Assembly (NCBI GenBank): GCA_038064975.1
Contig: JBBTRX010000007.1
Location: 59,026 to 123,025 of the forward strand
Source of the DNA: Patescibacteria group bacterium
GTDB taxonomy: Bacteria > Patescibacteriota > Minisyncoccia > UBA6257 > 1-14-0-10-40-38
Length of the DNA stretch: 64,000 nt
Direction: 5' to 3'
In this document: one piece after another, positions 1 to 64,000 of the stretch
How positions within the stretch are numbered: position 1 is the stretch's first letter
How the letters are laid out: every line of letters begins with the position of its first letter
Position numbers and translations under genes: made by a program
The notes under the pieces: generated by a model
The model's database searches: none
Told to the model about the DNA's origin: nothing
What the model saw: only the letters and a program-made list of their open reading frames with translations

Positions 1-254
1 AAAAACTTCATTGATGTCTGGAGCTACTTGGGCTGTTAAATTTTCGCGCGGAACAAAAGAAAGGTGTTCCCATCCGCGAAAAAAGAAAAAAGAAAATCCT
101 GCAATAAAAATCGCAAGAAAAAGAAAAAATGGCGCGAGAGGATGATTCTTCTGCATTGCCTTCAGTATATACGCATATTTATATTTGCCTCATATAAAAT
201 TGTTAATAACTTAGTAACTGAATACTATTTCTCGCTTGATTCCTAGTATTTATA

Positions 255-287
255 GAAAACAAAATAAAAACTCCACACAAGGTGGAA
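255..287 (-). terminator. Rho-independent terminator after a tRNA-fragment relic
   Basis: Minus-strand hairpin CCACCUUGUGUGG followed by a U-run (plus-strand A-run 256-270). Confidence 0.5.
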
Positions 288-296
288 TTTTTATTT

Positions 297-350
297 TGCT
301 CCCGAGCCAGGCCTGCCTGCCGGCAGGCAGGCAGGGATCGCCTCTCATTC
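297..350 (-). pseudogene. Degenerate 3' fragment of tRNA-Asn with a 24-nt palindromic insertion
   Basis: Minus strand reads GAGAGGCGA-UCCCUG-[CCUGCCUGCCGGCAGGCAGGCCUG]-GCUCGGGAGCAAAAU. The last 15 nt match the 3' end of the intact tRNA at 871-885. The variable loop and T-arm 5' half are missing. No 5' half is found upstream. Confidence 0.45.
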
Positions 351-829
351 AGTAGAATGACCTACTGGGTCGATCTTCTGACCTCGAAACCTTCAGCTCC
401 TCCTCGGAGCTTGCGGCCCGCGGTTCGATTCCTAACACAGGAAATTTTCAAACCCTGTCTTGTACGGGGTTTTAAAATTTACTCCCTCTGTTGGATACGT
501 TTAGAACTATGCAGTGGATTAAAATAGCTAATGAATTAGAAGTATCTGGTTTTGTATAAAAAAGGAGACCGCCGTCGATACAGAACGGAAGACCACCGTT
601 ATTTTCCGGGACGGCTTGCGAATGTTGCCTTGAGGTTATGACTAGACTCTAACAACTAAAAGAACCCCGACAACGATAGCAGCGACCGCAGAAATTACCT
701 GTGAATACTTAAACGGAAAAAAATGACTGATACCGAAAGCGAGAAAAAACACAACTTCTGCAATGGTAAGTATTGACATCGAATATGATCAATTAAATTT
801 AATGAACGACCTTTTATTCATTCTAACAA

Positions 830-858
830 AGAAAAATAAAACACCCCAGCACGTGGGG
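830..858 (-). terminator. Rho-independent terminator after tRNA-Asn
   Basis: Minus-strand hairpin CCCCACGUGCUGGGG followed by UGUUUUAUUUUU. Confidence 0.6.
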
Positions 859-908
859 TATTCTATTTTGCTCCCGAGCCAGGGATCGAACCTGGGACCG
901 TCGCCTTA

Positions 909-1459
909 CACTTGTCCTACTATTACTAATAGGGGTGGACTATATCATCGCCCATGAAGGGCGCGAGGTACTTCGCCTGCATCAATTAATATTTGATCGG
1001 CTACTCCCTTGCGGGATAGTCTCTACACCTTCTCTGATTACTATCAGAGCTTGGCTCGGGATTGCCCTTGGAAAGGGGTTTCCCCGAATTCACCTCGTTT
1101 GCAACCTAGATTGCTCTAGGAGGCTGCGTTATGCCGGCTTCCACTTCGCGATGACAATTGGCGCATATCAGGATACATTTATCGAGTTCTGATCTCACCC
1201 TCTCCCATGATCTGGTATAACCTTTATCTCCTACGCCGAAATCTTTTTCAGCTGGATTCAGGTGGTGAAAATCAAGAGCTCCTTGATATTTTTCGTATCC
1301 GCATATCTGGCATTGCCCGCCTTTGTAGGCAATAGCCATTGTTTTGATTTTGCGCCGGCGTTTTGCCACTGCACGAATAAGTTCTTCTCGCCGATCGGCA
1401 TATGTCCGCTTGTCAGCCATATATGGTAATTTTACCATTTTATAAGCCAAAGCGTGTTC
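909..1459 (-). mobile_element. Group I intron (551 nt) in the tRNA-Asn anticodon loop, with an HNH homing-endonuclease ORF
   Basis: It lies between U35 and U36 of the tRNA and ends with a 3'-terminal G. About 200 nt of ORF-free sequence at 909-1105 is long enough for a catalytic core. Confidence 0.6.
1106..1450 (-). CDS. HNH homing endonuclease (intron-encoded)
   Basis: Translation has CQICGY...HHLNP...CANCH, an HNH/zinc-finger nuclease motif. The ORF starts 9 nt inside the intron. Confidence 0.7.
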   Translation of the reverse strand: MAYKMVKLPYMADKRTYADRREELIRAVAKRRRKIKTMAIAYKGGQCQICGYEKYQGALDFHHLNPAEKDFGVGDKGYTRSWERVRSELDKCILICANCHREVEAGITQPPRAI

Positions 1460-1559
1460 ACAGGGCGCCGCTCTACCGCTGAGCTACTCGGGAATATTGA
1501 GTTATAGGCTGTTTTGTAAACAGCGTTACTATTATAATGAACTATACTTAAATCGCAAT

Positions 1560-1838
1560 ATGTTCAAACACATTAACGTTTCAATCATCGGGGATGTCCA
1601 GGGAGTATTTTTCCGCCGGACGGTCAAGCACGAGGCGAGCCGGCAAGGCATTAGTGGCTTTATTCGGAACGAGCAGGATGGAACGGTATACATGGAAGCT
1701 GAAGGACCAGAAGAAATCATTGATATTTTTTCGGCGTGGCTCAAGAGCGGAGCTGGCGAAGGAACACACGCGATTAAAACTATTGATATCGTAGATGGAT
1801 CATTCAAGGCATTTGAAGGATTTGAGATTAAAGAATAA
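1560..1838 (+). CDS. acyP: Acylphosphatase
   Basis: VQGVFFRR and GFIRNEQDGTVYMEAEG motifs. Internal Met start is in frame with ORF 1497..1838. Confidence 0.75.
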   Translation: MFKHINVSIIGDVQGVFFRRTVKHEASRQGISGFIRNEQDGTVYMEAEGPEEIIDIFSAWLKSGAGEGTHAIKTIDIVDGSFKAFEGFEIKE

Positions 1839-1874
1839 GAAGCTTCGCCGCAGGCCTGGCTTGGAAGCCAATAC

Positions 1875-2609
1875 ATGAAGAACCCTCTTATCATAATCGC
1901 GATTGTAATCCTCGTTATCGTTGCCTATGATGCGATTCGGATATTTTTTCTATCTCAAAAAACGGCGACTTTAGAGCAATCCCCTTTTAATCGCAAGATC
2001 AGAAACGCCATATTTAGGATCCTGGTGCTGGGCGATAGCACGGCTGTAGGGATAGGAGCCGAGAGGCCCGAGGACTCGACTGCAGGCAGGCTTGCTCAAC
2101 TGTATCCTGGCGCTGAAGTTATAAACCTTGCTATGAGCGGACAGCGCATTTCAGGTCTTGAGGAAATTTTAGCAAAAAGAGAAGATGAGCATTTTGATAT
2201 CGTACTTATACAAATAGGAGCAAATGACATTATACGACTGACCTCGATGGAAGATATTGAGTCGGGAATCGAGAGTATACTTACAAGGAGCAAGAAGTTT
2301 GGTGGCAAGATTATCTTTCTTCATTCTGGCAACGTTGGAGATGCAAAATTTTTTCCTTGGTATGTGCGGCCCATTCTTTCAAAGAGAAGTTTACAGGTCC
2401 GAGATATATATAAAAGAAAAGCTTCCGTGCACGGGGTCCTGTACGTTGACCTCATTGACTCTCAGGTTTCAGAAAAATTCAAAGAGAGTCCTGATCTATA
2501 CTATGCAAGCGATTTATTGCACCTCTCAAGTGAAGGATATGCTCTCTGGTATGAAGAAATAGCAAATAAACTCCAGGCGGACGGTAATGAAAGCGGCCGA
2601 GAGCAATAG
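1875..2609 (+). CDS. SGNH/GDSL-family hydrolase with N-terminal TM anchor
   Basis: VLGDSTAVGIG (GDS block) and C-terminal DLLHLSSEGY (DxxH block). Confidence 0.65.
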   Translation: MKNPLIIIAIVILVIVAYDAIRIFFLSQKTATLEQSPFNRKIRNAIFRILVLGDSTAVGIGAERPEDSTAGRLAQLYPGAEVINLAMSGQRISGLEEILAKREDEHFDIVLIQIGANDIIRLTSMEDIESGIESILTRSKKFGGKIIFLHSGNVGDAKFFPWYVRPILSKRSLQVRDIYKRKASVHGVLYVDLIDSQVSEKFKESPDLYYASDLLHLSSEGYALWYEEIANKLQADGNESGREQ

Positions 2610-2623
2610 CACGAAACTGATAT

Positions 2624-3043
2624 ATGGCAGAATTAAAAACAAAAGCTACAAAAGAAAGTGTTACAAGATTTTTGAATTCTATCGAACCTAAAGAAAAACG
2701 ATCCGACAGCTTTGTCCTCGTTGGACTGTTTCAAAAAATTACAGGCGAAAAGCCAGTTATGTGGGGGTCAAGTATAGTAGGTTTTGGAACGTATCACTAT
2801 CAGTCGGAAAGAAGCACGCAGAAAGGCGACTGGCCTTTGGCAGCATTTTCGCCGCGAAAACAAAGTCTGACGCTGTATGTTATGGAGGGTAATAAAGATA
2901 GTCAAGAATTATTTAAAAAATTAGGGAAATATAAAACAAGTCTTGCTTGTCTATATATTAATAAACTTTCTGATGTAAACCAAAAAGTACTTATAACACT
3001 TATCAAAAAATCATTTCAATATATGCAGAAGGTTCATAAATAA
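2624..3043 (+). CDS. DUF1801 (YdhG-like) domain protein
   Basis: Size and conserved-block pattern resemble DUF1801. The adjacent YdeI-like partner is the commonly seen pairing. Confidence 0.4.
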   Translation: MAELKTKATKESVTRFLNSIEPKEKRSDSFVLVGLFQKITGEKPVMWGSSIVGFGTYHYQSERSTQKGDWPLAAFSPRKQSLTLYVMEGNKDSQELFKKLGKYKTSLACLYINKLSDVNQKVLITLIKKSFQYMQKVHK

Positions 3044-3051
3044 TAATCCTC

Positions 3052-3303
3052 ATGGATCCCAACCCAACCAAAAAAGGCTCGGTCCACAAACTGCCGACGG
3101 ATTTACGAAAGGCTATTACTTCTTCTTCGGCAGCGCGAACACTATGGGAGGATATTACACCACTTGCACGTAATGAATGGATCTGCTGGGTCATCTCCGG
3201 CAAAAAAGCGGAGACGAGAAATATCCGTATAGAGAAAGCACTTTCAAAGCTTAAAGGCGGAATGCGTAGGCCTTGCTGTTGGGCCGGTTGCCCCCATCGT
3301 TAA
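3052..3303 (+). CDS. YdeI/OmpD-associated family protein
   Basis: LPTDLRKAI...WICWVISGKKAETRNIRIEKALSKL matches the YdeI/OmdA pattern. Confidence 0.55.
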   Translation: MDPNPTKKGSVHKLPTDLRKAITSSSAARTLWEDITPLARNEWICWVISGKKAETRNIRIEKALSKLKGGMRRPCCWAGCPHR

Positions 3304-3343
3304 AAATAGAATTGTTGTATGTAGAAAAAACCGACGCGAATTT

Positions 3344-6300
3344 TTAAGGAATAACGTTGTAAAACGAATGAATGCTGTTTTGTGTTTCTGCGTCTACTAT
3401 GCCGGTTTCGGATAATTTATTTTTCTTTTGGAAACGAATCACTGCCTGGCGCGTCAGATTGCCATAGTACCCGCTCACCGTTCCCTCGGGATAGATAATT
3501 TTATTTTGCGCCAAATACAGTTGAAGGAGCATTACGTCCTCACCGGAGGAACCCACTAGTAATACCCGTGAGAATGGCTTATCGGTAAGTCCTCCCCCTT
3601 TGCACCCTAATGTATTCATATACATTCGTGTTGAAGCGCCAAAAATTCCCGTCCCCCCTCCTGCAGGAATACCAACCGGAATAAGGATTTCTGTCGCATG
3701 CGTATTTTGAAGTTCTTTTAAAGCAGCTGCAGTTAGTGAACCGAAGAACGTTGTCTCCTTACCCGACGATCCTGTACCAGAAGAAGCTATGATGAATCCT
3801 TGTGCATTTAAACATTGTTGGAGAACTTTCACATCGTTTCCTGTATCCCCCGTTCGCAAACTACGTGTAAATGTAAACGAACCTCCGGCACTTTTAGTCG
3901 TCGCATCAATGACGTTTGAATATTCAGAATCTCCCGCACTGTTGTATGCGCGAATGCGAAAGTAGTACTTCGTGTTAGCGGTAAGACTTTTCTCGTTCCA
4001 GAAATAATAATGCGGCGGCAAGTCGCGGATTTGCGCGAAGTTCGTTCCATTAGTACTCATTTCAAGCTTATATCCCGTTTGCCCTTCCGAACCGCCTTTC
4101 CAAAACAAGCGAATCTCGTTTTCTGAAATAGCATAAGCAGTCACGTTACTCGGTGACTCCGAAAGAATTGAGTTTACGGGCGGAGGAAGCAAAGCTGTGT
4201 CGCAATTTTGAGTAGGAGTGAACGCCACTATTTCCGAATACGCTTGCGCTGCGGAATAGAGCACGCGCACGGAATACGATTGCCCGCTTACCAATACGAG
4301 CGGCTGGGTTATCACCGTCGGCACGAAGCCCTGAGGCACAATCGCCACGAGCGTCCCTGCCGGAACAAATTTATACCAAAAGCCATTCACCCAATTTCCA
4401 TCAGTATCAATATCAACATAAAATCCTTGCGCGCCAGAGGATCCGTTTTCTAGCCATGAAACTGTTGCTTCCGTTGCGCTTCCGGAACAGAACGTGGACA
4501 CCGTGGGCGGAGAGAGTGGATCTCCCGGTGGCGGAGGTGGTGGAGGTGGTGGTGACGGAGCGCTATCGTTGTCTAATAGAGTAACTGTCCCCGTATTTGA
4601 AGAACTGGTTGTATACCCAGCGCTTGGCACAATCATTACCGTCACGCTTTCCGTATTCTCAACATTCACATCATTAATCGGAATGACATCAACTAAAACA
4701 GATGATTGATTGGCAGCAATCACAGGTGAAGTAATAATTGTCTGATAGTCCACACCATTCGTTGCTGTTCCACTAATGGAAATGACGATAGGCAGAGCGT
4801 TTGCAGTGCTTCCTGTGCGCGAAATAGTGAATAGTCCGGTATCCGAGCCAGCTTCTGATGCAGTCGCGTCTGTTGTAGAGATAGAAACAGCCGGTAAAGA
4901 AACCGCTGTTTCAAATCCAGAGCGAATGTAATTGTTTACGTTTGCTGCAGTATACGCATCATTCCAATTCCCTTTTGATTGTTGGAGAGCTCCAGTAATA
5001 AACGCGCTGTAAGTCCCCACTCCGCCTATGCTTGCGTTATACGTTGCAACGGAACGCATTGGGTCCAAGTAGGTTTGCTTCAACACTCCTGACGTAGTAT
5101 CTCCCACTTGGTTTTTCCAAAAGCCAAGCGTTTGAAGTGTTTGGTTTATCGTCGTCCACTTTGTAGCGCCACTATCGGGAGTACTAGAATAAAAAGTATT
5201 ATTACTACTATTAAATTCGCTAAAGCCACCAGACTGCTGATGGTCAAGATGGGGAGTAGTTAAAGAAGAATGTTGGAAATTGTTTCCGCTCAGGGAAATA
5301 TTAGTGACTCGCGGAGCTACACCATCAATCTGCAGGCCGCCACCCCATTCATAGATCGTATTATTCTGAAGAGCGAGATTATGAATACCAAAATCCAATT
5401 GACCATTCTCGCCTTTATGCATCCCTTGCATCGCGATGGCAACGGGCTGCGTACCTAGTACGTTGTTTGCGATGATATTATCCGCGATAGTTCCGGAACT
5501 CACGTTTGAGATAACCATTCCCCATCCACGCTTCTCTGAGGAGTTAATATTTTTTCCATCCAGAATAACATTATCTTGAATATCAATCATTACCCCATTT
5601 GCCGCTGGACTATTACCTCCACCTGCAACAAATGCAATACTATTTCGAACAAAAAGATTATTTTCTATCACGCCGCCCGAACGCATTTGTGCGCCATGAG
5701 AAGATCCGTCCGCTATAATGTTTCCGCGCAAGATGACGCCCGAGTTGCCGTTATCAATATAAATATTATGGCTAAAGATATCCGCACCGGCACCCGCAAC
5801 CGTTTCGCTCCAGCCATTGTGATAAAAAACATTTTCTTCCATCAACAAACCCTGCACGTCATATGCATACATTCCCTGTGAGCTTCCGTTCACCGAATGC
5901 ACGGTATAAGAATTCAGGATGACCGAGCGCCTCAATGTATAATTTTGAAGACTTCCGCCAAAACCCTGAAAAACAATGCCGGTACGATATCCTTCAATTT
6001 TGAAGTCTTCAAAAAGAATATTAGAACCAGGTTGCAGGAAAGACACTCCAGCCTCATTACCATTTGCTCCATCATAGGTATCGGCTAAAAAATGTAATCC
6101 CGTAAAAGCGACATTAGTAATAGTAGGCGGAGAGCCGCCTCCGTTATTAGTCCACACTGCCCCTCCAGTACCAGTCTTAAGCAAAGGCCGCACTGAACTC
6201 ACGCCATAGGAAGATATGAGCATTGGCTCTGATGCAGATCTTCCGGACATTTTCCATTGCCCGAGCGATTCATTAAAAACATCTCCTCTTTTCAGTAACA

Positions 6301-6586
6301 GCCCATCAGGATAGCCATGTCGCAACAAGGATTTACCTGCGCTGATTGTCTTTTTTGCCGTTCCTTCGCTTAACCCATCATTTGTATCGCTTCCCGTAGA
6401 TGAGCTCACATACACAACTCTTGTGTCCGCGCTCGGAGAAAATTCTGTCCATCCGGAACCGGACGACGAACCTAATTGAGCGAGAAGCACCTCATTGCCA
6501 TTTGGAAAACTAGAAACGTAAGTACTATAGAGAAAGGCCACGACACCGATTATGGCTACGAATGTTAAATTTTTCCGGTTAACCAT
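3344..6586 (-). CDS. Large secreted/surface protein: parallel beta-helix, Calx-beta-like, poly-Pro linker, FN3, two C-terminal peptidoglycan-binding (PG_binding_1) domains
   Basis: N-terminal TM/signal. Beta-helix repeats (NNIIANNV, NNLFVRN, Gly/Asn ladders). Calx-beta-like LFTISRTGSTANALPIVISISGTATNGVDYQ. PPPPPPPPPG linker. FN3 (YAISENEIRLFWKG...YYFRIRAYNSAGDSEYS). Two PG-binding repeats (DVKVLQQCLNAQGF; DVMLLQLYLAQNKI...LTRQAVIRFQ). Confidence 0.65.
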   Translation of the reverse strand: MVNRKNLTFVAIIGVVAFLYSTYVSSFPNGNEVLLAQLGSSSGSGWTEFSPSADTRVVYVSSSTGSDTNDGLSEGTAKKTISAGKSLLRHGYPDGLLLKRGDVFNESLGQWKMSGRSASEPMLISSYGVSSVRPLLKTGTGGAVWTNNGGGSPPTITNVAFTGLHFLADTYDGANGNEAGVSFLQPGSNILFEDFKIEGYRTGIVFQGFGGSLQNYTLRRSVILNSYTVHSVNGSSQGMYAYDVQGLLMEENVFYHNGWSETVAGAGADIFSHNIYIDNGNSGVILRGNIIADGSSHGAQMRSGGVIENNLFVRNSIAFVAGGGNSPAANGVMIDIQDNVILDGKNINSSEKRGWGMVISNVSSGTIADNIIANNVLGTQPVAIAMQGMHKGENGQLDFGIHNLALQNNTIYEWGGGLQIDGVAPRVTNISLSGNNFQHSSLTTPHLDHQQSGGFSEFNSSNNTFYSSTPDSGATKWTTINQTLQTLGFWKNQVGDTTSGVLKQTYLDPMRSVATYNASIGGVGTYSAFITGALQQSKGNWNDAYTAANVNNYIRSGFETAVSLPAVSISTTDATASEAGSDTGLFTISRTGSTANALPIVISISGTATNGVDYQTIITSPVIAANQSSVLVDVIPINDVNVENTESVTVMIVPSAGYTTSSSNTGTVTLLDNDSAPSPPPPPPPPPGDPLSPPTVSTFCSGSATEATVSWLENGSSGAQGFYVDIDTDGNWVNGFWYKFVPAGTLVAIVPQGFVPTVITQPLVLVSGQSYSVRVLYSAAQAYSEIVAFTPTQNCDTALLPPPVNSILSESPSNVTAYAISENEIRLFWKGGSEGQTGYKLEMSTNGTNFAQIRDLPPHYYFWNEKSLTANTKYYFRIRAYNSAGDSEYSNVIDATTKSAGGSFTFTRSLRTGDTGNDVKVLQQCLNAQGFIIASSGTGSSGKETTFFGSLTAAALKELQNTHATEILIPVGIPAGGGTGIFGASTRMYMNTLGCKGGGLTDKPFSRVLLVGSSGEDVMLLQLYLAQNKIIYPEGTVSGYYGNLTRQAVIRFQKKNKLSETGIVDAETQNSIHSFYNVIP

Positions 6587-6749
6587 AAATAGATGTGAGA
6601 GAATTCGAGGACGCTTGTCGTTTCTACCAGCATAACTCTTATCTATCGCTTTCCATATTTTTAATATGCACAGTTATGAATATTCGTTTCACGTCGGAAA
6701 AATATGTATAATAAAACATATGAGTAACCACACTAATCAAGGAGGAAAT

Positions 6750-6896
6750 ATGGTTTATTGTTTAGGGCTTATCGGCGCTCTCATTTATTTTATCGGTCAA
6801 GCAACAACATTTTGGATGGGAGTTATAGGAGCTTTGAAAGCTTTGGTATGGCCTGCATTTTTTGTGTATTATGCGTTGGATTTCTTATTTAAGTAA
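6750..6896 (+). CDS. Small 2-TM membrane protein (hypothetical)
   Basis: AAGGAGG Shine-Dalgarno at 6739-6745, 5 nt before the ATG. Two hydrophobic helices. Confidence 0.5.
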   Translation: MVYCLGLIGALIYFIGQATTFWMGVIGALKALVWPAFFVYYALDFLFK

Positions 6897-6902
6897 CTCT
6901 CC

Positions 6903-7445
6903 CTATCTCATCTGCTTCTCTTTACTATCCACTACGCTAATTATTGTTGATGGTTTTCCGTTCAGTTCTCCCTTATCAATAATGAATGATACATTTGCGC
7001 CAAAGTATTTTTTTGCTTCTTCAATAGTTTTCGCCGGCGGCTCACCCTCCAGGTTTGCGCTTGGAGCAACGATGGGGCCCGTTTCCCGCAGGAATTCAAT
7101 AAGCCATTTTTGTTTAGGTAAACGGAAAGCGATACTTCCGGTTCCCCTATGCAGATATGAAAAAGATTTGCTCTCGCACGGTACAACGATACTTACCGGT
7201 CCAGGCCAATATTTTTTAAAAATTTCTTTGGTTACTGCATCAGGTTTAATATTGAACTTTTCTATATCACTCTCTGTACTGATTAATACAATGAGAGGCT
7301 TACGCGAATCTCTTTTCTTAAGCTGATAGATCCGTTCAACTGCCGAAGGTGAAAACGCAGAACAAACCAGACCGTAGATCGTGTCGGTCGGGATAACTCC
7401 AATTTCTCCATTTTTAATCAGTTCAACCTCTTTGCTGTATTCCAT
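6903..7445 (-). CDS. tsaC: L-threonylcarbamoyladenylate synthase (YrdC/Sua5 family)
   Basis: GVIPTDTIYGL and SANLEGEPP motifs; about 180 aa YrdC-type length. Confidence 0.8.
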   Translation of the reverse strand: MEYSKEVELIKNGEIGVIPTDTIYGLVCSAFSPSAVERIYQLKKRDSRKPLIVLISTESDIEKFNIKPDAVTKEIFKKYWPGPVSIVVPCESKSFSYLHRGTGSIAFRLPKQKWLIEFLRETGPIVAPSANLEGEPPAKTIEEAKKYFGANVSFIIDKGELNGKPSTIISVVDSKEKQMR

Positions 7446-8114
7446 ATATATAGCGATCCTAGCAAAGCAATCTATGTGGCGTCTACTGGGGAGTTCTAAT
7501 TCCGTAAGTATTTGGTGTTAGAATTTTTTAAGCGGATATGATACTTTCAAATTAGTTCCCCCACCACTGTACAACCAGGAGCATAGCGATGTGCGGAAGA
7601 GACAATGATGTAGTCGAGCGTCGCTGTAGCGTTTGCCATCAAACGTATTATGGAAGTTTGGGACACATAGGTTGTCCCGCTCAAAGGAGGAAAAACCCCC
7701 AACAAGCGGCGGAACAAGAGCAAGGACTATCAGTTCTCGAAATCGATGAAGCCCTCGATAAGGCGGTGAGGAGAGTCACTGGACCACCCCATCATCACTA
7801 GTCTTCTCAGTTTTCTCAATGAGCACCTGGCTGACCATGTGCTCTTTTTTTTATCTTCACAGATTTTTTATCTTTCATTGGTAATCTTTAATTCATGAAA
7901 ACAGTTACCACAATTCTCATTGTTGTAATAGTACTCGGTTTCGGATATTGGCTTTTTAGCCGTTATCTCGTCTCCAAACTAGACGGCAGTGGAGTTCGTA
8001 TTGAACAAATACGGACATATGTTTAGTAACTGCCTTCTCTAGGGAAATATATCAAGAAGATAAAATTCACGGCCGATTCACTCGTTAAGAGCTATACATT
8101 GAAGACCTAGGATC

Positions 8115-8984
8115 ATGAACAGGATCTTCCATCATCGGTTATTCTTCCCCATAGCACTTATCGTGCTTGTTGCTGTTTATTCTCTTGTCGTGTGGGGACC
8201 GGCCTTGGGAGAGCAATCAGATCCGCCATCTTTTCCAGCAAATATTGCGGAAAAGCAGGAAGACGACTCAATCACTATTCCATCTACTCCAAAACCAGTA
8301 CTTTTCCGCTACGTAGAAATTATAGATAGCTGTGGGCCCCATTATAATGGAGCCTGCGTTAATATGCGTTCCGGACCCGGAGAAACCTATCCCGTCGTTA
8401 GCAAACTCCGTACTGGCATGGTGCTGAAAGTTAAAGACAGCGTTACCACAGAAGGAGGTAAGACCTGGTACGAACTTCTACCCGATGATCATGTACGCTA
8501 TCCGGAACGGGTAACGTCAGATTGGTATGTCTCCGCTGAGGTCGTGCGCGTATTTTATGATGACGGAAGTCATACGCTTCAACGAGGAGGAACCGGATCA
8601 ACGATCGTAAAAACTATCGTTATCAATCGTTCTCTTCAAGAGCTCTACGCGTATGAAAATGGAACTTTAGTAATGCAAATACCTATTTCCACCGGAAAGG
8701 AATTTACTCCCACTCCTCGCGGCACATTTACGGTATACAAGATGACACCGAGCCGCTACATGCAGGGCCCATTGCCTGGCATCAGCGATCAGTACTACGA
8801 CTTGCCCGGCGTCCCTTGGAATCTGTACTTTACGAACGGCGGCGCAGCTATTCACGGCGCGTATTGGCACGATAATTTTGGGCAACCTTGGTCACACGGA
8901 TGCGTCAATCTTCCGCTTGACAAAGCGAAAGAACTTTACCTTTGGGCTGAAGCTGGCATGTCCGTGACGGTGAAAGATTCATGA
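8115..8984 (+). CDS. L,D-transpeptidase (YkuD domain) with SH3b-like domain
   Basis: Signal/TM. SH3_3-like block (YNGACVNMRSGPGETYPVVSKLRTGMVLKV). C-terminal HGAYWHDNFGQPWSHGCVNL catalytic His/Cys. Confidence 0.7.
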   Translation: MNRIFHHRLFFPIALIVLVAVYSLVVWGPALGEQSDPPSFPANIAEKQEDDSITIPSTPKPVLFRYVEIIDSCGPHYNGACVNMRSGPGETYPVVSKLRTGMVLKVKDSVTTEGGKTWYELLPDDHVRYPERVTSDWYVSAEVVRVFYDDGSHTLQRGGTGSTIVKTIVINRSLQELYAYENGTLVMQIPISTGKEFTPTPRGTFTVYKMTPSRYMQGPLPGISDQYYDLPGVPWNLYFTNGGAAIHGAYWHDNFGQPWSHGCVNLPLDKAKELYLWAEAGMSVTVKDS

Positions 8985-9024
8985 AGAAACTTGCTCATAA
9001 TTTCTACATGTGAAAGCATGATGA

Positions 9025-9768
9025 ATGCTATCATTTATCATCGCAATATTCACACTTTTAGGTACAATATTTCCCACTCCAGTTCCCGCACAAAGTATCC
9101 CCGTTCCTGCAACTCAAACTATAACAACTTCGTCTACTTCTACTCCGACTATCCCCGTCTCTCCATCTCAAAAAATATCAGCTTCCTCCACGACTCCTCC
9201 CGTTTCAACCACACCACAGCCCATTCCAGTAAAAAAGATTACATCGGGAACGCCCTCTACGAGCACTGTTCCTCATGTGCCATTTTATTCCCAATTTAAA
9301 GACATTACTTCCGTAGAATGGAAAAAAGTTGGATGCGGTATTGCGAGCTTAGCGATGGTATTGGATTACTATAAGCCCGCAGTTTCCGTAAATACCCTAC
9401 TCCAACAAGGCATTGATTCAGGAGCATATTTGAAAAATGCCGGCTGGACCTACAAAGGCTTGATTGGCGTAGCAAAAAGACACGGTTTAGATGGCACAAG
9501 TTATGACCTTGGGAAATCAGGCAAAGCGATAGCGTTTGAACAATTCAAAAAACAACTCGCGAATGGTCCCGTTATCGCATCGGTACATTATAAGTTTGAT
9601 CCGCAGAGTACCATTCCCCACCTCGTGGTTATTAATGGTATGAGTGGTGACTCGGTCTACTACAATGATCCGGCTGCAAACGGCGGGGAAAAGATAATTT
9701 CTTCCGATACATTCCTCAAAGCTTGGAAAAAAAGATTTATCGTTATACGGCCGGTAGATAAGGTTTAG
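9025..9768 (+). CDS. Secreted peptidase C39-like (C39_2) domain protein
   Basis: Signal peptide, Ser/Thr/Pro-rich linker, then VGCGIASLAMVLDYY (Cys) ... HLVVINGM (His) ... YYNDP. Confidence 0.6.
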   Translation: MLSFIIAIFTLLGTIFPTPVPAQSIPVPATQTITTSSTSTPTIPVSPSQKISASSTTPPVSTTPQPIPVKKITSGTPSTSTVPHVPFYSQFKDITSVEWKKVGCGIASLAMVLDYYKPAVSVNTLLQQGIDSGAYLKNAGWTYKGLIGVAKRHGLDGTSYDLGKSGKAIAFEQFKKQLANGPVIASVHYKFDPQSTIPHLVVINGMSGDSVYYNDPAANGGEKIISSDTFLKAWKKRFIVIRPVDKV

Positions 9769-9818
9769 TGATTAATCTTCATTAATACTTTAGATACCAA
9801 CATGCTAGTATTTTAGTA

Positions 9819-10679
9819 ATGAAGAACAGTATTGGATTAGCTATATTTTCTGCACTTATCTTTTTTTCTTATACCACCGTATCAGCAATTGATTCGGCTT
9901 CTATTATTATTTCTCCCGTGACGGTTATCCAGGGAGAGCCGATACTGATAGCTGTTTCAAATGCAGATGCGTCTGAAGTACAGAAGATTTCGTTTGATAC
10001 TGTTTCGCTCGGCATTTTTACGTATCAGAATAAGCCCACTGCAATCGTGGGAATAGATCTTTATAAAAAGCCAGGGACGTATCCCGTTTTAGTTACGTTA
10101 GCCGATGGCCAGATTCTTGAAACGAAAGTTATTGTAGGTACACGAGAAAAGATAGAAGCGCCACTTGGCATTCCAGAAAAGCTCGGCGGAAATACTCCTG
10201 CAAGCCAGACTAAGCTCGTCACTTCCCTTGCCGCGGAAAACAAAAGTTTGGTAAAGCTCCGCACCGGAACAAAATCATTTTGGAAGGAAGCGTTCAGATT
10301 TCCACTCAAAGAAATCACGATTACGGACGACTATGGCTACTCCAGAACAACCGGAGCATATTCCATAGCTCACAAAGGCACTGATTTTCGCGCGAAGGAA
10401 GGCACAGCAATCAAGGCTATTAATCGTGGCGTGGTCCGCGTCGCGAAAGAATATCGGAACTACGGCAAGACGGTCGTCGTAGATCATGGACTAGGCCTAA
10501 CTTCCCTCTACATGCATCTTTCTAAAATCAAAGTAAACGTTGGCGAGCTTGTTTTGCCTGGACAAGTTATTGGTCTCAGCGGAAAGACGGGCTATGCCAC
10601 GAGTCCACATCTCCACCTTAGCGTGCGCCTCAACGATATTTCCATTGACCCGCTAAAGTTTTTTGAGCTTTTTAAATAA
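9819..10679 (+). CDS. M23 (LytM-type) peptidoglycan endopeptidase
   Basis: HKGTDFRAKEGTAI ... DHGLGLTSLYMHL ... SPHLHLSV: HxxxD and HxH zinc-ligand blocks. N-terminal signal. Confidence 0.8.
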   Translation: MKNSIGLAIFSALIFFSYTTVSAIDSASIIISPVTVIQGEPILIAVSNADASEVQKISFDTVSLGIFTYQNKPTAIVGIDLYKKPGTYPVLVTLADGQILETKVIVGTREKIEAPLGIPEKLGGNTPASQTKLVTSLAAENKSLVKLRTGTKSFWKEAFRFPLKEITITDDYGYSRTTGAYSIAHKGTDFRAKEGTAIKAINRGVVRVAKEYRNYGKTVVVDHGLGLTSLYMHLSKIKVNVGELVLPGQVIGLSGKTGYATSPHLHLSVRLNDISIDPLKFFELFK

Positions 10680-10823
10680 ATTTCGTATTTTTTTCTTCTT
10701 GCAGGAAACGCGGATACTTTTTTGACGAGCTTTTAAATGTTATCCACTTATTTTGAAATTATTTTTCTAGTACCCATGGTATTCTATTTTTAGTACTCAC
10801 CCAACGTACCGGAGGAGGTATGT

Positions 10824-11099
10824 ATGGCACAACAAGAACCCCTTTCCGTTCCGAGAGAATTGGAACAGGCAATAGAGCAATTGAAATGCCATTCACATAT
10901 TTCCGAAGTTGTTCGCGGGGTCTCTGTAAACTGTCTTCATCATCATAGGTCAGGTACCGTAGTATTTGAAAGAGAAAATCCCTACGGAATACGCGCGAGC
11001 GCGTACACAGAAAACAGAGTCTTGACGCTCTATCTGCACGTAGAACACTCGCATCGAGAAGAGATCAAACGATTCCTTTCGACGCTTACGCACGGATAG
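10824..11099 (+). CDS. Hypothetical His/Cys-rich protein in a GC-rich islet
   Basis: SD GGAGGAGG 5 nt upstream. CHSH/CLHHH/HVEHSH clusters. Followed by a terminator. Confidence 0.45.
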   Translation: MAQQEPLSVPRELEQAIEQLKCHSHISEVVRGVSVNCLHHHRSGTVVFERENPYGIRASAYTENRVLTLYLHVEHSHREEIKRFLSTLTHG

Positions 11100-11106
11100 C
11101 TGTGAG

Positions 11107-11140
11107 CCGCCACGCCCTTCGGGACGGAGGCGGTTTTTTA
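11107..11140 (+). terminator. Rho-independent terminator
   Basis: GCCGCCACGCCCTTCGGGACGGAGGCGG followed by TTTTTTA. Confidence 0.6.
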
Positions 11141-11151
11141 TTGTAGAAATA

Positions 11152-11179
11152 TTGACAATCCATAGTATTCTGCTATAAT
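11152..11179 (+). promoter_or_regulatory. Consensus sigma70-type promoter
   Basis: TTGACA (11152-11157), 16-nt spacer, TATAAT (11174-11179), about 50 nt upstream of the GTG start at 11230. Confidence 0.55.
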
Positions 11180-11229
11180 TTGCAACGGATCATTTTTACC
11201 CCCCAATACTTCAACGAGGAGAACTACAG

Positions 11230-11577
11230 GTGCAAAATCTCGGCGAACTACTCAAGGAAGCCGGCGTTCCAGGAGCCAGAGCAAAAACTGCGAAACCCCT
11301 GGAAAACGTACCTAAAGTGACTAGTCAAGAACTCGCGCAGATGACTGGCGGGAACTTTAATCTCGTGAGTGCGTCTGCGAGTCTTTTCCTGTCCTTTCCT
11401 GTGGACACTCGGGGCCGGTACATAGGTGCCTTTTGCCGAAACACGCCGGACGGGAAAAAGGGCCATGAGTTGTGGCTTGAATTCGAAACTCGCCAGCGTC
11501 GCAGTCCAGTGAAGCCCTATGTCTTCACGAATTTCGGGAGAGAAGTCCTCGCCGACGCAGGCTATCCGGTGGAGTGA
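11230..11577 (+). CDS. Hypothetical protein (GTG start) in a GC-rich islet
   Basis: GAGGAG SD 6 nt upstream of the GTG. Stop overlaps the next start (GTGA). Confidence 0.45.
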   Translation: MQNLGELLKEAGVPGARAKTAKPLENVPKVTSQELAQMTGGNFNLVSASASLFLSFPVDTRGRYIGAFCRNTPDGKKGHELWLEFETRQRRSPVKPYVFTNFGREVLADAGYPVE

Positions 11578-11789
11578 ATTCCTACAGAAAGGCAACCGTG
11601 CTACACAAGCGCACGACGGACTCGACTCAAGCAGCAGCTAACATCGCCGATCGTGAATACGATGTTGCGTGGAGAGATGCCGCATATCAAAAACAGGTAT
11701 ACGGTTTCACCTCCATCGACCCCGATGAAACATGGACGCACGTCTATCACGAAGTTCTGCAAGAACTCGTGGGATACTGCCCTTCCTGA
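11574..11789 (+). CDS. Hypothetical protein, translationally coupled to the upstream ORF
   Basis: GTGA start/stop overlap. Followed by a strong terminator. Confidence 0.4.
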   Translation: MNSYRKATVLHKRTTDSTQAAANIADREYDVAWRDAAYQKQVYGFTSIDPDETWTHVYHEVLQELVGYCPS

Positions 11790-11796
11790 TTCCCTT

Positions 11797-11840
11797 GCGC
11801 CGCCAATCCCTTACCGGATAGGCGGCGCTTCTTTTTTATT
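11797..11840 (+). terminator. Rho-independent terminator
   Basis: GCGCCGCC...GGCGGCGC followed by TTCTTTTTTATTTT. Confidence 0.6.
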
Positions 11841-11933
11841 TTCTAATGTAAATTAAATGTCCATCGCACTTTACTAAGTCACGATGTCTTCGTCGCTCCT
11901 CGCTCCTTGAGAAGTGCGTGGTACACTAGATTT

Positions 11934-12218
11934 ATGGACCAACTTATGAAAGCAGATATTTTCTTTTTTATATCTTCTATAGCAACTGTTGTGCTTACAG
12001 CGCTAGTTTCTATTCTTCTTTTCTATCTTATTAAAGCCGGAAAAAATCTTTCTGAACTTTCAGAGGTACTGAAAGGTAATATAAAAGAATCAAAAGAATT
12101 TATTCAAGATCTTAAGGAACGCTTAGAAGACAATATTGTATTTCGGCTCTTTTTTCCTTCACCACGGAAAAGAAAAGAAACTTCAGCGAAAAATCATAAA
12201 GGAAAGAGCAATACTTAA
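11934..12218 (+). CDS. Small membrane protein (hypothetical)
   Basis: One long hydrophobic helix then a charged coiled-coil-like tail. Start site uncertain (ORF opens at 11907). Confidence 0.4.
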   Translation: MDQLMKADIFFFISSIATVVLTALVSILLFYLIKAGKNLSELSEVLKGNIKESKEFIQDLKERLEDNIVFRLFFPSPRKRKETSAKNHKGKSNT

Positions 12219-12245
12219 CTATTACTCATAATTTTAAAAAAACCT

Positions 12246-12635
12246 ATGCCAAAGAAAACTACAGCAAACGGTGGTGGAAATGTAGCACTCATGGGAGCAA
12301 CGCTCGCGGGAATCGCGGCAACGGCTTATTTCTTCCTCGGGCCGAAGGGAAAGAAACACCAAAAACAAGCAAAGGCTTGGGCGATAAAGATGAAAGGCGA
12401 AGTTGTAGAAAAGCTGGAACGTGCTAGAGAAGTCAGCGAACCGATTTACCACCAAATCATTGATACGGTTGCAGCAAAGTATGGTGAAGAAAAGGATGCT
12501 AACCGTAATGAAATACGCGAATTAACAGAGGATTTAAAAAAACATTGGAAAACCTTAAGCGGCAAAGCGGGTGCCGTAAAGCACAAGGTAGTACGAGGCG
12601 CGAAGAAAGCTACGGCGAAAGTGACAAAAGAATAG
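12246..12635 (+). CDS. YtxH-like (DUF948) protein
   Basis: N-terminal MGATLAGIAATAYFFLGPKGKK followed by charged helices, typical of the YtxH family. Confidence 0.55.
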   Translation: MPKKTTANGGGNVALMGATLAGIAATAYFFLGPKGKKHQKQAKAWAIKMKGEVVEKLERAREVSEPIYHQIIDTVAAKYGEEKDANRNEIRELTEDLKKHWKTLSGKAGAVKHKVVRGAKKATAKVTKE

Positions 12636-13438
12636 GCGTGGAATCGCAATAGAAAAATGCCATCGTATGATGGCATTTTTCTTGCAAGAATCTAGTACAA
12701 CGCTCCGCCACTCTAGTTTTGGCTGCCGCTGTTGCTTCCGCTATTACTGCCGTCGTTGCTTCCGCCTGGCAAGTTCAGATCCACGTTAATATCGTTTGTC
12801 CCGTCATTGGGGGTCGTATCCGCGCGAACCGCAAACCACCAAACTCCGAATCCTACGAGAAGAAGGAGTACGATTACTATAAGGATAGTATTGGTACTGG
12901 ACACATTGTTATTCTCTTCCATGGTAATGTAATGGTTTTTTAATAGATATCGACCACTAATTCAGATATCTGAACGTTTTTCCCTAGCTTTTATAATGCG
13001 CCTAGGCGCATTAAGATGCTGTGAATTTCAAATAATAAAGAATGGACAATGAATAATAAAAATTAGCTGAAGTTAATATTTTTTGTTATGCTTCATTATA
13101 AGTTAATCCTTTTTCTACGATCATAAATATTATGAAATCAAGCTTTACTCCTTCCATCTTGAGCGTCATCCCGTTAGAAATTTTGTCCCACTCGCCATAT
13201 ACTATATCTATGAATCACCATAAATATAAACCAGCCCTACGGGGACTATTTCTAACGAAATGAGCAAACACAATAAAGACCAGTTCAATAATCCTGTTTC
13301 AAAAAAAGATATTGAAATGAAAAATATGCATCGCACGGTAGCCGCACGTTTGAATCCTGACGCGCATAGCTTTAATTTGAAACCCGTACGCAAACCAAAA
13401 GCGAGCGGTAAAAAAGGAAATAGATAACTCCCACTTAA

Positions 13439-13470
13439 AAGACCGCAAGATTCACTCAGCGGTCTTTTTT
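13439..13470. terminator. Bidirectional hairpin terminator
   Basis: AAAAGACCGCAAGATTCACTCAGCGGTCTTTTTTG. Confidence 0.5.
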
Positions 13471-13489
13471 GTATAGCCAGTAGTAATAC

Positions 13490-13518
13490 TTGACATTATT
13501 ACTATTGTATGCTATTAT
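13490..13518 (+). promoter_or_regulatory. Sigma70-type promoter for the 13566 gene
   Basis: TTGACA, 17-nt spacer, TATTAT. AGGAGGTG SD before the GTG at 13566. Confidence 0.5.
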
Positions 13519-13565
13519 TAAAGAGTTAGAAACTCCCCAAAACAAGCCTAGAAAGGAGGTGCGGA

Positions 13566-14147
13566 GTGAGCACTTTAACAATCGCAGGTTGCATCATTGG
13601 CCTTTCGGTCTATGTGCCTCTCTGCATTCAAGTTCTCTCAGGCAGAGCAAAACTCAATTTTGCCACCTGGATACTGTTCGCGATCCTCGATGGCATCACT
13701 GCGGGTGCAATCTACTACGCAGGAGGTAGCTACTTTCTACCAGCAGCCTATACTCTCGGAAGCCTGGTAACGTCGGTATGCGTTCTGAAATCCAAGAATT
13801 TCTCGTGGACGCGGTTCGAGACGATGGTCACGTTTCTCGTAGTCACGTGTCTCGTTGTCTGGATCATCTCTGGTCCGACCGTTGCTACAGTAGCAGGGAC
13901 AACAGCAGTTGCGATCGCCTGCATTCCTCAGTTCATCGATACTTATCGAGAACCGTGGAAGAGTCCCCTTTTGAGCTGGAGCGGATTTATGATCGCGAAT
14001 GCTCTTGTTACTGCAGGCGGCGCGGAATGGTCCATTGAAGAGAGACTTTACCCAGCGGTCTGCACGTTGCTTACGACCGCAGTCGTCCTTCTCACTGTCC
14101 GGCGGTACTGGACGAAAGAGCCTTCCACTATGGAATCAAACATCTAG
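13566..14147 (+). CDS. PQ-loop repeat family membrane protein
   Basis: Six or seven TM helices. Two loop motifs (PLCIQVLSG and CIPQFIDTYR) resemble duplicated PQ-loop signatures. Confidence 0.45.
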   Translation: MSTLTIAGCIIGLSVYVPLCIQVLSGRAKLNFATWILFAILDGITAGAIYYAGGSYFLPAAYTLGSLVTSVCVLKSKNFSWTRFETMVTFLVVTCLVVWIISGPTVATVAGTTAVAIACIPQFIDTYREPWKSPLLSWSGFMIANALVTAGGAEWSIEERLYPAVCTLLTTAVVLLTVRRYWTKEPSTMESNI

Positions 14148-14169
14148 AGTTACTCGCTCTGTACACTGA

Positions 14170-14212
14170 ACGAGCAGGAGCCCACTACTTCGGTCGCGGG
14201 CTCCTTTCTTTT
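14170..14212 (+). terminator. Rho-independent terminator
   Basis: GGAGCCCACTACTTCGGTCGCGGGCTCC followed by TTTCTTTTTTAT. Confidence 0.6.
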
Positions 14213-14253
14213 TTATATATTATTTGACAGTTATCCTCCTAAGCAGTAATTTT

Positions 14254-14904
14254 ATGCCAGATCCTCTCATCTTTCTCCAGTCCTTAACTCAAGGAGTTTC
14301 CGTGGACGCCTATCGCAAAAACGCACTACTCTCCGTTTACGACAAAGAAGGCATCGTAGAATTCGCCTGGGGACTCATTGATTTGGGATGGAATCTGTTT
14401 AGTTCAGGTGGAACTGCCAAAGTTCTCCAAGAAGCCGGTCTCGCCGTCACTGACATCGGTACCATTGTAGGACCGCCTATTCTCGGTCACCGTGTTGTCA
14501 CGCTCTCACGAGAACTCCATGCCGGACTTCTCGCGCGGAACACGCCGGAAGACCTTGCTGAACTTCAGCGGATCGGCGCGCCATACTTTGACCTTGTTTG
14601 CGTGGACCTGTATCCGCTTCAAGCGGAAACGGAACGTGAAGGGGCAACCATGGAAAGCGTGATTGAGAAAACCGACATCGGCGGACCGACTCTTCTTCGT
14701 TCTGGCGCAAAAGGTCGGCGTCTCGTCATTTCAAATCGTGAATCGCGAGAACTTGTCCTTCGACACCTTCAGGAAGGTACCGGCGACGATCCCGACCTTC
14801 GCCATATGTTTGCAATGGAAGCCGAACGGTTGGTCTCACGTTACTGTGATATCTCAGTACGATTTCTCGACTCTCACTTCGAGACCCTTCCTTCGGTTTC
14901 CTGA
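14254..14904 (+). CDS. Stand-alone MGS-like domain protein resembling the IMP-cyclohydrolase half of PurH
   Basis: ALLSVYDKEGIVEFAWGLIDLGWNLFSSGGTAKVLQEAGL...DLVCVDLYP...IEKTDIGGPTLLRSGAKG parallels the PurH N-terminal domain. No AICAR-transformylase half follows. Confidence 0.55.
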   Translation: MPDPLIFLQSLTQGVSVDAYRKNALLSVYDKEGIVEFAWGLIDLGWNLFSSGGTAKVLQEAGLAVTDIGTIVGPPILGHRVVTLSRELHAGLLARNTPEDLAELQRIGAPYFDLVCVDLYPLQAETEREGATMESVIEKTDIGGPTLLRSGAKGRRLVISNRESRELVLRHLQEGTGDDPDLRHMFAMEAERLVSRYCDISVRFLDSHFETLPSVS

Positions 14905-14960
14905 AAGGAAACACGCTCCGCCCCCCCGCACGACCCCTCGGTCGTGCGGCTTTTTTATTC
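14905..14960 (+). terminator. Rho-independent terminator
   Basis: CCGCACGACCCCTCGGTCGTGCGG followed by CTTTTTTATT. Confidence 0.6.
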
Positions 14961-15075
14961 ATCTCATTATTTCTTCATTGTTTAAGAAATACTATGAGCT
15001 TAGCTCCCATTATCTCTTGGGTAGCCATATTCATTTACATACGACAACATTACAACCAACCTGAGGAGTGGCACC

Positions 15076-16032
15076 ATGACAAACGTAGTCTGCTTTGGCG
15101 GAGGCACCGGCCTCCCCGTCCTTCTTTCGGGACTGAAGAAAAATCGTGATCTTGAAATATCTGCGATTGTGACTATGTTTGACAACGGAGGAAGCTCTGG
15201 TGAGCTCCGAAACCAATTTGGCATTCTCCCACCAGGAGATATCCTAAAATGTCTTCTTATGCTCTCTGAAAATGCTAAAGAAGAATCAATCCGAGATTTG
15301 TTTTTGTACCGCATTGAAGACGGCGACCCCCCGAATCACACCCCAGGCAATATGATGCTCGTTGGTCTCCAACAGACCTACGGAATCATGAAAGCCGTAA
15401 AGATATTACAAAAGATCTTTCGGACGAAAGGAAATGTTTATCCTGTTGCGATAGGATCAAGCCACCTGTGTTGCGCATATACAGATGGGGATGTCGTGCA
15501 TGGAGAGACAGAAGTGGATGAAGGGATCCGTAAAGGAAAGACTCCTCAACGCCTCTACCTTATGCCAACAGTACAACATAACGAGGATATTCAAGAAGTT
15601 ATCGGCAGTGCAGATGCTTTTTGTGTCGGTCCGGGGAGTTTGTACACCAGTATTATCCCTAATTTTCTTCCTCATGGAGTGAAGAGGATGCTCATGGATT
15701 CTACGGCACCTATCATATTCGTGAGCAACCTACTCACGGAAGGTAAGGGTATGACGAGTAGCGCTCTCCATCATCAGATAGAGATCGCTGAACAATACAT
15801 CGGCCGCGAAGTGACGGCGATCATCGCAAATACCAAACTTCCTCACGAAATGTCTTCGGAGATTCTGGAAAAGTATGCCAAGGAAAAAAAGTACCCCATT
15901 CTCTGCAATGGAGAACATGATCCGAGGTACGTCAAACGTGCCCTATGGACAGAACCGACGCTCGCACGGCATGATTCCAAGCTCCTCTCTTGTGCCGTTC
16001 ACGACGCGCTCAACCAACTTTGTCCCGCATAA
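15076..16032 (+). CDS. YvcK/CofD-family (UPF0052) gluconeogenesis-factor-like protein
   Basis: VVCFGGGTGLPVLLSGLK ... MFDNGGSSGELR ... ILPPGD: family-defining motifs. Confidence 0.7.
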   Translation: MTNVVCFGGGTGLPVLLSGLKKNRDLEISAIVTMFDNGGSSGELRNQFGILPPGDILKCLLMLSENAKEESIRDLFLYRIEDGDPPNHTPGNMMLVGLQQTYGIMKAVKILQKIFRTKGNVYPVAIGSSHLCCAYTDGDVVHGETEVDEGIRKGKTPQRLYLMPTVQHNEDIQEVIGSADAFCVGPGSLYTSIIPNFLPHGVKRMLMDSTAPIIFVSNLLTEGKGMTSSALHHQIEIAEQYIGREVTAIIANTKLPHEMSSEILEKYAKEKKYPILCNGEHDPRYVKRALWTEPTLARHDSKLLSCAVHDALNQLCPA

Positions 16033-16043
16033 GGACAAATAAC

Positions 16044-16086
16044 GCCGCCAAGGATTTCTCTAGAAATCCGAGGCGGCTCTTTTTTT
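16044..16086. terminator. Bidirectional terminator between convergent genes
   Basis: GCCGCCAAGGATTTCTCTAGAAATCCGAGGCGGC flanked by A- and T-runs. Confidence 0.55.
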
Positions 16087-16101
16087 AAAAAAGGAACTTA
16101 C

Positions 16102-17475
16102 TTAACTAGTATATAAATCAAAAATAGCTTTAAGATCCGCGAGACTCGCGGGCTTTGTAAGGTGGTGATTAAACCCCGCCCGTTGGGCACGCATTTTATC
16201 TTCTTCCTGTCCAAAACCAGTAAGTGCAATAAGAACAACGTCCGAAAGCTGGGGATCTGTCCTTAATTTTGTCGCCACAGCATAGCCATCCAATTCCGGC
16301 ATTCTGATATCCAATAAGACAATGTTCGGCTTCTCACGAAAAACTGCAGTCAAGGCTTCACGCCCCGAATAGACCGCAGAAGCATTGAAGCCGGCGAACC
16401 CTAAGAGCTTTTTCATTGCGTCCGCCGCGTCTTTATTGTCGTCAACGATGAGAATATTTTGCGTCATTAAAATTTTTACCCCCCCTTCGGTACTATTGCC
16501 GTTCATCATAGTACGAACAGGAATGAGTGGCAATTTCACCGTGAATATACTCCCCTTTCCTAATCCCTCGCTCTTCGCTGAAACCGTGCCACCATGGAGC
16601 TCCACAAGTGAGCGTACGAGTGCAAGCCCAATTCCCAATCCTCCTTTGAAATGAGCTGAAGGAGTTTCTTCTTGAGTAAACAAATTAAATATTTGAGAGA
16701 TCATCTGCCTACTAATTCCCCTCCCGGTATCCTGAACTTCTATGATCGTTGATCCATTTTCTAAACGGACACGAAGCCAAATTGTTCCGCCTGATTCGGT
16801 ATATTTTATAGCATTAGAGAGTAGATTTACAATAATTTGCTCAAGCCGTAGAGAATCTGCTATAAGCACCACGGGCTGGTCCGGCAATGAAATCTCGAGC
16901 GTATGCCGGGCTTCTTCAAGAAGCGGATTTATGGAATTGACCGTGTGATCAATCAATTCTTGCAGGCGTATTTCACTTACGTTCAGTTGGAGCTTATTTG
17001 AACTAATACGCGCAACGTCAAGAAGTTCCTTTAAAAGGCGCGTAAGCACTCCGAATTGGTGCTCAATCATAGCGATACTTCCCTTGAGCTCCTCGTCTTC
17101 AATACCGCGAAGTTTTATGTATTCCAAAGAACTCGTAATCGGAGCCATGGGGTTACGAAGCTCATGAGAAAGGATGGCTAAAAATCTGTTTTTAGCCGTA
17201 ATTTCATCCTGCAGATCTTCAAGAATGTTGATAACTGCTTTTTGTGTTTCTGTGTTGCCACTGCGTTCAAGCTCCAGGTCTTCGAAAATATTCATCATCG
17301 CCTGCTGCAAATATTCCGCATCCATGCGTGCGCGCTTCCGCTGCATTCCTAATGATGCCATAAGGCGCATCGTATCCGGAGAAGTATTTGCAGTAAACAA
17401 ATCGGACTGTAATCGAGATATTGATTCAGCCAATCTTTGTTTCGCGGATTGTATTTTTTGTTCTTTAATTTTCAT
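16102..17475 (-). CDS. Hybrid sensor histidine kinase (coiled coil, HisKA, HATPase_c, C-terminal receiver)
   Basis: H-box SHELRNPMAPI. G-box GGLGIGLALV. Receiver ILIVDDNKDAADAM...DIRMPELDGY...LTGFG. Confidence 0.75.
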   Translation of the reverse strand: MKIKEQKIQSAKQRLAESISRLQSDLFTANTSPDTMRLMASLGMQRKRARMDAEYLQQAMMNIFEDLELERSGNTETQKAVINILEDLQDEITAKNRFLAILSHELRNPMAPITSSLEYIKLRGIEDEELKGSIAMIEHQFGVLTRLLKELLDVARISSNKLQLNVSEIRLQELIDHTVNSINPLLEEARHTLEISLPDQPVVLIADSLRLEQIIVNLLSNAIKYTESGGTIWLRVRLENGSTIIEVQDTGRGISRQMISQIFNLFTQEETPSAHFKGGLGIGLALVRSLVELHGGTVSAKSEGLGKGSIFTVKLPLIPVRTMMNGNSTEGGVKILMTQNILIVDDNKDAADAMKKLLGFAGFNASAVYSGREALTAVFREKPNIVLLDIRMPELDGYAVATKLRTDPQLSDVVLIALTGFGQEEDKMRAQRAGFNHHLTKPASLADLKAIFDLYTS

Positions 17476-18809
17476 GCTTCGTGGGATAACTTTCTTAATT
17501 CTTCAATTTCTCTTTTAAGTTCAATCATTTTAAGTTCTCTTCCCACGGTAAGCCGTTGGAACCTTTCCAATTCTACGACCTTTCCTTCAAGGCCTTGCGC
17601 ATATTGCGCGAGCTTTTTTTCTAGCTGTTTACGTTCGGTGATGTCTTGACCCACGCCAATAACACCGATGATGTTGCCTTGCACATCACGGCGAGTCGTA
17701 GCGTTGAGTAGTACGTCACGGCGATCTTTGCGTTTTGTATATAAAGGGAATTCGTAGTTCGCGGTTTCCATACCCGTGAGCGCTTTGTCCAAAACTTCAC
17801 GTACAGCAGTCCTATGCTCTTCGGTGATAAATTCTTCCACGAGATTCCTACCTAACGTCTCTGCCTTCTCATAGCCGGTGATAGCAACAGCGGTGCGGTT
17901 CCACTCCGTTACGCGGCCGTTCTTGTCGATGCCGAAGATTGGAGCATTTACGGTATCAATAAAGTTTGCGAGCTCTTGGGCGATACGAGCAGATTCAACT
18001 TCAGCTTTTTTACGTTCAGTAATGTCTTGACCCACGCCAATAACACCGATGATGTTGCCTTGCACATCACGGCGAGTCGTAGCGTTGAGTAGTACGTCAC
18101 GGCGATCTTTGCGTTTTGTATATAAAGGGAATTCGTAGTTCGCGGTTTCCATACCCGTGAGCGCTTTGTCCAAAACTTCACGTACAGCAGTCCTATGCTC
18201 TTCGGTGATAAATTCTTCCACGAGATTCCTACCTAACGTCTCTGCCTTCTCATAGCCGGTGATAGCAACAGCGGTGCGGTTCCACTCCGTTACGCGGCCG
18301 TTCTTGTCGATGCCGAAGATTGGAGCATTTGCGGTATCAATAAGGTTTGTGAGCTCTTGGGCAATACGAGCAGATTCAACTTCAGCTCTTTTACGTTCAG
18401 TTATATCGCTTAACGCTACAAACGTACCGATGATCTTACCGTTCTCATCTTTTTGAACAGTGGCATTATAGAGGACGTCTGTAAATCTTTTATTGCTTGT
18501 ATGGCGGACGGTAAGCTGGTAATTTGCGATGGACCCGTCTTTGAGCGCCCGGCGATACACGGCCTGGGATTTTGCGGGTTCAGTAAAGTAGTTAGAAAAA
18601 TTAGTATCAATAATTTGCATTCTTGGAACTCCAGTTATTTTTACCGTAGCGTCATTTACGTCAATAACCCTTCCTTCCGAGTTGATAGTAATTAAAGGAT
18701 CAAGGCTCGCCTCAATAAGGCCACGAGCGTATTGCGAGGTATGGGATGAATTGTCTTTTGCGGTTTCGTGATGATGTATTTTTATAAGGGCTTTCTTTAG
18801 CATATACAT
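17472..18809 (-). CDS. Triple-PAS sensor protein; ATGA overlap with the downstream kinase
   Basis: Three PAS-like modules; the second and third are near-identical. C-terminal coiled coil. Its stop overlaps the ATG of the hybrid kinase. Confidence 0.6.
   Translation of the reverse strand: MYMLKKALIKIHHHETAKDNSSHTSQYARGLIEASLDPLITINSEGRVIDVNDATVKITGVPRMQIIDTNFSNYFTEPAKSQAVYRRALKDGSIANYQLTVRHTSNKRFTDVLYNATVQKDENGKIIGTFVALSDITERKRAEVESARIAQELTNLIDTANAPIFGIDKNGRVTEWNRTAVAITGYEKAETLGRNLVEEFITEEHRTAVREVLDKALTGMETANYEFPLYTKRKDRRDVLLNATTRRDVQGNIIGVIGVGQDITERKKAEVESARIAQELANFIDTVNAPIFGIDKNGRVTEWNRTAVAITGYEKAETLGRNLVEEFITEEHRTAVREVLDKALTGMETANYEFPLYTKRKDRRDVLLNATTRRDVQGNIIGVIGVGQDITERKQLEKKLAQYAQGLEGKVVELERFQRLTVGRELKMIELKREIEELRKLSHEA
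17625..18386. repeat. Near-perfect direct tandem duplication, 2 x 381 bp
   Basis: DNA at about 17643-18003 recurs at about 18023-18383 with a handful of mismatches. It encodes two 127-aa PAS repeats (AEVESARIAQEL...DITERK). Confidence 0.8.
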
Positions 18810-18961
18810 TAAGCACTTACACTATAGATATACGACCCGGGATATGCAAGGTCAACGATAATTCCAGGATAATTTTCTCCTTATGAAGCTCAAATGAAGA
18901 TAACCTCATCATTCTCTCTTCATGCATCTCAAACTACAGTAGTACTTTACTAAACTCATAA

Positions 18962-19342
18962 ATGGCACATAAAAAATATTCAATTCTTATCGTGGACGAC
19001 GACAAGAGTGTTGCCCATTTGATGCATACGTTAGTTCGCGGACTTGGACACGAAGCACACTGCGTCTATGACGGCAGTGAGGCGATTTCGGCATTCCGCA
19101 CCCGCAAGCCGAAGGTAATCCTCTTGGATATCGGACTCCCTACCATGGACGGCTACGAGGTCGCTCGGACCATCCGCAATCAGAATCACGAAGATCCGGT
19201 AATCATTGTGGCGGTGACCGGGTACGGTCGGAGAGTTGAAAAAATTAAGTCAGAAGAAGCCGGATTCAACTATCACCTAACCAAGCCCGTCTCCATAGAG
19301 GCGTTGAGGCATATTATTGACCCACCTGATGAAGAATTTTAA
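18962..19342 (+). CDS. Single-domain response regulator (CheY-like receiver)
   Basis: ILIVDDDKSVAHLM...LLDIGLPTMDGYEV...VTGYG. No output domain. Confidence 0.75.
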   Translation: MAHKKYSILIVDDDKSVAHLMHTLVRGLGHEAHCVYDGSEAISAFRTRKPKVILLDIGLPTMDGYEVARTIRNQNHEDPVIIVAVTGYGRRVEKIKSEEAGFNYHLTKPVSIEALRHIIDPPDEEF

Positions 19343-20115
19343 TCAGCAGAAGGAAGCTTCACTACTAAAGACGTACCATGGGTATCTCCGCTTTCAATAG
19401 AAAGCGTTCCGCGATGCCAGTCAATTATCTTTTTTGCAATAACCAGCCCTAAACCGGAACCCCGTTTTAACTCGGAATCTGTGCGAGGAAATTTCTGAAA
19501 GTTTACAAACGTAGCTGCAGGATTTTGAGAAAAGACGGACTCTCCCCCATGCTCTATGCGAAGTTCCGTAGTGCGATTCAATTTTTCAACTTTTATTTTT
19601 ACGGCTCCTCGATTAGGAACCTGCGCGAGCGCGCGTATCAAAATATTTTCAACCATTTCTTCTATATCGCTCGCGCTTCCCACGACGAGTGCTGCCTCTT
19701 TAGCAGAAACGATAATCTCCACACCGGTACCCGCAAACGCCGACTTTATCCGCTCAACGATTTTCCGTACGAGTGCAGCAAGATCTATTTTTGATTTTGA
19801 AACTTGGCGCATATCCTCGTTGAAATAGATCACCCGTAAAAGATCTTTCATGGTTTGTGCCATGAGATCTACTTCTTGATTCATATCCTTAATATAGGCT
19901 TCCAAAAGCTTTGCCGGACCAGCAGGCATACCTTTATGCTCATACAAGAGAACTTCCGAGCCTGATTTAATGATCGCAAGTGAGGAAGAAATTTCGTGCA
20001 GCATATCGCCTATCATTTTCTTCTGATGTTTCATCGCGGCCTGAAATCTCAGAAACAAAACAATATAGGCGATAAGAAGAGTAATTGCTATCCCGAAAAA
20101 AAGTAATGAAGTCAT
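19339..20115 (-). CDS. Sensor histidine kinase (single N-terminal TM)
   Basis: N-terminal TM. H-box region. HATPase G-box GSGLGLVIAKKIIDWHRGTLSIES. Confidence 0.65.
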   Translation of the reverse strand: MTSLLFFGIAITLLIAYIVLFLRFQAAMKHQKKMIGDMLHEISSSLAIIKSGSEVLLYEHKGMPAGPAKLLEAYIKDMNQEVDLMAQTMKDLLRVIYFNEDMRQVSKSKIDLAALVRKIVERIKSAFAGTGVEIIVSAKEAALVVGSASDIEEMVENILIRALAQVPNRGAVKIKVEKLNRTTELRIEHGGESVFSQNPAATFVNFQKFPRTDSELKRGSGLGLVIAKKIIDWHRGTLSIESGDTHGTSLVVKLPSAD

Positions 20116-20164
20116 GCGAGGTTTCTCAATAGAATGTTCCGCTTTCCTTAGAAATTTAAATTTC

Positions 20165-20845
20165 TTATCCTTTCAAACGATACCCCACTCCCTGAATGGT
20201 TTCAATGAAATCGCGATGATCTCCTTTCGCTTTGAGTTTCTTGCGCAAATTTTTAACGTGGACGTCGATAACGTTGCTAAAATTATTTGAATTAAAATCC
20301 CACAACTGGCTATAGATCTGCTCGCGGTTCAGCACCTGATTAGGATGCCGCATAAAATATTCCAACAAACTAAACTCTTTCAAGGTAAGAGAAACTTCTT
20401 CCCTATCCAGGAAAACGCGCCGGCTCGCGGTATCCAGCACTAAATTATCTATAGAAAGTTGAGGAGGTAATACTTGATCCGGCCGCCGTAGGAGCGCCCG
20501 AATGCGGGCGAGTAATTCGTCAATTGAAAAAGGCTTCGTAAGATAATCATCGGCACCCAAATCAAGCGCCTGTACTTTATCTTTCATGGTGTGAAGCGCT
20601 GTAAGAACAATGACGGGAAGTTTAATATTTTTTTCCCGAATCTCTTGCATCACTTCAAAACCAGTTTTCTGAGGAAGCATAAGATCTATAATTGCCAAAT
20701 CATATTCTTCGCGGTGAAGCGCGAGGCGCCGCTCCCCAACATCCCCGTCTAACACATAGTCCACGGTGTGGCCATGCTGTTCCAAACCCTGCTTTAACGA
20801 CCGAACCAATTTTTCTTCGTCCTCTATGATAAGAATCCTCGCCAT
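20165..20845 (-). CDS. OmpR-family response regulator
   Basis: Receiver (ILIIEDEEKL...DLMLPQKTGFEV) plus winged-helix output (LTLKEFSLLEYFMRHPNQVLNREQIYSQLW). Confidence 0.8.
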   Translation of the reverse strand: MARILIIEDEEKLVRSLKQGLEQHGHTVDYVLDGDVGERRLALHREEYDLAIIDLMLPQKTGFEVMQEIREKNIKLPVIVLTALHTMKDKVQALDLGADDYLTKPFSIDELLARIRALLRRPDQVLPPQLSIDNLVLDTASRRVFLDREEVSLTLKEFSLLEYFMRHPNQVLNREQIYSQLWDFNSNNFSNVIDVHVKNLRKKLKAKGDHRDFIETIQGVGYRLKG

Positions 20846-21222
20846 GATTTTTTAATGTCCCCGCTTTGGGAAGAAATATCCTCCCTAGCCATGAGTAATT
20901 TTTAATAATTCACATTATTCCCTGAATTGGGAATGCAGTGATGCTTTTTGAATGATAAAGCCTTGAAAATGAAGGCTTCATGAAGAACGATGAAGATAGA
21001 TTTTATAAGCCATTTTGCTTATCTTTATCGCAAAATGTTTTTTTCAAAAACACCTTTTTTCCCCATGTTCATGATTCACTAACGTTTCACTCGTAAGCCT
21101 CTAAAATGCATAGGTCGCTCGTTGCGTGAAGCATATACCCCACTTCAGATATACGCAATGCGACTGCGCAAGAAAACTAGGCGCACAAAGGTCGACATCA
21201 TAAACCTAACCATATAAACATT

Positions 21223-21435
21223 ATGAATATAACTAATAATAAAGATGACATTAAGCAAGGTGGTCAGGGAGGTTCTCACGAAGGCGGAGGCTCACGAGAA
21301 CGAGGGGGTTCTGATGACAGTGATTCCCGCGAAAAAGGAGGTGGAGGATCACGCGAGAAAGGCGATGATTCTAGCGAACGAGGGAGTGGCTCACGGGAAC
21401 GGGGAGGTTCGGATCGCGGAGGAAGTTCTCGGTAA
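21223..21435 (+). CDS. Gly/Ser/Arg/Glu-rich low-complexity small protein, KGG-repeat-like
   Basis: Repeats of GGS(R/H)E(K/R)GG. DNA is a degenerate period of about 45 nt. Frame choice uncertain (alternative ORF 21245..21475). No clear SD. Confidence 0.3.
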   Translation: MNITNNKDDIKQGGQGGSHEGGGSRERGGSDDSDSREKGGGGSREKGDDSSERGSGSRERGGSDRGGSSR

Positions 21436-21697
21436 CATCTATTACTCTCTCCCCGAGGCAACAACCCGCGACTAAAACTGACCACGGCCTGGTATGTGGC
21501 ATGTGGAAAAGAGGAAAAAAGGATATCTAAAATAGCAGAATGGCCATAAGACGCGATAAAAAACTATTATCGCGCCGCCCCCGACATCCTCATGATTGCC
21601 ATAACCACATACTGAGAGATTCACGGCAACCCATAGTACAAACAATATCCGCCCATATGGGCGGATATTGTTTGTAAAGAATTGTACAACCCTACGA

Positions 21698-23332
21698 TTA
21701 GAGAGAAAGAACTTTGTAATCCGTAACTTCAACATCCATAAAATCAGTGCGAATTCCGAGACCGTGACTTCCGGTAACCGGCGTACCGCCTGTTGCGCCC
21801 GTATCAAGAGCTTGAGCAATAAGCGTCCACGTTCCTGTTTTGCCCTGATCCATATAGAGTTTAATGTCTACGCCAGCTGGTGTATCTTTCACTATAGTTT
21901 TTATGCCTAGCCACTGGTTATGCGGAAGAAGATTAGGATTGGTCGTTGCGTTGTACGTGCCGGGAAAGACCGTTGCAAACGCAAGCGAAGTATATGTCCC
22001 ATTTCTTTTTTTCTTGATTACTGCCTTGCCGTCAACGCGAAGGCCGGCGTAATAGAGATTTTGCCCATCTTGATAACGATTAAAGAGTAGAAGCGCATTA
22101 TGTTCAGCTTGATTCGGACTGTTGCTTAGATTATCGGCAACGATATTAAAATATGCTGACTGCTCGTAATTCTGCCAAAACTTCTTTGTAACGAGCCGAA
22201 AGATATTTTGGGGATAGAAACCGTTGTCGGTATCTATAGGATTGTTCGCAGCGTAGAGTAATTTCCAGGGATCATTCGCGGGAAGACTCCCGATAATCGT
22301 GCGGCCTACGCCGTTTGCAATATTAAAGTAAGCTCCAGAATTTACCCACCACTCCGCATCAGCGCTCTGAGAAGGAGACGAAGCTTCTATAACGGTCCGG
22401 TTAGTAGAAAGCCCATAGAGAGAACCATCACCTCCACCGTTGCCTCCACTACCACTACTGCCGGATGCGGGCCCTCCTACCAAACGATAGGTGTCCATTT
22501 CTATATCCATGAAGTCACTTCGGATGGCAGGCTTTCCTTCCGCGGTAATGGGAGCGCCATATTTTGAACCGTCATCAAGCGCTTCCGCGACAAGTTTCCA
22601 CGTGCCAGTATTGCCTTGGTCAAGATAGAGTTTCACGCGAACCGCGCCCGAGGTTTCGGTTAATGTTTCTGTCCTCAAACCCATCCAGGTATTTATAGGA
22701 ATAAGGTTCGGCGTCGTTGCCGCATTATACGTACCCGGGAAAACTTTTGAAGAAGCCATCGTGTAGTACGTATTGCCTAATTTCTTTTTAATCACAACTC
22801 CTCCATCCATCCGGATACCTGCGTAGTAGAAAATTTCGTTATTTTGGTAACGCGAAATAAGAGAGATGCCATGATAGGGCTTACGATTTGTGGCATTATC
22901 AAGATTATCGCCTTTGATTCGTGCATAGATTGACTGATCAATATTTTGCCATTTGGTTCGAAAGAAGACTTGAAAGAGATTCTGAGGATGAAAGCCATTA
23001 TCGCTTGCTTGCGGCTGGGAAGCTGCATATATCGCCTTCCACGGATCATTCGCGGGAAGATCTCCTGAAATAGTTTTGCCTACGCCGCCGCTTAATATGA
23101 AGCGGCCACCGGAGGGAAGCCACCAATAAGGACTAGTACTTTGATTCTCTGTATTTGTCTGAACAAGAGTGCCGTTTATATTAAAATTATATGTAAACGG
23201 CGATGTTACTGTTGCCGCCTCACTCGCTTGCACTTCCGTTGTAAGAGTTCGGGAAGGGAACAGGGTTACAGTCGCGATTGCCACAACTAAAGCAATCTTT
23301 CCGAAAAACGCTGCAGAATTTCTAATAATCAT
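21698..23332 (-). CDS. Secreted protein with two tandem jelly-roll (DUF1080/ConA-like lectin-glucanase-like) modules
   Basis: Signal peptide. Internal duplication (WW.NSG...LP.NDPW...NGF.PQN.F...RYQ...YYAG.R.DG..VIKKK...NL.P.N.W.G...G.GIR.DFMD.E) joined by a Gly/Ser linker. Confidence 0.5.
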   Translation of the reverse strand: MIIRNSAAFFGKIALVVAIATVTLFPSRTLTTEVQASEAATVTSPFTYNFNINGTLVQTNTENQSTSPYWWLPSGGRFILSGGVGKTISGDLPANDPWKAIYAASQPQASDNGFHPQNLFQVFFRTKWQNIDQSIYARIKGDNLDNATNRKPYHGISLISRYQNNEIFYYAGIRMDGGVVIKKKLGNTYYTMASSKVFPGTYNAATTPNLIPINTWMGLRTETLTETSGAVRVKLYLDQGNTGTWKLVAEALDDGSKYGAPITAEGKPAIRSDFMDIEMDTYRLVGGPASGSSGSGGNGGGDGSLYGLSTNRTVIEASSPSQSADAEWWVNSGAYFNIANGVGRTIIGSLPANDPWKLLYAANNPIDTDNGFYPQNIFRLVTKKFWQNYEQSAYFNIVADNLSNSPNQAEHNALLLFNRYQDGQNLYYAGLRVDGKAVIKKKRNGTYTSLAFATVFPGTYNATTNPNLLPHNQWLGIKTIVKDTPAGVDIKLYMDQGKTGTWTLIAQALDTGATGGTPVTGSHGLGIRTDFMDVEVTDYKVLSL

Positions 23333-23574
23333 ACGAATAAACTCGGCTCTTTGATAAAAACCTAGAGAAACTCTTTGTTAGAGAGTACTAATCCCGGTAG
23401 AAAGAGAAGTCCGATACTACAGAATTAATTTGTTTTTATTATTAATGCGCGCGTGCTGTCCTCCAAAGGTTTGCGACAATTATTCCTAGGGGAACCTAAG
23501 TACCCTAGCAAGAAGAAATGAAGTGCAAGCCATGATATGTGGATAACTTATGAAGGATTTTTTAGAATATCAAA

Positions 23575-23603
23575 AAACCCCTATTGTATAGGGGTTTTTT
23601 GGT
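23575..23603 (-). terminator. Hairpin terminator between the CBM-CE4 gene and the two-lectin gene
   Basis: AAAAAACCCCTATTGTATAGGGGTTTTTTGG; symmetric. Confidence 0.55.
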
Positions 23604-23627
23604 CTACTTCAATGATCTATTTCTTCA

Positions 23628-24887
23628 TTAACGCTTCATAATTTTAGTGCCTTCCGCAACAGTAACGACCGGAACGTTATTTGCTTTTATGTAGTCGGTA
23701 ATTTCCTGAAGCATCGCCGGAGTGGTGCTATAAGGGCCACCGGTAGTATCAATATTATGGAATACTAAGATCTGCCAGCGTTTATTCTTAACAGCATCGT
23801 CTATCCATCCTTTGACCTGCGTCATTGTTACACCAGTCTGGACAGCTCTCCGCTCCAAAAGAAGCGGATCCTCGTTTTTATCCGTCACTCCTCCGTTTGA
23901 GGTTCGTGTTCCTTCGTAAATTTGTTTTACTAAAGCGTTTGTCACCCTATTATAGGCACCGAAAGGATACACAAACGTTGTAACGGAGCGAACCCCAATC
24001 GCGAGAAGATCTTCGCGAGAACCCGCAATTTCTGAATGCAGTTCAGATTGCGAAAGCGTTGTCAGATCTTTATGCGTTCGTGAGTGCGATCCGATTTCAT
24101 GTCCGGCTGCCTGCATGTTGAGCACTTCCTGTTGATTCACATATCCGGGAAATCCAAAGTTTTTGGTGATAATATAGAAGCTCGCTTTGAGTCCCGCATC
24201 GGTTATGATCGGAAATCCATAGTCATATGCGTTTCTATGTCCATCGTCAAAATTCAACGAAATCATGCCGGTCGGAAATTTTGACGGATCAGCGTCAGCT
24301 GTTTCGGCAAAACTATAATTATCAACTGTGAGAGATCCGACGCTTTTGATTACGTGGAAAACGCTGATACTTGTAACATCCGCTGGCATCGTGAAGACTT
24401 TTACAAACTGTTGCCAGTCCGCCGAAGCTTCTGGCTTTCCGATATCCATATATTGGAATGTGCCGTTCGTCTTCGTTAAACGCACCGTTAGGTAACTCTG
24501 AACGTTAGAGTTATAGTAGTTGGAGAATTTATAAACCTTGCCCGAGACTACCGGTACGTCCGTGAAATACCATTTTGCATCACCGGTCGTATAATTCGTA
24601 ATTTCAACTTTTGCTGCTTTCTCACTGTTATATCCGGGACTCACGGGATAGGTAAATACTCTCGTATTGCTTCCCCATCCGCCCTTCGCCCAGTTAGCAG
24701 GATTGCCGTTGGCGGCAGCTGTTTCAAACGAAGGATTCTGGATAAGATTAGCCGCATCCTCTGCTGCATCAGCGCTCATGGGATGCAAGCTCACGGAAGA
24801 AATTATTGCTACTACGAAAGCACTGGCGATCGCGCGCCATGCCGCGGTTTTAAGAAATCTGGTGAGTGGTGTATATATACTTCTCAT
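23628..24887 (-). CDS. Secreted CBM-like domain plus polysaccharide deacetylase (CE4/NodB homology)
   Basis: Signal peptide. N-terminal beta-sandwich CBM4/9-like block (NLIQNPSFE...NYSF). C-terminal NodB motifs ISLNFDDGH...HEIGSHSRTHKDL. Confidence 0.65.
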   Translation of the reverse strand: MRSIYTPLTRFLKTAAWRAIASAFVVAIISSVSLHPMSADAAEDAANLIQNPSFETAAANGNPANWAKGGWGSNTRVFTYPVSPGYNSEKAAKVEITNYTTGDAKWYFTDVPVVSGKVYKFSNYYNSNVQSYLTVRLTKTNGTFQYMDIGKPEASADWQQFVKVFTMPADVTSISVFHVIKSVGSLTVDNYSFAETADADPSKFPTGMISLNFDDGHRNAYDYGFPIITDAGLKASFYIITKNFGFPGYVNQQEVLNMQAAGHEIGSHSRTHKDLTTLSQSELHSEIAGSREDLLAIGVRSVTTFVYPFGAYNRVTNALVKQIYEGTRTSNGGVTDKNEDPLLLERRAVQTGVTMTQVKGWIDDAVKNKRWQILVFHNIDTTGGPYSTTPAMLQEITDYIKANNVPVVTVAEGTKIMKR

Positions 24888-24972
24888 AGTGGTAATGGAA
24901 TGTGATTAGTTATCTTGGATTATGAAACTCATTATTTTCTTAAGCATAGTGATAAGAAAATCGTAAACGAAG

Positions 24973-25977
24973 CTACCCTCCAGGGTCGCTAAAGACCATC
25001 TGCCTAAATTCTAGATCCATAAAATCAGATCGGATTCCCGCGTGACCCGATTCCAAAATTGGAGAGCCCGTATCTGACTTCTCGCTGTCCTCAATGGTAA
25101 GTACTTGGACCCACTCTCCCTTATTCTCCTTATCTAATGAAAGCGTGATACGGACAGTGCCATTATCTGTATCCTCCACTCTACTCATGATTCCTATCCA
25201 GCTGTTTTGTGGAAGAAGATTCTCTCCCGTTCCGCTCCACTCCGGTTTGTACGCGAGTGTGTAATATTTCCCGTTTAATTTTTTCTTGATAACGGCAGCG
25301 CCATCAACACGAATACCAGCCAGATATAATGTAGCTTCGCTCTGGTAACGCCCCAATAGGAATATTCCATTTGAATCGTTTCTATTCGGACTTGGCGTTT
25401 CGTTGTAGGAAAGGATCCTCACGTACATCTTTTCTTCAACGTTTTTCCACGTATCCCGTGTAAGTAGGCGGAATAAATTTTGCGGACGATAACCCTGATC
25501 AGTATCAATAGGATTTGTAGACGAATATGCCCTCCTCCATGGAGATGCTTCGGGTAATGTGCCGGTATTTGTTCTCACGATGTCGCCGTCAATTTCAAAA
25601 AGAGCTCCTGAATTTAACCACCACATCGAATTTACACTTTTCTCTTCAATTTCTGTTTCTTCTATGACGTTCGCTCTAAGTATTGGTACTACAGAAACAG
25701 TGGAAGCTGCCTCAGGTTGCTTAGCCACCGGAACTTGCTGGATTGGAATTTGTTGATTGGTAATTTTTGCTAGTGCGGTTTTTTTGATTTGAGACTCCTC
25801 AGCAGTAGAAACTTGTGATTTAACTCCTTCTTCAACTGGCTTATTTGAAGGTGCAGCACTATGACTAACCGAATTACTGCGCGGTGCTTTAAAAAACATA
25901 CCGGCCGCCGTAAGCAGGAAAAAGAATATGAGGAGTGGAAGAATTACAACAAATGATCTGGTTCTTTTCATATGCAT
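24973..25977 (-). CDS. Secreted jelly-roll lectin-like (DUF1080-like) protein, paralog of the 21698..23332 modules
   Basis: TM/signal, Ser/Pro/Gln-rich linker, then MWWLNSG...LPEASPW...PQNLFRL...GRYQ...YLAGIRVDGAAVIKKK...GIRSDFMDLEF. Confidence 0.5.
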   Translation of the reverse strand: MHMKRTRSFVVILPLLIFFFLLTAAGMFFKAPRSNSVSHSAAPSNKPVEEGVKSQVSTAEESQIKKTALAKITNQQIPIQQVPVAKQPEAASTVSVVPILRANVIEETEIEEKSVNSMWWLNSGALFEIDGDIVRTNTGTLPEASPWRRAYSSTNPIDTDQGYRPQNLFRLLTRDTWKNVEEKMYVRILSYNETPSPNRNDSNGIFLLGRYQSEATLYLAGIRVDGAAVIKKKLNGKYYTLAYKPEWSGTGENLLPQNSWIGIMSRVEDTDNGTVRITLSLDKENKGEWVQVLTIEDSEKSDTGSPILESGHAGIRSDFMDLEFRQMVFSDPGG

Positions 25978-25985
25978 AGATGAAA

Positions 25986-27608
25986 TTAAAGTAATTCTTG
26001 GACGCTCACATCACGGATGATGAGCTCGCTATTATTAAACTCAGCGTCCCACGTTTTAAACCCTATGCCGCCTTCGCTCAGGCTCTCGTCCAAAAATTCC
26101 GTTGCCACGAGAACTTCGCCGTTCAGCAAACATTCAATAGTCCGACCATGTGCGCGCATGCCAATTTCAAACCCTTCTTCGGGGAATATATTATCGTGAG
26201 TTTCTCCGCGAATAACTTTCACCTTGCCGCCTCCTACAACCTGTTCAACATGAACGAGAGACTTTCCAAAATTGCATGCCGCATAATTGCCACTGTCTTG
26301 CACGCGACCCCAGAGATAAATATTGCTGCCTTTTGGCCACACGACGTCAGCTTTAACTTCGTAATTTTTCCAGAGACGCGATCCGTCCAAAATTGCCACG
26401 CTCCCCGACCCTTCAGAGCGCGCGGCGAGCCGCAATCGCGAAGGGAAAAATTCCACAACCCCCCAGTTCGTGCTTGCCCAGCCACGATCAGTAGAAAAAT
26501 TATCATGATGAGGAAGAGGTTTTGCAGCGCCCGTTTCTAGAACGTGGAGCAATTTCTCTCCTGTCCAATTTGCGTCCACGCCGATACGTTTTACTAATGT
26601 CCCCTCATCGCTCCCGCCGACGCTTCCTCCAGTATAAATTTGGCTGTAAAAATAGTTCTGGCTGTAAATTTTCCCCGTTGCAAATTGGAAAAATAAAATA
26701 GAATATATCTGCCGCGCCCGTTCAATCACGATACCGGCAACTTCCGGAAAATTAACGGTTCGTTCTCCAAAGTCACCAAATGGAAACGCAAAGCTTATAA
26801 TCGGTTTATCCAATAAGTTTTCCAGACGCTTACGGGAATCAATTAAATCTTTAGTTATGCGCGCAGTAAATTCATCGCTCTCCTCCAGGCGCCCACCGCT
26901 TATAAGCTCTGGCTGCGAAAGCCAACGGAGATTGCTAAAAAACGGAGCGCTCTCGCCCTGGTTATCAATCTCAATACTTCCATGGCCATTCACGCTATGT
27001 GATCCAATTGTCCATCTGCCGCTCCTTTCCATTTGTTCAATTTCTCTTGAACTAAGATAATAACTGCTTTTTTTGAGGTCTAACGTGTTCGTAATAATGA
27101 AGATCGTTGCTTCATAGTTCAGCGCTTTTAAAATGGGATCCACAGGGTAATAACTGTCTTTTCTGCCATCATCAAATGTAAGGAGAAATGATTTGGTTGG
27201 CAGATTTTTATTCCCTTTCAAAAAATCATAAAAATCTTCCAAGCTCACCGTTTCATAGCCTGCGCTTTTCAGCGTGAACATGTGTTCCCTGAATCTGCTG
27301 ATATTAATATTTTCATCGTCAGCTTCTTCCATTACACCGTGATACAGAAGGACGGGAACGGAAAGCGTTGGAGAAAAATGGTACGTAACGTTATACGAAG
27401 GGAATAAGCTTTTGGGATCTCCAAAAATACCTGAAGCTAAAGCATAGTCATAGGTCGGCAAATATACTTCCGTAAGATATGAAAGGCGCAAATTTGAAAA
27501 CCAATGTTCGCGCACATAAAACCCGTATACTAACGCTCCTTGGATCGCCAGCATACAAATAAAAATAGCTAGGTTTTTGTATTTAAGTCGTAATCTCGTG
27601 GTATTCAT
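25986..27608 (-). CDS. Membrane-anchored polysaccharide deacetylase (CE4, PgaB/IcaB-like) with C-terminal DUF1080-like lectin domain
   Basis: N-terminal TM. VPVLLYHGV...FLLTFDDGRKDSY...GSHSVNGH NodB blocks. C-terminal jelly-roll (...GGIGFKTWDAEF...IIRDVSV). Start taken at the Met 6 nt after the GT2 stop; the longer ORF to 27704 would overlap GT2 by 90 nt. Confidence 0.6.
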   Translation of the reverse strand: MNTTRLRLKYKNLAIFICMLAIQGALVYGFYVREHWFSNLRLSYLTEVYLPTYDYALASGIFGDPKSLFPSYNVTYHFSPTLSVPVLLYHGVMEEADDENINISRFREHMFTLKSAGYETVSLEDFYDFLKGNKNLPTKSFLLTFDDGRKDSYYPVDPILKALNYEATIFIITNTLDLKKSSYYLSSREIEQMERSGRWTIGSHSVNGHGSIEIDNQGESAPFFSNLRWLSQPELISGGRLEESDEFTARITKDLIDSRKRLENLLDKPIISFAFPFGDFGERTVNFPEVAGIVIERARQIYSILFFQFATGKIYSQNYFYSQIYTGGSVGGSDEGTLVKRIGVDANWTGEKLLHVLETGAAKPLPHHDNFSTDRGWASTNWGVVEFFPSRLRLAARSEGSGSVAILDGSRLWKNYEVKADVVWPKGSNIYLWGRVQDSGNYAACNFGKSLVHVEQVVGGGKVKVIRGETHDNIFPEEGFEIGMRAHGRTIECLLNGEVLVATEFLDESLSEGGIGFKTWDAEFNNSELIIRDVSVQELL

Positions 27609-27613
27609 ACTTT

Positions 27614-28981
27614 TTAGCGTGTTCCCCATCGCGGATCCTTTAACGTCATCATTGCCCACGGCAGCTGCCACATAAGAGCAAGTGTGTAGATAATTGCGAA
27701 GCAAACTCCATATATCCAGTATTTATCCCTGGTGTAGACGTAATAATAAATTCCGTAACACAATGCCATTAAGAAAAGTCCGATAATATAAAACCAGGGA
27801 GCATTACCTGTCAGGAACGGCTGCCAGATAAGGGCGCGCAACGCAACAATAGGTGAAACTAAAGGCAAAATGGCGCCCAAATAAAACGAGATACTCATAA
27901 TCGGATTGCGCTTCCAAATGAAAAGCCCGGCTTTGAGCGTTTCTTTAGTCCACGATTTCTTCCACCGCAACTGCTGGCGCATGAACTGACGAAATGTATC
28001 CGGTACGATGGTGTAAATTTTCGCCTTTGGAGCATAAAGCGTGATATAGCCGTCTCGAAGCAAAAAATTAGTGAGACTCCTATCGTCACCATACGTGCAC
28101 TGTTGACCTAAAAATTTCTGATACCGCCACTCATCAAGAACTTTCATCATGTACGTACGCCTATACGCAGAGCCGCAGCCCGAGCAACACGTCACTGTTC
28201 CAAACAGAGACTCCGCTGCTTTGTACGCCTTGAATGCCACAAAATACCGAACATCCTGCATTTTGGTAAGAGCATTTGTATCGGCATTCGCGACAAAACC
28301 GTGGCCAGCCACCGCCCCCACTCTTGGATCAATAAAATATTTCACCAGTTCTCGGAGTGTATCTTCGACAACAAAACTATCTGAATCAATAAATACGACG
28401 AGCTCGTTTTTTGAACGCAAGGTACATTCCGCCATACCCTCGCGTTTACCGCGATTTTCCTCCCAATGAACAACCTCTACTTCTACGCCGATACGTTTCG
28501 CAAGTTTTTTAGCTTCGAGCATCTCCGCTAATGTAGCGTCAGTTGAGCCATCATTTACCGCTACGATATCAAATTTGTGCTTTGGATAATCGCTCTCCGC
28601 GATTTTCATGATTGTTTCCCGTATATTTGCGCCTTCGTTTTTTGAAGGCACAGCAAACGTGACAGTCGGCTCATAACCTTCACTATTTCCTGTGGGCACA
28701 GGATCATAAAGATATGCCAGAGCAAATCGACTCAAGATATAGAGAGAAACTAATATGCTGTAAGCCCCAAAAAGAATACCGTCATCTAATTCCCGTATCG
28801 TGACGAACTTAAGCACGAGAATAATGTAGACGATAAAATAAAATATGGCCCACGCATTGATATGATGCGATTTCCAGTATTCCACAACCGCGTTCAACCA
28901 TTTCTTCCATCCGGAAGAAATGGTTGAAGAAAGTGGTTTCTTTTTAGCGAATTGTAGCGAGTTTGGAATTATATCTTTCAT
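27614..28981 (-). CDS. Processive family-2 glycosyltransferase (PgaC/IcaA/NodC-like polysaccharide synthase)
   Basis: Multiple TM helices flank a cytoplasmic GT2 domain with VAVNDGSTD, DSDS (DxD) and QQLRW (QxxRW) motifs. Confidence 0.7.
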   Translation of the reverse strand: MKDIIPNSLQFAKKKPLSSTISSGWKKWLNAVVEYWKSHHINAWAIFYFIVYIILVLKFVTIRELDDGILFGAYSILVSLYILSRFALAYLYDPVPTGNSEGYEPTVTFAVPSKNEGANIRETIMKIAESDYPKHKFDIVAVNDGSTDATLAEMLEAKKLAKRIGVEVEVVHWEENRGKREGMAECTLRSKNELVVFIDSDSFVVEDTLRELVKYFIDPRVGAVAGHGFVANADTNALTKMQDVRYFVAFKAYKAAESLFGTVTCCSGCGSAYRRTYMMKVLDEWRYQKFLGQQCTYGDDRSLTNFLLRDGYITLYAPKAKIYTIVPDTFRQFMRQQLRWKKSWTKETLKAGLFIWKRNPIMSISFYLGAILPLVSPIVALRALIWQPFLTGNAPWFYIIGLFLMALCYGIYYYVYTRDKYWIYGVCFAIIYTLALMWQLPWAMMTLKDPRWGTR

Positions 28982-29022
28982 GAGAGAATCCTTATCTATT
29001 TTTTACTGCGATACCGCCTACA

Positions 29023-29883
29023 TTATTTACGCACCTTAGATTGACTGTTTGTGATCCGAACAGATTCCCGTTCCCGAGCAGGCATTGAAAGTTTAACTTC
29101 GCTCTTTTCACTTTTGCCATTCTTTTCGTATAAGTGATTCCGGCTTTTTACGAACTCACAAATTTCATCTTCAAGAAGTTCGCAATTAGGAATCACACAG
29201 TGACCGCCTATCACTCCTTCCATAGGCAAGAGATTCGTTCTGTTAAAACGATACTCGCCGATGGTTGCATAGCCATGGTTATAAATCGTATTCCACTGGG
29301 TATAAATCTCATGGAACGGAACATTGAATTCCTGCGCGATCCGCACCATTTCCTTCATTTTGACGAGATCAAGAGCGTACTGGATGGAAGTGCAACAAAT
29401 TTTTGCCACCTCCGAAGACTCGGGGGATGAAAAAATTTGAACGCTTAAACCAGCCTCAGTTAAGAACTGATATGCCTGATATACCTTATAGGCATTCATA
29501 CCTGCCACAACTTTGCTGAATGCCCGGATGTGCGGCACTAAATCTGGATGGCGGCCGTTCACTGGCGAATGTACCGCAAGCTTTCCAATCGCCCGTGTCG
29601 TGCCGGGTTTCACGGTTGAATGAACGATGACAAGCTTCGGTTGATACTGCTTGATATAATTTTTCGTAATATCAACAAACTGCTCCGAGTAGGGATAACA
29701 AATATTCAGTACATCAAACTGTCCTGAGATAGAAGAGACAACATCTCTAATATGGACTTCATAGGTATCATTCAAAATCTCTGCCATTGATCTGCCGATT
29801 TCTCCGTTCCCGATGACTAATGTTTTCTTTTTTGATTTGCCGGTATTTACCACATCGATCTCCGCGGTAATTTTTTGTCTCAT
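29023..29883 (-). CDS. NAD(P)-binding Rossmann-fold dehydrogenase (possibly sugar-nucleotide dehydrogenase-like)
   Basis: VIGNGEIGRSMAEIL glycine-rich loop. HSTVKPGTT and GGHCVIP blocks resemble UDP-sugar dehydrogenases, but the protein is short (286 aa). Family assignment is tentative. Confidence 0.35.
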   Translation of the reverse strand: MRQKITAEIDVVNTGKSKKKTLVIGNGEIGRSMAEILNDTYEVHIRDVVSSISGQFDVLNICYPYSEQFVDITKNYIKQYQPKLVIVHSTVKPGTTRAIGKLAVHSPVNGRHPDLVPHIRAFSKVVAGMNAYKVYQAYQFLTEAGLSVQIFSSPESSEVAKICCTSIQYALDLVKMKEMVRIAQEFNVPFHEIYTQWNTIYNHGYATIGEYRFNRTNLLPMEGVIGGHCVIPNCELLEDEICEFVKSRNHLYEKNGKSEKSEVKLSMPARERESVRITNSQSKVRK

Positions 29884-30184
29884 GATTGAGGATTTTTATG
29901 TTAGGGGTGAATAAAAAATGCGACGCTATAACCATTACGAGAAGCTTCGACCTTTACTCCCGATTCTTCTCTCGCAGAAAAGAGATCGGGTGTTTCTAAA
30001 CTTTTTTTATAGAATATAGAGATAGTTGTGTAGTTTCTATGAATAGAAACGTTGAATACTTTCATCCCCACCTCATGTACTCATACCTAAAATTCATCTG
30101 TACTTCAGTATTTTTAATCCCTATGAGAAGTGCCACAAAAAATTCTCCGCCCTGTTGGCGGAGAATTTTTATCTGCTACGCACA

Positions 30185-30433
30185 CTACTTACTCACCATT
30201 CTTACAATACCGATCAAGAGGACTGATCCTAGAAGTGCCACGAGAAGACTATAGAGGTTAAAACCAGTTACACCACCTTCGCCAAAAAAGCTCATGACCC
30301 AGCCTCCAAGTATTGCGCCTACGATACCAACAACAACATTTAAGATTACTCCCTGTTGGGCGTTTGTGCCCATGATCATGGAAGCAATCCATCCCACCAA
30401 CGCTCCAAAAAGAATCCAAATAAGGATGTTCAT
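30185..30433 (-). CDS. GlsB/YeaQ/YmgE-family transglycosylase-associated membrane protein
   Basis: MNILIWILFGALVGWIASMIMG...GIVGAILGGWV is the classic family signature; 82 aa. Confidence 0.8.
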   Translation of the reverse strand: MNILIWILFGALVGWIASMIMGTNAQQGVILNVVVGIVGAILGGWVMSFFGEGGVTGFNLYSLLVALLGSVLLIGIVRMVSK

Positions 30434-30454
30434 AATTAAGTAATAAATGATTTG

Positions 30455-30811
30455 TTATTTATCTTCTTGGTCCAATTTCGCCGCGGCTTCCGGCGTGGAC
30501 ACTGATTTACTCATGACGAAAACTTTAATAATTGCGAGTGCGATGAGCCAATAGACGAGCATCGCAAGGAGCGTCGTCCATTCAAAGATACTACCTTCCA
30601 CTTTTGAGATCCGGAATACGTTCAGAAACGGAGCAACGAAGGGATACGTTACTCCATACATGAAGCTAGTAAATCCGGCTGCGGGGTTAGCGCCAAGCAG
30701 TTTCAGAACGAACCGAAACGCCATGAGCGCCTCCAAAACCCCAATGATATACCAAACAACTTGAGTGCCTCGGTATAACGGCTTAGTTGTGGGGGAACTG
30801 TATGAGTCCAT
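30455..30811 (-). CDS. YggT/YlmG-like integral membrane protein
   Basis: TM pattern with FRFVLKLLG ... YPFVAPFLNVFR ... resembles the YggT family. Confidence 0.45.
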   Translation of the reverse strand: MDSYSSPTTKPLYRGTQVVWYIIGVLEALMAFRFVLKLLGANPAAGFTSFMYGVTYPFVAPFLNVFRISKVEGSIFEWTTLLAMLVYWLIALAIIKVFVMSKSVSTPEAAAKLDQEDK

Positions 30812-31162
30812 ATGTTATGTGCTTCTTACTCAACGTAGAAGCTTCGACCTTTTAAATCACTAGGCCTCTAAAAAATAGCTATATTCTGACTTCCTTATGA
30901 TGGCTATTTGATTATGTGAATTCTATGAATGGGAATAGACTTTTTTGAAAAAATAATCATTTGGAAAACAATGGAGCTATGCATACGTCTGCAAACGAAA
31001 GGTTCGTCGCATTTTAATAAACTGCGACATCTTCGTTGCTTTTTACTCCTCGAAATATCCCCAAGTGTGTCTTGATTTTTTTATACCTCCTTGCTATTCT
31101 TATAGATAGCACCGAGCGCATTCGCGCTTGGCATCATCGGTCCTTTCTAGGAGATGTTTCCC

Positions 31163-31252
31163 ATGGATCACGACAGCTACGTCCGACCCGTCACCAACGC
31201 TCCCAACGAAGCCGCCAACCACTTCCAGGAGGCCGACGTCCAGATCACCTAG
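31163..31252 (+). CDS. Candidate 29-aa acidic small peptide (MDHDSYVRPVTNAPNEAANHFQEADVQIT)
   Basis: AGGAG SD 9 nt upstream of the ATG. GC-rich. Followed 30 nt later by a strong terminator. Not in the ORF track (under 60 aa). Confidence 0.3.
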   Translation: MDHDSYVRPVTNAPNEAANHFQEADVQIT

Positions 31253-31284
31253 AGCGAGCAAGCTCTCCGAGTGACTTGGACAAA

Positions 31285-31333
31285 GCTCCACCGCAACGAC
31301 CAATCTCGGTCCCTGCGGTGGAGCACTTTTTTA
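31285..31333 (+). terminator. Rho-independent terminator
   Basis: GCTCCACCGCA...TGCGGTGGAGC followed by ACTTTTTTATTT. Confidence 0.6.
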
Positions 31334-31367
31334 TTTCCCTATCAGAGGGTTATTAAATAGCTACCTT

Positions 31368-31934
31368 TTATAAAAACTTCGCCATAAATACGAGATCATC
31401 AAAACCATTTTCTGTAACTACGGCATTCTTTCGAGTTCCTTCCACGGCGTATCCGAATTTTTTATACAGTTTAATTGCCCGTTCATTTTCACCGAATACC
31501 TCTAACTCCATACGACGCACATTGCGCGAGCGGCCAAAATCTTCTGCTGCGGAAAGCAGTTTACTCCCGATACCCTTTCCGCGATGAGAGGCTTTTACTG
31601 ACATAGAAAGGTACGCATTGCCTTTCAGGCGCGCGAACTTGGGGAAAAGAAGAGTGAGATACCCAACGAATGTTCCGTTCTCACGGGCAATGAGGGTTTG
31701 TATGCGATTTCTGGTAATCAGGGTTTTTGCGAGCACATGGGCGATGGTCTCTTTGCGTTCTCCGGATTTTGCTACGAGATGTTCTGCGGTAGACTCAATT
31801 TCATTCCGTAGGCGGATAAAAAGAGATGTTTCCCAAAGCCGTAAGGGTTGAATAGCTATATCGGGCTGTCCAATATTAGTCAGGAGCTGCGGAGAATACA
31901 CTTCTCTAAGATTCTCTTGTATCTTTTTCACCAT
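31368..31934 (-). CDS. GNAT-family N-acetyltransferase
   Basis: HRGKGIGSKLLSAAEDF ... RMELEVFGENERAIKLYKKFGY: acetyl-CoA-binding motifs A and B. Confidence 0.75.
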   Translation of the reverse strand: MVKKIQENLREVYSPQLLTNIGQPDIAIQPLRLWETSLFIRLRNEIESTAEHLVAKSGERKETIAHVLAKTLITRNRIQTLIARENGTFVGYLTLLFPKFARLKGNAYLSMSVKASHRGKGIGSKLLSAAEDFGRSRNVRRMELEVFGENERAIKLYKKFGYAVEGTRKNAVVTENGFDDLVFMAKFL

Positions 31935-31998
31935 AAAGGCAAGTATAAACGATTTTGGCGTTAAGGTGTACCGCTATGCTAGGATAAGCCGAACACGC

Positions 31999-32961
31999 AT
32001 GCTTATTGATGATATTTCCATTTCAGTTTCAGCTGGAAAAGGCGGCAAAGGGGCCGTTTCTTTTAGCGATATCAAAATGTCCCTGGGACCAACGGGGGGA
32101 GGTGGAGGAAGAGGTGGTAGCGTCTATTTAGAGGCCGTCGCCGATCTTGGAGCACTCCGGCAGTTCCGCTCGCATAAAAGATTCCCTGCAGAAGACGGGA
32201 GGGATGGGCGCTCCGCGTTTCGGGATGGGCATAACGGCAAAGATCTGATCCTCAAGGTTCCGCGCGGAACTGCAGCAACGAAAATATCAACCGGAGAAAC
32301 GTATGAACTTACTAAATTAGGTGAGGTTATTATGGTAGCTCGAGGCGGAAGAGGAGGAAAAGGAAATTTCCTTTACCGCTCCGCACATAATACTTCTCCC
32401 CGTGAGTTTCAACCGGGACTCCCTGGAGAATCAATTGATCTCCGACTAGAGTTAAAACTCATCGCAGACATCGGACTCATCGGACTCCCCAATATCGGAA
32501 AATCAAGTTTCTTGAACGAAGTCACAAACGCCGAGAGCCGCGTCGCGAATTATGCGTTTACAACGCTTGATCCGCACCTTGGCACGTATCACAACCTTAT
32601 CCTCGCTGATATTCCAGGTCTCATAGAAGGGGCGTCTTCAGGCAAGGGGCTCGGCATTAAATTTTTACGCCACGTGGAACGCACTACGACACTTTTCCAT
32701 TTCGTAAGCGCGGAAAGTACGACTCCAATCGCCGATTACAAGACGGTACGTAAAGAACTTAAGGCATATAATCCAAAACTCTTAAAGAAAAAGGAATATG
32801 TCATCATTTCAAAAACGGATACCATAGATAAGAAACAATTAAAGGTAATGATCGCAAAGTTTAAACCGCACAGTAAAAATGTGATTCCGATTTCCATCTA
32901 TGACCCTGAGGCTATAGAGCATATCCGCACCGTATTAAACAAGATGAGTTCGCAAATTTAA
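31999..32961 (+). CDS. obg: GTPase Obg
   Basis: Obg fold glycine-rich N-terminus (AGKGGKGAVSF, GPTGGGGGRGG). G-domain GLPNIGKSSF, DIPGLIEGAS. Start placed at the internal Met typical of Obg. Confidence 0.8.
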   Translation: MLIDDISISVSAGKGGKGAVSFSDIKMSLGPTGGGGGRGGSVYLEAVADLGALRQFRSHKRFPAEDGRDGRSAFRDGHNGKDLILKVPRGTAATKISTGETYELTKLGEVIMVARGGRGGKGNFLYRSAHNTSPREFQPGLPGESIDLRLELKLIADIGLIGLPNIGKSSFLNEVTNAESRVANYAFTTLDPHLGTYHNLILADIPGLIEGASSGKGLGIKFLRHVERTTTLFHFVSAESTTPIADYKTVRKELKAYNPKLLKKKEYVIISKTDTIDKKQLKVMIAKFKPHSKNVIPISIYDPEAIEHIRTVLNKMSSQI

Positions 32962-33171
32962 TAAAAAAGAATCTAGAATCTAGTATTTAGAAATTAGTAT
33001 ATTGAATAAGAATTTTTAATTCACAAAAAGGAAGTGGGTAGAATATTTAAAAAGGCCATTCTTATAACTTTTCACGTCAAAGCGAGTCTTATTGTTTGAA
33101 AGGGTCATTCTGATAGCATTTCAAACAATAAGGCGAGAGGTATTTTATCCATTGTTTATTATTCATTCTTG

Positions 33172-34353
33172 CTACACAATTTTTGCTTCCTGCTCAATCG
33201 CGCGTAGGCGGTTATATTTCGCTATTCGTTCCGGAGCCCGGGGGACTCCAAGCTTAAGCCCGTAAGCCCCCACCCCATAGGCAAAATCGGCGATAAAATC
33301 GTCTAGCGTTTCTCCGCTCCGATGAGAAGCGACAATATGCCATCCCCACTCTTTTGCCTGTCGCACAGCTGCGATAGTTTCCGTTACTGTGCCGATCTGA
33401 TTCGGCTTTATTACTATTCCCGTAATAGCCCCTTCACTATGTGCACGCTTCATGCGCTTTATATTTGTTACCGTAAGGTCGTCTCCAAGAATACGCTTAG
33501 TACCAAGCTTTTTCTGTAACGCACGGAACGAAACGAAGTCTTCTTCAAAAAAAGGATCTTCAATATAAGAGAGGTGCTGCCGATAGGCAAAATCTTCATA
33601 CAACGACAATAATTTTTCTTTTCTTATGTGTACATTACTTGCAGCTGCATCCAATCCGTAGTCCATCCGATCCGCTAGCCCGATATTTTCTGCCGCGGCA
33701 TGAAGAATCTGAAACGGTTCTTCGTTATTACTAAAGTTCGGTGCAAATCCCCCTTCGTCACCCATAGGAAGAGCATGATTGCCATGCCGATGCTCAAGTA
33801 AAAATTTAGTTTCTAAATATATTTTTTGAGCGGCATCAATTGAAGAGCCGAGCGTTTGCGCACGCGGGATAACAATATATTCCTGGAAGTCCAGATTATT
33901 ATTCGCGTGCAATCCGCCGTGGATCACGTTTACAAAAAGACGCGGGAATGAAAACTCCGATACGACACATCCGCTTAGATTTCTAATATGCTTCCAGAGC
34001 GGAATGTTCCGTTCGTGAGCAGCAAGCCGCGCGACGGCAATAGAAACCGCAAGGATAGCATTCCCGCCCAGGCGCGATTTCTCATGAGTGCCATCAAGTT
34101 CGCACATTTTTTCATCAATGCGTTCCTGATCATTCGGACTCATCCCTATAATCGCAGGAGCGATGATATCCCGAATATTCCAAACCGCGATCTCTGGCTT
34201 CTCTACAAACGCTTCATAGGCCCCCACACTCTTCCCCTGGGGAACGGACGCCGAAACACGCATCCCATTTGAGGATACAATTTCAAGAGCGACCGTTGGG
34301 AGTCCGCGAGAATCGTTAATTACACTACCTTTAAGTGATACGATTTTATTCAT
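33172..34353 (-). CDS. eno: Enolase
   Basis: SRGLPTVALEI ... IKPNQIGTVTETIAAV ... SHRSGETLDDFIADFA: enolase signatures. Confidence 0.85.
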   Translation of the reverse strand: MNKIVSLKGSVINDSRGLPTVALEIVSSNGMRVSASVPQGKSVGAYEAFVEKPEIAVWNIRDIIAPAIIGMSPNDQERIDEKMCELDGTHEKSRLGGNAILAVSIAVARLAAHERNIPLWKHIRNLSGCVVSEFSFPRLFVNVIHGGLHANNNLDFQEYIVIPRAQTLGSSIDAAQKIYLETKFLLEHRHGNHALPMGDEGGFAPNFSNNEEPFQILHAAAENIGLADRMDYGLDAAASNVHIRKEKLLSLYEDFAYRQHLSYIEDPFFEEDFVSFRALQKKLGTKRILGDDLTVTNIKRMKRAHSEGAITGIVIKPNQIGTVTETIAAVRQAKEWGWHIVASHRSGETLDDFIADFAYGVGAYGLKLGVPRAPERIAKYNRLRAIEQEAKIV

Positions 34354-35371
34354 GCTGCTCTACGATGTTTTTGGGCGTACCGGCAATAAATCCAGCAACA
34401 TCGTGAAGCGTAGTATTTAAAATCCTTTGACGAGCTTCTTTAGTATTGAATGCGTTATGCGGAGTAACGACAACGTTCGGAAGATCAACGAGAATATGAT
34501 TCTCAAGCGCTATTTTTAAATTTTCTGCGTTCGGATGCCCGTGCACGAGAAATCCTAACTCATCTTTTACGATTCCTTCTTCCTCCAGCACGTCTAAACC
34601 TGCTCCGCCTAATATTCCGCTCTGAAGTGCCCGCACCATTGCATCTGTATCTACTACCGCCCCTCTACTCGTATTAATGAGATACGCGCCTTTTTTTACT
34701 TTTCCAAATGCAGCTTCATTCAAGAGATGATGCGTTGCTTTCATATATGGAATATGGATGGTCAGCACATCGCTCTTTGCTAAAAGCTCATCAAGGGAAA
34801 CATAGGTAAAGCCAAGCGATCCAGCAAGTTCTTGATTCGGATATGGATCGTATCCCACGACCTCCATACCAAATCCTTTTCCCATCTTAATTGCGTGGCG
34901 GCCGATTCTTCCGGTACCGAGAACTCCCAGAGTTTTTCCTGCAAGATCAAATCCTTCCAATCCTTGTTGACTAAAACTTCCTGTTTCACGGATGCGGTCA
35001 TATGCCAAATGTACTTTGCGCGAAAGTGTTAAGAGTAACGCGAAAGCATATTCCGCGACGGTATTCTCTCCGTAAGAAGGGACATTAGATACGACAATAT
35101 TGCGCTCGCGGGCCGCGGCAAGATCAATATGGTCAAAACCAGTAGATCGCGTAACAATGCATTTTAAGTTTGGCATTCCTTGTATCGTTTCCCGATTTAC
35201 TACCGAATCAACGAACACTGATAATATTTCTGCATCAGAAGCAGGGGGAATAACACCTGCTTTAAGTGCTTCAGGCAAAAATATTGCATCAATCGTAATA
35301 TTCAATTCCTTTATTTTATTCTCAAGATATTCTTTTTCTTCTCCCGCGGAACCGTAAAATAATATTTTCAT
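34346..35371 (-). CDS. D-isomer-specific 2-hydroxyacid dehydrogenase (D-lactate/phosphoglycerate dehydrogenase family)
   Basis: GVLGTGRIGRHAIKMGKGFGMEVVGYD NAD-binding motif. Catalytic His/Glu region. Start placed at internal MKILFYG. Confidence 0.7.
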   Translation of the reverse strand: MKILFYGSAGEEKEYLENKIKELNITIDAIFLPEALKAGVIPPASDAEILSVFVDSVVNRETIQGMPNLKCIVTRSTGFDHIDLAAARERNIVVSNVPSYGENTVAEYAFALLLTLSRKVHLAYDRIRETGSFSQQGLEGFDLAGKTLGVLGTGRIGRHAIKMGKGFGMEVVGYDPYPNQELAGSLGFTYVSLDELLAKSDVLTIHIPYMKATHHLLNEAAFGKVKKGAYLINTSRGAVVDTDAMVRALQSGILGGAGLDVLEEEGIVKDELGFLVHGHPNAENLKIALENHILVDLPNVVVTPHNAFNTKEARQRILNTTLHDVAGFIAGTPKNIVEQHE

Positions 35372-35463
35372 GTGTATCCTAATTATGAAGCAAATCTTTG
35401 AATATACAACTGGTGCGAATCCCCTCATCTTAAGCCCTACAAGCTCTATTCAAATTAAAAAAG

Positions 35464-36231
35464 ATGATGTACTATATCCCTATTATGGAAAACATAGAAA
35501 ACGAACAAAAGCCGACGAGCCGCGAAAAATGGGAAGTTCGTCAGCAAAAGAAACTTGAGGAACGGACATCACAATCCCAAACTCGCCTTATGAAGAAAAT
35601 AGGGTTCTTTACTGCAGTTGTGATAGGCGTAGCAGGGCTCGGATTCTTAGTAACAATTGCCCTTCGTGCAATTCCGCCAGCCGGACAGACGGCCTCACTT
35701 GCGGATATCGTAACCACATCAGATTGGCAAAAAGGAAATCCGAACGCACCGGTTACTATTGTTGAATACAGCGACTTCCAATGCCCTGCGTGCGCATATT
35801 ATTACCCGATCATTAAAGAAACGTTAGAAAAAACAGGTGAGTCTGTCCGTTTTGTATATCGGCATTTCCCTCTTACGTCCGTCCATCCTAAAGCAGAACC
35901 TGCTGCGCTCGCTGCGGAAGCTGCAGGCATGCAAGGCAAATTCTGGGAAATGCATGACCTTCTTTTTGAAAATCAAAAAGCATGGTCTGAACAGCGGAAT
36001 GCTAAAGAATTTTTTATGAATTATGCAGCCACACTCGGTCTTGATGTTGATGCATTCGAAGAAGATCTGGATGCCCGAGCATCTAAACAAAAGATTGAAA
36101 GCCATGTTGCGGGAGCATTCGCTTCTGGCGTTCAGGGAACTCCTACGTTTTTCATTAATGGAACGCCGATACAAAATCCGCAATCCGTAGAAGAATTTGA
36201 GATCCTTATTGCCGCAGCACTTACGGAGTAG
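35464..36231 (+). CDS. DsbA-like thioredoxin-fold thiol:disulfide oxidoreductase, membrane-anchored
   Basis: TM anchor, then VTIVEYSDFQCPACAYYYP (CxxC) and cis-Pro region. Confidence 0.7.
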   Translation: MMYYIPIMENIENEQKPTSREKWEVRQQKKLEERTSQSQTRLMKKIGFFTAVVIGVAGLGFLVTIALRAIPPAGQTASLADIVTTSDWQKGNPNAPVTIVEYSDFQCPACAYYYPIIKETLEKTGESVRFVYRHFPLTSVHPKAEPAALAAEAAGMQGKFWEMHDLLFENQKAWSEQRNAKEFFMNYAATLGLDVDAFEEDLDARASKQKIESHVAGAFASGVQGTPTFFINGTPIQNPQSVEEFEILIAAALTE

Positions 36232-36257
36232 CACTTAAAAACGTTTTATACAAAAAA

Positions 36258-36285
36258 AGGACTGTCAGTCCTTTTTTTGTTTCTC
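36258..36285 (+). terminator. Rho-independent terminator
   Basis: AAAAAAAGGACTGTCAGTCCTTTTTTTG. Confidence 0.6.
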
Positions 36286-36303
36286 TTCATGTATACTAAA
36301 GAT

Positions 36304-36516
36304 ATGCTAAATACATTTTTTGAAAACAATACATTCCTTATCCTCGTACTCATAGTGCTTTGGACTTTGCCGTGGAAGGGCATCGCCCTTTGGCATGCAG
36401 CACGCCGCAAAGAACGCAACTGGTTTATCGCGCTTCTTATCATTAATACATTCGCACTTTTAGAAATTTTCTATCTCGCATTTTGGATTAAACGGCATCC
36501 GAAACAGGAAAATTAA
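36304..36516 (+). CDS. Small 2-TM membrane protein (hypothetical)
   Basis: Two hydrophobic helices separated by WHAARRKERNW. Confidence 0.4.
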   Translation: MLNTFFENNTFLILVLIVLWTLPWKGIALWHAARRKERNWFIALLIINTFALLEIFYLAFWIKRHPKQEN

Positions 36517-36545
36517 CTCGCAGTAGAGACGCGTCATTTGAAAAC

Positions 36546-37850
36546 ATGCAATTCTTCTCTAGAAATAGCAGAGTCTCCCCGGAGGAGTTTGAAACTATTG
36601 AACAAGCGATTACTCCTTATGGAGAGCATCTTAAAACCGTTGTAGAGAAGGGCGGATACAGTAAGACAGAAAGCTCACTCTGCCTTCCCAGCGATGAAAA
36701 ACTCTTACGCCTTTCAGAAGAGGCCGTGAATGTAAAATCATCCCCTGCGCTCCGTTATATATTTGTCGTGGGTATTGGAGGATCAGACTTAGGAACAAAA
36801 GCTGTCTACGACGCTATATTTGGATACTATGATGGAATAGAACCGCATCGATTCCCTAAAATAATTTTCCTTGAAACTGCGGATGCAACGCATCTCCACC
36901 GCATGCAGGGCGGCCTTTCGCTTTCTGAACTTAACCCCAAGGAATTTGTCGTCGTTATTGTAAGCAAATCAGGAACAACGACAGAGACAATCGCAAACAG
37001 CGAAGTGCTTATTCATTTTTTAAAAGGGCGAGAATCTGAACTTCTCCATCGTATCGTTGTTATTACGGAACTTGATTCAATATTATGGAAAGCAGCTGAA
37101 GCTCAAGGGATTACAACGCTCCCCATTCCTAAAACCGTTGGAGGAAGGTATTCCGTTTTCTCTCCAGTAGGAGTGTTTCCTCTCATGATGTGCGGCATTG
37201 ATGTGCACGATCTTTTGGAAGGAGCACGCGATATGAGAGAGCAGTGCTTGAAACCACAACATAAGGAAAATCCCGCTCTCGCGTCAGCTGCCGTATTGTT
37301 CACCTACTATGAGCAAGGACTTGTAGTGCACGACAGTTTTTTCTTCCATCCTGCATTAGAGTCTCTTGGAAAATGGTATCGCCAACTTGTCGGCGAAAGT
37401 TTGGGTAAAGAAAATATAAAAAAATCTCCCGTTGGCATTCTCCCTACAGTTTCTCTCGGATCAACAGATTTACATTCCGTGGGCCAACTCTATTTTGGCG
37501 GACCCAAGCGATCCGTCACTACTTTTATTTCTGTAATCAATGAACCGGCAACCGCAATTCCCACTTCCCGCTTGTTCCCCGAATTGGAACCCCGGCTTGC
37601 GAACAAGCGGATGAACGATGTTCTACTCGCTACCTTAAAAGGCACAAAGCTCGCATATCAAAATCATGGCTTGCCGTTTCTTGAAACAGAACTCTCTGCC
37701 GTTAACGCACGCGAACTTGGCAAATATTTAATGTGGAAGATGATGGAAGTCATGTTTCTTGCACAATTATTGGAGGTAAATGCATTTGATCAACCAAATG
37801 TTGAAGCATATAAGAAAGAAACGCGCGCTATCTTGGACTTTCACGAATAA
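36546..37850 (+). CDS. pgi: Glucose-6-phosphate isomerase (short bacterial/archaeal-type)
   Basis: VVGIGGSDLGTKAV, VVIVSKSGTTTETI, SIS-domain pattern; about 434 aa. Confidence 0.8.
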   Translation: MQFFSRNSRVSPEEFETIEQAITPYGEHLKTVVEKGGYSKTESSLCLPSDEKLLRLSEEAVNVKSSPALRYIFVVGIGGSDLGTKAVYDAIFGYYDGIEPHRFPKIIFLETADATHLHRMQGGLSLSELNPKEFVVVIVSKSGTTTETIANSEVLIHFLKGRESELLHRIVVITELDSILWKAAEAQGITTLPIPKTVGGRYSVFSPVGVFPLMMCGIDVHDLLEGARDMREQCLKPQHKENPALASAAVLFTYYEQGLVVHDSFFFHPALESLGKWYRQLVGESLGKENIKKSPVGILPTVSLGSTDLHSVGQLYFGGPKRSVTTFISVINEPATAIPTSRLFPELEPRLANKRMNDVLLATLKGTKLAYQNHGLPFLETELSAVNARELGKYLMWKMMEVMFLAQLLEVNAFDQPNVEAYKKETRAILDFHE

Positions 37851-37962
37851 CCGGCTGTGCATGAAGATGAAGACAATATCCGTTATAATGAAGATATTGA
37901 AAAAAGGTCGATTACTAAGCCATTAAAAGAATACGGATACTATGAAAGGAAAAGGATTACAC

Positions 37963-38172
37963 ATGATAGCGTTCTTGCTCGTCATTGTTGGCGGCTTGAA
38001 TTGGCTTTTACTCGCTGTTTTCGGTACCGACATTGGCACATGGATCGGCGGAATGGAATCAATTCAGGCGAAAGTTGTTTATGTTCTTGTGGGCCTTTCA
38101 GCAATTTATTTGCTCGTCGGCCATAAGAAGAATTGCAAGATGTGCTCTATGGGAAATGGCATGGGCCAATAA
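37963..38172 (+). CDS. DUF378-family small membrane protein
   Basis: MIAFLLVIVGGLNWLLLAVFG ... VYVLVGLSAIYLL is typical of DUF378. Confidence 0.6.
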   Translation: MIAFLLVIVGGLNWLLLAVFGTDIGTWIGGMESIQAKVVYVLVGLSAIYLLVGHKKNCKMCSMGNGMGQ

Positions 38173-38537
38173 GCAATTTAGTTTCTTTTAATAAAAACGA
38201 TCTGTGTGAGGCAGATCGTTTTTATTTTGCGCGTAAAAATATTGAGTGATAAAAAAATCATTTTATTTTCATAATTAATAATACAAAATAATATTAATTG
38301 CGTGCGTAAAAAAGTTTTTGCACGAAAAAATACAAAAAATATTTTTCTGTGGATAAATTCCCTAGGTTATTTTGTAGAAAGTGCATATACTTTATGTGAG
38401 GGGAGAATTTTTGAAAAAAATTCACATATCCAATTGGATACATTTGCAATCTCGTGCGCAACTCTTCTCTTCTCACGTCGCACGAAACGCACAAAGGTCG
38501 ATCCCAATCATTAGTACTACGTTATACAATTAATTTT

Positions 38538-38642
38538 ATGGCAGCACGCAAACGAAAAAAGACAGCGAAGAAACGGACAGTAAAACGAACTACTCGCCGC
38601 AAGACATCAAAGAAAAAGACTTCTCGCCGCAAGCGGAAGTAA
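38538..38642 (+). CDS. Very basic 34-aa peptide (MAARKRKKTAKKRTVKRTTRRKTSKKKTSRRKRK)
   Basis: Terminator immediately downstream (38661-38692). No recognisable ribosomal-protein match. Weak SD. Confidence 0.3.
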   Translation: MAARKRKKTAKKRTVKRTTRRKTSKKKTSRRKRK

Positions 38643-38660
38643 GATTCTTAGATACTAATC

Positions 38661-38692
38661 CAATAAAACCCCTTACGTTAAGGGGTTTTATT
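38661..38692 (+). terminator. Rho-independent terminator
   Basis: AAAACCCCTTACGTTAAGGGGTTTTATTG. Confidence 0.6.
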
Positions 38693-38727
38693 GCGCTTCA
38701 CAAGGAACCACATATACACTAGAGAAT

Positions 38728-39354
38728 ATGGATACTACGCAACTGAAGAAAAAGGCGCTTACTATTAATAGAGAGCTGAAACGCTTGCATCCAGATGCTG
38801 TAATCGCATTACAGTTTAAAAACCATTGGGAACTGCTCGTCTCGGTCATTCTCTCCGCGCAATGCACGGATAAAAAAGTAAACGAAGTTACGGCAAAACT
38901 TTTTAAGAAATATAAAACACTCCAGAGTTACGTCACCGCGAACCCCAAGGAATTTGAACAGGATATCTATCAGACCGGATTCTATCGCGCAAAGACGCGC
39001 AACATTCTGCGTGCCGCAAAAATGATTAAAGAAAAATTTGGAGGTAAAATCCCGAATACTATGCGTGAAATATTGGAATTACCCGGCGTCGCGCGTAAAA
39101 CAGCCAACGTTGTATTAGGTAATGCCCATAATGTCGTTGAAGGGATTGCTGTGGACACTCACGTAAAACGCCTTACACGTCTTTTCGGCCTGACGCGGCA
39201 TCACGATCCGGTAAAAATAGAGCAGGATCTTATGGCACTACTCCCTCAAAAAGAATGGTTCGGATTCACATATCGCATTATTGATTACGGACGTGCGCAT
39301 TGCACGGCACGATGCAAACATGTATCATGTCCATTACACAAGTACATCGCTTAA
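38728..39354 (+). CDS. nth: Endonuclease III
   Basis: HhH-GPD block (LPGVARKTANVVL). Catalytic Lys/Asp region. C-terminal four-Cys [4Fe-4S] cluster (C..RC...C.L..Y). Confidence 0.8.
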   Translation: MDTTQLKKKALTINRELKRLHPDAVIALQFKNHWELLVSVILSAQCTDKKVNEVTAKLFKKYKTLQSYVTANPKEFEQDIYQTGFYRAKTRNILRAAKMIKEKFGGKIPNTMREILELPGVARKTANVVLGNAHNVVEGIAVDTHVKRLTRLFGLTRHHDPVKIEQDLMALLPQKEWFGFTYRIIDYGRAHCTARCKHVSCPLHKYIA

Positions 39355-39532
39355 TATCATGAACAAAAAAAGAAAGGCCGCTCAGAAAAAGCGCCGCAAA
39401 CGGACAGGAAAGCAAATTTCCTTGCGGCATCGATAGATAGTTTCAAACACTATCGTCTGTGAGTGGACTCTGGGACACGCCTTCTCCGGGGTTTTTCTCT
39501 ATACTACTACTCCATATTAGGGGTCATATACT

Positions 39533-40675
39533 ATGTTTTCATTCACGATAGGAAAAAAATCAAAAAAAAGTTTTGCCCGCCTCGGAACAATCACGACGCC
39601 TCATGGAGTAATCCAAACACCTGCGTTTATTCCTGTTGCAACGCTAGGGGTCGTAAAGGGTGGATTGGACATGGAGGAAACCGAGCGATCCGGAATCCAA
39701 TGCCAAATCACCAACACATTTCATTTCCTTGATTTAAATGCAGTTGATCTTGTCAAAAAAGCAGGAGGATTACACAAGTTTTTTCAATTTTCAAAACCAA
39801 TATTTACCGATTCCGGCGGATTCCAGGTTTTTAGTTTGGGCAAAGGAACGGAATATGGATTCGGTAAGATCGTTTCATTTTTCCCCGAGAAACAGGATCT
39901 ACAAAAACGCAAAGAAGGATTTGTTAAAATCACAGAAGACGGCGTTACCTTTCGCTCTCCACGCGACGGACGAACTATCATACTTCGACCAGAGGATTCC
40001 GCTGCTACACAAAAATCACTTGGAGCAGACTTTATATATTTATTGGATATTTGCGGAACGGTGCTTGATGATAAAGCAGAAACAAAACGAGATCTTGAAC
40101 GGACGAACCGGTGGTTCAAGCGTTTCTTGGATACAAAAATTTCACCCACGCAAGCCACGTTTGGCATTATCCAAGGCGGAACGTTTCGGGATTTGCGAAA
40201 GGAATCAGCAAAAGCAGTGAGTAATCTTCCGGTCTTCGGTATTGCAATCGGCGGAGCGCTCGGGAAAAGCAAGGCGGACGTAAAGCGCGTGCTTTCATGG
40301 GTAAATGAATATATTGATTGGGAAAAGCCGCACCATATGTTGGGTATTGGAGACTTAGAATCAATCCCCGAAATGATAAAAGGTGGTATCGATCTTTTTG
40401 ATTGCGCGCTCCCCACTCGCATAGCACGGCATGGTACTGCACTTACCACGCGAGGATACCTCCAACTCAAAAAGGCTGAGTTTAGAAATGATATGAAGCC
40501 GATTATTCCTTCATGTATATGTTTTACTTGTTTAAACTATTCGCGCGCACATCTCCACTTTTTGCTTAAAGGATACGAACTATTGCCGTTAAAACTCCTG
40601 ACCATACATAATCTAGGCCTTATGGAGCAGTATGTTGCTAACATTCGAGAGAAAATTGCAGCGGGGAAAATATAA
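39533..40675 (+). CDS. tgt: Queuine tRNA-ribosyltransferase
   Basis: TPAFIPVAT, FTDSGGFQVFSL, and zinc site CICFTC...H. Confidence 0.85.
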   Translation: MFSFTIGKKSKKSFARLGTITTPHGVIQTPAFIPVATLGVVKGGLDMEETERSGIQCQITNTFHFLDLNAVDLVKKAGGLHKFFQFSKPIFTDSGGFQVFSLGKGTEYGFGKIVSFFPEKQDLQKRKEGFVKITEDGVTFRSPRDGRTIILRPEDSAATQKSLGADFIYLLDICGTVLDDKAETKRDLERTNRWFKRFLDTKISPTQATFGIIQGGTFRDLRKESAKAVSNLPVFGIAIGGALGKSKADVKRVLSWVNEYIDWEKPHHMLGIGDLESIPEMIKGGIDLFDCALPTRIARHGTALTTRGYLQLKKAEFRNDMKPIIPSCICFTCLNYSRAHLHFLLKGYELLPLKLLTIHNLGLMEQYVANIREKIAAGKI

Positions 40676-40697
40676 TAAATAATGATATACTAAATCC

Positions 40698-41729
40698 ATG
40701 CCACTGAAGGATTCTCATCGTTTTCTCGTTGCCGTTCTTCTCTTCTTTTTTGCGTTGTTCGTTTTTGTTCTCAGCGGGTTTTTAGCCCCTGTGGTGTTAG
40801 GTTTTTTACTCGCAGCACTTAGTTTTCCACTCTATCACTTTCTTGCGAAGCGCATTCATGCCAATCTCGCCGCCCTTGTAGTAACTATTCTTGTTGTTCT
40901 TATTATTATCATCCCTGTGAGTGCCGCCCTTTTTGCGCTTACCAGTGAAGCGGTAAGTTTTGCGAATATCGCCCGAACCCAAGGTGTGAATGAAGGAACG
41001 GTCTTTGATGTCATAGAAAAAATCGCCTTAAAGTTTGGGATTTCTGCGATCGATCAGATTGAACAGAATATTTCTCTTGCACTCCGCAATATCGGCACCT
41101 TTCTTACTCAAGAGATCGGAACGGCTCTCTCCAATGCGTTTCGATTTGGCATCAATTTCTTTGTCATGCTTATTACCCTTTTCTATGTCCTTCGCGACGG
41201 GAAGGCATTTGGATCGTTCGTTATGTTTTTCAGTCCGCTTAAATCCCAGGATGAACTTCTTATTTATCGGACATTCCGTGAAACTGGAAAGGCAGTAGTT
41301 ACGAGCACATTCGCGGGAGCACTTCTCCAAGGAGTATTGGGTGGATTAGCATTCACTTTTGCTGGGCTTGCCTCCCCTGTTTTTTGGGGATCGCTTATGG
41401 CTTTTTTGGGTCTTATCCCATTTTTAGGGCCTTTTATTGTGTTTGTTCCTGCGGCCCTTTATCTTTTCTTTATTGGCAAAACCGGTATTGCCATACTCTT
41501 TTTGCTTTTTAATATTCTTATTGTTTCCTCGGTTGATAACCTCATCAAGCCATTTATTATGGGAGGGCAAGCGCATATCCATCCACTTCTTAGCCTACTC
41601 GCTATCCTCGGAGGAATTACCGCATTTGGTATTATAGGAATTGTCTATGGTCCGCTTATCTTTGCAATTTTCCTTGCATTGCTTAAAGTATATGAAGAGT
41701 CGTCAAAATCATCTCATACCCATTCATGA
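40698..41729 (+). CDS. AI-2E family (UPF0118/PF01594) transporter
   Basis: Eight predicted TM helices with AI-2E topology; about 340 aa. Confidence 0.55.
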   Translation: MPLKDSHRFLVAVLLFFFALFVFVLSGFLAPVVLGFLLAALSFPLYHFLAKRIHANLAALVVTILVVLIIIIPVSAALFALTSEAVSFANIARTQGVNEGTVFDVIEKIALKFGISAIDQIEQNISLALRNIGTFLTQEIGTALSNAFRFGINFFVMLITLFYVLRDGKAFGSFVMFFSPLKSQDELLIYRTFRETGKAVVTSTFAGALLQGVLGGLAFTFAGLASPVFWGSLMAFLGLIPFLGPFIVFVPAALYLFFIGKTGIAILFLLFNILIVSSVDNLIKPFIMGGQAHIHPLLSLLAILGGITAFGIIGIVYGPLIFAIFLALLKVYEESSKSSHTHS

Positions 41730-41897
41730 AAAAATTTAAAAACATATTAGTTATTGTCGTTATCAGCCTCATTATTATTGCGTTCATCGCTCCTCTCTTC
41801 CTGGGATACGGATTCTAAGCCGGATTCTTTGTGTGTAGAGGCGAAATTTGATAGAATAGAGTAAGGAAACGTCGTAATCATCATTTACTTTAATAGT

Positions 41898-42059
41898 ATG
41901 GAACAAAATAAGAACTGCGAGCATTGCAAAAAAGAAGATTGTAAGACGTGTGTAACGGATTCAGGTAAAACGTTTTGCTGCCAAAACTGCTGCGACGAAT
42001 ATAAGGAGAAATCCCACGAAGAGAAAAAAGAACCCGCAAACGTTTGTAAATTTTGCTAG
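41898..42059 (+). CDS. Cysteine-rich 53-aa protein (metal-binding, metallothionein/TRASH-like)
   Basis: MEQNKNCEHCKKEDCKTCVTDSGKTFCCQNCCDEYKEKSHEEKKEPANVCKFC has 11 Cys in CxxC/CC pairs. It ends 12 nt upstream of the P-type ATPase. Confidence 0.45.
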   Translation: MEQNKNCEHCKKEDCKTCVTDSGKTFCCQNCCDEYKEKSHEEKKEPANVCKFC

Positions 42060-42071
42060 GTAATTGCCGTT

Positions 42072-44657
42072 ATGCCAAAAATTGATTGGCATTCCCAAAC
42101 ATTCCCCGAGACCATCACTTCGCTCAAAACCAATCCTAACGGATTGGATGAGACCGAAGTAAAAAGGCGTCTCGGGGAATTTGGTTTGAATAAGCTCGCC
42201 GAAGAAAAGAAATTAGGGTGGCTTCGCCTGCTTCTTAGGCAATTTCAAAGCCCGCTCGTATACCTCTTATTTATTGCTGGTGGGGTAACTATTTGGCTCC
42301 ACGAAACAACGGATACTATCGTCATTCTTCTCTCTGTTGCCGTAAATACGGGCATAGGATTCTATCAAGAATTCCATTCTGGAAACGTTTTTGACTCCCT
42401 CAAGAAAACGGTAAAAACGACCGGAATCGTAATGCGAAACAATGAACCGAGAGAGATTCTTGCGGATCAAATTGTTCCTGGAGATATTATTCTGCTTAAA
42501 ACCGGCCTCAAAATTCCTGCTGACGCGCGCCTCATTTCCGAACGGGATCTAAATATTGACGAATCTTTGCTTACCGGAGAGTCAAAGCCCGTTTCTAAAA
42601 CGACTGATCCGCTCTCTCCTCAAACTCCTCTCGCAGATCGCTCAAATATGGTTTTTATGGGAACAGTAACAGAACGTGGAGAAGGCGTTGCTGTTGTAGT
42701 AACTACGGGATCGCAGACTGAAATTGGAGCAATAGCAGAACTGACACGTAAAGTTGAAGACGAATCAACGCCCCTTCAGGAGCGTATTAGCCGACTCGGG
42801 CAAACCCTTATCGCTATATCCGTATCTGCAATTCTTCTCATCTTTGCACTTGGGATTCTGGAAGGACGGGGCTTTGCGGAAATGCTTACGACGTCCGTCG
42901 CCATAGCTGTTGCAGCAATACCCGAAGGCTTGCCCGCCGCAATTGCCGTCGTACTTGCCGTTGGCGCACAGCGCGTCTACCGCAAAAAAGGACTTATTAG
43001 GAGACTTGTCGCCGCAGAGACCTTGGGATCAGTTTCGGTAATTTGCACCGATAAAACAGGGACGCTCACCGAAGGGAAAATGAAGCTTGAGAAACTACTT
43101 CTAGGGGACGCAAACGAATCTGATAAACAAATCGCCATGTATGCTCTTGGACTTTCTAATGAAGCCCTTCTTGAAACACAGGACGGCAAAAGTACAATCA
43201 ACGGAGATTCAACCGATCAGGCGAAAATGGTGTATTTTCTAGGAGCGGGGAATCGGCTCCAGACCGTACTTACCGAGCTACCTCGCATCACTCTTCTTTC
43301 ATTTAGTTCTGAAACAAAATACCTCGCGTCATTCCATAATGATAAAGGTAAAACAAAAATCTTTATTACCGGAGCTCCCGAAGTACTGCTTAAAATTGCA
43401 GATGGCGCGGACAGCGGGTATTGGTTGAGTCAAAACAATGAACTTGCAAGCCAAGGATTTCGGATTATCGGAATTGCTGAAAAAACGTTAGACAATCTTA
43501 TTCCCGCAAACGCTGATCAGGTTAATTTACAAGATCAAATTCACGGCATCCGTTTCCTCGGTATTGCAGCAATCAGAGATCCGATTAGACCCGATGTCAA
43601 AGAAACGATCCAAAAAACACGGGGAGCCGGCGTTACGGTCGTTATGATCACCGGAGACAATCGCCTTACCGCTCGAGCGATTGGAAAAGAGCTTGGCTTT
43701 CTAGATAACTCTGAATCAATTATTGATGGCGAGGAATTGGATCGTTTAAGTGAGGATGAGTTTATAAAACGCATCAGATCCCTTGCTATCTATGCTCGTG
43801 TTTCGCCGGCGCATAAAATGCGCATTGTACAAGCATGGCAAAAGATCGGAGAAACGGTTGCGATGACGGGAGACGGAGTAAACGACGCACCCTCGCTCAA
43901 GGCCGCAGATATCGGTATCGGAGTGGGAGGTGGCACTGATGTCGCCAAAGACGCGAGCGATCTTATCCTTATTGATAACAGTCTTACTACGATAACCGCC
44001 GCTATTGAACAGGGACGTATTGCTTTTGATAATATCAGGAAGGTTGTTGTTTTCCTTTTAAATGGGACGTTTACGGAAGTTTTGATTATTTTGGGCGCCC
44101 TTCTTTTTAAACTTCCATTACCACTTACTGCAGTACAAATCTTATGGGTAAATCTTATAGAAGATGGCTTACCGAATTTCGCGCTCGCATTTGAACCCGG
44201 AGAACCGGATGTTATGAACCGTCCTCCGCTCCCCCGCAAAGCTCCGATTATTAATAAAGAAAGTGCCTGGATTATTTTCTTTGCTGGTATCGTGAGCGAT
44301 GTTCTTCTTGTTGGACTTTTTATCCAATTGGATTTACATAGCATCTTTTCTCTCGCCGAAGTGCAAACTATCTTTTTTGCGGCCGTCGGATCTGATGCCT
44401 TGTTTAATATTTTTGCCCTTAAATCATTAAAACAACCGCTCTATCGCACTAAATTCGGCAATAATCCTTATCTTCTTTTTGCCGTCGGTATTGGAGCCGT
44501 TATTATGATTCTTTCCATCTATACTCCCTTTTTAAATGCATTCCTTCATACTGCTCCACTTGGTCTTGCAGGTATCAGTATCGTTCTTGGGTATCTTGTC
44601 TTCCGAACAATACTCATTGAGCTTATTAAGTGGAAGTTCCGGTCTTCCCATGAGTAA
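42072..44657 (+). CDS. P2-type cation-transporting P-type ATPase (Ca2+/Mg2+ class)
   Basis: DKTGTLT phosphorylation motif, TGDN, GDGVNDAPSL, and PEGLPA in TM4 (P2-type). No CPC heavy-metal motif. Confidence 0.85.
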   Translation: MPKIDWHSQTFPETITSLKTNPNGLDETEVKRRLGEFGLNKLAEEKKLGWLRLLLRQFQSPLVYLLFIAGGVTIWLHETTDTIVILLSVAVNTGIGFYQEFHSGNVFDSLKKTVKTTGIVMRNNEPREILADQIVPGDIILLKTGLKIPADARLISERDLNIDESLLTGESKPVSKTTDPLSPQTPLADRSNMVFMGTVTERGEGVAVVVTTGSQTEIGAIAELTRKVEDESTPLQERISRLGQTLIAISVSAILLIFALGILEGRGFAEMLTTSVAIAVAAIPEGLPAAIAVVLAVGAQRVYRKKGLIRRLVAAETLGSVSVICTDKTGTLTEGKMKLEKLLLGDANESDKQIAMYALGLSNEALLETQDGKSTINGDSTDQAKMVYFLGAGNRLQTVLTELPRITLLSFSSETKYLASFHNDKGKTKIFITGAPEVLLKIADGADSGYWLSQNNELASQGFRIIGIAEKTLDNLIPANADQVNLQDQIHGIRFLGIAAIRDPIRPDVKETIQKTRGAGVTVVMITGDNRLTARAIGKELGFLDNSESIIDGEELDRLSEDEFIKRIRSLAIYARVSPAHKMRIVQAWQKIGETVAMTGDGVNDAPSLKAADIGIGVGGGTDVAKDASDLILIDNSLTTITAAIEQGRIAFDNIRKVVVFLLNGTFTEVLIILGALLFKLPLPLTAVQILWVNLIEDGLPNFALAFEPGEPDVMNRPPLPRKAPIINKESAWIIFFAGIVSDVLLVGLFIQLDLHSIFSLAEVQTIFFAAVGSDALFNIFALKSLKQPLYRTKFGNNPYLLFAVGIGAVIMILSIYTPFLNAFLHTAPLGLAGISIVLGYLVFRTILIELIKWKFRSSHE

Positions 44658-44680
44658 GGGGTGATATACTTAAAAGCACT

Positions 44681-45688
44681 ATGCCGTTTGCGCAAAAAAA
44701 AGAGGAGTACGCAGATTTACCAGCTCATGCTGCCGGAAGATTGATGGCGCAAAATATTCCGATTATCCGCCCGGATGACACCATTGCGAGCGCGGAAAGA
44801 TTCCTTATGGAACATGCGAGAGATCTCGCAACCATTAATTATCTCTATGTTGCAGATAAGGAAAGACTAGTTGGAGTACTTTCTATTAAAGAGGTTTTTC
44901 GCTCGCTTAAAACAACTCCGGTTGCTGATTTAATGAGACGGGAACTTATAACGGCCCGCCCTCATACTGAAGCAGGCAGAATCGCGCTTCTTGCAATTGA
45001 ACATAATTTAAAAGAAATCCCTATTGTAAACGGGGAAGGAAAACTTTTGGGCTCGGTCGGATCCGATATGGTTCTCCATATTCTTCACGAAAAACATGTA
45101 ACAGAAATGCTCTCGGTGGCCGGAGTTCATGGGTTTCAGGATTCACAAAAGCTTGCCTCTGCGTCTATTGGTTTATTACTCAAAAAACGCCTTCCCTGGC
45201 TTCTTCTGGGGCTCGGCGGAAGTATTATTGCCGCAGCCATTATTGGATCGTTCCATACAGAAATTCAAGCAACAATTCTTCTTGCTGCTTTCATTCCAGC
45301 AGTAACATATATCTCGGGAGCGGTAGGGGCACAGGGCAATTCTATTTTTGTAAGAACACTTGCTCTGGATAGAAATTTTAAGTTCGGAGCCTATATCCGT
45401 CGGGAGATTCAGATTTCTTTCAGTATTGCCATCCTTCTTGCTATCACGATGGGATTTGTTTCTTTTCTCGTCTGGCAGAACCAAGTCTTGAGCATCATTC
45501 TTGCCTCATCCTTTCTTATCTCCATACTCGCTTCTTCCGTGATTTCAATATTTTTGCCTTGGATTTTTTTGAAATATAAAGTTGACCCTGCACTAGTGAG
45601 CGCTCCTTTTGATACCATTCTTTCCGATATTGTAAGTATTACTATTTATTTTGCCCTTGCCTCATTCATTCTGCGTATCTCCGCATAA
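44681..45688 (+). CDS. mgtE: MgtE-type magnesium transporter (CBS pair plus MgtE TM domain)
   Basis: Two CBS motifs, then a five-TM domain with GAVGAQGNSIFVRTLALD. Confidence 0.65.
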   Translation: MPFAQKKEEYADLPAHAAGRLMAQNIPIIRPDDTIASAERFLMEHARDLATINYLYVADKERLVGVLSIKEVFRSLKTTPVADLMRRELITARPHTEAGRIALLAIEHNLKEIPIVNGEGKLLGSVGSDMVLHILHEKHVTEMLSVAGVHGFQDSQKLASASIGLLLKKRLPWLLLGLGGSIIAAAIIGSFHTEIQATILLAAFIPAVTYISGAVGAQGNSIFVRTLALDRNFKFGAYIRREIQISFSIAILLAITMGFVSFLVWQNQVLSIILASSFLISILASSVISIFLPWIFLKYKVDPALVSAPFDTILSDIVSITIYFALASFILRISA

Positions 45689-45690
45689 AT

Positions 45691-45756
45691 CCCGTTAGAA
45701 ACATCCTGCTTCTAACGGGATAAATAAAATCCCCGCCGAACGCGGGGATTTTATAA
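45691..45756. terminator. Two hairpin terminators between convergent mgtE and ftsZ
   Basis: CCCGTTAGAAACATCCTGCTTCTAACGGG, and CCCCGCCGAACGCGGGG flanked by A- and T-runs. Confidence 0.6.
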
Positions 45757-45766
45757 TTTCCTAGCG

Positions 45767-46930
45767 TTATTTCTTTCGTTTTCTCAAGAATGCTGGGATA
45801 TCCCAAATGTCTTCCTCAGCTTTTTTGGCAGCTTCCTTTATAGACGGTTCTTCTACTTTCGGCTCTTCTCGATGAAACGCCTTAGGTGGCTCATCTACCG
45901 TAAAGAGCGTTGGAGATGGTGCAATATCCATACTGCGGGAAAAATTCGCATTAAATCCGGTCGCGATAAGGGTAATCTTAATCTGTCCGGGTTTTAACTT
46001 CCTATCATGATAAGCACCGAAGATGATTCTCGCGCTCGCGTCTACCGATGCCGCTATCGTTTTTGCCACGTCATTAATTTCAGTCATCCTCAAATCCTTA
46101 CTTCCAGCTATTCCAAAAAGAACTCCTCGTGCGCCTTCTATGGAAACTTCCAAGAGCGGAGAATTCACCACTTGGCTTACAGCATTCACCGCGCGATCAG
46201 GGCCGCTCCCAATACCAATGCCGACGAGCGCTGAGCCTGCATCTTGCATGATAGCTCGAACGTCCGCGAAGTCCACGTTGATAATACCCGGCATCGCGAT
46301 AAGTTCAGAGATGCCTTGTACCGCGGATCTGAGTACATCATCAATATATTCAAATGCCTTAAGAAGCGGGGTATCCTTGCGGATGATACTAAAGATCCTG
46401 TCGTTTGGGACAACAATCAGCGTATCTACTTTTTCTTTAAGCCGCATAAGGGCACTTTCTGCAATCTTCATGCGCTGAGACCCTTCAAACCCAAAAGGCT
46501 TTGTTACTACACCAACAGTGAGCGCTCCTGCCTCTCTGGCCGCTTCAGCGACAAGCGGACTTACACCAGAGCCCGTTCCTCCGCCAAGCCCTGCGGTAAT
46601 AAAAACAAGATCTGCGCCTTTCAAGGCTTCAACAATTTCTGATTTATTTTCTTCCGCCGCCTGCCTACCAATCTCCGGATTCATACCGGTACCCAAGCCA
46701 CGCGTTAAATTTCTTCCGATATAAATTTTCTTTCTCGCCTCGCAATAATCCAAATCCTGCGCATCAGTATTAATGGCGATAAACTCAAGGCCTCGAATAT
46801 TGATACTTTGAACCATCCGCGATACGGCATTTCCGCCTCCACCGCCAACTCCCACTACTTTGATTTTTGGGGTATAAATCTGCGAAGTAGTAGTTAATTC
46901 TCGTTTAGTTTTTTTCATATGAGAACCCAT
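45767..46930 (-). CDS. ftsZ: Cell division protein FtsZ
   Basis: GGGTGSG tubulin signature. VVTKPFGFEG. Confidence 0.9.
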   Translation of the reverse strand: MGSHMKKTKRELTTTSQIYTPKIKVVGVGGGGGNAVSRMVQSINIRGLEFIAINTDAQDLDYCEARKKIYIGRNLTRGLGTGMNPEIGRQAAEENKSEIVEALKGADLVFITAGLGGGTGSGVSPLVAEAAREAGALTVGVVTKPFGFEGSQRMKIAESALMRLKEKVDTLIVVPNDRIFSIIRKDTPLLKAFEYIDDVLRSAVQGISELIAMPGIINVDFADVRAIMQDAGSALVGIGIGSGPDRAVNAVSQVVNSPLLEVSIEGARGVLFGIAGSKDLRMTEINDVAKTIAASVDASARIIFGAYHDRKLKPGQIKITLIATGFNANFSRSMDIAPSPTLFTVDEPPKAFHREEPKVEEPSIKEAAKKAEEDIWDIPAFLRKRKK

Positions 46931-47200
46931 CTTAACAATCCCGCTCTATCGCGTTGCAACTCGTTTTTTGACGAGCGCAAGGCGCGACGAGAAGAGTGGA
47001 GTTTACGCTCCCTCGACGAGAAGCAACGAAGCGATTCGACAAAAACGAGCGCAACCCTTCGGGATAGGGCCAATATACCCACCCCCTGCGTCGCTCCGCC
47101 TCGGAGTAGTTTTTCACTACACCTTCGTTGTCGCTCCTTGTGATGTACCTATATTGGCTCATATCGCGTTAAGTGGGGTTGTTAAGATGAGTTCTACTAG
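46921..47200. repeat. GC-rich ftsA-ftsZ intergenic element bounded by about 29-bp imperfect inverted repeats
   Basis: Left arm CATCTTAACAATCCCGCTCTATCGCG versus the reverse complement of the right arm CATCTTAACAACCCCACTTAACGCG (24/29 identical). Internal short repeats ACGAGCGCAA x2, GTCGCTCC x2. Confidence 0.4.
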
Positions 47201-48435
47201 GGAGCAAAGTATTTCCAGGCTTTTTTGAGCAATGATGTTGCTCCCCCTAAAGGAATATTGAATTTCTTTGATTCCCCTATACTATCATATCCCATAAGCA
47301 ACAAGCCAAGACCCGCGGTAAGCTCCGGATCATCCAGCATTGTAGCGTCTTCAGAGTTCCTAATATCATATGAAGCAAGGTCCGGATTCGCTATTTGAGC
47401 CGCAAGGTGCAGTTCTTGTTTTGCGAGTTCTATAATTGAAGGGATTTTAGCTCCCCCTCCAGTAAGCACTACTCCACCCGGGAGTTGTCCTGCTTTTTTA
47501 AGATAGCCAAGTTCGTTGTTTACAAACTTAAAAATTTCCGCGAGGCGCGCTTCGATAATTTCAGCGATGTACCGTTTAGTAATATGCCCCTTTGCTCCGG
47601 GATCAATTTTTGAAAGCTCAATGTTTTCCCGCGCAGGAATCTCTTTCGCTATAGCAGATCCGTACGAAAGTTTCACCCGCTCCGCGAAATGCACCGGGAT
47701 TTTGAGCCCGATCGCAAGATCGTTAGTAATATTAGACGCTCCCACGGGAAAAACGGCGGCATGGACAATTTTACCCTCTTCATAAACACACATGCTCGTT
47801 TTTCCATAACCGATATCCACGAGCACTACACCGAGCTCGCGCTGACTTTTTGTGAGTATTGCACGAGCATCTGCGAGCGGCTGGAGAATAAGTTTTCTAA
47901 CTTCTCCCCCTAACATCTCAACGCACTTCATTAAATTTTTTATATTGGGAGCAAACGCATCAATGATTAAACTATTCACCTCCAAGCGATTGCCAACCAT
48001 CTCAACGGGGTCGCGAATATCACGAACGCCGTCAACGATATATTCTCTAACTATGGAATGGAGCACGAGGCGGTTTGCCGGAATATTAATTGCCTGGGCA
48101 CTCTGCATGGCCCGTTTAACGTCGTCTTCATTGATCTCATAATCTGCACGGGAAACAGCGACGATACCGATAGAAGATTGGACTTTAATATCGCTTGATC
48201 CGATACCGAGAAAAATCTCGGCAAGAGCGTCTTTGCTGAACTTTTTTACCTCAGCGAGTACGGGAGAAAGGGACTGCGTAAGCTCTGCGATATCATGCAC
48301 GACGCCCTTTCTAATACCCTGCGAGGGATGTTTCATAACACGAAGGACGGTGATGCCACCGTCTCGCCTTATTTCTCCAATAACTGTTTTAATAGTGGAC
48401 GATCCAACGTCCAATCCTACAATAAACCGAGGCAT
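47197..48435 (-). CDS. ftsA: Cell division protein FtsA
   Basis: Actin-like ATPase. LDVGSSTIKTVIGE phosphate-1 motif. Followed by ftsZ. Confidence 0.85.
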   Translation of the reverse strand: MPRFIVGLDVGSSTIKTVIGEIRRDGGITVLRVMKHPSQGIRKGVVHDIAELTQSLSPVLAEVKKFSKDALAEIFLGIGSSDIKVQSSIGIVAVSRADYEINEDDVKRAMQSAQAINIPANRLVLHSIVREYIVDGVRDIRDPVEMVGNRLEVNSLIIDAFAPNIKNLMKCVEMLGGEVRKLILQPLADARAILTKSQRELGVVLVDIGYGKTSMCVYEEGKIVHAAVFPVGASNITNDLAIGLKIPVHFAERVKLSYGSAIAKEIPARENIELSKIDPGAKGHITKRYIAEIIEARLAEIFKFVNNELGYLKKAGQLPGGVVLTGGGAKIPSIIELAKQELHLAAQIANPDLASYDIRNSEDATMLDDPELTAGLGLLLMGYDSIGESKKFNIPLGGATSLLKKAWKYFAP

Positions 48436-48447
48436 AGTTTTATAGTA

Positions 48448-48852
48448 TTACAAATTCTGAAACTGAGATTCTTTGAGACGCTCTTCAAAGATCTTTTCTT
48501 TTTGCTCCATCACTATTCTATCATGGGTACGCACATGGTCATATCCTAGGAGATGCAAAAAACCGTGGATAACCATAGTGAGAAGACTCTCTCCCGCCCG
48601 TTTGATATAAAATGGATTTATATACACCTCTCCCAAAAATTCGCCTGGCATATCAGGACGAGGAGTGCCTTTGGTGTGAGGGAAGGAGAGAACGTTTTTA
48701 TTCATGAATTTGCTTCCCACAAGATATATAAAAAAAGAACCCTCCCGTTTTCCGGAGAGCACAAGTAAGCGTTCAGCTGCCGCTTGCACCGCTTTTGCGT
48801 ATTGTGCGGCACGCTTATCCCCTACAACCACTACAACGCGAGATTGCTTCAT
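48448..48852 (-). CDS. ybeY: rRNA maturation endoribonuclease YbeY
   Basis: HGFLHLLGYDH zinc-binding motif. Confidence 0.85.
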   Translation of the reverse strand: MKQSRVVVVVGDKRAAQYAKAVQAAAERLLVLSGKREGSFFIYLVGSKFMNKNVLSFPHTKGTPRPDMPGEFLGEVYINPFYIKRAGESLLTMVIHGFLHLLGYDHVRTHDRIVMEQKEKIFEERLKESQFQNL

Positions 48853-49295
48853 TACTCGTTAAAAGCACGCTTTATGGCATCGCTTATAATCCTACCGTCA
48901 GCCTTACCCTTCAATTCTGCCATCACCGCTTTCATTGCGGTTACAAAATCCTTTGCGCCTGATACGCTTACAATCTTTGAGACTTGGCGTTCAACCTCCT
49001 CATCGCTCATCTGTGCGGGAAGATATTGTTTTAGTATTTTTAATTCTTCTTTCTCCTTATCAGCAAGATCTGTTCTTCCGCCATCCGTAAACATGCGGAT
49101 AGAATCTTCCCGTTTTTTCGCTTCGGAGTTTATGATTGCTATTACTTTATCGTCAGGAAGATTATCGGATATTTTTTCTGCTATAGCCTTATTCTTTATC
49201 ACCGACAAAACCATGCGAAGAACGAGCAACGTCCTTTCGTCGTGCGCCCTAAGGGCGGTTTTTAAATCTTGATCAATGCGTTCTCGTAAGGTCAT
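48852..49295 (-). CDS. GatB/YqeY domain protein
   Basis: About 147 aa all-helical. LVLRMVLSVIKNKAIAEK matches the YqeY family. Confidence 0.65.
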   Translation of the reverse strand: MTLRERIDQDLKTALRAHDERTLLVLRMVLSVIKNKAIAEKISDNLPDDKVIAIINSEAKKREDSIRMFTDGGRTDLADKEKEELKILKQYLPAQMSDEEVERQVSKIVSVSGAKDFVTAMKAVMAELKGKADGRIISDAIKRAFNE

Positions 49296-49482
49296 GGAAT
49301 ATCAACAATAAACAATAAGAAATGGATAATGAAGAAGCTAAAATCTAGAAAATAGTAAGTAGAATTTGGAAATGCAATAGAAGTTACAATGTATTGTAAA
49401 TTCCCTTTCCTTATTTTTGAGATTTGATTTTTGAGATTTTAATTGTTCTAGCCCCTATTCCCTAACCTCTATACCCTAATTT

Positions 49483-49701
49483 CTACGCCGAACCCATCTT
49501 TTTTGCGCGCTCAAATTCTTTCTTCTTCGCATCCCGATGAATCGCGGAGAGTCGGCGTTTAATACGGCTCTTCGGACGGGAACGAAAACGACGCTTGCGC
49601 GCCTCTCGCAAAACTCCACTCTGTTTTGTCCGCTTCGTAAAGCGGAAGATAAGAGCATTAGGAGATTCGCCTTCGCGTTTTTTTACTTGTATTCTGCTCA
49701 T
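49483..49701 (-). CDS. rpsU: 30S ribosomal protein S21
   Basis: Basic 72-aa protein. VKKREGESPNALIFRFTKRTKQSGVLREARKRRF parallels S21. Confidence 0.7.
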   Translation of the reverse strand: MSRIQVKKREGESPNALIFRFTKRTKQSGVLREARKRRFRSRPKSRIKRRLSAIHRDAKKKEFERAKKMGSA

Positions 49702-49704
49702 AAA

Positions 49705-50106
49705 TTATCGTAATTCTTTAGCTAAATTTTTGATCGACTTCTCTGGAGGATTATTAACAACGGAATGCAGCGAACCTCCTCCATCGTTCGCATACCGTGG
49801 AATAACATGCACGTGGACATGATCAACCGCCTGCCCCGCAACTTTGCCATGGTTAATGCCTATAGTAAATCCATGTGGATGTAAGCGGCGATCCAATATC
49901 TCTGTGACATTCTTTACTGCAAGAAAGAGCGGCTTAATAGCTTCGTCCCCAAGGTCTATAATATTTTCTGCATGAACCTTAGGGATAATAACGCTATGCC
50001 CAAGCGACCGCGGATGGATATCTAAAAAAGCAACTACCGCATCATTTTCATAGAAAATCTCTGCGGGAATGGCTTTTTGAGCTATATTGCAGAATAAACA
50101 ATTCAT
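49705..50106 (-). CDS. HIT-family (histidine triad) protein
   Basis: HVHVHVIP triad motif. Confidence 0.85.
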   Translation of the reverse strand: MNCLFCNIAQKAIPAEIFYENDAVVAFLDIHPRSLGHSVIIPKVHAENIIDLGDEAIKPLFLAVKNVTEILDRRLHPHGFTIGINHGKVAGQAVDHVHVHVIPRYANDGGGSLHSVVNNPPEKSIKNLAKELR

Positions 50107-50115
50107 CGCCTTTTT

Positions 50116-51417
50116 TCAAGCGTCTACCTCTTTCAGCTTCTTTTTCACGCTTTCGGCGAGTTTTGCGAGAGGAATTGTTTCCTGAGCTCCCGTCTTCAGA
50201 TCCCGAATAATAATACTCTCCTCAAATGCCTCTTTTTGCCCGAAAATTAAGGCGAGCGGAGAACCAAGTTTGTCCGCAACCCTCAGTTGGGCGTTTAATG
50301 ACTCCTTTCCTAAAGATTCGGCAACATCAATATGATTTCTCCTCATTTCCTCAATGAGCAGTAAACTTCTCTTTTTTGCTAAATCACCGATGTAAATCAA
50401 GAATATTTTTGGTTTTTCCCGAAGGCCAAGATTGATTTCCTGCAATCGAATCACATCAATAATACGCTCCATGCCTGCCGCAAAGCCGACTGCAGGAACA
50501 TTCTTTCCTCCTAGGAGTTCAACGAGATAATCATACCGACCACCGCCTCCCAAAGCTTGTCCGTACCCCTCCACGACAATTTCAAAAACAGTACGGGAAT
50601 AATAATCTAATCCTCGTACGAGACGATGATCAAGAGCATACGGCAATTTTAATTCCTCCAAGTAATCCAATACAGATTTAAAGTGATTTCTACACGACGT
50701 ACAAAGCTCATCAACGATAATCGGAGCATCGGCTTTGAGCGGAGCACATTGTTCTTCTTTGCAATCTAGGAGGCGAAGTGGATTCGTTTCTAGTCGGCGG
50801 AGACAATCTTTGCAGAGCTGACTTTTTTTCTGCTTGTAGTATGTCTGCAGTTTTCTGCGATATCCAGGACGGCAATTTTTGCATCCGATACTGTTTACCT
50901 TAATAGTAATATTTTTTATTTTAAGCGATTCAAGAAGACGCGTGAAAACGAGCATGAGTTGGGCGTCATAAATCGGATCTGATTCATTGCTCAAAATTTC
51001 AAAATTCAGCTGGTGAAACTCGCGGTACCGCCCTGCTTGCGGCTGTTCATACCGAAACATCGGACCTTCCAAATAAAGTTTAAGAGGGCTTCCTAGCTGA
51101 CTCATGCCATTTTCAATGAACGCGCGAGCGATGCCCGCTGTAGCTTCCGGACGGAGCGCAAGCTTTTCATTACCTTTTGCAACAATCGTGAACATTTGTT
51201 TCTCAATTACATCCGTCCCTTCTCCTACGGATCGCTCAAAGAGCTCCATGCGTTCCAGGAGTGGAATTTCAATGGGGCTGAAATTATAAAACTCCGCGAT
51301 ATCTCGTGCGTTCTTTTTAATCTTCTCCCAGATTGGCTGTTCGTGCGGAAGAATATCATGCATCCCCTTTGGGCGCTGAACAGGCTGTATTTTTTGAGTT
51401 TTTGGTTTTGTAGGCAT
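50116..51417 (-). CDS. hisS: Histidine--tRNA ligase
   Basis: Class II motifs: GPMFRYEQPQAGRYREFHQ (motif 2) and GGGRYD (motif 3). Confidence 0.85.
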   Translation of the reverse strand: MPTKPKTQKIQPVQRPKGMHDILPHEQPIWEKIKKNARDIAEFYNFSPIEIPLLERMELFERSVGEGTDVIEKQMFTIVAKGNEKLALRPEATAGIARAFIENGMSQLGSPLKLYLEGPMFRYEQPQAGRYREFHQLNFEILSNESDPIYDAQLMLVFTRLLESLKIKNITIKVNSIGCKNCRPGYRRKLQTYYKQKKSQLCKDCLRRLETNPLRLLDCKEEQCAPLKADAPIIVDELCTSCRNHFKSVLDYLEELKLPYALDHRLVRGLDYYSRTVFEIVVEGYGQALGGGGRYDYLVELLGGKNVPAVGFAAGMERIIDVIRLQEINLGLREKPKIFLIYIGDLAKKRSLLLIEEMRRNHIDVAESLGKESLNAQLRVADKLGSPLALIFGQKEAFEESIIIRDLKTGAQETIPLAKLAESVKKKLKEVDA

Positions 51418-51978
51418 TTACTTAACGGGATACGACGGAGCTTCAAAAACATCAAACTGGCTAAAGGGGAAGATTCTAATTCTTGCGATACCGATAATAT
51501 CTTCACGATCTACAGCTCCCCAATTCCGAGAGTCAAAACTATGGGCACGATTGTCCCCCATAGCAAAATACTGATTTGCGTGAAGCGTAATATCAAAATT
51601 GCCGTTTTCGGAGTCATCGCTGGGCAGATACGGCTCGTTAAGCGTGATCGTTTGATTATCACTTATGATCTGGATTGAACCGTTGCGAGAAACAACGCGC
51701 TCTCCGGGAATGCCAATGATGCGTTTAATAAAAAAGACTTCCTTATCAAGAGGATAGCGAAACACGATTATTTCACCCCGTTTCGGCTCACGAAGATGAT
51801 ACGTTATTTCATCCACTAGCAAATAATTCCCGTTTGAAAAATTGGGCTCCATAGACGCTCCAGATACCAAAAAGGGCTGTACTAAGAACGTTCTAATAAC
51901 AAAGACTGTTATGCTTGCCACAAAAATGACCTCAAGCACCTCCCATGCGGATAGGACAATTTGTTTCAGCTTTTTCAT
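51418..51978 (-). CDS. lepB: Signal peptidase I
   Basis: SGASMEPNF (catalytic Ser), GDNRAHSFDSR box. Confidence 0.85.
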   Translation of the reverse strand: MKKLKQIVLSAWEVLEVIFVASITVFVIRTFLVQPFLVSGASMEPNFSNGNYLLVDEITYHLREPKRGEIIVFRYPLDKEVFFIKRIIGIPGERVVSRNGSIQIISDNQTITLNEPYLPSDDSENGNFDITLHANQYFAMGDNRAHSFDSRNWGAVDREDIIGIARIRIFPFSQFDVFEAPSYPVK

Positions 51979-52042
51979 GGTATGGTAAAAGGAATAAAAC
52001 TACAGATTAGGAGTATTCTACTATAATAAAGAGCATAAAGCA

Positions 52043-52573
52043 ATGGGAATTAAACTCATAATAAGCATTGGAAATCCGGGAAAAGAGTACGAACGGTCGT
52101 ATCATAACGCGGGCCACATTGCACTCCGCATTTTGAAAGAAAAAGTCGGTTCAACGGTCCCCCTCCTTGCCTCTTCAGAATTTATGAACCGATCTGGGTC
52201 TTTTGTAGGGCGAGAAGCGCGGCAGAAGGGTGTAAAAGCACAACAAATTCTCATCCTCCACGACGATAGCGACCTTCCCCTAGGAACCGCAAAGCTTGAT
52301 TTTAATCGGGGTGCCGGAGGGCATAATGGAGTCGCAGATATTATTGCGACGCTTCAAACCCAAGAATTTTATCGCCTTCGCATCGGAGTACGCAAAAAAA
52401 CATGGTTCTGGTCCAGACGCAAAAAAGCGGGAGAATTTGTTCTAAAACAGATGCCAAAGAAAGACGAGGAGATGTTGCGAGATAGTATTGAATCCAATAT
52501 AGAAAAAATCACTCGTCTTCTTTCGCAGTCAAACTCACCCCAAACGAATACGTTCCATCAGGATTCGCTTTAA
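52043..52573 (+). CDS. pth: Peptidyl-tRNA hydrolase
   Basis: LIISIGNPGKEYERSYHNAGH N-terminal signature. Confidence 0.85.
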   Translation: MGIKLIISIGNPGKEYERSYHNAGHIALRILKEKVGSTVPLLASSEFMNRSGSFVGREARQKGVKAQQILILHDDSDLPLGTAKLDFNRGAGGHNGVADIIATLQTQEFYRLRIGVRKKTWFWSRRKKAGEFVLKQMPKKDEEMLRDSIESNIEKITRLLSQSNSPQTNTFHQDSL

Positions 52574-54017
52574 TATTAGCTAAAGGAAGAAGAACCTCGC
52601 TGAAAATACCGCTTTTCTCCAATCGTTCTTTGAACGCAATAACCTCTGGTTCGCTTTTTGTAAATCCGTTTATGAGTAAATCTTTTCCCTCCACGGAAAC
52701 TCTAATCAAGGCCACTCCCTGACTAAGAGTAAGAATATTATTCAAAGACTCCGAAACAGATACCGCTTCATTATTTGCATTTTCAATTCGCGAAGCAAAA
52801 GAATTAAATTCTTTTGCTTCTGCTTGAAGTCGTACTATTTCAGCTTTATCCGCAGGATTTCCATCTAGTATATTTTTTTTAACATCGTTTAATTTTTGAA
52901 TAATAAAAGCATCCCCAATGCCAAAAAATAATGTGAGGATCGCAAATGTAGCAACAGCAACGCTTCTCCATGCGTGAATAAATGCAATAACACGCGTTTC
53001 TTCATAACGCTCACGGACAGAGTGATCAGCAAGACTAAGGAAGGAATCCTCATTGCGAGGCATAGTGCCTCGCAAAGCAGACCCCAAGAGAGGAAGCCAT
53101 GCATGAGGAATGCCCTGAAACGCTGGGAGTGTAAGGGCTTCTACAGGAACACCAAACGTATCTTTGAGTCCATCAATTATTTTCCCCGTCATCTCATCAG
53201 CGGCAACGAAGAGGGAATCTACGGGTTTACCCCATCTGCTTTGATAGAAATTCAAAACCTTTTGAGCTTCGCTTGCAATGAACGCTTGAAAATCGTTTTG
53301 AGAAAGATCTTTTCCTCCATACTCTTCGCGGAGCGTGAGCCAACTATGGGATTGGCTAAAATAGAGATTTCCCTTTTGAGCAATGAGAAACAGTACCCCT
53401 TCTCCCGAAACATGAATAATACATAATGATTGCCGAGGGTCGTCTTTAGGAAGCCCTTCACTTATTGAGCGAGCAAGAGCAAGACCGGGAAACTCAACTG
53501 CCGTCGCAATAAACCCTGCTTCTTCCGCGGTTTTTGTATATGCATCAACAAATTCTCGTTCTGCGACCGCTCCTAAAAGATCTACTTGTGCGGTTCCTAA
53601 AAATCGCTCACCTATCTTCTGCCAACCGGAATATACGTGAGAGAAATCTGTCGGAGAGAGCATTTGCAGATTCAGTAGCGCCGACTCTTCCATCTTTGAT
53701 TCTTCTAAAAACGGCATGGAGAATGGCTGAGTGTATACAATTTCTTCCGGAAGGAGAAGAATAATATTTTGCATTGCACGTCCGCCTCCAATTTGGCTAC
53801 GGAATTTTTTTAATGCCGCGACAAGCTTAGCAGAATCCTTAACCTTCCCCTTCTCAATAATCCCTGGAGGCAAGCGGAGTGCGGAAGTAGTCGGTTTTTT
53901 AACGCCCGGTTGCATTAAGAGAAACCGAATGCCTGCATCAGAAAAAGCCAATCCTCCGATTTCCGGGGCTGGGTTAATCATTTTTTGTACTCTAGAAAGA
54001 AATAGATTACCTCTCAT
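52509..54017 (-). CDS. Type IV pilus assembly protein, fused PilM-like (actin-fold) and PilN-like (TM plus coiled coil) modules
   Basis: Cytoplasmic actin-like region, single TM around residues 335-360, periplasmic coiled coil. First gene of the pilus operon. Confidence 0.5.
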   Translation of the reverse strand: MRGNLFLSRVQKMINPAPEIGGLAFSDAGIRFLLMQPGVKKPTTSALRLPPGIIEKGKVKDSAKLVAALKKFRSQIGGGRAMQNIILLLPEEIVYTQPFSMPFLEESKMEESALLNLQMLSPTDFSHVYSGWQKIGERFLGTAQVDLLGAVAEREFVDAYTKTAEEAGFIATAVEFPGLALARSISEGLPKDDPRQSLCIIHVSGEGVLFLIAQKGNLYFSQSHSWLTLREEYGGKDLSQNDFQAFIASEAQKVLNFYQSRWGKPVDSLFVAADEMTGKIIDGLKDTFGVPVEALTLPAFQGIPHAWLPLLGSALRGTMPRNEDSFLSLADHSVRERYEETRVIAFIHAWRSVAVATFAILTLFFGIGDAFIIQKLNDVKKNILDGNPADKAEIVRLQAEAKEFNSFASRIENANNEAVSVSESLNNILTLSQGVALIRVSVEGKDLLINGFTKSEPEVIAFKERLEKSGIFSEVLLPLANIKANPDGTYSFGVSLTAKEDE

Positions 54018-54496
54018 AGCGATATTTCATAAATTGCAACCGGCCGAACTTCTCCCGTATGAGGGTCAACATCAAGCGTAGCACGCAAACGACGGCGTTT
54101 TGTAAGCGCTTGCCCATCAGAAACTATTTCTCTTTTACCAACGCTGATAGCGCACGATGGAGATCCATTGCATATTACCGTGTTATTGCATGAGGCATCA
54201 CTATCATCACAAATTTCAATCGTCGCCCCAGAAGGAATAGTATAAGGGTCATCGTCGCTATATTGATTACGAATGACTCGTAATATCGCATCCTGAATAC
54301 CAGACTCTGCATCCGCGTATGCCTGTGCTGAAAGCCGAAAACCATAATTTGTATTATTCGCAATGAATACAATAAACATGCCCACAAGCGCGATATCAAC
54401 AATGATCGCCCCAATAAGAAGGATTGCGCTCAACGACGCAACTCCCTGCTTGTCAGATTTGAGATTTAATATTTGATTTTTGATATTGAAACTCAT
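54014..54496 (-). CDS. Pilus-associated membrane-anchored protein (PilO/minor-pilin-like, hypothetical)
   Basis: Single N-terminal TM. Translationally coupled (4-nt overlaps) to both neighbours. Four Cys in the exodomain. Confidence 0.35.
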   Translation of the reverse strand: MSFNIKNQILNLKSDKQGVASLSAILLIGAIIVDIALVGMFIVFIANNTNYGFRLSAQAYADAESGIQDAILRVIRNQYSDDDPYTIPSGATIEICDDSDASCNNTVICNGSPSCAISVGKREIVSDGQALTKRRRLRATLDVDPHTGEVRPVAIYEISL

Positions 54497-55551
54497 TTAC
54501 TCCAATTAATAATAACATCTTCCACTATAGGACCTGCGGAGGGAGTGCAGGTTGGAATATTACATGGCGTGAAATTAAGCCGATATTTGAAATAACGAAT
54601 ATTAGAATGAGCAATAAGACTGGTTGTTGCATAAGGAGCGATAGCTCCCAAACCAATAGACTGAAAAGCCCATCCAAGCGTAGTACAATTCGGTGGTACA
54701 TCTCCCACATCAGCACAATCCGTTGCTATCTGAGCAGTAATTTGAGCAGGAGCGCTTGGTAATGCTCCGTGCCATACAAATGTATTTAGTTGTGATCCGC
54801 ATAATACGCCCGGCGCAAGATTGGGGCACGTATCAAAAACACTTGATTCTAAAATCGCTGTGGGCAGTGTAGGAGGAATAGGAGACCATGTCGTTTTTAC
54901 TTTATAGTCTACCGTCGCACAAGTATCTATTGGATTAGAACAATTAAAACTAATCCAACCTACAATATCGTTCCATGCCCAGCCACTAAACTCCCCTTCT
55001 GCTGGAGAAGAACTATCAACATTAATAACTACTTGATATGTTGGCGATACCGGACAATTCCACGACAACGTTCCGGGATTCCAAACCGACCCCCCGCTCG
55101 CATTCCCGCAAAAACTAATCCAGCCAATACTATCGTTCCATGCCCAACCTGCAAGATTTGAAATTCCTGTTATTGCATAGTTCGTAAAATCGTTTGAAAC
55201 GAAAAAATTTGATGTCCCACAGATATTTATAGTATTCGGATTTGCATTATCACAATTCAAAGCAATGAATCCAACCGAAGAGCTCGCATATCCACGAAGT
55301 TCAATGTCAGTCACTTCAACATTCGAATTATCTGTATATACAAAATCAATCCATCCAATCACATCATTCCACGCCCAATGATTTGGTTCTGCAATATCGA
55401 TGTTTGGAGTCGTCGGACCGATTCCAGCCATTACTTGTAAAGTAAAAAATCCTGTTATAAAAACAACAGCAAAGAACAAACCTACTATAATATTGATTCG
55501 TAATTTCATGTTATGGCTCAAGAATCTGTACCGCTCCTGGAGTCGTTTCAT
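54493..55551 (-). CDS. Secreted Cys-rich repeat protein with three W-A-W-N-D...GWI.F motifs (candidate pilus tip adhesin)
   Basis: N-terminal TM/signal. Repeats NHWAWNDVIGWIDF, AGWAWNDSIGWISF, SGWAWNDIVGWISF. 19 Cys. Confidence 0.4.
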   Translation of the reverse strand: MKRLQERYRFLSHNMKLRINIIVGLFFAVVFITGFFTLQVMAGIGPTTPNIDIAEPNHWAWNDVIGWIDFVYTDNSNVEVTDIELRGYASSSVGFIALNCDNANPNTINICGTSNFFVSNDFTNYAITGISNLAGWAWNDSIGWISFCGNASGGSVWNPGTLSWNCPVSPTYQVVINVDSSSPAEGEFSGWAWNDIVGWISFNCSNPIDTCATVDYKVKTTWSPIPPTLPTAILESSVFDTCPNLAPGVLCGSQLNTFVWHGALPSAPAQITAQIATDCADVGDVPPNCTTLGWAFQSIGLGAIAPYATTSLIAHSNIRYFKYRLNFTPCNIPTCTPSAGPIVEDVIINWSK

Positions 55552-56206
55552 GATCTATCTCATCCGACTCCGCCATATCATAAACTGAGATAGAGCTCGT
55601 TGCGGAATACGACACACTCACTCCATTCCCCCCACTCCAATCTGTCTGGCGCATCACCACATTATTATGCCTTGTGAGATATTTACTAAACTGCACCTGC
55701 CCTCCATCCGGCCATGAAACAGTTACGATAACGCGCTGTGTTGAAGGATCTTCGTTGAGAGAGTTGAACGTCGTCTCGATATTGTCCTGAGGGTCTCTTG
55801 ATACATTTTGTTTCTGAAAAAAACGCGTATATACAATACCATCGCTACCTGTTACCGATTCTGTCCCTGATCTCCATATAAATGGAGCCGTGGGGGCTGT
55901 TTTCCTCAAATAATAATCCTCATCTTCAGTTAGATTATAAAGACCCTGATTTAAGCCAGTCCCTTCACAAGGAGCGCTTACACAATACCACTTGGTTTGA
56001 GCATAGATCGTAAGACCCTCTAAAAGTTCCTGACCTAGAAATGTCGCGCTTTGGAGATATTTATTTTGCTGGCTAATACGAAGCGTTACGGTAAGCACAA
56101 GCACTGCGGACCCAATAATAATAATGCCAACCGTAATACCAATTAAGATCTCTATTAAAGATTGGCCTTTTCTGCTATTGAGCAAGCGTAATTGTTCCAT
56201 TAGCAC
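55511..56206 (-). CDS. Type IV minor pilin/pseudopilin
   Basis: Prepilin leader ...RKGQSLIEILIGITVG (Gly then Gln-Ser-Leu-Ile-Glu, Glu at +5). Confidence 0.65.
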   Translation of the reverse strand: MLMEQLRLLNSRKGQSLIEILIGITVGIIIIGSAVLVLTVTLRISQQNKYLQSATFLGQELLEGLTIYAQTKWYCVSAPCEGTGLNQGLYNLTEDEDYYLRKTAPTAPFIWRSGTESVTGSDGIVYTRFFQKQNVSRDPQDNIETTFNSLNEDPSTQRVIVTVSWPDGGQVQFSKYLTRHNNVVMRQTDWSGGNGVSVSYSATSSISVYDMAESDEIDHETTPGAVQILEP

Positions 56207-56687
56207 TTATAGTTATAGTTTTTGTTTCCGCTCCGGAAATGATACCAAGCACAACACTCTGGGGAGTACCACCAGGAGAACCTTTTAAGGTAGAAAATGC
56301 TATATCCTGAATACTTCTATCGACTAACCCTACCCAATAAATATCATTCTTTAATTTATATACTTCTCGAACCAGAGCAGCAGGAGCAGCAGATCCAGGA
56401 GGAGGATATATAGTGCTCGTAAGCGTAGAGCTTGAGGCATATACAAGCTTCATTATGTCGCCAGTTACGAGTTTCTCAAGACGCACACCCCACATACTAC
56501 CGTTTTCTTGAGTGATAGAACGTTGCTGTGCGTCACGGAGAAACGACTCAACTCGTTTTGCATCAGAATCAAGATTCTGAACTACTCTCTGACGAATTAC
56601 ACCGAATGTGGTAAATCCAAAAATAACACTACCAATTGCAATCGTTATCATAAGTTCTATGAGCGTAAATCCTCGGTTATTCTTCAT
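56175..56687 (-). CDS. Type IV pilin-like protein
   Basis: MKNNRGFTLIELMITIAIG: canonical class III signal / N-methylation motif. Confidence 0.75.
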   Translation of the reverse strand: MKNNRGFTLIELMITIAIGSVIFGFTTFGVIRQRVVQNLDSDAKRVESFLRDAQQRSITQENGSMWGVRLEKLVTGDIMKLVYASSSTLTSTIYPPPGSAAPAALVREVYKLKNDIYWVGLVDRSIQDIAFSTLKGSPGGTPQSVVLGIISGAETKTITISANGTITLAQ

Positions 56688-56816
56688 AGTAGAAAGAAGT
56701 AAGTATAAAGCATAAAGTGAACAGAAAAAATCATTAATGAATTAAAGTCTATTGTTTTTTTAATTTTGCATTGTCACTTTCATCTTTGAGATTTTATTTT
56801 TGAGATTTGATTTTCT

Positions 56817-58013
56817 TTAGAACTGCCCTACAAGCTGATAAATAGGGACGATAATAGAGAGCGCGATCATCGCAACGACAAGACCGATAACTATAAGAAG
56901 TGCTGGCTCAATAAAAGCCACGAGAGTCTTCACTGATTCGTCAATTTCTTTTTCATAGAAATCGCTCAACGTTTGCAAAATATCATCAAGATGCCCCGCT
57001 TTCTCTGAAATGGCGATGAGGTTAGTCACAATAAGTGGGAGTGTCGTTTCTTTCTTAAACGCCTCTCCCAGAGTAATACCACGAGATACTCCTTCGCGAG
57101 CAACGCGCTGGAGGGACTTCTCTAACCGATCATCGCCCACTGCACTCGCCGTTGTTTCTAGCGCCTCAAGAATGGGGAGTCCTGATTTCAAGAGCGCAGA
57201 AAGTGTGCCTGCAAATCGCTGAAGAGCCAGCTTTTGAGTAACATTTTTAACAAGAGGGGTTTTACGCAGAAACATTCGAAAAACCCGTTTCCCTGTATTT
57301 GTTCTAAAAAAGAAAAATCCGATAGTGATCAACGCCACGCCAGATCCTAGAAAAATCCAAACATATTTCCCAACAAAAAGACCGACTCCAAAAACGATGC
57401 GCGAGAAGATAGGCGGTTCTACACCCCCACCAGAAAAGACATCCGCAATTTTTGGCAACGCAAATGTAACTAAAAAAGTAAGAATGCCGATTGCCATAAC
57501 AACAAGTATGACGGGGTAAATAAAAGCGGCTTTCAGTTTACCCTGCAACTCACCCTCTTTTTCCAGAGATTTATTTAAATCATCCAGAGTTCTATCAAGA
57601 CCGCCGGAGGATTCTCCCGCCTTCAAGAGACTTACGAATACCGGAGAGAAATACTGCGGATATTGTGCGAAGGTTGCATGGAACGGTTTTCCCCGTTCAA
57701 GACCGCTCCTGATTTCAAGCAAGAGATTTTTAACTCCGGGCTTATTAAAATCTTCAATCAAAATATCAATTGCTTTAAAAAGATCAGTACCTACTCGCAA
57801 CATCAATCCAAGATACTTAGTAAGAAATATTTTGTCCGTGAGAGTTATTTTTCCACCACTCTTCTTGTTACCTATCGCCTCAAACGTATGAACCGAAATA
57901 GGACGAAGACCTTTACTCCCTAGAAATTGAAGCACCTGACTTTGATTGTCGGCGTCAATACTTCCTTCCACTATTTTTCCGTCCGGTTGATATGCACTGT
58001 AGCGAAATCGCAT
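56817..58013 (-). CDS. pilC: Type IV pilus platform protein PilC (GspF family)
   Basis: Two T2SSF repeats, three TM helices; about 400 aa. Confidence 0.8.
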   Translation of the reverse strand: MRFRYSAYQPDGKIVEGSIDADNQSQVLQFLGSKGLRPISVHTFEAIGNKKSGGKITLTDKIFLTKYLGLMLRVGTDLFKAIDILIEDFNKPGVKNLLLEIRSGLERGKPFHATFAQYPQYFSPVFVSLLKAGESSGGLDRTLDDLNKSLEKEGELQGKLKAAFIYPVILVVMAIGILTFLVTFALPKIADVFSGGGVEPPIFSRIVFGVGLFVGKYVWIFLGSGVALITIGFFFFRTNTGKRVFRMFLRKTPLVKNVTQKLALQRFAGTLSALLKSGLPILEALETTASAVGDDRLEKSLQRVAREGVSRGITLGEAFKKETTLPLIVTNLIAISEKAGHLDDILQTLSDFYEKEIDESVKTLVAFIEPALLIVIGLVVAMIALSIIVPIYQLVGQF

Positions 58014-58066
58014 GCATTAATTAACTATAAACAATGGATAATGGACAATAAACGATGATGGATAAT

Positions 58067-58429
58067 CTACAGACTCTTTGCTCTTTTTTTTAATCCTCCC
58101 ATCTGCCTTGAGACGCTGTTCAGTTGTTCTACTATTCCAGCAAATTCCTGTTCGGTTATAAGTTTATTATAACGGAAAATATCAACTCCAGCTAATGTTT
58201 CATAGAGAGACCCTTGAGCTATATCAATAAAACGACAAAATTCTTTATGTGAGCTTCTACCGCTTCCTTCGGCAATATTTAATGTTATGGAAAAAGCAGA
58301 TCTAATTAGTTGATTGCCAAGTATAAAACGATATTCTTGGGGCAATTCTTTTACTATTCGCAATATTACAAGAGATAATTCTCGCGATTCTTGATATACC
58401 GGCCATTTAAGAAAGCCGAACTTCTCCAT
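58067..58429 (-). CDS. Four-helix-bundle protein (TIGR02436, '23S rRNA intervening-sequence protein' family)
   Basis: LGNQLIRSAFSITLNIAEGSGRSSHKEFCRFIDIAQGSLYETL matches the family core (NIAEG.GR.S..EF..F..IA.GSL.E). Confidence 0.75.
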   Translation of the reverse strand: MEKFGFLKWPVYQESRELSLVILRIVKELPQEYRFILGNQLIRSAFSITLNIAEGSGRSSHKEFCRFIDIAQGSLYETLAGVDIFRYNKLITEQEFAGIVEQLNSVSRQMGGLKKRAKSL

Positions 58430-58464
58430 TGTTCATTATTTATTATCTATTGTTTATTATTTTT

Positions 58465-60183
58465 CTATTCTCGAATAACTCGAAGCACTTCTTCCAGAGT
58501 CGTCATGCCGCGCTCTGCTTTTTTTAGTCCGTCTTCAAACATTGAAATATATCCTGATGCTCGGGCAATTTCTTTCATCTTATCAAGGGTAAATTGCGTT
58601 CCAACGATGTATTTACGCACATCTTCAGTAACATTCAGAATTTCATGAATACCCATACGGCCGCGGTATCCGGAATGATTACATGAATTACATCCTTGCC
58701 CTCTAAACATTGTTTTTGGAATGATATAGGACACATCAAGCTTTAATTCCTTTAACTGCCTCTTTAATGATTCTTCAATATCGGGCGATATTTTATAGGA
58801 CGTAATGCACGACATGCAAATTCTGCGTACAAGACGCTGTGCCATGATCATATTCAAAACTGCCGCAACCAAAAACGGAGCGATGTGTAAGTCAATTAAA
58901 CGCGGGATGGTCGTCGGAGCGTCGTTTGTGTGGAGCGTTGAAAGCACTAAGTGTCCGGTAAGCGCCGAGTGTACGGAGATTTCTGCTGTTTCTTCATCTC
59001 TAATTTCTCCCACCATGATGACGTTTGGATCTTGGCGAAGAATTGCGCGAAGTCCATTAGCAAAAGTAATACCTGCTTGCACATTAACTTGAGTCTGATT
59101 TACATATTTCATGTAATATTCAACCGGGTCTTCAACAGTAACAATATTTACCTCAGGTCGGTTCAGTGCATTTAAAATAGAATAAAGCGTAGTCGTTTTT
59201 CCTGAGCCTGTCGGGCCGGTTACCAAAATCATGCCGAAGGTTTTTTTCGCATTGTCTCGAATGAGTGCAATATTTTCTTGCGAAATACCAAGCTCTTCAA
59301 AAGACATTGGGCGTTCGCTTGCCGATAGCAAGCGCATTTCTACCTTTTCCCCATAAAATGTCGGCATTACAGAAACACGAAGGTCGATCATGTCGTGTCC
59401 CACCCGATGGCGAAACCGGCCGTCCTGCGGCTTATAGTGTTCGTCTAATTTCATTCCAGAGAGTAATTTAAAACGTGCTGCGATAGCCGCGTGCACTTCC
59501 CGGGGCATGCGCATGACTTCACGCAAGATGCCGTCAATACGAAAACGAACAAGAATATCGTTTTCTAAAACCTCCAAATGCACGTCAGAGGCTCGAACCG
59601 CCATGGCGTATGAAACCAGATTGTCTGTAAGCTGAACAACAGGAAGGTCGGTAGCCGCTTCTTGTGCCTCCTTCTCACCAATACGCGCGCGCATTGATGC
59701 CTGAATGTTATCGTCAATTGTTTTTCTAAAATTCTCTGTAATCGTTTCCGCGTAAAATGTCAGTCCTCGGTTAAAATCGTCTTGTGTAGCAAGAAATGGT
59801 TTTATTTTTGATTTGAAGCGATTCGTTAAAAATTCAATCGCCACCAAATCATTCGGATCCAGCATCGCGACTTGAAGCGCACCATCCTGTTCCCTTCCGA
59901 AAAGAATTATTCCTTTTTGGCGAGCAACATCTTCAGGGAGTAATTTTAAAACATTATCATCAATTTTCCTTCCTTTTTCAAAGTTTGCAAGTTCAATACC
60001 ATAAAACCGAGCCGCAATGCCATAGTAATACTCTTCGGTAATTGCGTTCTGTTCCAAGAGAATAGAAGCAACTCCACGATTCATACGGCGAGAATCTTGT
60101 AATGCAACCTGAAATTTCTCTTCCGTAACAAGATTGTCTTGTAAAAGCAGTTTTTTAAATTCTTGTTCAGGAATCTGTAACAT
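58465..60183 (-). CDS. pilB: Type IV pilus assembly ATPase PilB (GspE family)
   Basis: N-terminal GSPII_E_N domain. Walker A GPTGSGKTTTLYS. Asp box, Walker B. Tetracysteine CMSC...CNSC. Confidence 0.9.
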   Translation of the reverse strand: MLQIPEQEFKKLLLQDNLVTEEKFQVALQDSRRMNRGVASILLEQNAITEEYYYGIAARFYGIELANFEKGRKIDDNVLKLLPEDVARQKGIILFGREQDGALQVAMLDPNDLVAIEFLTNRFKSKIKPFLATQDDFNRGLTFYAETITENFRKTIDDNIQASMRARIGEKEAQEAATDLPVVQLTDNLVSYAMAVRASDVHLEVLENDILVRFRIDGILREVMRMPREVHAAIAARFKLLSGMKLDEHYKPQDGRFRHRVGHDMIDLRVSVMPTFYGEKVEMRLLSASERPMSFEELGISQENIALIRDNAKKTFGMILVTGPTGSGKTTTLYSILNALNRPEVNIVTVEDPVEYYMKYVNQTQVNVQAGITFANGLRAILRQDPNVIMVGEIRDEETAEISVHSALTGHLVLSTLHTNDAPTTIPRLIDLHIAPFLVAAVLNMIMAQRLVRRICMSCITSYKISPDIEESLKRQLKELKLDVSYIIPKTMFRGQGCNSCNHSGYRGRMGIHEILNVTEDVRKYIVGTQFTLDKMKEIARASGYISMFEDGLKKAERGMTTLEEVLRVIRE

Positions 60184-60207
60184 ATCTTAAATATCAAATC
60201 TAATATC

Positions 60208-60576
60208 TCAAATCTTCCCTTTCCCTCTCATAGTTATGATACTTGATGCTAAAATTTTTGCTATCTCTACGGTTTCCTTTAATAATTCTTCCGACTCCTT
60301 ATTATCGCATTTTTGAGCGTCTTTTATAAGATGAATCCAGAATTCTGACTCATTAGCTGATTTTAAAGCATGATTATAAAAATTGATGTAATCTTTCTTA
60401 GAACTGGCTGACTTAGCTTCAAAAATATTCGCCGCCACTGAAGTACCACTACGCAATAATTGATTAGTGAGTACTCCTGATGAGGAATCTTTTCTTATTT
60501 TTTCAACGAATATAACGATATTGAGAGCATATGTATACAATCTTTTATAAAAATCATCTTTACTAAATTCTGACAT
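60208..60576 (-). CDS. Four-helix-bundle protein (TIGR02436 family), second copy
   Basis: LTNQLLRSGTSVAANIFEAKSASSKKDYINFYNHALKSANESEFWI has the same family core. Divergent paralog of 58067..58429. Confidence 0.7.
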   Translation of the reverse strand: MSEFSKDDFYKRLYTYALNIVIFVEKIRKDSSSGVLTNQLLRSGTSVAANIFEAKSASSKKDYINFYNHALKSANESEFWIHLIKDAQKCDNKESEELLKETVEIAKILASSIITMRGKGKI

Positions 60577-60634
60577 AAAAGATCATATTTTGAATTAAGC
60601 TGTAGATTTGAGATTTAAGATCCGAGATTTGCTA

Positions 60635-61234
60635 TTAGAACCTAAAACTCGCCCACCATCCTTGATTGCCCGCCCATAAAGCAACTAAAAGAGTAGTGAT
60701 TATCGCAGAAGGCATCCAGAAGTAGTAGAGCGGTAATCGTTCGTTCTTTTTTACAAGAAGCGCAGAACTAATAGCGGCAAGGAGAAGAACTAAAACTATA
60801 TAGAAAAGAAAAGCAGGATATCCGGTTATGAGAATACCAAGCGCAATAATATAAAGCTCGTCGTGTTCAAAATGGACTTGTCCGCGCTTTTTATCTAAAT
60901 ACGCCGAAACCCAAAAGAGAAGCAATGCAACGATGAATGAGACGAGGTACGTATTCCAAAAATGGAATCGGGCGTAGCTGAAAAAGTACTTCAAACCATC
61001 CACCGTACCGATCGTATATGAGAGTGGACCGCTTTGAAATGCCTGATATTGGAAATAAGATAGTATTCCTGCATAGCTAAAAAGAAGTAGAGCAGTTAAC
61101 CAAAAAATTGGTTTAATAGTTTTAAGTAAAAGCTCACGTTTTTGAAACTGTAAGAAAAAAACAATGCTCGGTATTACAATAGTGGAAACAGGAATAATAT
61201 AAGGCATCACATTCATATAGTTAAATAATATCAC
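60635..61234 (-). CDS. Polytopic membrane protein in the pilus operon (function unknown)
   Basis: Six or seven TM helices. No recognisable A24 prepilin-peptidase Asp motifs. Confidence 0.35.
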   Translation of the reverse strand: MILFNYMNVMPYIIPVSTIVIPSIVFFLQFQKRELLLKTIKPIFWLTALLLFSYAGILSYFQYQAFQSGPLSYTIGTVDGLKYFFSYARFHFWNTYLVSFIVALLLFWVSAYLDKKRGQVHFEHDELYIIALGILITGYPAFLFYIVLVLLLAAISSALLVKKNERLPLYYFWMPSAIITTLLVALWAGNQGWWASFRF

Positions 61235-61303
61235 ATTTCATAAGTGAAGGAACAAAAAAACAACCCAGCAAAGCCGGATTGTTTTTTTGTTAGAAATCAA
61301 CGA

Positions 61304-61873
61304 TTAGAGATTTAAACCTGGATCGGTTCCAATTTCATACCAGCAGGTTGCATCAACGAATGTACCAGTGCAAGTATTGTCATCTCCTCCATCGTTTTGC
61401 ATTAAGGCACGGTGTTTTTCAGATTCAAGACGAGCATTCAATTCAAACGTTTTTGCCGAATTATTACCAGCATAGGCAAAGTAATAGTTACCAGTATTTG
61501 TTGGATCAATAGGAAGTGTGGAAAGAGTAGATCCTCCAGATGTTCCGTTAAGATCTACAGCAAGCCATCCTGATCCACCAACCGTTCGTAAAACGTTAGC
61601 TAGTGGTGTTGTGCATGCACCGCCGCTAAATCCACTCACAATACCCAGGGTACAAAAAGGACCTGGTGTAAAAGTAACTGTTGTTGAAGCAGTTGCGAGT
61701 AAAAGCCCAACCGCTGACTGCACCGAACCTAAATCAGAGATTCTTTGCGTATCTCGAGATTCTTGCAAAATTTGCGCTGGGTTCAAAACCAAAACGACAG
61801 TTGTCGCGAGAATTGCAAGAATACCAATAACGATAAGAAGCTCAATAAGAGTAAAACCTTTCTTTGCTATCAT
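61304..61873 (-). CDS. Type IV major pilin (PilA-like)
   Basis: MIAKKGFTLIELLIVIGILAILA prepilin motif. Gly/Thr-rich globular domain with two Cys pairs. Confidence 0.8.
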   Translation of the reverse strand: MIAKKGFTLIELLIVIGILAILATTVVLVLNPAQILQESRDTQRISDLGSVQSAVGLLLATASTTVTFTPGPFCTLGIVSGFSGGACTTPLANVLRTVGGSGWLAVDLNGTSGGSTLSTLPIDPTNTGNYYFAYAGNNSAKTFELNARLESEKHRALMQNDGGDDNTCTGTFVDATCWYEIGTDPGLNL

Positions 61874-62161
61874 TTTTTTAATTATGTATTAAATATATTC
61901 GACTGAATAATCACTTATTTTTCATTGTATCGACCAGCTGGTTGTCTCTAACGCTACCTTACTAGTATACAGAATTCTGGCTGTTTCGGTAGTAAAAGAG
62001 CTGTGGATAATATATCGCTCGCATTCTTTTCAAAAAGTTATAAGAGCTGCTCGTACACTCTTAAAAGAGCTATAAGAATGACCTTTTTAAAGAGTGTACT
62101 CGCTTAGATTACGATTAGTTTTGAAAAAAGAATACTCGCTTCTAGTGACGTAAGTTGTTAG

Positions 62162-62539
62162 TTATTTTTTAATGTAACTCCCCACCTTATTAGCAAGATC
62201 GTCTATGGAAATACGGGCTTTTACAAAATAATCAACAACTCCCAATTCTCTCCCTCGTTCCATATCGCTTTCTTGGCCTAAATTGGAAATGACAACGACA
62301 GGAATATTTACTTTATTTTGGAGTTGCGGATCTGCTTTTAATTCTTCCAATACTTCAAAACCTGATTTTCCGGGAAGAATAAGGTCTAACAAAATGATAT
62401 CCGGAGTATTATTTCGCAACGCTTCAATTGCTTCATTGCCGTCATGCGCAACTATAATTTCATATCCGTCTTTTTCAAGACGGTTTTTCAGCAATGATGA
62501 AAGAAATTTGTCGTCCTCTACAAGAAGTACTTTAGCCAT
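62162..62539 (-). CDS. Single-domain response regulator (CheY/PilH-like) heading the pilus operon
   Basis: KVLLVEDDKFL...LLDLILPGKSGFEV...VISNLG. Confidence 0.75.
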   Translation of the reverse strand: MAKVLLVEDDKFLSSLLKNRLEKDGYEIIVAHDGNEAIEALRNNTPDIILLDLILPGKSGFEVLEELKADPQLQNKVNIPVVVISNLGQESDMERGRELGVVDYFVKARISIDDLANKVGSYIKK

Positions 62540-62649
62540 ATGTATTTATAATACCATAATGTGTTGTGCTCAATTATTGTTGCATGTTGAAAATTTGTAT
62601 ATGAACTCGTATTCTTAGTATTAGCACGTTCTCGCGAAGGAGGCACGAC

Positions 62650-62841
62650 GTGACGAAACGTAAGAAAGTCATCGCAAACCGACAAAACAGTCCCAAGAAG
62701 AAACGAGATCGTTCTCGAAGAACTCGCAAAGAAATTGAAGCATTTTGGAAGGGAGTTGTTGATAAATTATGCGAAGGCATTGACGAGAGTACTCGCCTTA
62801 CTGCAAAAGATTACAACATCACCATCAATTATCGGGAGTAG
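62650..62841 (+). CDS. Small basic hypothetical protein (GTG start)
   Basis: AAGGAGG SD 7 nt upstream of the GTG. Bidirectional terminator directly after the stop. Confidence 0.45.
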   Translation: MTKRKKVIANRQNSPKKKRDRSRRTRKEIEAFWKGVVDKLCEGIDESTRLTAKDYNITINYRE

Positions 62842-62844
62842 AAA

Positions 62845-62880
62845 ACCAAAGAAGACCCTTGCGGGGGTCTCTTTTTATTA
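62845..62880. terminator. Bidirectional hairpin terminator
   Basis: GAAGACCCTTGCGGGGGTCTC flanked by A/T runs. Serves the plus-strand small gene and the minus-strand 16S. Confidence 0.55.
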
Positions 62881-63165
62881 TTACCTAACTATGAGTGCTT
62901 GCCTTACAGTTGCCCCAATCTTACGCGGTCCGACAAATGCCGAACTGACGCATCGTGACTTTAAGGCTCCACGACGAACACCTTCAAATGAAAATGAATC
63001 GACACCGACTATTCTCTTTAAAAAAGAAGAATAATCAAAGTTTAATTGATCCACGAGCAGCTTCCGCTACCCGTGCCTTGTTACGACTTAGCCCTTGTCA
63101 CCGAACCTACCCTAATCCAGCAAGCTGAACTTTAGGTATTCCCGGCTTCCTTGACTTGACGGGCG

Positions 63166-63700
63166 AATATTTTCTCAAAAACTGAGAATGAATGTTCCCA
63201 CTGCACAGACGGATTTCCCGTATGCAGCGAGCTCAATGCATCGTTTGCTTTAATGTGAGCAAGCTTTGTAAGCCTGAGTCGGTAAGATGTTCCCCTTCTT
63301 TGATTGCATCCATAATTTCGCAGAAAACTTTGAAATCATGCCTCTTAGATGGAAAACGTAACGGATATTTCTTGAAAAACGGAATAATAATGTTTTCCAA
63401 GTCTTTCCGATTAGCGACTTCAAACCGGTAGCAATGCTGGTGATTTTTTCTACTATCTTTCTGGAAATATACATTTCCACACTGGAAAAAATCTTTTACA
63501 GCATCAAGGACTGTCTTGTCTTTTTCTACCAGCTTGATATAGAACCGTGGTTCTATTCTTGCTCGCCTGATTCGTTCCGTAGATTCATTGATATTGCGAA
63601 CATACGCAGTAAAGCTTCCTTCGCCATCAACTAATCCAACGATATAATCAGGATTAAACATTGTATTGAGTGAGGGCCTTCTTCCGACCTTATATCGGAA
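63166..63700 (-). mobile_element. Intron-like insertion (probable group I intron) in 16S near E. coli position ~1395; 5' boundary uncertain
   Basis: Canonical 16S sequence resumes at CGCCCGUCA (plus 63165 downward). The insertion contains a complete LAGLIDADG ORF. Confidence 0.5.
63233..63661 (-). CDS. LAGLIDADG homing endonuclease (single-motif, I-CreI-like size)
   Basis: N-terminal YIVGLVDGEGSF LAGLIDADG motif; 142 aa. Confidence 0.75.
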   Translation of the reverse strand: MFNPDYIVGLVDGEGSFTAYVRNINESTERIRRARIEPRFYIKLVEKDKTVLDAVKDFFQCGNVYFQKDSRKNHQHCYRFEVANRKDLENIIIPFFKKYPLRFPSKRHDFKVFCEIMDAIKEGEHLTDSGLQSLLTLKQTMH

Positions 63701-64000
63701 TACTATGCCTCAGCTGACTTCTGACGCTGCGTTAGTTTTTATGATACCACGGCATCTTGCCATGGACAGCCATCAGATCTCCACAGGTCACGTAATATAC
63801 TATTCCAAACATCCGAGACGAACCTTTTCCCGTGATCTTCCTTATCCTCACCGCCCACTGATAAGTCGATCGATTCTCCGCGTGTTGCGGATACGTCTTG
63901 GCTGTTTTTTGCCGACAGATCCTCCATCTCGCCCCTTCACAGAGGCGGACTATCTTTGGCTACGCTCCGACTAGACTTCATCGGAGGAGTGGATTCAAAC

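Follow-up and report, generated by a model that had tools for sequence, protein, structure and literature searches.

In our reading, which we hold to be highly probable, the 16S rRNA gene described here is split between positions 1399 and 1400 by an 869-nucleotide mobile, IIC-like group II intron with a LAGLIDADG gene (the '16IS9' or 'rns-1396' class), it carries an AUUAAAYU tail where the anti-Shine-Dalgarno (anti-SD) sequence would be, and the organism initiates translation independently of SD pairing. Two of these traits are already documented for CPR bacteria and Parcubacteria (Tsurumaki 2022, 2024): the lack of an anti-SD sequence, and group II introns that encode LAGLIDADG proteins and sit at 16S position 1400. 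Possibly new details are that the tail replacing the anti-SD is conserved, that measurement shows no SD usage, and that there is a leaderless signature. Positions below are those of the window, meaning the whole 64,000-nucleotide stretch of DNA that was analysed, unless the parent contig (locus L001) is named. This contig is from Hainich groundwater and is 381,697 bp long.

The 16S rRNA gene and its splice junction

Minus-strand positions 63166..63052 are the 3' domain of a bacterial 16S rRNA, matching Rfam model RF00177 over model positions 1390-1520 (62.5 bits, E 2.5e-15). This match and the blocks CGCCCGUCA, AAGUCGUAACAAGG, helix 45 (h45) with a GGAA loop, and GGAUCA bear out the identification made in the earlier note from such hallmarks. 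Read along the minus strand, positions 63,039-64,000 consist of most of a group II intron followed by the 16S 3' exon. The 5' exon (...CCUGUACUCAC) was found in the parent contig, 34 nucleotides past the end of the window. An absence of UGUACACAC had also been pointed out; it is real inside the window but trivial, because the 5' exon starts 34 nucleotides beyond the window end. The names of related sequences point to a Parcubacteria/Paceibacteria-type CPR bacterium as the host. The exon and the elements that follow it are:

63047..63165, minus strand: 16S rRNA 3' exon, consisting of C1400-GCCCGUCA, a shortened h44, AAGUCGUAACAAGG, h45 (GGAA loop) and GGAUCA (RF00177)
62951..62976, minus strand: hairpin within the 16S trailer, with the stem CGUCGUG/CACGAUG and the loop GAGCCUUAAAGU (conserved in relatives)
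62895..62919, minus strand: trailer strand of a long leader-trailer processing stem, AUUGGGGCAACUGUAAGG..GCAC (duplex energy)
62852..62871, minus strand: terminator-like hairpin closing the 16S transcription unit, usable from the opposite strand too (consensus scan)

The consensus scan gives the 16S gene its own promoter-like site (L001 7817-7844) as well as its own terminator, and the Rfam scan found no 23S gene anywhere in the window, which agrees with the earlier description of a 16S gene unlinked from 23S and followed by a terminator. The trailer strand pairs with CUUUACAGUUGUCCCAAU in the 16S leader, outside the window at about L001 8010-8043, with a duplex energy of -68.8 kcal/mol compared to -43.3 +/- 3.3 kcal/mol for shuffled trailers. 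The pairing UUGGGRCAACU with AGUUGUCCCAA recurs in three relatives (L004, L134 and L136), and the trailer hairpin, with a covarying stem and the loop GAGCYUUAAGU, is present in five (L004, L006, L007, L008 and L136). These consensus and energy matches support a transcription unit that contains the 16S rRNA and nothing else, running from its promoter to its terminator, and a precursor that a long leader-trailer stem, of the type cut by RNase III, holds closed.

The position of the intron is set by alleles that lack it. We collected 120 intron-less metagenome alleles that match GAGTCCTGTACTCAC-N-GCCCGTCA, where N is C in 71 and U in 49. Because these alleles read ...CUCAC-Y-GCCCGUCA, the splice junction is fixed, and in our alignment to E. 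coli 16S rRNA it falls between C1399 and Y1400 (E. coli numbering), in the decoding centre. Several of the intron-less alleles come from Hainich samples, that is, from the same aquifer as the allele with the intron. Homologous introns occupy the identical site at 15 other loci, comprising nine GTDB CPR genomes and six further contigs.

The full intron of 869 nucleotides corresponds to L001 9628-10496, or window 64034..63166, so that its first 34 nucleotides lie outside the window. This outer portion contains a seven-nucleotide 5' linker, AAUAAAA, and the 5' motif GCGCG. The same linker followed by GCGCG is found in all 16 introns, which fits a linker-bearing variant and not the canonical terminal GUGYG. 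Introns of the rns-1396 family also have a 5'-terminal linker preceding the 5' motif (PMC13190283). The earlier note took the sequence inserted 5' of CGCCCGUC for an intron with an endonuclease gene, like those known from CPR rRNA genes. This proposal is upheld, with the more exact assignment to group II (IIC-like) rather than group I.

Structure of the intron and its endonuclease

The elements of the intron within the window are:

63166..64000, minus strand: in-window part of the group II (IIC-like) intron (intron-less alleles, homologous introns, covarying helices)
63847..63852, minus strand: exon-binding site, consisting of EBS1 GUGAG (63851..63847) and G63852 (16-intron comparison)
63675..63751, minus strand: conserved domain II/III core (Rfam group-II-D1D4-1, RF01998; 40.8 bits, gathering score 35)
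63233..63661, minus strand: single-motif LAGLIDADG homing-endonuclease gene, 142 aa, in the domain IV loop (Pfam PF00961)
63197..63231, minus strand: domain V, with a lower helix of 9-10 bp, a CGC triad (63229..63227, middle G.U wobble), a bulge of two nucleotides on the 3' strand and an upper helix of 4 bp capped by a GAAAU loop (RNAalifold)
63169..63193, minus strand: domain VI, a hairpin whose sole bulge, of two nucleotides, is on the 5' strand (8 pairs, 7 compensatory)

The hairpins of domain I covary, and their helices are conserved across an alignment of 10 homologous introns. EBS1 (GUGAG) complements CUCAC, the last five bases of the 5' exon, and is invariant in 16 of 16 introns; since GUGAG and CUCAC are both invariant, this pairing itself offers no covariation. 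The base immediately 5' of EBS1, G63852, pairs with the first base of the 3' exon, C1400, and here the two partners change together: the position is G in all 12 loci with C1400 and A in all four loci with U1400. The RF01998 core is also above cut-off in three of the homologous introns (L004, L008 and L009). The region around 63.7-64.0 kb had been read as 16S-like blocks spaced about 250 nucleotides too far apart, hinting at a second insertion. These blocks are instead domains I-III of the intron, as indicated by the RF01998 match at 63751..63675 and by helices that covary among 10 introns. A second insertion was likewise rejected because the stretch aligns end to end with the 5' ribozyme portion of nine homologous introns.

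The basal stem of domain IV pairs CUCAAU (63670..63665) with AUUGAG (63237..63232) and encloses the endonuclease ORF. Domain V is a hairpin of 33-35 nucleotides whose loop, GAAAU, is not a strict tetraloop; in the RNAalifold consensus of nine introns it has 15 pairs, of which seven are compensatory and none is broken. Counted together, domains V and VI have 12 compensatory pairs. Three nucleotides (63168..63166) separate domain VI from the 3' splice site. In the folded alignment of nine introns, the 3' strand of domain VI lacks a bulged branch adenosine, and RF00029, the Rfam model of domains V-VI, found no match in a 121-nucleotide search even at E<=10.

Alignment to a covariance model, a check proposed in the earlier note, does return a contiguous 16S rRNA (positions 1-1533). 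This result is an artefact: the alignment deletes h44 (106 model positions) together with the whole of h45, and GGAUCACCUCCUU is placed on the intron sequence GUUUGAAUCCACUCCUCC, a covarying domain-I hairpin. The model thus sets a trap for annotation, as it yields a falsely 'complete' 16S rRNA that ends inside the intron. The intron sequence CUCCUCC (L001 9673-9679) was another candidate, as an anti-SD in a displaced position. We rejected it: it forms the 5' strand of a helix in domain I that covaries (CCUCC/GGAG, CCUUC/GAAG, UCUCU/AGAGA), and the alignment that uses it drops both h44 and h45. Elsewhere in the same window lies an intron-split tRNA that tRNA finders overlook.

The 142-aa ORF that had been taken for a LAGLIDADG endonuclease is confirmed as one by Pfam (LAGLIDADG_1, PF00961; E 1.3e-18, residues 7-117 of 142). 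Its motif is IVGLVDGEG, and the acidic residue E14 aligns with the motif of 4lq0. We found 1262 homologues, the best of which are about 142 aa long. The top 120 are metagenomic, and all seven that carry an organism name are from Patescibacteria. Both halves of fungal mitochondrial enzymes of the I-OnuI family align to the ORF (4lq0, E 2.6e-35), which has the length of one half of a double-motif enzyme. A related endonuclease from CPR rRNA, I-ShaI, is active (PMC11270868).

From this anatomy, the intron RNA would excise itself and ligate the exons to give ...GUACUCAC-C-GCCCGUCA... With a 5' linker and no branch adenosine, the intron probably begins splicing by hydrolysis and is released in linear form. 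Insertions at the 5' end of LAGLIDADG group II introns are known to accompany loss of the branch site (PMC4424553). The 142-aa protein, acting as a homodimer, would cut intron-less 16S rDNA at the intron site, for which GAGTCCTGTACTCAC[C/T]GCCCGTCAAG is the candidate target, and such cleavage would spread the intron by DNA homing.

The insertion might instead be an intervening sequence that is not self-splicing and is either removed without ligation, leaving a fragmented 16S rRNA, or retained. We regard this as improbable. The failure of the Rfam domain V/VI model, the missing branch adenosine and the many CPR rRNA insertions that have no recognisable ribozyme (PMC11270868) would be in keeping with it. 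However, domain V is near-canonical and shows compensatory changes, the exon-binding site fits both exon ends and tracks the C/U polymorphism at position 1400, and the decoding centre seems unlikely to tolerate a break or an insert of 869 nucleotides. In addition, the related 16S introns of Thiomargarita are called self-splicing in the title of Salman 2012.

The 3' tail of the 16S rRNA and translation initiation

The gene ends with an element distinct from the one found in most bacteria:

63039..63046, minus strand: 3' tail AUUAAACU, in place of the anti-SD octamer CCUCCUUA; predicted mature 3' end (conservation in relatives)

The sequence after GGAUCA is AUUAAACUUUG, and the mature 16S rRNA is predicted to end 8-9 nucleotides past GGAUCA (...GGAUCAAUUAAACU). 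While the canonical bacterial 16S 3' end that goes with SD-dependent initiation is GGAUCACCUCCUUA, the tail here is AUUAAACU. No CCUCC occurs between GGAUCA and the terminator-like hairpin at 62871..62852. The earlier report of a missing CCUCC after GGAUCA is therefore correct as far as the terminator, and relatives share the trait: CCUCC is missing in all 106 intron-less relatives, which have a conserved AUUAAAYU directly after GGAUCA instead, and in eight of nine intron-bearing relatives, among which the 3' tail was read in seven; the tail of L003 was not reached on account of a further insertion at about position 1499. Among 94 unique relatives, AUUAAAYU has the length of the canonical tail, with eight positions at 0.8-1.8 bits and conservation of about 0.2 bits from the tenth nucleotide after GGAUCA. 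The 16S rRNAs of the intron-less relatives are only about 81-85% identical to the one described here, yet AUUAAAYU is kept. Judged from these comparisons, the AUUAAAYU tail is the norm of a deep clade in which the anti-SD octamer has been replaced. Among Parcubacteria as a whole, the anti-SD motif is detected in only 48% (PMC9297842).

We examined whether genes in the window are preceded by SD sequences. An SD-like 4-mer is found upstream of six of 56 genes and in six of 56 coding controls (11% in both), and the profile of duplex energies with a canonical anti-SD is flat (-1.75 versus -1.65 kcal/mol). The same pipeline applied to E. coli as a positive control gives 53% versus 12% and a trough of -5.26 versus -2.16 kcal/mol. 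SD use is also at background in 346 pooled genes of relatives. Gene starts were called crudely, as the first ATG of long ORFs, so that the percentages for SD sequences and for the -10 boxes below are approximate. Many genes here had been credited with strong AGGAGG sites, a claim contradicted by these counts. A few ORFs do have a good AGGAGG at the right spacing, for example at 10824, 13566 and 62650.

In contrast to the flat SD signal, -10-like boxes peak 6-9 nucleotides before the ATG, and between about one fifth and one quarter of start codons have one there. In-frame stop codons were considered as an artefactual source of this peak and were excluded, because it persists with boxes free of stops, is not 3-periodic and persists in genes whose in-frame stop lies at least 30 nucleotides upstream. 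The location of these boxes suggests leaderless mRNAs. Translation would then start without SD pairing, largely on mRNAs that are leaderless or have very short leaders. In the literature searched, nothing relevant turned up on leaderless translation in CPR bacteria, although it may have been reported elsewhere.

Several other accounts of the tail have to be weighed. The missing anti-SD had been tentatively put down to an insertion at the 3' end, to special processing or to an atypical gene copy, none of which is needed because AUUAAAYU is the norm of the clade (106 of 106 intron-less relatives) and genes do not use SD sequences. A terminal intron separating GGAUCA from a downstream CCUCCUU exon, such that the mature rRNA keeps an anti-SD, is extremely unlikely. 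Introns are frequent in CPR 16S rRNA genes, as the L003 insertion illustrates, and a CCUCCUU does lie about 400 nucleotides downstream on the same strand (62643..62637). We rejected this sequence as a 3' exon, however, since it is beyond both the terminator and the processing stem, which closes the precursor upstream of it, and is the complement of an AGGAGG that precedes an ORF on the opposite strand. Moreover, no CCUCC occurs before the terminator, the trailer has no Rfam intron match, and the relatives have AUUAAAYU right after GGAUCA in every case. We give little more credence, and still very little, to the view that this 16S rRNA is an atypical or decaying copy while a second, normal gene with an anti-SD serves translation. 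Some room for this view is left by the several insertions that the gene carries and by the extent of the genome available, about 74 kb. However, the tail is shared and conserved over a deep clade, the h44, h45 and decoding-site blocks are intact, domain V and the exon-binding sites of the intron are conserved and matched to this very allele, SD use is at background both in the window and in the relatives' genes, and CPR genomes usually have a single rRNA copy (PMC11270868).

It is also conceivable, though very unlikely, that AUUAAAYU is a new anti-SD that pairs with an A/U-rich element (such as UUUAAU) upstream of starts. In its favour, the conserved stretch of the tail has precisely the canonical length, upstream regions are A/U-rich, and 29 of 400 of them contain TTAAT, compared to 15 further upstream; this small excess is attributable to overlapping -10 boxes and A/U richness. 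Against such pairing, there is no energy trough in the window (-1.14 versus -0.81 to -0.89) or in the 346 pooled genes (-0.87 versus -1.01), and 6-mers complementary to the tail are not enriched (GTTTAA 3 versus 6, AGTTTA 5 versus 3). With neither a trough nor a k-mer enrichment, a new SD complementary to AUUAAACU was rejected. GTTAA/TTAAG is enriched upstream of genes in the window, but probably reflects stop codons of upstream genes and is absent as a motif from the pooled set.

Our preferred reading, replacement of the anti-SD together with SD-independent initiation, may be extended further, although we advance the extension only tentatively and think it rather doubtful. It would hold that the anti-SD was not just lost but replaced, throughout a class- or order-level clade of Paceibacteria, by a selected octamer with a function of its own, marking the complete change of a free-living-type bacterial lineage to initiation that does without SD pairing and is for the most part leaderless. 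Possible functions of AUUAAAYU are a docking site for a protein or initiation factor, a signal for 3'-end maturation (the lineage mostly lacks Era), or an aid to 70S initiation on leaderless mRNAs.

Relation to known introns and ribosomes

Group II-like insertions with LAGLIDADG_1 ORFs are known from 53 cases in CPR bacteria, all at 16S position 1400 (PMC11270868). The class named 16IS9 (Tsurumaki 2024, PMC11270868) shares with the present intron its host group, the site at 1399/1400, an Rfam group II signal, a single-domain LAGLIDADG_1 ORF and the lack of a reverse transcriptase. We see no substantive difference between them, and the present intron is another instance. To the description of this class it adds the exact junction, the seven-nucleotide linker, EBS1 with its covarying neighbour, the CGC triad, a domain VI without branch adenosine and the domain IV stem around the ORF.

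The rns-1396 family combines a IIC backbone with a linker, present in every member, and with a single-motif endonuclease in domain IV; EBS2 is missing (PMC13190283). In a 2026 survey the family was reported only from Thiotrichaceae (Liu et al. 2026, PMC13190283). These IIC-LHE introns of Thiomargarita and other Thiotrichaceae (Salman et al. 2012) share with ours the 16S decoding site, IIC features (the CGC triad here), the 5' linker and the single-motif LAGLIDADG gene in domain IV, a likeness that is drawn from described features. Their hosts are Gammaproteobacteria, whereas the present host belongs to the Patescibacteria. The site is numbered 1396 in that family and 1399/1400 here, possibly by convention only. 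LAGLIDADG group II introns in fungal mitochondrial rRNA genes (Toor & Zimmerly 2002; Li et al. 2011; Mullineux et al. 2010) similarly lack a reverse transcriptase, have extra nucleotides before the 5' motif and have lost the branch site. They are also without EBS2. In contrast to the bacterial, IIC-like and single-motif intron described here, they are of type IIB1, mostly encode double-motif endonucleases and occupy other rRNA sites.

The present 16S rRNA resembles those of a subgroup of Parcubacteria in which the 16S rRNA is intact except that its 3' end lacks CCUCCU (Tsurumaki 2022, PMC9297842). The lineage fits as well, because the relatives are named Paceibacteria, Colwellbacteria, Brennerbacteria, Liptonbacteria and Portnoybacteria. 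That report describes the absence of the anti-SD and links it to loss of uL1 (PMC9297842); our analysis adds the conserved AUUAAAYU, background SD use and the -10 boxes abutting starts.

Other systems depart from SD-dependent initiation in different ways. Bacteroidota have an anti-SD that is little used, Actinobacteria and Deinococcus are rich in leaderless mRNAs, and the mRNAs of mammalian mitochondria are leaderless. Mammalian mitochondrial 12S rRNA has no anti-SD (PMC10582724). The mitochondria and the present organism thus have in common the loss of the anti-SD and signs of leaderless mRNAs. However, the organism described here is a free-standing bacterium with an otherwise bacterial 16S 3' domain, and its tail is replaced and not truncated.

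With its known junction, its covariation at the exon-binding site and intron-less alleles in the same aquifer, this intron offers a clean natural setting in which to study how a group II intron homes, as DNA, into the decoding centre. The conserved replacement tail, the background use of SD sequences and the -10 boxes abutting starts provide a testable picture of SD-free initiation in a large uncultured clade.

The intron in the 16S gene

The earlier note had placed an endonuclease-carrying intron in the 3' domain of this 16S gene. The observation is largely real, and its reading as an intron is right. The features are as follows (window positions).

64034..63166 (L001 9628-10496), minus strand: intron of 869 nt, between E. 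coli positions 1399 and 1400
63751..63675, minus strand: group II intron core motif (Rfam RF01998, 40.8 bits; cut-off 35)
63661..63233, minus strand: LAGLIDADG_1 endonuclease ORF of 142 aa (Pfam E 1.3e-18), between the RF01998 and RF00177 matches
63166..63052, minus strand: bacterial 16S 3' domain (Rfam RF00177, model positions 1390-1520, 62.5 bits)
62871..62852, minus strand: terminator-like hairpin

By an exact protein match the window belongs to a groundwater contig of 381,697 bp (ENA ERZ1292643, Hain_H51_01um_R3_2). Locus L001 of this contig reaches past the window end in 16S-sense orientation, with L001 position equal to 73662 minus window position. The start of the 16S falls near L001 8096; its 5' exon ends with ...GAAUACGUUCUCGAGUCCUGUACUCAC at 9627, where the gene is interrupted, to resume at 10497 with CGCCCGUCA. 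The block UGUACACAC, earlier reported as absent, is indeed not in the window but is present 34 nt past its end, in the lineage version UGUACUCAC. The region at 63.7-64.0 kb, earlier read as further 16S blocks hinting at a second insertion, consists of intron domains I-III. The predicted spliced product is ...CUCAC + YGCCCGUCA. In a search of metagenome contigs, the joined, intron-less arrangement GAGTCCTGTACTCAC-N-GCCCGTCA occurs in at least 120, with N being C in 71 and U in 49, and it is these that define the intron bounds. The 'universal' C1400 (window 63165) is polymorphic in the clade, with the same C and U counts among intron-less alleles L011-L130. A1396 is U throughout these alleles, a position fixed by the search pattern itself.

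A homologue search of GTDB genomes located the same ORF at the identical 16S site in nine CPR loci, and exact-protein look-ups added six more, giving, with the window's own, 16 introns for comparison. The first 7 nt of each form a linker (AAUAAAA in most), behind which comes a GCGCG-like sequence, and all carry GUGAG approximately 165-350 nt from the intron start (about 180 nt in the window's intron), which is complementary to CUCAC, the final five bases of the 5' exon. The base immediately 5' of GUGAG is G in all 12 loci whose 3' exon starts with C, and A in all four whose 3' exon starts with U. This covariation provides independent support for the 3' splice site, and shows a ribozyme matched to its host allele.

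The 5' part of the intron is alignable throughout and contains covarying hairpins. The ORF is assigned to domain IV because a short stem closes around it (CUCAAU/AUUGAG; CUCUAAU/AUUAGAG in the relative L005). On its 3' side, RNAalifold analysis of nine introns yields a domain V hairpin with a CGC triad containing a central G.U, a 2-nt 3' bulge and a GAAAU loop, and a domain VI hairpin whose 3' strand lacks a bulged adenosine and is followed after 3 nt by the splice site. Compensatory changes occur in 12 of the 23 predicted pairs of these two domains. RF00029, the Rfam model of domains V/VI, finds no match in the intron, so that the basis for calling it group II is RF01998 together with comparative structure and the literature. 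In the survey of CPR rRNA insertions by Tsurumaki et al. 2024, those resembling group II introns were confined to position 1400 of the 16S ('16IS9'; 53 cases, of which 39 carry LAGLIDADG endonucleases and none a reverse transcriptase; PMC11270868); the window's intron is likewise group II-like, located at 1399/1400, with a LAGLIDADG_1 ORF. Liu et al. 2026 describe a bacterial 'rns-1396' IIC-LHE family, first seen in Thiomargarita (Salman et al. 2012) and listed only from Thiotrichaceae; its members all have a 5' linker and a single-motif endonuclease located in domain IV, and all lack EBS2 (PMC13190283).

The endonuclease has a single LAGLIDADG motif (IVGLVDGEG, with acidic residue E14) and the length of one half of double-motif enzymes, and both halves of fungal mitochondrial I-OnuI-family structures can be aligned to it (4lq0, E 2.6e-35). 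Homologues number 1262 at E<=1e-5; of these, the best 120 are for the most part about 142 aa long and of metagenome or MAG origin, and the few organism-named ones among the 120 come from Patescibacteria. We infer that the protein is probably active and dimeric. Based on the 5' linker, the absent branch adenosine and the IIC-like core, splicing would most likely begin with hydrolytic 5' cleavage, exon ligation would then restore the decoding-site strand, and the endonuclease would drive homing at the DNA level into intron-less alleles. According to reviews, the branch motif is lost in linker-bearing LAGLIDADG group II introns (PMC4424553; PMC13190283).

Other insertions and gene neighborhood

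The same 16S carries an insertion of approximately 170 nt in the h40 region (L001 ~9225-9395), with UCUUUGC...GCAAAGA as an inverted repeat on either side, and its h6 is expanded by 39 nt (L001 ~8170-8215); neither addition has an ORF or an Rfam match. The 16S of the relative L003 is interrupted after AAGUCGUA, at about position 1499 (L003 ~3090 onward), and two further intron-bearing loci (L132 and L137) have extra LAGLIDADG_2 ORFs within the 16S region. Gene order around the 16S is conserved in distant relatives (L001 1..20429; L132-L137). L31 lies upstream in L001 and L136, a stand-alone response-regulator receiver lies directly downstream in five of the six further loci, and pilin or type IV pilus genes follow the receiver in L001 and L133. 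Two PF05635 '23S rRNA intervening sequence protein' genes are found among the L001 pilus genes.

A split tRNA gene is located on the minus strand at window 869..1493 (5' exon 1493..1460; 3' exon 908..~869), and was missed by ARAGORN, which reported no tRNAs in the 64 kb. The joined anticodon loop, CU-GUU-AA, identifies it as tRNA-Asn(GUU). Its intron of about 551 nt (1459..909) is group I (RF00028, 59.3 bits at 1184..916) with an HNH-like ORF at 1483..1106 (Pfam HNH E 8.6e-4, below the cut-off), and matches a described class, the group I introns in tRNA-Asn/Asp of Patescibacteria (PMC13011429).

The 3' end of the 16S rRNA

After h45 the sequence reads GGAUCA-AUUAAACUUUGAUU..., and, as had been observed, no CCUCC occurs between GGAUCA and the terminator-like hairpin. 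The earlier note saw here a processing puzzle or an atypical copy; relatives reveal a lineage trait instead, as CCUCC is missing from all 106 intron-less metagenome alleles with a readable end (most commonly AUUAAACU, 47, and AUUAAAUU, 13). Seven of the nine intron-bearing GTDB relatives have a GGAUCA-like sequence followed by an A/U-rich tail rather than CCUCC, of WUUAA type in most, AUUAC in L004 and UUUCU in L009. L005 is the sole one ending in GGAUCACCUCCUUU, and L003, whose 3' end is not reached, falls outside this count. Across 94 unique sequences the information content is 0.8-1.8 bits at the eight positions that follow GGAUCA and drops to about 0.2 bits from the tenth position on, in relatives whose 16S is only 81-85% identical to that of the window. 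A conserved octamer of the same length (AUUAAAYU) therefore replaces the anti-SD octamer, and the mature 3' end is predicted to coincide with its end.

The 16S leader (L001 ~8010-8043, ...CUUUACAGUUGUCCCAAU...) and trailer (window 62919..62895, AUUGGGGCAACUGUAAGG...) form a duplex of -68.8 kcal/mol, versus -43.3 +/- 3.3 for shuffled trailers. The pairing is also found in relatives, and thus the precursor is closed by a normal processing stem without a hidden exon inside. A trailer hairpin at window 62951..62976 (minus strand), with a GAGCYUUAAGU loop and a covarying stem, recurs in L004, L006, L007, L008 and L136 and has no Rfam match.

It had also been envisaged that a covariance model might recover a contiguous 16S with a normal anti-SD. 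Applied to the whole gene, the model does return a 'complete' 16S (model 1-1533), ending at L001 9679 within the intron and placing GcugGAUcACCUCCUUu onto intron sequence GUUUGAAUCCACUCCUCC. This alignment drops 106 model positions (h44) plus all of h45, and GUUUGAAUCCACUCCUCC comprises a domain-I hairpin (GUGG/CCAC, GCGG/CCGC, ACCG/CGGU etc.) and, after it, the 5' strand of a different covarying helix. We therefore rejected GUUUGAAUCCACUCCUCC as an anti-SD and consider the match an artefact.

According to Tsurumaki et al. 2022, just 48% of Parcubacteria have a detectable anti-SD motif, and the lineages without it overlap those without uL1 (PMC9297842). Era, which binds GAUCACCUCC, is lost in most CPR (PMC10582724); in Paceibacteria rplA and der are missing, and era is mostly missing in CPR classes including Paceibacteria (PMC12641178).

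Shine-Dalgarno use and -10 boxes at start codons

The paradox raised earlier depended on many genes here using strong AGGAGG sites. With deliberately simple gene calling (longest non-overlapping ORFs, first ATG), 56 genes were obtained from the window and the stretch of L001 past its end. At 4-18 nt before the start, 6/56 of them have an SD-like 4-mer, as do 6/56 equal-sized coding windows, and duplexes with the canonical tail show a flat mean energy (-1.75 vs -1.65 kcal/mol). Similarly, 346 genes flanking 119 anti-SD-less relatives give 10% versus 10% and a flat profile, whereas 49 kb of E. coli analyzed with the identical script give 53% versus 12% and a trough of -5.26 vs -2.16 kcal/mol. 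As a class, the SD signal is thus at background, contrary to the earlier note. Pairing of upstream regions with the actual 16S tail likewise gives no energy trough, and 6-mers complementary to that tail are not enriched upstream of starts.

Good AGGAGG sites do precede a handful of ORFs (e.g. window 10824, 13566 and 62650). Most good SD-like sites cluster on the plus strand at ~10,800-16,000, where AGGAGG or AGGAG with the right spacing precedes ORFs at 10824, 11230, 13566, ~14224 and 15076, mostly encoding hypothetical proteins; this cluster could be foreign DNA or chance. The ORF at 62650..62841 (plus strand, convergent with the 16S) encodes a basic 63-aa protein with AGGAGG 6 nt before its GTG start, has no Pfam match, and is not among the genes annotated in the public record. 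The complement of its ribosome binding site is the only CCUCCUU near the 16S.

Hexamers of -10 type (TATAAT, TATACT and similar) are 3-5-fold enriched in the final 20 nt before ATG and peak sharply 6-9 nt from it. Such a box ends 4-12 nt before ATG in 24% of 344 relatives' genes and 18% of the 56 genes here, compared with 2% in the E. coli control. In-frame stop codons were checked as an artefact behind the peak and ruled out.

Since 16IS9, rns-1396 and anti-SD-less Parcubacteria have already been published, the window's features are further instances of described classes. In the literature compared, we found no earlier account of the replacement-tail conservation, the quantified SD absence, the -10-box signature, or the covariation of the EBS1-adjacent base with position 1400.

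The -10 boxes abutting starts in this anti-SD-less clade suggest widespread leaderless or near-leaderless mRNAs, which may offer a mechanism for SD-independent initiation. We propose only tentatively, as a somewhat unlikely extension, that AUUAAAYU serves as a functional substitute, linked to a switch of the whole clade to leaderless initiation.
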